Shown here in pieces: positions 1-17,693 of a DNA stretch of 17,693 bases (positions within the stretch are counted from its first letter, which is position 1; every line of letters starts with the position of its first letter). The translations under genes were made by a program, and so were the position numbers. The notes beneath the pieces are model-generated. The model saw nothing but the letters and a program-made list of their open reading frames with translations. It ran no database searches and was not told the origin of the DNA. The DNA is from Nannocystis pusilla. GTDB taxonomy: Bacteria; Myxococcota_A; Polyangia; Nannocystales; Nannocystaceae. The DNA lies in contig NZ_JAIRAU010000002.1 of the NCBI RefSeq assembly GCF_020073745.1, positions 1 through 17,693 of the forward strand, written 5' to 3'.

Positions 1-3000
1 GATCTTCTGCTTGAGGTCGCGGCTGCCGGGGGCGATGCCGAGAGCCCGCCCGAGCAGCGCGAGCGCCCGCTTGGCGTGGCCGAGCCCGTACTCGCACACC
101 TCGGCCATCTGCTCGAGGGTGACGACCTGCTGGGCGGCGTCGGTGAGGCTCTCGAGCCGCTTGCCGAGCGTGTCGAGGGTGGCCTGGTGATCGCCGGCCA
201 TGGTCTGCAGCTCGCCGAGGATCTTGAGGCCCTCGCTGTCGTCGGGCTCCTCGCGCATGAACCGCTGGAACGCGGCGATGGCCTTCTGCGGCTGGTTGAG
301 GTTGACGACGTAGTTGCGGGCGATCAGCGAGAACAGCTCGCGCCGCTCGTCGGTCTCGAGCGCGGACAGCAGGAGCACCTCGGCCTGGCGGATCAGGCGG
401 TCGTACTGGCCGGCGCGCTCGTACAGCTCGAGCAGCTTGAGGGCGACGTCGCGGTGGCCGACGGCGGAGGTCGAGGCGAGCTGCTCGAGCACGCGGATGG
501 CGGCCGCCGGGTTGTCGAGGCGGTCGGCCAGGACCTCGGCGCGCTCCCAGCCGATGCCGAGCGCCTCCTCGTCGCTGTCGGCCATCTCCTGCAAAGTGCC
601 GAGCGAGGCGGCGAGGCCGTGCCAGCTGCCGAGGTTGCGGTAGAGGCGGGTCAACGCCTCGGTGGCGCCGCGGTGGTCGCGGTGGATCCGCAGCGCGCGC
701 TCGAAGGCCGAGCAGGCCAGGTCGGCGTCGCCGAGCGAGGCCTCGGCGACGTGGCCCAGGCGCATGAGATAGTCGAGCTGGCGGATCGCCGGCGTGCGCG
801 CCGAGCTGGCGGCCTTGCCGAGCAGGTTGGCCAGCTCCTCGCGGTTGCCGAGCGCCTCGTAGGCGGCGATCAGCTTGTCGGTGACCTCGAGGTTGTGCGG
901 ATCGGCGGCTTGCAGCTGCGTCCACGCCTGGGCCGAGCGCTGCGGATCTTGCAGCTTGCGGTCGGCGACGTCGGCCATGCGGCGGATGATGCGGGTGCGC
1001 TGGGCCGGCTCGCCGACGAGCTGCAGCTCGCGCGAGAGGGCCTCGTACTCGCCGCCGGCGTCGCCGAGCTCGGACGACAGACCCTGCATGCGGTGGACGG
1101 CGTCGAGGTCGGACGGGCTGTAGCCGAGGATCTGCTCGCAGGCCCACAGCGCCTCGCGCGGGCTGTGCAGCTCGTGCTGCCACAGCTCGGCCATGCGCCG
1201 CAGCAGGACCACCCGCTGCGAGATGCTGCGGGTGACGTCGTGCTGGCGCCGCAGCAGGTCGATGACCTGGTCGTAAGCACCTGTCCGTTCGTACATCTCC
1301 GCGAGCGCCCGCAGGGCCCCCTCGTGGCCGGGCGCCAGCGCGAGCATCTCCTGCAGGAGGACGATGGTGCGCTGCGGGTCGGTCATGCGCTCGCGGTGGG
1401 CCTGCGACAGCCGGCGCAGCACCTCGAAGCGCCGCTGCGGATCGACGGTGCGCTGCAGCTCGGCCTCGAGGGTGGCGAGGTTGGCGTCGAGCATGCGCGC
1501 GCGCTTGTCGATGCGGGCGATCTGGTCGCGCGGGCGCCAGTCGTTGGGGTAGGCCAGCGCGAGCCGGTTCCACGCGTCGAGGGCGCCGGCGAGGTCGCCG
1601 AGGCGACGCTCGTAGATCTCGGCCAGCTCGACGAAGTGCTCGGCGAACTCGCTGCGCGCGAGCGGGCTGTCGGGGCCGCCGCCCATCTGCAGCGCCTGGT
1701 CGACCTGGTAGAGGATGAGGCCGGCGAGGTGCGACCAGTTGTTCTTGCGCCGCCAGTGCTCCTTGTAGCCCTCGAACGCCTCGTGGTTGAAGGGCTCGCG
1801 CTCGAGCACGCGGTAGAAGGCGACCGCGGCCCGCTCCTCGTCGCCGAGGTCCTCGCGGGCGACGCGGGCGGCCCACAGCAGCTTGTCGGTCGACAGGCTG
1901 TTGGGGTCCTGCTCCGACCAGCGCTCGTACAGGCCGACGAGGGCGTGGTTGTCGCCGAGCTCGACGAGCAAGGCCTCGAGCCGCAGCCAGGCGTCGCCGC
2001 CGGGCCGCTCGAGCCGCGAGGCCTGCTCGTAGCAGGCGCGCGCCTCCTCGCGGCGGGCGAGGCGAGTCTCGAGCAGCTCGCCGCGCGACAGCCACAGGCC
2101 GTAGCTGTCGGCCTCGGTGACGTAGCCGATCCAGGCGCCGTAGAGGTCGTCGAGCTCCATCCACTTCTCCTGCGCCATCAACAGCTCGGCCAGCGCGTTG
2201 CCGGCCTCGTGGTGATCGGGGCGCAGGCTCATGGCCCGACGCAGGAGGTTGTAGGCGATCTTGTCGTCGCCCTGGCTGCGCGCGAGCTTGGCTGCGCGAA
2301 AGAACACGTCGGCGGCCTTCTGCAGGCCCTCGTCGCTGGCCTTGCCGCTGCCGAGGTAGAGCGCGCCGAACGCCCGCAAGGCGGCGACGTCGTCAGGGTT
2401 GGCCTTGAGCGCGGCCTGCAGGTGAAGCGCGGCCGAGGGGATGTTCTCGAGCTGCTCGGCCTCGATCCGCGCGAGCCGCAGGTGGAGCCCGGCGAACCGC
2501 TCGCGCTCGCGGACGGCGTCGGTCCGCGCGAGCTCGGCGTTGATCAGATCGATGACCCGCAGCCAGGCCCCCGCCTGAAGGTGCAGCCGGATCAGCTGCT
2601 CGGCCGCGTCTCGCTCGTTGTGGTTGATCTCGAGCGCAGCCCGATAGCAAGCGATCGCCTCGTCGACCTGACAGCGCTGCTCGTCGACCTTGCCGAGCTC
2701 GACCAGCGCGGCCGGCACGGCCCCTCGATCGTTCCGCCGCAGATGATCGAGGCGGAACTTGAGGAGCGTGGCGAGCTCGTCCAGCGCGCCGATCTCCTGG
2801 TAGACCTTGCGCAACAGCTCGAAGGCGCGATGATTGTGCGGCTCGGCCTGCAGCGCCCGCACGAGCGCGTAGGCGGCCTGCGGCTTGTCCTTGACCCGGT
2901 CGTACCATAGCTCGTACGCCTGCACGCACAGCTCGCCGACCTTCGCCGGGCCGCTGATCGCCGCGGCGTGCACGACGAGCAAGGTGGCGAGCCCGCTCCA

Positions 3001-3168
3001 ATTCTCGGCCTCGCGGAAGGCCCGGCGCAGACGCAAGAATGCGTCGTCGCTCGGCTTGGCTCGAAACGCAGCCAGCTCCGGCGGCTCTCCAGGAACCACA
3101 GGCGGCAACGGGCAAGGCAGATCGTGAGGCGAGGGCTGGCGCTTGGGCGCGACGGCAGTTTCAGGCAT
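1..3168 (-). CDS. TPR/helical-repeat protein (N-terminus in window, 3' end runs off window start; >1055 aa)
   Basis: Translating the minus strand in the frame phased with the 76..2910 + ORF gives protein-like, Leu/Ala/Glu-rich helical-repeat sequence, e.g. ...ERAAVAFYRVLE... and ...AYELWYDRVKDKPQAAYALVRALQAEP.... The first in-frame ATG after an upstream TGA (3214-3216) is at 3166-3168. A GTG at 3205-3207 is an alternative start. The listed 944-aa + ORF is its in-phase antisense shadow. Confidence 0.8.
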   Translation of the reverse strand, partial: MPETAVAPKRQPSPHDLPCPLPPVVPGEPPELAAFRAKPSDDAFLRLRRAFREAENWSGLATLLVVHAAAISGPAKVGELCVQAYELWYDRVKDKPQAAYALVRALQAEPHNHRAFELLRKVYQEIGALDELATLLKFRLDHLRRNDRGAVPAALVELGKVDEQRCQVDEAIACYRAALEINHNERDAAEQLIRLHLQAGAWLRVIDLINAELARTDAVRERERFAGLHLRLARIEAEQLENIPSAALHLQAALKANPDDVAALRAFGALYLGSGKASDEGLQKAADVFFRAAKLARSQGDDKIAYNLLRRAMSLRPDHHEAGNALAELLMAQEKWMELDDLYGAWIGYVTEADSYGLWLSRGELLETRLARREEARACYEQASRLERPGGDAWLRLEALLVELGDNHALVGLYERWSEQDPNSLSTDKLLWAARVAREDLGDEERAAVAFYRVLEREPFNHEAFEGYKEHWRRKNNWSHLAGLILYQVDQALQMGGGPDSPLARSEFAEHFVELAEIYERRLGDLAGALDAWNRLALAYPNDWRPRDQIARIDKRARMLDANLATLEAELQRTVDPQRRFEVLRRLSQAHRERMTDPQRTIVLLQEMLALAPGHEGALRALAEMYERTGAYDQVIDLLRRQHDVTRSISQRVVLLRRMAELWQHELHSPREALWACEQILGYSPSDLDAVHRMQGLSSELGDAGGEYEALSRELQLVGEPAQRTRIIRRMADVADRKLQDPQRSAQAWTQLQAADPHNLEVTDKLIAAYEALGNREELANLLGKAASSARTPAIRQLDYLMRLGHVAEASLGDADLACSAFERALRIHRDHRGATEALTRLYRNLGSWHGLAASLGTLQEMADSDEEALGIGWERAEVLADRLDNPAAAIRVLEQLASTSAVGHRDVALKLLELYERAGQYDRLIRQAEVLLLSALETDERRELFSLIARNYVVNLNQPQKAIAAFQRFMREEPDDSEGLKILGELQTMAGDHQATLDTLGKRLESLTDAAQQVVTLEQMAEVCEYGLGHAKRALALLGRALGIAPGSRDLKQKI

Positions 3169-3275
3169 GGGGCGTGGTGCCGCGAGCGGGGCCGCCCAAG
3201 GTACCACGCCCGCTCACGCGTGTGGGTGCGCAGGCGGACAGGTGACCGTGGGCGAGATCGCGCCCCGACCGTAGG

Positions 3276-3303
3276 GGGAAAACTGGGGTGGGGGGGAATG
3301 GCC
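3276..3303. other. G-tract cluster (G5-N6-G4-N1-G7-N3-GG), potential G-quadruplex / slippage-prone homopolymer
   Basis: The sequence gggggaaaactggggtgggggggaatgg lies at the left edge of the low-GC islet. Confidence 0.4.
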
Positions 3304-3532
3304 TCAGAGGGAGTTGACTGCTCAGTCGCGTGGGCACCTGAACAACCTCCGGGATACTATGCACAAGAAGCTCATCCTCCCGTACCGCTCGACTCCCCGC
3401 TGGGAAGGAGAGCGGGACGCGTTCATCCGGGGCCACTTGTGATCACGGGTCTTTCGCGGTGGCGGATGATGCTGCCAAACCGAGCGCCACAGCCAGAAGA
3501 CCCACCGCAAAGCTCCCAGCGGTTGAATACCC

Positions 3533-4408
3533 ATGTCTCAGACACAAAATATGATTGAAGAATACTTCCGTGCGAAGACGCAGGAGCTCCTTGCTGCCGC
3601 GAAACTCCCAGTGACTGATCACGGGGGACTACGTGGGGTCCACCGAGAATTGGTCGTGGATCGTTTCCTGTGCGAAGTCCTTCCTCGCCGTTTTGAAGTG
3701 GGGCATGGTCAGGTACACGGGGTTGTGCATCGAAGTCGGGAAGCCGACGTCATCCTTTGGGACGCTCTGAATTACCCGAGGCTCCAACTTCGAGGCTCGA
3801 CGATCTTCTTCGCCGAGTCCGTCCGCGCATCCATCGAAGTTAAGTCTCGCTGGAGTGTCGAAGAATTGGACGACATTTTGGTGAAAACAAAAGCTCTCAG
3901 GGATATTGTGACTGCTCCGCGGATAAATATTGACGATGCTCTGCAGCGAATGCAGCTGGATATTGCCTACCTCGCAGGAGGACCGGCTCCGACGGGAGCT
4001 CTGGCTGTTCAACATCGTATCGGCACTGCCGGTTTCGTATTCTTCGGAGGGCAAAGGTTCGAGCTGAAGGATGTCAAGGCAGAGACTATGGATCATGCTG
4101 ATGATTGCTGGCCCGACGTTTTACTCTTCCTTGAGGCCGGCATTGTAGTTCTCAAGGAATGGGAGGAGCGCGAAGGGCTGGGGGGTGGTCAGGGGGAATT
4201 GCTTCGCTTCGATCTTGGCGCAGATGCCCTCCTTTTCTTCACCGACGCTCTTCTGCGTGGACTTGTTGCACGTTCGGTGTTTGTGGAAACACCACTCGAC
4301 TTGGCAAGTTACCAAATTCCTTCGCTGCACTCACAGCCGGTTGAGCGAGTCTCCTTCCGCCTCACTCGACCCAACCCAGGTCGCAGGTATTTCTTCGATG
4401 ATGAGTAG
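3533..4408 (+). CDS. Predicted PD-(D/E)xK-fold nuclease-like protein (resembles DUF6602-type proteins); foreign codon usage
   Basis: A 291-aa ORF with non-native codon usage. The N-terminal half has a restriction-endonuclease-like motif pattern: ...HRE..., a hydrophobic strand ending in Asp (ADVILWD), then an E-x-K on the next strand (SIEVKSR). An alternative start is at ATG 3551 (MIEEYF...). No clear SD is present. Confidence 0.7.
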   Translation: MSQTQNMIEEYFRAKTQELLAAAKLPVTDHGGLRGVHRELVVDRFLCEVLPRRFEVGHGQVHGVVHRSREADVILWDALNYPRLQLRGSTIFFAESVRASIEVKSRWSVEELDDILVKTKALRDIVTAPRINIDDALQRMQLDIAYLAGGPAPTGALAVQHRIGTAGFVFFGGQRFELKDVKAETMDHADDCWPDVLLFLEAGIVVLKEWEEREGLGGGQGELLRFDLGADALLFFTDALLRGLVARSVFVETPLDLASYQIPSLHSQPVERVSFRLTRPNPGRRYFFDDE

Positions 4409-4410
4409 GC

Positions 4411-4431
4411 CGCCTCCCCTGCGAGGAGGCG
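4411..4431 (+). terminator. Hairpin immediately after the stop codon of the nuclease-like gene (7-bp GC stem, 7-nt loop, no U-tract)
   Basis: The sequence cgcctcc-cctgcga-ggaggcg lies directly downstream of TAG 4406-4408. Confidence 0.4.
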
Positions 4432-4551
4432 TTCGCCAACGGACGACTGCTCGTGCAAGATAAGATGGCTATCGATGAACAATGGATAAACGAGGCGGCT
4501 TTAAAGCCAATATGCCGGGGAAATGCTGTTTGGACGAGCCCGGACGGACGC

Positions 4552-4572
4552 CGGTGTTGAGTAGCAACACCG
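4552..4572. promoter_or_regulatory. Perfect 8-bp stem / 5-nt loop hairpin (cggtgttg-agtag-caacaccg) in the AT-richer right border of the islet
   Basis: The inverted repeat was read directly in the sequence. Its function is unknown. Confidence 0.3.
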
Positions 4573-5081
4573 CTTGATATTCCCCTAATGAGAGGTACAT
4601 CGAGCAAGCCAACGCTGAAGCGTGCTTCCTCACCCGACGCGAGCTCGAGATACTGTCCTGGCTGGACGTCGCTTCCGCGAGGAAGATCGAGCCGGCTGAG
4701 CGAGGTCGGCGTGATTGGCGGTCGTCGCACGCGGCGCTCGACCAGGCGGCGGGACGACCGGGGCGACCATCAGCTGCAGCAGCGACTCGAGCGGCTGCGG
4801 CGCCATCGGGTCCTGGACGGCGATCGTCTCGGTCCCTTTGCTGCGCAGGGTGAACTCGAGGCGCAGCGGCTCACCCGCAAGGATGATCTCGTCGACCTGC
4901 AGGCGCGGTCCAAGCGCGCGTCATGTCGTCCGCCTGCGGGCACGAGCCCGCATCCCACCAACCCCACGAGGATTCGCCTGACCGGAAAGCGGTTCCTAGC
5001 CCCCAAGCAGGGGCCTGGCCGCTCAGTGTCCCCTCTGTCGACTGTTTCCGGCCCCAGACAGACTGCGCTATTCTGCGCGTC

Positions 5082-5270
5082 GTGGCGCGCTCCGTCACCC
5101 TCGCCGCCGTCGCCTTGATCGCCACCGCCTGCGACGGTGGCAGCGGTCAGGAGACGGGTTTCGGCTCGAGCCTCACCACGGCGCCGCCGGGGACCAGTTC
5201 GATCGGTTCGCCATTCGCGGACGCGAGGTCGTGTTCGCGGCGAATGATGGTCCCGACGACGGAACCGTGA
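5082..5270 (+). CDS. Possible small lipoprotein (63 aa, GTG start)
   Basis: GC3 rises sharply from about 5070. The product MARSVTLAAVALIATAC|DGGSGQE... has a positively charged n-region, a hydrophobic core and a lipobox-like IATAC. There is no SD, the start is GTG, and the C-terminal half is unconvincing. Confidence 0.25.
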   Translation: MARSVTLAAVALIATACDGGSGQETGFGSSLTTAPPGTSSIGSPFADARSCSRRMMVPTTEP

Positions 5271-5312
5271 TTGTGAGGAGTGCCGGGGCGATGCGTCGAG
5301 CCTGGCCTGGTT

Positions 5313-6986
5313 TCAGGGACGGCGGGGGGACGAAAATTCGTACGCGACGGTCACACCGACGAAGTTCGACGGGGAGGGCCGGGGAAACGTCCAGCGTTTC
5401 GCAGCCTCGATGATGCAGTCCGCGAGGTCCTTCTCCGCGACAGGGCCGTACTTGACGCTGGCGAAGCCGACAGCGCCATCCGGACGAACCACGAGATGGA
5501 AGGGAATATACACGGCCTCCGGGAAGGGGCGCGGATGCACCCGCTCCTGGCACTCGCGGACCGCGGGCAATCGACCATCGAGGGTCTCGCGCACTGCAGG
5601 TACCGCGAGGCCCTTCTCGACGAGGAGGGTCCCGATCGAGATCGAGACGGGCACCGGTGGCGGCCGTGCGCCCGGGGCGACGATGACAAGCAGCGCGAGG
5701 GCCACGATCCCCACGGGGATCAGGACCCACCACCAGGACGCGGCGAAAAGCGGCTTGCCAGCCGCCCATTCTTGTTCCGGTTCCGTCGTCGCCTGGGGCT
5801 CGGGCGAAGGTTGCAGAGGAACTTTCGTCGCGCCGGCCGAGGGGCCCTGGGTCTCACTCCTCGGCGGGGGAACGGCGCCACGGGGACGGGGTGGCGGCGG
5901 CGTCGGCTCGACGACCGGCAGCACCAGTCCTTCGCGCAAGGCCGCGATCAGCTCGCCCACGCGCTGGATCCGCTGCCTGGGCTCGGGCACGAGCGCGCGA
6001 CGCAGGACGTGGCGGAGAAACGGTGAGCACGTCAGCCCAGCGAGGAATCCATCGAGATTGGCGAGCAGGTCGTGCGGCGTGAGCTCGGCGTGCGACAGCG
6101 CGAAGACGGTGGTCATCGCCAGGCCGTAGACGTCGGTCGCCGGGGTGGGCTCGGCGCCGCGCCGAAGCAACTCCGGCGCGGCGTAGACGAGAGAACCGCC
6201 GAGCGTGCCGGTCGTCAGGGTGGCGAAGTCGGGGCCGGTCACCAGGTCGAAGTCCGTGAGCTTGGCGCGTCCATTCCTCGTGATGAGGATGTTGCTCGGC
6301 TTGACGTCGCGGTGGACGATCCCTTCGTTGTGCACGTAATCGAGGGCTTCGCCGACCTGAGCGAGCAGATCGAGCCGTGTGGCCATCGGCGCGCGTCGCT
6401 GCAGGACCAGGGCTTCGAAGGTCTCGCCGGGGAGGTATTCCATGGCGAAGAACAGACGGCCGCCGTCGATGCCGCCGCTGGCGCGGATCTGGACCAGCCC
6501 GGGGTGCCGCAAACGCGAGAGGATCGCCGCACCGCGGAGGAAGCGGCGCCGGCGCTCGTCGTCGGATCCGTGGTGCTCATGCAAGATCTTGAGCGCGACG
6601 TACTCGTGACTGGCGAGGTCGAGCGCCCGCCATACACTGGCGAACCCGCCGCTGCCCAGCCGCTCGGCGAGACGGTATGCGCCGTCTCCGAGAGTCACGC
6701 CTGGTTCGAGAGCACGAGGGGCGAGCCATTGCGACCGGACTCGGGTGATGTCGTCCCGCCGATGCGGCCGCTCCGCGAGCAAACGGGCGAAGAACGCGTC
6801 GTCGAGGAGGCCGTGGCGCTCGAGCAGCTTCACCGCTGCGTCGGCGAGCATCATCAGGCTGGCGCTCTCTCCAGGCAAGCCGGCCCGCAGCGCCGCACCC
6901 TCCGGACATTCGCCGAGGAAGCACCGGAGCTCGGCGGGGTCGAACAGCGACACGAGGAGTTCGCGGAGTACGCCGGTGCGCGGCAT
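5313..6986 (-). CDS. Hanks-type Ser/Thr protein kinase with N-terminal EAD1-like (death-like) domain, one TM helix and a periplasmic TonB-C-like domain
   Basis: Kinase motifs are present: GSGGFASVW (Gly loop), VALK, HRDVKPSNIL, DFD, AAPE. The first 85 aa (LRELLVSLFDPAELRCFL...LMMLADAAVKLLERHGLLDDAFFARLLAERP) fit the effector-associated-domain pattern. A Pro-rich linker is followed by the TM segment WWWVLIPVGIVALALLVIVA. The C-terminus, AVYIPFHLVVRPDGAVGFASVKYGP...RWTFPRP...VGVTVAYEF, is TonB-C-like. The start is set at the ATG for MPRTGVL (6984-6986). The 88-codon upstream extension in the ORF track is Arg-rich junk. Confidence 0.85.
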   Translation of the reverse strand: MPRTGVLRELLVSLFDPAELRCFLGECPEGAALRAGLPGESASLMMLADAAVKLLERHGLLDDAFFARLLAERPHRRDDITRVRSQWLAPRALEPGVTLGDGAYRLAERLGSGGFASVWRALDLASHEYVALKILHEHHGSDDERRRRFLRGAAILSRLRHPGLVQIRASGGIDGGRLFFAMEYLPGETFEALVLQRRAPMATRLDLLAQVGEALDYVHNEGIVHRDVKPSNILITRNGRAKLTDFDLVTGPDFATLTTGTLGGSLVYAAPELLRRGAEPTPATDVYGLAMTTVFALSHAELTPHDLLANLDGFLAGLTCSPFLRHVLRRALVPEPRQRIQRVGELIAALREGLVLPVVEPTPPPPRPRGAVPPPRSETQGPSAGATKVPLQPSPEPQATTEPEQEWAAGKPLFAASWWWVLIPVGIVALALLVIVAPGARPPPVPVSISIGTLLVEKGLAVPAVRETLDGRLPAVRECQERVHPRPFPEAVYIPFHLVVRPDGAVGFASVKYGPVAEKDLADCIIEAAKRWTFPRPSPSNFVGVTVAYEFSSPRRP

Positions 6987-7517
6987 CGGTCGCGAGTGTA
7001 ACCGAGATCGCGCGCGCAACCTGGTGGGACAGCGAATCCTCGCGGCGGAGCCCGGCAAGGCGGGTGGAGGCGATGTCCGGCGTGCCGCGAAGGGCGACCT
7101 AATTTTCGGGATCTGGCCCGGACGAGCGGATCGGGCCTGCGGAACACGTCGGCCCCGGCGCTTCAAATCGCCTCCGGGGCGGTCAAGAAAGGTCTGCGCC
7201 TGCGAGACGGGTCGATGCCCCGGCGAAACCGTGAGGCGCCGAGGGGACAATGTGCTTTGTCAGGCGCGGTCGGTCGGCTGGAGGGGAGGGCGGCGACGCG
7301 AATGTCGACACTCTGACCCGATGCTTTGCGCTCGTGATGCACAACTGGAACTACCCCTGCCGCTCGCGTGATTCATCGCCTCGAGAGCGACGAATGCGGG
7401 ATCATGACAGGGGGACGCGGAGCGGCCGGGTGCCCCACGGTTCGGGGTCTGCCCGTCGCGCGCGAGCCCGGGGGCGAGCTGCTCGGCGGGGTTGCTGCCC
7501 CAGCAGGGGCCGTCGTT

Positions 7518-8651
7518 TCAGAAGCGGCCGGTGAGGTTGAACAGGGCGCCGCGAGGGCTCGGGCGCAGGGCGAACGACAGGCGCTTGCCGAGGTCGCTGC
7601 GGTGGAGGGTGGGCACGAGGACGCCGATCGAGGTGCCGGCGATCGAGCCGGCGATCACATCGGTCCAGAAGTGCTTGCCGGCCTCGACGCGGAGGAGCGC
7701 GGTGGTGGCGGCGATGCCGATCGCCGCCAGCCACACCGGTACGGCGGCGCGCGCCCGCGAGTGACGCAGGGTGAAGATGGTGGCCCAGGCGGTCATCATG
7801 GCGAAGGCGGTGGAGGCGTGACCTGAATAAAAGGACAGGCGCGCCTCCTCGTCGCGGATGTCGCCGAGCGAGTTGTCCTGGTCGTAGCTGTAGGGGCGCG
7901 GGCGGCGGACGGCGTACTTGACGAGGTTGGTGAGGCCGACGTTGACGGCGAGGACCTGGAACAGGACGACGACGTCGCGGGCCCAGCCGCCTGCTGCCCG
8001 GCGGTAGGAGCCGGGGGCGCGCCGGCCGGTGACGAGGGCGTCGGCGAGGTCGGCGACCAGCGGGGCGGCGATGGCGGTGTAGAGCAGGGCGTCGGAGGCG
8101 TGGGCGGCCGCCGGGTTGTCGTTGCCGAGGACGCGGCGGTCGAGGCCGTTGATCCGCGAACGATCGCAGGCGGCGCAGCCGGCCCAGCTCGAGTCCCTGG
8201 CGGCCAGGTCGCTGCCGAGCCACAGGGCGAGGCCGAGGCCGATGACGGGGACGTCGATCGCGGGCCGGATCCGCATGAGGTGCGGCGGGAGAGCGGGCGG
8301 CGCGGGAGCGGATGGTGCGGCGGAGATGTCCTCGGGGGTATGTCCCGAGGGCGGGGCGGGCTGTTGCGGGGAGGTCCCGGGCGGGTGCGCCGCGGGCGAC
8401 GGGGTGGAATTGTGCGAGATGTCCTCGGGGACATGTGTGGACGCGGGCGAGGCGTCTGTGGGTGGCCTGTCTTGAGGAGCATGTCCGGAGGGACCGACCG
8501 AGGGCGCCCAGGCGTCGAGCGGCGCCAGGGCGGGCGGGGCGGAGGCGTCGGGCGCGAGGGAGAGCGCGACGCGGCCGGGGACGAGGGGATGCGCGGCGAC
8601 GGGCGGCGCGAGGAGGGCGACGAGCAGGGCGGAGAGCAGACGGCGCGACAT
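7518..8651 (-). CDS. PAP2-family (type 2 phosphatidic acid phosphatase-like) membrane/periplasmic phosphatase with signal peptide and Pro-rich repeat linker
   Basis: PAP2 motifs KYAVRRPRP, YSGHAS and RVEAGKHFWTDVIAG are present. The N-terminus, MSRRLLSALLVALLAPPVAA, is signal-like. An alternative start is at 8687 (MHVKSRHTRRTR...). The Pro-rich segment contains a roughly 93-bp-spaced direct repeat (PEDIS...). Confidence 0.85.
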   Translation of the reverse strand: MSRRLLSALLVALLAPPVAAHPLVPGRVALSLAPDASAPPALAPLDAWAPSVGPSGHAPQDRPPTDASPASTHVPEDISHNSTPSPAAHPPGTSPQQPAPPSGHTPEDISAAPSAPAPPALPPHLMRIRPAIDVPVIGLGLALWLGSDLAARDSSWAGCAACDRSRINGLDRRVLGNDNPAAAHASDALLYTAIAAPLVADLADALVTGRRAPGSYRRAAGGWARDVVVLFQVLAVNVGLTNLVKYAVRRPRPYSYDQDNSLGDIRDEEARLSFYSGHASTAFAMMTAWATIFTLRHSRARAAVPVWLAAIGIAATTALLRVEAGKHFWTDVIAGSIAGTSIGVLVPTLHRSDLGKRLSFALRPSPRGALFNLTGRF

Positions 8652-8728
8652 CCGGGTGCGGCGAGTATGCCTGCTCTTCACATGCACGGGAACGGGGCGC
8701 TGCCGTACCCTGCCCAGTCTTGGCGCGC

Positions 8729-8998
8729 ATGCGGCAGCTGCTCCGCGAGCTGGCGGAGACGATCGAGGACGACGAGGAGGACGCCGACGGCGAGGGGCCG
8801 AGCGGGCGCGGGCAGTACGACGTGCGCGGCTTCGATCCGGGGAAGAAGGCCATCCCGCTCAACAGCGATCCGTCCGGCGACCTTTACTTCCGGGCGACCG
8901 CGGCGAAGTCGGGGGCCGAGACGCGGCGTCTCGCCGTTGCGCGGGGGCTCGGGCGCCGAAGCAGCGACCGCGTCTCAGGGCCGAGTTGCGGGAAATGA
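8729..8998 (+). CDS. Small acidic hypothetical protein (90 aa) whose 3' end is the founding copy of the downstream 64-bp tandem repeat
   Basis: GC3 is about 90% over the ORF. The product is MRQLLRELAETIEDDEEDADGEGPSGRGQYDVRGFDPGKKAIPLNSDPSGDLYF...GRRSSDRVSGPSCGK*. It is divergent from the PAP2 gene. No SD was recognised. Confidence 0.5.
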   Translation: MRQLLRELAETIEDDEEDADGEGPSGRGQYDVRGFDPGKKAIPLNSDPSGDLYFRATAAKSGAETRRLAVARGLGRRSSDRVSGPSCGK

Positions 8999-9300
8999 CG
9001 AGGCCATGAGCCGCGGGCGCCGAAGTCGCGACCGCGTCTCAGGGCCGAGTTGCGGGGAATGACGAGACCATGATCCGCGGGCGCCGAAGCAGCGACCGTG
9101 TCTCAGGGCCGAGTTGCGGGGAATGACGAGACGATGAGACGCGGGCGCCGAAGCAGCGACCGCGTCTCATGGCTGACTTGCGGGGAATGACGAGACCATG
9201 AGCCGCGGGCGCCGAAGCAGCGACCGCGTCTCAGGGCCCTCGAGCGCGGGAATGATGAATGACGAGACCACGACGCGCAGGCGCTGAAGCAGCGGGCGCG
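8951..9300. repeat. Tandem array of a 64-bp unit (5 near-identical copies at 8951, 9015, 9079, 9143, 9207, plus a degenerate sixth)
   Basis: The unit gggcgccgaagcagcgaccgcgtctcagggccgagttgcggggaatgacgagaccatgagccgc repeats with a period of exactly 64 bp at about 90% identity. The whole unit repeats and there are no unique spacers, so it is not a CRISPR array. Each copy contains ATG-(17 codons)-TGA encoding MSRGRRS(S/R)DRVSGPSCGE. Confidence 0.9.
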
Positions 9301-9512
9301 TCGCGGCGTGAGCGTGACGAGGCGGGGGCCGTGACGCGCGACCGGGTGGCGCGGAGTGCCGTTCCCAAGATCCAGACCTGCGACGGTGCGCTCGATAGGA
9401 TGAGCTTGCACGTGCGGCCTGCACCCGGCACTCGCGCCTGTGCTGGCGGTGGGCGAGACGAGAGCTCGCCAGGCCAAACCCGGCCGCGTTCGGACGGCGG
9501 ACCCGCAGGGGG

Positions 9513-10145
9513 TCACACGTCCTGCACGTCGAGCTGCAGGCAGGTCGACGTGTCGATGTACACGACCTCCTCGAGGGCGACGGGCTCCAGGTCGGGACGA
9601 TCGATGTCGATGGGCTGGAAGTCGGGGCGGTCGATGGGCTGGAAGTTGGGGCGGTCGATGGGATTGAAGTTGGGGCGGTCGATGGGGTTGAAGTGCGGGC
9701 GGTCGATGCCGGGGCGGTCCCACGGGCCGAAGCCGTGCCAGGGGCCGAGGCCGGGCCAGGGGCCGAAGCCGCCCAGGCGGGTCGTGAGCTCGCTGGGCGC
9801 GCAGAACAGCGCGCCGCCGTCCTCACACTGGCTGCGGCAGGTCGCCGCGCGGTCCTCGAGCTCGCCGGCGCACTGGGCCAGGCAGACCGGGCCGGTCAGC
9901 GCGCCGCAGTCGTAGGCGCGGTCGTCGGTGCCGGTGCCGACGAAGATCTGGGTCTGGACGCACGCGTCGAGGGCGGTGGCGCCGCCCAGGTCGATGCCCT
10001 GCTCCGGGTTCTTGCCGACCGGCTCCCACTGGCCGGGGCCGTTCATCTGCTCCGACTCGGCGGTGAGCGGACGCGCCATCGTCGGGCTGGCCGCGAGCGA
10101 CGCGATGACCAGGGCGGGGCAAACGATCAGGATATTACGCAACAT
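9513..10145 (-). CDS. Secreted Cys-rich protein with GPW and (IDRPxFxP)x5 tandem peptide repeats
   Basis: The signal peptide is MLRNILIVCPALVIASLAASPTMA. The mature part is Cys-rich. The C-terminus is IDRPHFNPIDRPNFNPIDRPNFQPIDRPDFQPIDIDRPDLEP. A purine-rich SD (gaaagg) lies 7 nt upstream of the ATG, and GC3 is high. Confidence 0.8.
   Translation of the reverse strand: MLRNILIVCPALVIASLAASPTMARPLTAESEQMNGPGQWEPVGKNPEQGIDLGGATALDACVQTQIFVGTGTDDRAYDCGALTGPVCLAQCAGELEDRAATCRSQCEDGGALFCAPSELTTRLGGFGPWPGLGPWHGFGPWDRPGIDRPHFNPIDRPNFNPIDRPNFQPIDRPDFQPIDIDRPDLEPVALEEVVYIDTSTCLQLDVQDV
9606..9715 (-). repeat. 24-bp tandem coding repeat (about 4.5 copies) inside the secreted-protein gene
   Basis: The unit gtcgatgggctggaagt(c/t)ggggcg repeats and encodes the octapeptide IDRP(D/N)F(Q/N)P on the minus strand. 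Confidence 0.85.
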
Positions 10146-10582
10146 GGGGAGTACCTTTCTTCTCTTCCTGCTTCTCTCGGTGGCGGCGTGGGATGATTCC
10201 CTCCGTCGCGCCGTGTAGGACTATTCAGCCCGTTCAGACCGTGGGCAATGCCGAGTTGTGGCGTATCGCATACTCGTGGGGGCCTCGATTTGGCGTAGGG
10301 GCCGGCGTGCCCCGGCGCATCTCGGGGAATCCGCGGGTTCGCCTCGATCGGGCAGGAACCCGGCGGCGGCGCCGTCTGCGGCGGTTTTGCGGCGCTCGTG
10401 AGCAGATGTCGCCGTCGTCCGCCGCGCTCGCACATTGTTCATAGCCCTGCGACCCGGGCAGGGCAATTTCGAGGCCGTCCGTCGATTCGAGGAAAGTACT
10501 ATGATGATTGATGAAGCGGCGCGGTCGCGGCGGCTCGCGGAGGGCTCCGCGCACTTTTCGAGTCGGCGGCCGGGAGAGCTCC

Positions 10583-10610
10583 TATGATTATATACAATGT
10601 GCTATTTCTC
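10583..10610. promoter_or_regulatory. Isolated AT-rich box (tatgattatatacaatgtgctatttctc) with -10-like TATACAAT in an otherwise GC-rich 950-bp gene-free region
   Basis: This is the most AT-rich 30-mer in the window. TACAAT at 10593-10598 matches 5 of 6 positions of TATAAT. No convincing -35 element is present, and the direction is unknown. Confidence 0.3.
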
Positions 10611-11019
10611 CTCACAAGTCGCGGACGCTGCGACATTGATGATTCGCCGCGGCGCCGTCGGCAGCGCCGCGGACGACGGAATGCGTCGAGCGGCGCGCCG
10701 TTCGACGCGCCGATCGATCGATCGGGGCAGGGGCGTCGCGCGCGTCCGAGGAGCGCCTCGGGGGGCGCCGCGCCGGCGGACGCGGGCCGGCAGTGGCGAG
10801 CCCGCCCGCTCGCGGCACGAGCTCGGCTCGCCCGTGCAATCGGCGGCGCCGACCGTCGGCAGCAACCCTGCAGCAGGAGGACGCTCGGCAGCGCCTGGCT
10901 GCCGACGTCCGCCGTGGCGTCTCGCTCGTCGATCACGCTCCGCTGACTGACCCCGATCGCGGCCGCGGTCACGCCGGACGGATACCGATCGACGAGGAGC
11001 TGGACAAATCAGAGAAGGA

Positions 11020-11031
11020 CAGGACGTCCTG
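11020..11031. promoter_or_regulatory. Perfect 12-bp palindrome CAGGACGTCCTG (preceded by an extra AGGAC half-site)
   Basis: The palindrome was read directly. It lies about 70 bp downstream of the stop of the minus-strand gene ending at 11099. It is adjacent to a 6-bp GC hairpin (cgcgcc-gcagggcga-ggcgcg, 11047-11067) that could act as a terminator. Confidence 0.35.
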
Positions 11032-11098
11032 ATCGCGGAATGACGCGCGCCGCAGGGCGAGGCGCGGTCGTCGGGCATGCCGAGACGTCCGACCGTAT

Positions 11099-12948
11099 TC
11101 AGGACTGCGGCTCGGAGGCTCGCTCGGCGGCCCATCGATCGAGCTCGGGCGCGGACGGGACGAGCGCGCCGAGGGCCGCGATGAGCGGCTCGAGCTCGCC
11201 ACGCCTGCGCTCGTCGGGCATCTGCAGGCGGAGGCCGCCGCCGAGCTCGGTCATCGTGATGTGGTCGGGCAGCCTAGCGCGATCGAGCCGCGCGGCGTGG
11301 CTGGTCGACATCCAGATCCGGCGGTCGATCCCGCGGATGTGCGTCTCGTGCCAGGCCGCGATCTTGAGCGGCTCATCGTTCCCGCCGAGCGTGATGCTCT
11401 CCCAGCGCGTCGTGTCGTCCGGGCGGTATTGATGCAGCTCGAGGAGCGCGGAGTAGGCGGCGCCGGAGCGGATCGCCTCGTCGCAGATCGCCTCGAGTCG
11501 GGCGATGTCCGCGACGTGATCCGCCGTCCGGTCGTACGCGGCGAGCACGAGCTGGACGACGAGCTGATCCCGTGCGTCCATCGATCGCGGCGGGTAGCCG
11601 AAAGTGCCGAACAGGTAGGTCGAGCCAGCGACCTGAAACGGCGACTTGGGGCCGGGCATGAATTCAGTGACACGGTCGAGGGGAGGGGCGCCCGCCTCCT
11701 CGCGCTCGTGAAAGACGACCTCATGGTCACGCTCGATGCGGAGGCTCCCGTCGCCGTGCGCGGTGCGCCACGCCTCGACGTGCCGGCTCGCCCACGCCCA
11801 CGCCCACGCGAGCGAGCCACGCAGGGTGATGTGCGCGCTCACGTGCTCGCGGTGATGCATGGCGAAGAGGGCGTAGTTGCCGATACTGCTGTGCGTGAGG
11901 CTCGGTCGCCACGGCTTCCATATCACCACGAGCTCGAGGCTGCCGGACGTATGCGAGCCATCGCTCGCGATCTCCGCGACGAGCTCGCACTCGCCTTCCT
12001 TGAGCGTGCGGTACTCGAGATGGAGGGGCCACATGCGCTTGTCGGCGAGCACGCGTGCCCGCTCGGCTTCTCTCCGGCCCATCGAGAACGTGTCGGGCTC
12101 CTCGACGAACCCCGGCGGGATCGCGATCTTCGCGTCGCCCCAGGCGTGCGGCCCCTCGGGTACGAGCTCGAGCCTGTCGCTCTTGCACGAGAGCAGCTCG
12201 ACGAAGCCCTCCGCGATCCCACTGCCCGAGAGCCGGATCGTCAGGCCGCGCCCGGGGCCGCCGACGCTGCGGACCTCCAGGAATTGCTTGCAGACCTCGC
12301 CCTCGAATACGAGGTGCCGCGATCCCCAGCTGCGGTTGCTGCCCCAGTCGACGTGGAACGCGGGGTCGCCGGTCTGGTCACGCGGCGTCCATGCGGCCTG
12401 CTTTCGGCGCAGCGCGATCGTGGTGCCGCGCAGCGCACGCTCCCCGAACATGTGCTCGACGGACAGGCCGAACCGCTCCGCGGCGACGGCGAGCGCCGTC
12501 TCGGGGAAGATCTGGATGAGCCCGTCGGCGAACGCCCTGGCGAGCTCGTTGGCGTGCCCTTCACGAGCAGCGGCTCGACGTGCTTCTTCGCCGGCCTGCG
12601 CTCGCCCCCGCGGGCCCACACGCCCGCCGGCTTCCCGTCCGCATGGAGGCCGAGCCGGACGATCGCGCTCGCTTCGCAGTACGCCTCGAGGACGGGCAGC
12701 TTCGTCGCCTTCGACACCGCCTGGGCGATCGCCGCGGCCTCGTGGCCGTCGTCCTCGATCGTGAGCCAGGGCGACTTGCCGCCGAGGCGGATCACGCGAT
12801 CGGCACCGCGAGTTCGCGTGATCCGTTCGTACCCCGCCTTCTTCGCGTACGCGAGGACGGCCCGGACGACCCGCTCGCGCTGCCGCTCCGTCGGCGCATG
12901 GACGTGGAGGTTGTGGAAGTTCTGGCTCATGCGAAGGCGCCCGAGCAT
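11099..12948 (-). pseudogene. Hypothetical protein (about 615 aa), reading frame broken by a 1-nt frameshift near 12555-12560
   Basis: The N-terminal 125 codons (MSQNFHNLHVHAPTERQRERVVRAVLAYAKKAGYERITRTRGADRVIRL...HVEPLLVKG) are in one frame with about 95% GC3. The remaining roughly 490 codons (HANELARAFADGLIQIFPETALAVAAERFGLSVEHMF...ERASEPQS*) continue in the -1 frame. The junction is at minus-strand GTGAAGGG|CACGCC, which corresponds to + strand 12551-12564. Both halves turn to junk beyond the junction in their own frame. Confidence 0.7.
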
Positions 12949-13060
12949 ACACCGCGAACGCGACCCCCCGGGCGAGGGCGCGGTGCAGCGACGCGACGTG
13001 CAACGCGTCGGGGGCCGCAGACGATCAGCTCGTCACACTCATGGGCGTCGCCGAGGTCGG

Positions 13061-13145
13061 ATTCACATGCGGCGATCCTACATGTGCTCCGGCCCGACGT
13101 GCATGCCCGCGTCGCGCGCCGGCGCGCCATCGCCACCGCACATGA
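13061..13145. promoter_or_regulatory. Divergent intergenic region with three CACATG hexamers (13064, 13081 as CATGTG, 13139), five CATG cores and a 14-bp GC palindrome gcgcgccggcgcgc (13114-13127)
   Basis: The motifs were read directly. A/T-containing hexamers like CACATG are rare in this composition. The region lies between the frameshifted gene and the lipoprotein gene. Confidence 0.3.
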
Positions 13146-13216
13146 GGTCGCCACTCTCGGTTAGAATGACCGTCGCAGGGCCTGTCGAAGGTCCTGTCCC
13201 GCAAAGGTCCCCCCCC

Positions 13217-13918
13217 ATGAGAAGAGCCTTCCTGTGCGCACTGATCGTCGCCGCCACCACCTCCTCGCTCGCATGCGACGCGGTCATCGCGGCGCAGTCC
13301 AAGGACCAGCCCGTCCCTGAGGAGCCCGCGGCGATGGCGGCCGTCAAGGTCCAGGCCGACGTCGACGTCCAGCTCAAGCCCGAGGTGCTCGACCTCGAGA
13401 CGGTCAACTACTTGATCAAGAAGGGCAAGGTCAAGGACGCGGAGGCGCTCGAGAAGCAGCTCAACAACCCGAAGGAGAAGCTGCACAGCATCGACATCGA
13501 CGGCGACGGCAAGCTCGACAAGCTCCAGATCGTCGAGGTCAAGAAGCCGAACGACGAGATCGTGTTCGAGCTGCACGTGATCCCCTCGTCGAAGAAGGAG
13601 AAGGACAACACCCTGATCGTCGCCTTCATCGACTTCGCGCCCGACAAGACGACGAACACCCTCGTCGTCAAGGCGACCTACGCGCCCTGCGTCGTCGGCC
13701 ACGACACGATCGTGTATGACTACAACGTCCCGATCGTCGTCCAGAACGACACGATCGTGGTCACCGGCGGTCCGGCGTTCTACGGCTGGCTGTTCGCGGT
13801 CCGTCCGGCCTACGTCGGCGTCATCGTCATCGATGTCCCGACCGTGCATATCCACAAGCACAAGCACAAGCACAAGGGCAAGTGGAAGGGCAAGGGCAAG
13901 GGCAAGTGGCACTGGTGA
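13217..13918 (+). CDS. Lipoprotein with DxDxDG Ca-binding-like loop and His/Lys-rich cationic C-terminal tail
   Basis: The N-terminus is MRRAFLCALIVAATTSSLAC (lipobox SLAC). The loop is DIDGDGKLDKLQ. The C-terminus is HIHKHKHKHKGKWKGKGKGKWHW. SD-like aaagg is followed by a C8 tract before the ATG. The gene occupies the 3' third of the long 11261..13918 + ORF; the rest of that ORF is antisense shadow. Confidence 0.85.
   Translation: MRRAFLCALIVAATTSSLACDAVIAAQSKDQPVPEEPAAMAAVKVQADVDVQLKPEVLDLETVNYLIKKGKVKDAEALEKQLNNPKEKLHSIDIDGDGKLDKLQIVEVKKPNDEIVFELHVIPSSKKEKDNTLIVAFIDFAPDKTTNTLVVKATYAPCVVGHDTIVYDYNVPIVVQNDTIVVTGGPAFYGWLFAVRPAYVGVIVIDVPTVHIHKHKHKHKGKWKGKGKGKWHW
13853..13912 (+). repeat. Coding hexanucleotide microsatellite (CACAAG)4 followed by (GGCAAG/TGGAAG)5 encoding the HK/GK tail
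   Basis: The repeat was read directly. The in-frame 6-bp period means slippage would preserve the frame and change tail length. Confidence 0.8.
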
Positions 13919-16326
13919 TGGGCCACGCCGATCCGTCTCGAACCTCGAACGGACTGTGGGAGCGGGTTCGCGAGAAGAAGATCGCGGCGGCGCTCGGTCG
14001 CCCGCCCGATCCGCCTCCGGACCTCCAACTGATCCGCGTCAGCTGCGAGGTCGCTCCCGCTGCGCTGCGACCGCTCCTCGAGGCGCGGCGGTTGACCGAG
14101 GCGATCCTCGGCGAGACGCGGCCGAGGCCGGAGCGGAGCAAGCTGCGGGCGCGGACGCTCTTCGGTGAGACGCCCGAGCGCGCCACCGAGGTGGTCGTCG
14201 TCGAGCTGTGGAATCAGCTCGCCCAACAGAAGGGCGCGCGCTGGGTGGTGGTCTTCGACGCGGTGGAACACGCCGACAAGGCGACTCTGGCGGCGCTGAC
14301 GCAGATCGTGCAGCGGGCGGAATGGGTGCGACTACCGCTGCTGCTGGTGTTTCACAGCGAGCCGAAGGAGGCGGCGGCCGACTTGCTCGCGGCCGTGCGC
14401 GGGCGCGACGCCGAGGCCGTGATCCGCGGCGAGCAGCCGCGCGTCGGTGAGGCGCAGCGGATCGAGTGGAACGCGTTGCCCGCCAAAACGCTCCGCGTGC
14501 TGCGAGCCGGGGCGTTGATCGGCCCGGGCTTCGAGCTCAAGATCCTCGCCGATCTGCTGGCGCTCGAGCCGCTCGAGGTGCTCGAGCAGCTCCAACACGC
14601 CGTGGATCTCGGCGTCCCGATCGAGGATCGCGGCGAGGGACGGTTCTCGTTGCCGGCCTCCGCCCTCTCGGCGCTGTCCGCGTCGATCATGCCGTCGCTC
14701 GCGCAAGCGTGGCACCGCCAGCTCGGGCGACTGCTCGGCGGGCGCGTGGCGAAGGTGGCGGCACCGCCCCCGCCTCCGCCGAACGCGGCCAGGATCGCGA
14801 CGATCCGACGGGAGAGCATCGGCGATGCTCGCGTGGCGGAGATCATCGACATGTCCGACGAGGTCAGTGATCTGGCCGATGACGCGTCGAGCGCCGCGCA
14901 GGCCGCCTCCGCTTCCGCCGCCAGCCCGCAAACCCCGGAGATCAGCCCGTCCGAGCACGACGAGAGCGGATCGCCTGTCCCGAGGGACATCCAGCCTTCG
15001 GGCTCGAGCGCCGCGGCTCCGCACGCGCCTTCCAAAGCAGTGGTTCAGCGCCGGACCGTGGTGGCAGCGCCGGCCCGAGGCGCGGGAGCGCCGGTGCGTC
15101 CGAGGACGTTGCTCCTCGCGCCGGACGTCGACTTGCCGGAGCCGGCCGAGTGGAGCTCGTCCCCCAGGACCGGGGCGACCGAGCTCGATGACCCGCTGGT
15201 CGACAAGGTGCGGGCCGCCGAGCACATGCGCCTCGCCGGCGACGCCGAGGCAGCCGCGGCGCACCTGTGCGAGGCAGCGCGCACGGCCGCGGAGATGGGG
15301 GCGCCGCAGGTGGCGGCGCAGCACGTGAACGACGTGCTCGAGTTGCTGGCGACGCTGCCCATCGGCGCGTCCCGGCAGCGACTCAGGGCGCGGGCGCTGC
15401 TCGAGCGCGGGCGGCTGCAGTGGCAGGCGGCGGGCTACGAACACGGGTTCACACTGGCCCAGGCGCTGGTTTCGCTCGAGGCGGCGCGCGCAGAGCTCGG
15501 GCCGGATGCGCCGGTCGACCTCGCGGTCGATCTGGCGCAGGCCCTGGCAGGCGTGTATTTCGAGCTGGGCGACTCGCATGCCCTCGCGCGGGCGCTGGCG
15601 GAGATCGAGGAGGCGAGCCGAAAGTTGCAGACCGCGAACGACACGATCGGGGCGGCGTGCCTGTTCAACGATCAAGCCGCCGTGCGCGTCCGGATGGGCG
15701 ATGCCGCGAGCGCGCTGCAACTGCTGCGCGCGTCTCGTGCGATCTTCGACGCGCGGGGCCAGGACGACCACGTGGCGCTGCGCGAGCTCGCGGAGACGGA
15801 GCACCTGTTCGCCAAGCTACCGCTCCATGCCCGGATGCGCCTGGGGCGCGAGGAAGAGGGCTACGCGATCGGCCTCGAACACGCGCTCGCAGCAGAGCGC
15901 GCCTATGGCGAGCTCGAGGATCCCCGCGAGCTCGCGCGCGTGTGGGAGACGATGGGTCGACTCGAACTGAAGCGCTGCCGGATCGAGGAGGCGAGGCAAC
16001 GGCTCGAGGCGGCGTTCGAGACGCAGACGCGGATCGGCGACCTGACCGGCCTGGCGCAGACGACGGAGCTGTTGTCGGAGGTGCTCGCCTGGTGCGGCCG
16101 CAACGACGAGGCGGTCGCGATGCTCCGCGACTCCGTGGTGTTCAACCGCGACAAGGGGTCCCCACGCGGGCTGATCTCCAACCGCCAGGCGCTCACCGCC
16201 CTGTCGTCGCGCTTCGCAGCGCTGCCGAAGCACGCGGAAGGTCTCCGCGAGGTGGAGATCCTGCTCGCGGCCGGCGAACGCGAGCTCGGCGTGCCGGCAC
16301 GGACGGACACTCAAGGCATGACCTGA
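13918..16326 (+). CDS. STAND/MalT-like helical plus winged-helix region lacking a recognisable Walker A, followed by an acidic Ser/Ala-rich linker and C-terminal TPR-like repeats (802 aa)
   Basis: The start ATG overlaps the stop of the upstream lipoprotein gene (TGATG at 13916-13920). WVVVFDAVEHADKATLAALTQIV is Walker-B-like. LLLVFHSEP and ...LRAGALIGPGFELKILADLLALEPLEVLEQLQHAVDLGVPIEDRGEGRFSLPASAL match the arm and winged-helix pattern of MalT/AfsR/LuxR-type STAND NTPases. No GxxxxGK[ST] is found in the 100 aa upstream. The C-terminal 350 aa are TPR-like helical repeats. Confidence 0.8.
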   Translation: MGHADPSRTSNGLWERVREKKIAAALGRPPDPPPDLQLIRVSCEVAPAALRPLLEARRLTEAILGETRPRPERSKLRARTLFGETPERATEVVVVELWNQLAQQKGARWVVVFDAVEHADKATLAALTQIVQRAEWVRLPLLLVFHSEPKEAAADLLAAVRGRDAEAVIRGEQPRVGEAQRIEWNALPAKTLRVLRAGALIGPGFELKILADLLALEPLEVLEQLQHAVDLGVPIEDRGEGRFSLPASALSALSASIMPSLAQAWHRQLGRLLGGRVAKVAAPPPPPPNAARIATIRRESIGDARVAEIIDMSDEVSDLADDASSAAQAASASAASPQTPEISPSEHDESGSPVPRDIQPSGSSAAAPHAPSKAVVQRRTVVAAPARGAGAPVRPRTLLLAPDVDLPEPAEWSSSPRTGATELDDPLVDKVRAAEHMRLAGDAEAAAAHLCEAARTAAEMGAPQVAAQHVNDVLELLATLPIGASRQRLRARALLERGRLQWQAAGYEHGFTLAQALVSLEAARAELGPDAPVDLAVDLAQALAGVYFELGDSHALARALAEIEEASRKLQTANDTIGAACLFNDQAAVRVRMGDAASALQLLRASRAIFDARGQDDHVALRELAETEHLFAKLPLHARMRLGREEEGYAIGLEHALAAERAYGELEDPRELARVWETMGRLELKRCRIEEARQRLEAAFETQTRIGDLTGLAQTTELLSEVLAWCGRNDEAVAMLRDSVVFNRDKGSPRGLISNRQALTALSSRFAALPKHAEGLREVEILLAAGERELGVPARTDTQGMT

Positions 16327-16327
16327 A

Positions 16328-16372
16328 GGCCAGCTTCTCGGGCGCTGCTCGCGGGCGCCGGAGTCGCTGGCC
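16328..16372 (+). terminator. Possible terminator structure after the STAND-like gene (7-bp stem GGCCAGC/GCTGGCC enclosing a nested GC hairpin; no U-tract)
   Basis: The inverted repeat was read directly, 2 nt after the TGA at 16324-16326. Confidence 0.3.
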
Positions 16373-16711
16373 TGTACCCGCCTTCACGCCTCGCACAGCG
16401 ATGCCTCGTGCAACACGCGCTCGACCCAGCGGGCTCAGCGGCTCTCGCTCTCCGCGCTCACCGTCCTGCTCGCTTGCGGTAAGCCCCGACCGAGCTCAAC
16501 GACGAGGACGATCGAGGGACGGATTCCCGGCTGCGAGAATGACATGAGCATCGTCGCGACCACATACAACGCACACCGTCAGACAGGGCTGAAAAAAAAT
16601 GTCGGCGACCTTGGAGGAACCTGTTGTTCCGCGGCCTAAGGGCGATGAACACCGTCGCGAGGGCTCGAGCATTCGCCGCGGCACGACGGGCGGTTCAAAG
16701 GAAGCATGACA

Positions 16712-17692
16712 ATGGCACATCACGGTTGGAAGTTCGGTTTTGTCGCGCTCACGCTGCTGGGCTTCGCATGCGATCTGGCGCGCTCCAAGGACACACGCAC
16801 GCTCACCGAGGTCGCCCTGCTGGACTCCGCCGAAGCGTGCGGCGAGGCCTCGGTCGAGCTCATCGCCGGACAGAACATCGACGTCGGCGAGGTCACCGTC
16901 TACAACGACGAGACCACGGTCTGCGTCGCGTTCACCACCGAAGGCGACTGGTACATGACGGAGACCCACCTCGCCATCGCCACCGATCCCGTGGGCATCC
17001 CGCAGATGAACGGAAACCCGATCCCCGGGCAGTTCCCGCTCCATCACGAAGATCTGTGGACGCAGCACGACGTGTTCTGTGTGCTGCTCGCCGACATCGG
17101 CGCGGAGCCGGGCGACCCCCTGTACATCGCCACGCACGCCGCGGTCGCGCAGGAGATCGAGGGCGAGATCGTCGGCGGAGAGACCGCCTGGGGTCAGGGA
17201 CACGACTTCCCCGGCGGCAACTGGGGCATGTACTTCGAGTACGTGCCATCGACGTGTGACGAGGACGGCGGGGGCGGCGACGGCGACGATCCGTGCGGCT
17301 ATCGCACGCAGACCCAGGGGGGATGGGGCAGCATCTGCGACGGCGACAACGCTGGCTGCTACCGCGACGCGCACTTCGACGCAGCGTTCCCGGACGGGCT
17401 CGCCGTCGGCTGCGGCGACCTGCACGCGACGCTTCTCAGCAGCGCCGCGGTCGAGCGGGCGTTGCCGGCCGAGGGCGCGCCGCGGGCGCTCCTGCCCGGG
17501 GAGGCCGTGGCCTACGACGGCTCCGACGCCGATCCGACCGTCGGCACCGTGCTCTTCGGCCAGGTCGTCGCGCTCAGCCTGAGCGTCGCGTTCGATGCGT
17601 TCGACGACTTCAAGCAGGTCGACACGCCGGTCCCGCTGGCCGATCTCGTGATCGCCGACCCCGAAAGCCCCTGCGCCGGCATGAGCGTCGGC
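16712..17692 (+). CDS. Secreted protein / putative lipoprotein, 3' end runs off window (more than 327 aa)
   Basis: The SD aaggaag lies 8 nt upstream of the ATG. The N-terminus MAHHGWKFGFVALTLLGFAC is signal- and lipobox-like. GC3 is high and the sequence is protein-like (VTVYNDETTVCVAFTTEGDWYMTETHLAIATDP...). The ORF track does not list it because there is no stop in the window. The overlapping 16496..17425 - and 16624..17259 + ORFs are shadows. Confidence 0.8.
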   Translation, partial: MAHHGWKFGFVALTLLGFACDLARSKDTRTLTEVALLDSAEACGEASVELIAGQNIDVGEVTVYNDETTVCVAFTTEGDWYMTETHLAIATDPVGIPQMNGNPIPGQFPLHHEDLWTQHDVFCVLLADIGAEPGDPLYIATHAAVAQEIEGEIVGGETAWGQGHDFPGGNWGMYFEYVPSTCDEDGGGGDGDDPCGYRTQTQGGWGSICDGDNAGCYRDAHFDAAFPDGLAVGCGDLHATLLSSAAVERALPAEGAPRALLPGEAVAYDGSDADPTVGTVLFGQVVALSLSVAFDAFDDFKQVDTPVPLADLVIADPESPCAGMSVG

Positions 17693-17693
17693 G

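Follow-up and report, generated by a model that had tools for sequence, protein, structure and literature searches.

A palindromic tandem array, probably a minisatellite, beside a gene remnant in Nannocystis pusilla

Genes and repeat units of the locus

The window, i.e., the whole stretch of Nannocystis pusilla DNA analyzed here (17,693 bp, 69.4% GC), carries a tandem array flanked by two convergent reading frames. A gene on the minus strand (7518-8651) encodes a PAP2-family phosphatase of 377 aa (Pfam PAP2, E 1.9e-21; GC3 0.92), whose product is 100% identical to an NCBI Nannocystis pusilla protein, and was used as the anchor for retrieving related loci. The N-terminal region of this phosphatase (8290-8440, minus strand) is proline-rich and of low complexity, with a repeated ..TPEDIS../..VPEDIS.. 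motif, and its ortholog in Nannocystis radixulma is annotated as 56 residues shorter (321 versus 377 aa), probably reflecting the call of a different start. Divergent from the PAP2 gene lies an ORF annotated as a "hypothetical protein" of 89 aa (8729-8998, plus strand), made up of 66 codons of a gene remnant and 23 codons of the array. Beyond the array and a non-coding stretch of ∼200 nt, a gene of 210 aa is found on the minus strand (9513-10145, GC3 0.96), with an N-terminal signal-peptide-like stretch and internal coding repeats of 24 and 18 bp. The corresponding protein is 100% identical to an NCBI N. pusilla protein and 79% identical to its N. radixulma ortholog, and an ortholog is also present in Nannocystis sp. 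SCPEA4. The in-frame repeats of this gene comprise 4.3 copies of a 24-bp unit (9606-9708, octapeptide PIDRPNFN/PIDRPDFQ) and 2.9 copies of an 18-bp unit (9720-9771, GFGPW-type); as N. radixulma has 5.2-6 copies of the 24-bp unit and SCPEA4 has 6.3, this protein also varies in length among genomes. A hexamer run is found farther along the window (13853-13911, CACAAG four times, then CAAGGG six times), at the overlap of two long plus-strand ORFs (11261-13918 and 13882-16326).

The array was detected by TRF at 8950-9238 with a period of 64 bp (4.5 copies, 91% matches, score 501), and its edge copies extend to about 8922 and 9320. A repeat search located a 46-nt core six times (starts at 8929, 8993, 9057, 9121, 9185, and 9257; spacings of 64, 64, 64, 64, and 72 nt), with 70-100% identity to the reference copy, and a 25-nt core, GCGCCGAAGCAGCGACCGCGTCTCA, occurs five times at ≤2 mismatches versus 0 times in 200 shuffles. 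The TRF period, the six core copies and the shuffle test show the array to be real and non-random. Its size here is that of one draft assembly, in which an array of ∼350 bp can be mis-sized by short reads.

All units are in direct orientation (the minus-strand matches simply reflect the palindrome described below), and the copies bear distinct substitutions. Four full units, W1 (8993-9056), W2 (9057-9120), W3 (9121-9184), and W4 (9185-9256), were delimited by TRF, the repeat search and nhmmer (E 1e-16 to 7e-19), W4 reaching 72 nt owing to an extra GAATGAT(G). On the distal side lies a partial unit, W0 (8922-8992), which is 70% identical to the reference core and has a deletion junction inside; it matches the unit HMM (nhmmer) over model positions 21-63 only, at 8949-8991, and, read by eye, lacks the AATGACGAGACCATGA segment, about 16 nt of the unit. 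The gene-proximal terminal unit, W5 (9257-9320), is diverged from W1-W4 and conserved across species, based on pairwise identities and alignments. The first-pass annotation had reported five near-perfect copies and a decayed sixth: the array itself stands, but only four copies are good (86-93% mutual identity), the distal one being 70% identical over the 46-nt core and the proximal one diverged and placed after a 72-nt interval. A 19-nt direct repeat, 89% identical between its two copies, flanks the whole array, one copy lying within the gene remnant (8907-8925, AGTCGGGGGCCGAGACGCG) and the other just past W5 (9320-9338, AGGCGGGGGCCGTGACGCG); it may be due to chance, or represent microhomology used in rearrangement.

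Each unit (64-66 bp across genomes) consists of a ∼41-nt imperfect GC-rich palindrome, CCATGAGCCGCGGGCGC-CGAAGCA-GCGACCGCGTCTCAGGG, with about 17 pairs and 3 mismatches, followed by a linker of ∼23 nt. Folding the unit as RNA, a check proposed along with the initial description, gave a hairpin for every single unit, with energies of -20 to -34 kcal/mol on either strand (-20 to -31 kcal/mol for W1-W4). Among eight units from the window and N. radixulma, 79% of the stem cells pair, which equals the shuffled expectation, and a single pair shows a double change; in the absence of covariation above shuffles, the palindrome may persist simply as sequence. Minus-strand RNA of the array is more structured than its shuffles (z = -3.3), unlike plus-strand RNA (z = -1.2). 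The C variant of the W-type units, located in the apical, loop-closing stem, gives U-G in minus-strand RNA versus C-A in plus-strand RNA. This fold asymmetry favors the minus strand, the one that encodes the 210-aa protein. There, UCUC(G/A)UCAUUCC comes after each stem and is the unit's most T-rich part (UCUCGUCAUUCC); a scan of 8500-9700 for promoter and terminator consensus sequences returned neither promoters nor terminators. A canonical intrinsic terminator was thus rejected: the stem is present, but the UCUCGUCAUUCC tail is not a U-tract, and the region contains no predicted site. We also discarded the reading of TGGCGCGGAGTGCC (about 9348-9361) as a sigma-54 promoter, its GG-to-GC spacing being 2 nt too short when inspected by eye.

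Counterparts in related genomes

Positions 9119-10791 of the window align at 88% identity to positions 3387-5071 of the N. radixulma locus (L001), where three 66-bp units are found (4894-5091). In N. radixulma, about 215 nt separate the array from the stop of the 214-aa gene orthologous to the 210-aa one, and the other end of the array lies 76 nt from the stop of a convergent 67-aa gene. Two 65-bp units (7869-8000) are present in the locus of Nannocystis sp. SCPEA4 (L047), with the same gene order as in N. radixulma and a like distance of about 215 nt from the ortholog. The three genomes thus have the array on the downstream side of the 210-aa gene, and the copy number at this one locus is about 5.5 in the window, 3 in N. 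radixulma and 2 in SCPEA4. Such variation, seen across three genomes with one value each, fits the hypervariable minisatellite that the first-pass annotation had listed among its options. The more distant homologs of the 210-aa gene in Nannocystis exedens, Nannocystis bainbridge, and one metagenome contig are not accompanied by an array.

Units resemble each other more within than between genomes, except for the terminal pair. W1-W4 are 86-93% identical among themselves and the first two N. radixulma units (R1 and R2) 93%, versus 71-82% between window and N. radixulma units when the orthologous terminal pair is excluded. The terminal units W5 and R3 are 93% identical to each other, and either of them is 68-75% identical to W1-W4. 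This pattern is, at the sequence level, the concerted evolution expected of a minisatellite. The W4 linker resembles, by eye, the N. radixulma type (..GCGCGGGAATGAT), which suggests that expansion added copies of derived units on the distal side. The array thus displays the hallmarks of minisatellites, or VNTRs: head-to-tail units in the ∼10-100-bp range, copy numbers that differ between genomes, and internal units that are alike next to diverged edges.

The ∼200 nt between the array and the stop of the 210-aa gene (9306-9512, minus strand) form a non-coding stretch that is both conserved and structured, with counterparts in N. radixulma (L001, 4680-4893) and SCPEA4 (L047, 7655-7868). Windows of 60 alignment columns starting at 9287, 9317, 9346, and 9376 (about 9287-9435) are 95-100% identical to N. 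radixulma; most of the adjacent downstream coding sequence is 82-92% identical, and the stretch is almost unchanged in SCPEA4. For 9262-9512, which includes most of W5, the minus-strand fold scores z = -4.06, versus +0.37 for the plus-strand fold. A consensus fold of the stretch over the three species contains 91 pairs and no compensatory change, and an Rfam scan of 8000-10500 gave no match at E ≤ 1. This stretch is probably a 3′ UTR or a small RNA of the minus strand.

The distal side of the array is where the window departs from its relatives. The 89-aa ORF (8729-8998) does exist and terminates within the array, as initially described, but it has neither conserved full-length homologs nor a coding bias over its whole length. 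A protein search matched solely the ORF itself (100%, an NCBI Nannocystis pusilla protein). Its GC3 is 0.95 over the first 66 codons (8729-8926) and 0.74 over the 23 array codons (8927-8995), so that the strong coding bias previously ascribed to it holds for the former and not for the latter; nor is the protein, which had been called acidic, notably so, with 16 D+E versus 15 K+R overall. Positions 8722-8923 of the window are 94% identical by blastn to positions 8357-8558 of the N. radixulma locus, and 84.5% identical to positions 8722-8923 of the locus (L002) from a complete genome labelled N. pusilla. These counterparts lie inside a gene of 444 or 439 aa that is divergent from PAP2. Residues 273-405 of the 444-aa protein match the Pfam family SMI1_KNR4 with 25.2 bits, just below the cut-off of 25.4. 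The window thus retains a remnant of a C-terminal SMI1/KNR4 (SUKH-1)-like domain (8718-8927, plus strand; residues about 314-380), truncated on both sides, with homology to the SUKH-like gene stopping in the alignment at about 8927. A segment of 46 nt (8672-8717) falls outside the blastn alignments to both loci, and the locus from the complete genome (CP185339) also contains a tandem repeat of its own (12837-13428, 150 bp × 3.9, 78% matches), inside a called 259-aa gene downstream of PAP2.

Two segments found in N. radixulma are missing from the window. The first, of ∼3.3 kb (L001, 5088-8356), contains the gene of a 67-aa zinc-ribbon protein, two DUF2589 genes, a 203-aa gene, and the 3′ end of the SUKH-like gene; the second, of ∼1.2 kb (L001, 8559-9797), corresponds to the first ∼313 codons of the SUKH-like gene and upstream DNA. 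Taking SCPEA4 as the reference, the window's genome likewise lacks the ∼3.3-kb and ∼1.2-kb segments. Since the SUKH-like gene is intact beside PAP2 in N. radixulma and in the complete genome, and SCPEA4 has a called gene of 444 aa in that position, we take the state of the window as derived. The annotated 89-aa protein is a pseudogene fragment, with a reading frame that by chance continues into the repeats. Amplification of a small gene's 3′ end, as claimed initially, does not survive this comparison: the ORF is what is left of part of a 439-444-aa gene, and the array is present in relatives that have this gene intact, 3.3 kb away, which indicates that the small ORF reads into a pre-existing array. 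A deletion breakpoint within an array is one more case of repeats marking sites of rearrangement.

Mini-ORFs within the units

The plus strand of the array contains short ORFs, whose ATG is found 7 nt after the preceding TGA, as originally reported. The statement that every copy keeps an 18-codon ORF applies to three copies (starts at 9006, 9070, and 9134), but the fourth ORF has 29 codons, and in W5 an ACG replaces the ATG. Each ORF was also said to encode MSRGRRS(S/R)DRVSGPSCGE; the three 18-mers were found, but they differ in sequence (MSRGRRSR.., MIRGRRSS.., and MRRGRRSS..SWLT..). The homologous ATG of N. radixulma and SCPEA4 opens MTRGR* in four of their five units, a TGA being present where the window has CGA, and the remaining unit reads through into the next one. 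The conserved terminal unit of the window, W5, has the early TGA as well, which suggests that the T is ancestral and that the 18-codon ORF arose recently, as a side effect of a single substitution that spread across the units.

The proposal of a peptide-array locus, with each unit as an independent cistron for an 18-aa arginine-rich peptide, draws on the three ATG...TGA ORFs of 18 codons and on the G-rich stretch upstream of each. Yet the relatives' units mostly stop at MTRGR*, the conserved terminal unit of the window has ACG in place of the ATG, and the GC3 of the mini-ORFs (0.72) is close to the window average of 0.69, versus 0.92-0.96 for the neighboring genes. Changes between copies, counted by eye, are about six that alter the peptide (S to I, S to R twice, G to W, P to L, and S to T) and about two that are silent. 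Moreover, the GGGGA motif lies 11 nt ahead of the ATG, far for a ribosome-binding site, the ORFs are on the strand opposite to the gene accompanying the array, and their ATG belongs to the palindrome (CCATGA/TCATGG). This reading is largely refuted by the lack of conservation, and a peptide array seems very improbable to us; judging from these comparisons of sequences, we conclude that the mini-ORFs are not genes.

Known repeat systems and the origin of the array

The array seems confined to this lineage in the DNA that could be searched. The unit HMM found no copy beyond the arrays themselves in the window and seven other Nannocystis-derived loci, the exact 25-mer core had 0 matches in 185,579 species-representative genomes, and a strict unit pattern common to both species had 0 matches in metagenomes. 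A loose tandem pattern matched 38 times in metagenomes, all matches being unrelated by nhmmer and most of them on lower-GC contigs, and blastn against plasmid and phage collections gave no match to the array. We found nothing relevant in the literature on tandem repeats or minisatellites of Nannocystis or myxobacteria. Unrelated arrays are present in N. exedens (L003, 698-968; 53 bp × 5.1, 94% matches) and N. bainbridge (L006, 1257-1548; 65 bp × 4.5, 89% matches), both in the same intergenic region between the genes of a Methyltransf_32 protein and a 2-hydroxyacid dehydrogenase, with no evident similarity to the unit of the window or, by eye, to each other. In a relative from a metagenome (L008), this intergenic region spans only about 185 nt and contains no such array. 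Intergenic minisatellites thus appear to be recurrent in the genus.

Several described repeat systems share features with the array. The MIRU-VNTRs of Mycobacterium are intergenic, head-to-tail repeats of 40-100-bp units in a high-GC genome, and resemble it by internal GC-rich inverted repeats, small ORFs within units, and copy numbers varying between related genomes (PMC3184786). However, MIRUs occupy ∼40-50 loci per genome, versus a single locus in the DNA searched here, and they are located within operons, where the ORF of a unit overlaps the stop and start codons of its neighboring genes; the present array has convergent flanking genes, no downstream gene on the ORF strand, and ORFs that are not conserved (5 codons in relatives). 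With REP/BIME elements it shares the location between convergent genes, an imperfect GC-rich palindrome and a proposed role in mRNA 3′-end stability (PMC3184786), and its palindrome (∼17 pairs, 3 mismatches) is of the kind that defines them, i.e., about 20-40 nt, imperfect and GC-rich. REPs are nevertheless dispersed in hundreds of copies, whereas the array is confined to one locus in the DNA searched. BIME clusters alternate in orientation, in contrast to the array, where every unit is direct. Like Rho-independent terminators and the SPRITE elements of Streptococcus pneumoniae, the array places a GC-rich stem-loop past the 3′ end of a gene, but it has no U-tract, the consensus scan was empty, and it is tandem at one locus and not dispersed. 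Regularly spaced palindromic repeats are also a feature of CRISPR; here, the "spacers" are themselves repeated, and no cas genes were found among the subset of window ORFs scanned with Pfam. As the whole 64-bp period repeats, a CRISPR array was rejected, in agreement with the first-pass annotation, which had noted the lack of unique spacers.

We consider that the array is probably a non-coding, lineage-specific minisatellite, arisen by tandem duplication of the VNTR type. The alternative that deserves most attention is a selected RNA element of the minus strand, derived from a 3′ UTR or an independent small RNA, in which hairpins would bind a protein or set stability and copy number would tune the effect. 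It is consistent with the 95-100% conservation of the neighboring ∼200-nt stretch and its strong structure on the minus strand only, with the minus-strand z of the array itself, and with a position that is constant in three genomes. On the other hand, unit sequence and copy number change freely, compensatory changes and an Rfam family were both missing from the results above, and the N. exedens and N. bainbridge homologs of the 210-aa gene do without an array, so that we regard such an element as unlikely. A composite of both features, in which the repeated hairpins and the 9306-9512 stretch together make up, in the N. pusilla/N. radixulma lineage, an undescribed RNA element derived from the 3′ UTR of the 210-aa gene, with the number of hairpins setting stability or termination efficiency and the array acting as a fragile site that promoted the 3.3-kb deletion, strikes us as slightly less likely again.

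The remaining explanations are weaker. The array might belong to a dispersed family, be it a cluster of REP/BIME-like or MITE-like elements or one locus of a MIRU-like multi-locus VNTR family, as an imperfect GC-rich palindrome between convergent genes is found in many REPs (PMC3184786); but the unit HMM detected nothing beyond the arrays themselves in the window and these seven further loci from Nannocystis, the exact core was absent from species-representative genomes and metagenomes, the units are all direct, and neither terminal inverted repeats nor a target-site duplication were recognized, which makes this improbable. Direct repeats that each contain an inverted repeat also resemble plasmid partition sites such as F sopC, and a centromere-like or iteron-like array, each inverted repeat binding a dimeric protein, could be imagined on that likeness. 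Since no partition or replication genes occur among the ORFs scanned, the context is chromosomal with no plasmid or phage match, and SCPEA4 has only 2 copies, we give hardly any credit to a DNA-level function of this type. An assembly artefact might be suspected from a draft contig where the ∼350-bp array exceeds typical short reads, but it is highly implausible given that two further genomes, assembled independently, have homologous arrays in this position and that the copies bear distinct substitutions.

Under the preferred reading as a minisatellite, the gene-proximal unit W5 would be the old, conserved, ancestral copy, and the array would have originated from a single hairpin module ending the conserved 3′ stretch of the 210-aa gene. 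Slipped-strand mispairing or unequal recombination may have supplied the extra copies and homogenized them. A deletion of ∼3.3 kb with one breakpoint inside the distal unit would then have joined the array to the fragment of the SUKH-like gene, and a second deletion, of ∼1.2 kb, would have taken the 5′ end of that gene. The frame of the fragment, remaining open by chance for 23 codons into the array, would have given rise to the annotated 89-aa ORF, and the mini-ORFs would stem from the CCATGA...TCATGG palindrome, a GAATGA, and a T-to-C change removing the early TGA. We hold this structural and evolutionary account of the locus to be likely, with good confidence. As for function, the hairpins might by analogy act as structures at the 3′ end of the 210-aa gene's minus-strand transcript, a tentative proposal to which we would give rather less than even chances; if the array is functional, they could be terminator-like or protect that transcript from exonucleases, in the manner of REP hairpins.

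For the annotation of Nannocystis genomes, which is where the relevance of the array mainly lies, these results indicate that a deposited N. pusilla "hypothetical protein" is a pseudogene fragment read into a repeat. More generally, an ATG...TGA periodicity in a palindromic minisatellite should not lead one to infer peptides. Strain typing in Nannocystis could use the locus as a VNTR marker, and the conserved 9306-9512 stretch, in our opinion the most interesting residue of the locus, would be a modest candidate for a new regulatory RNA.
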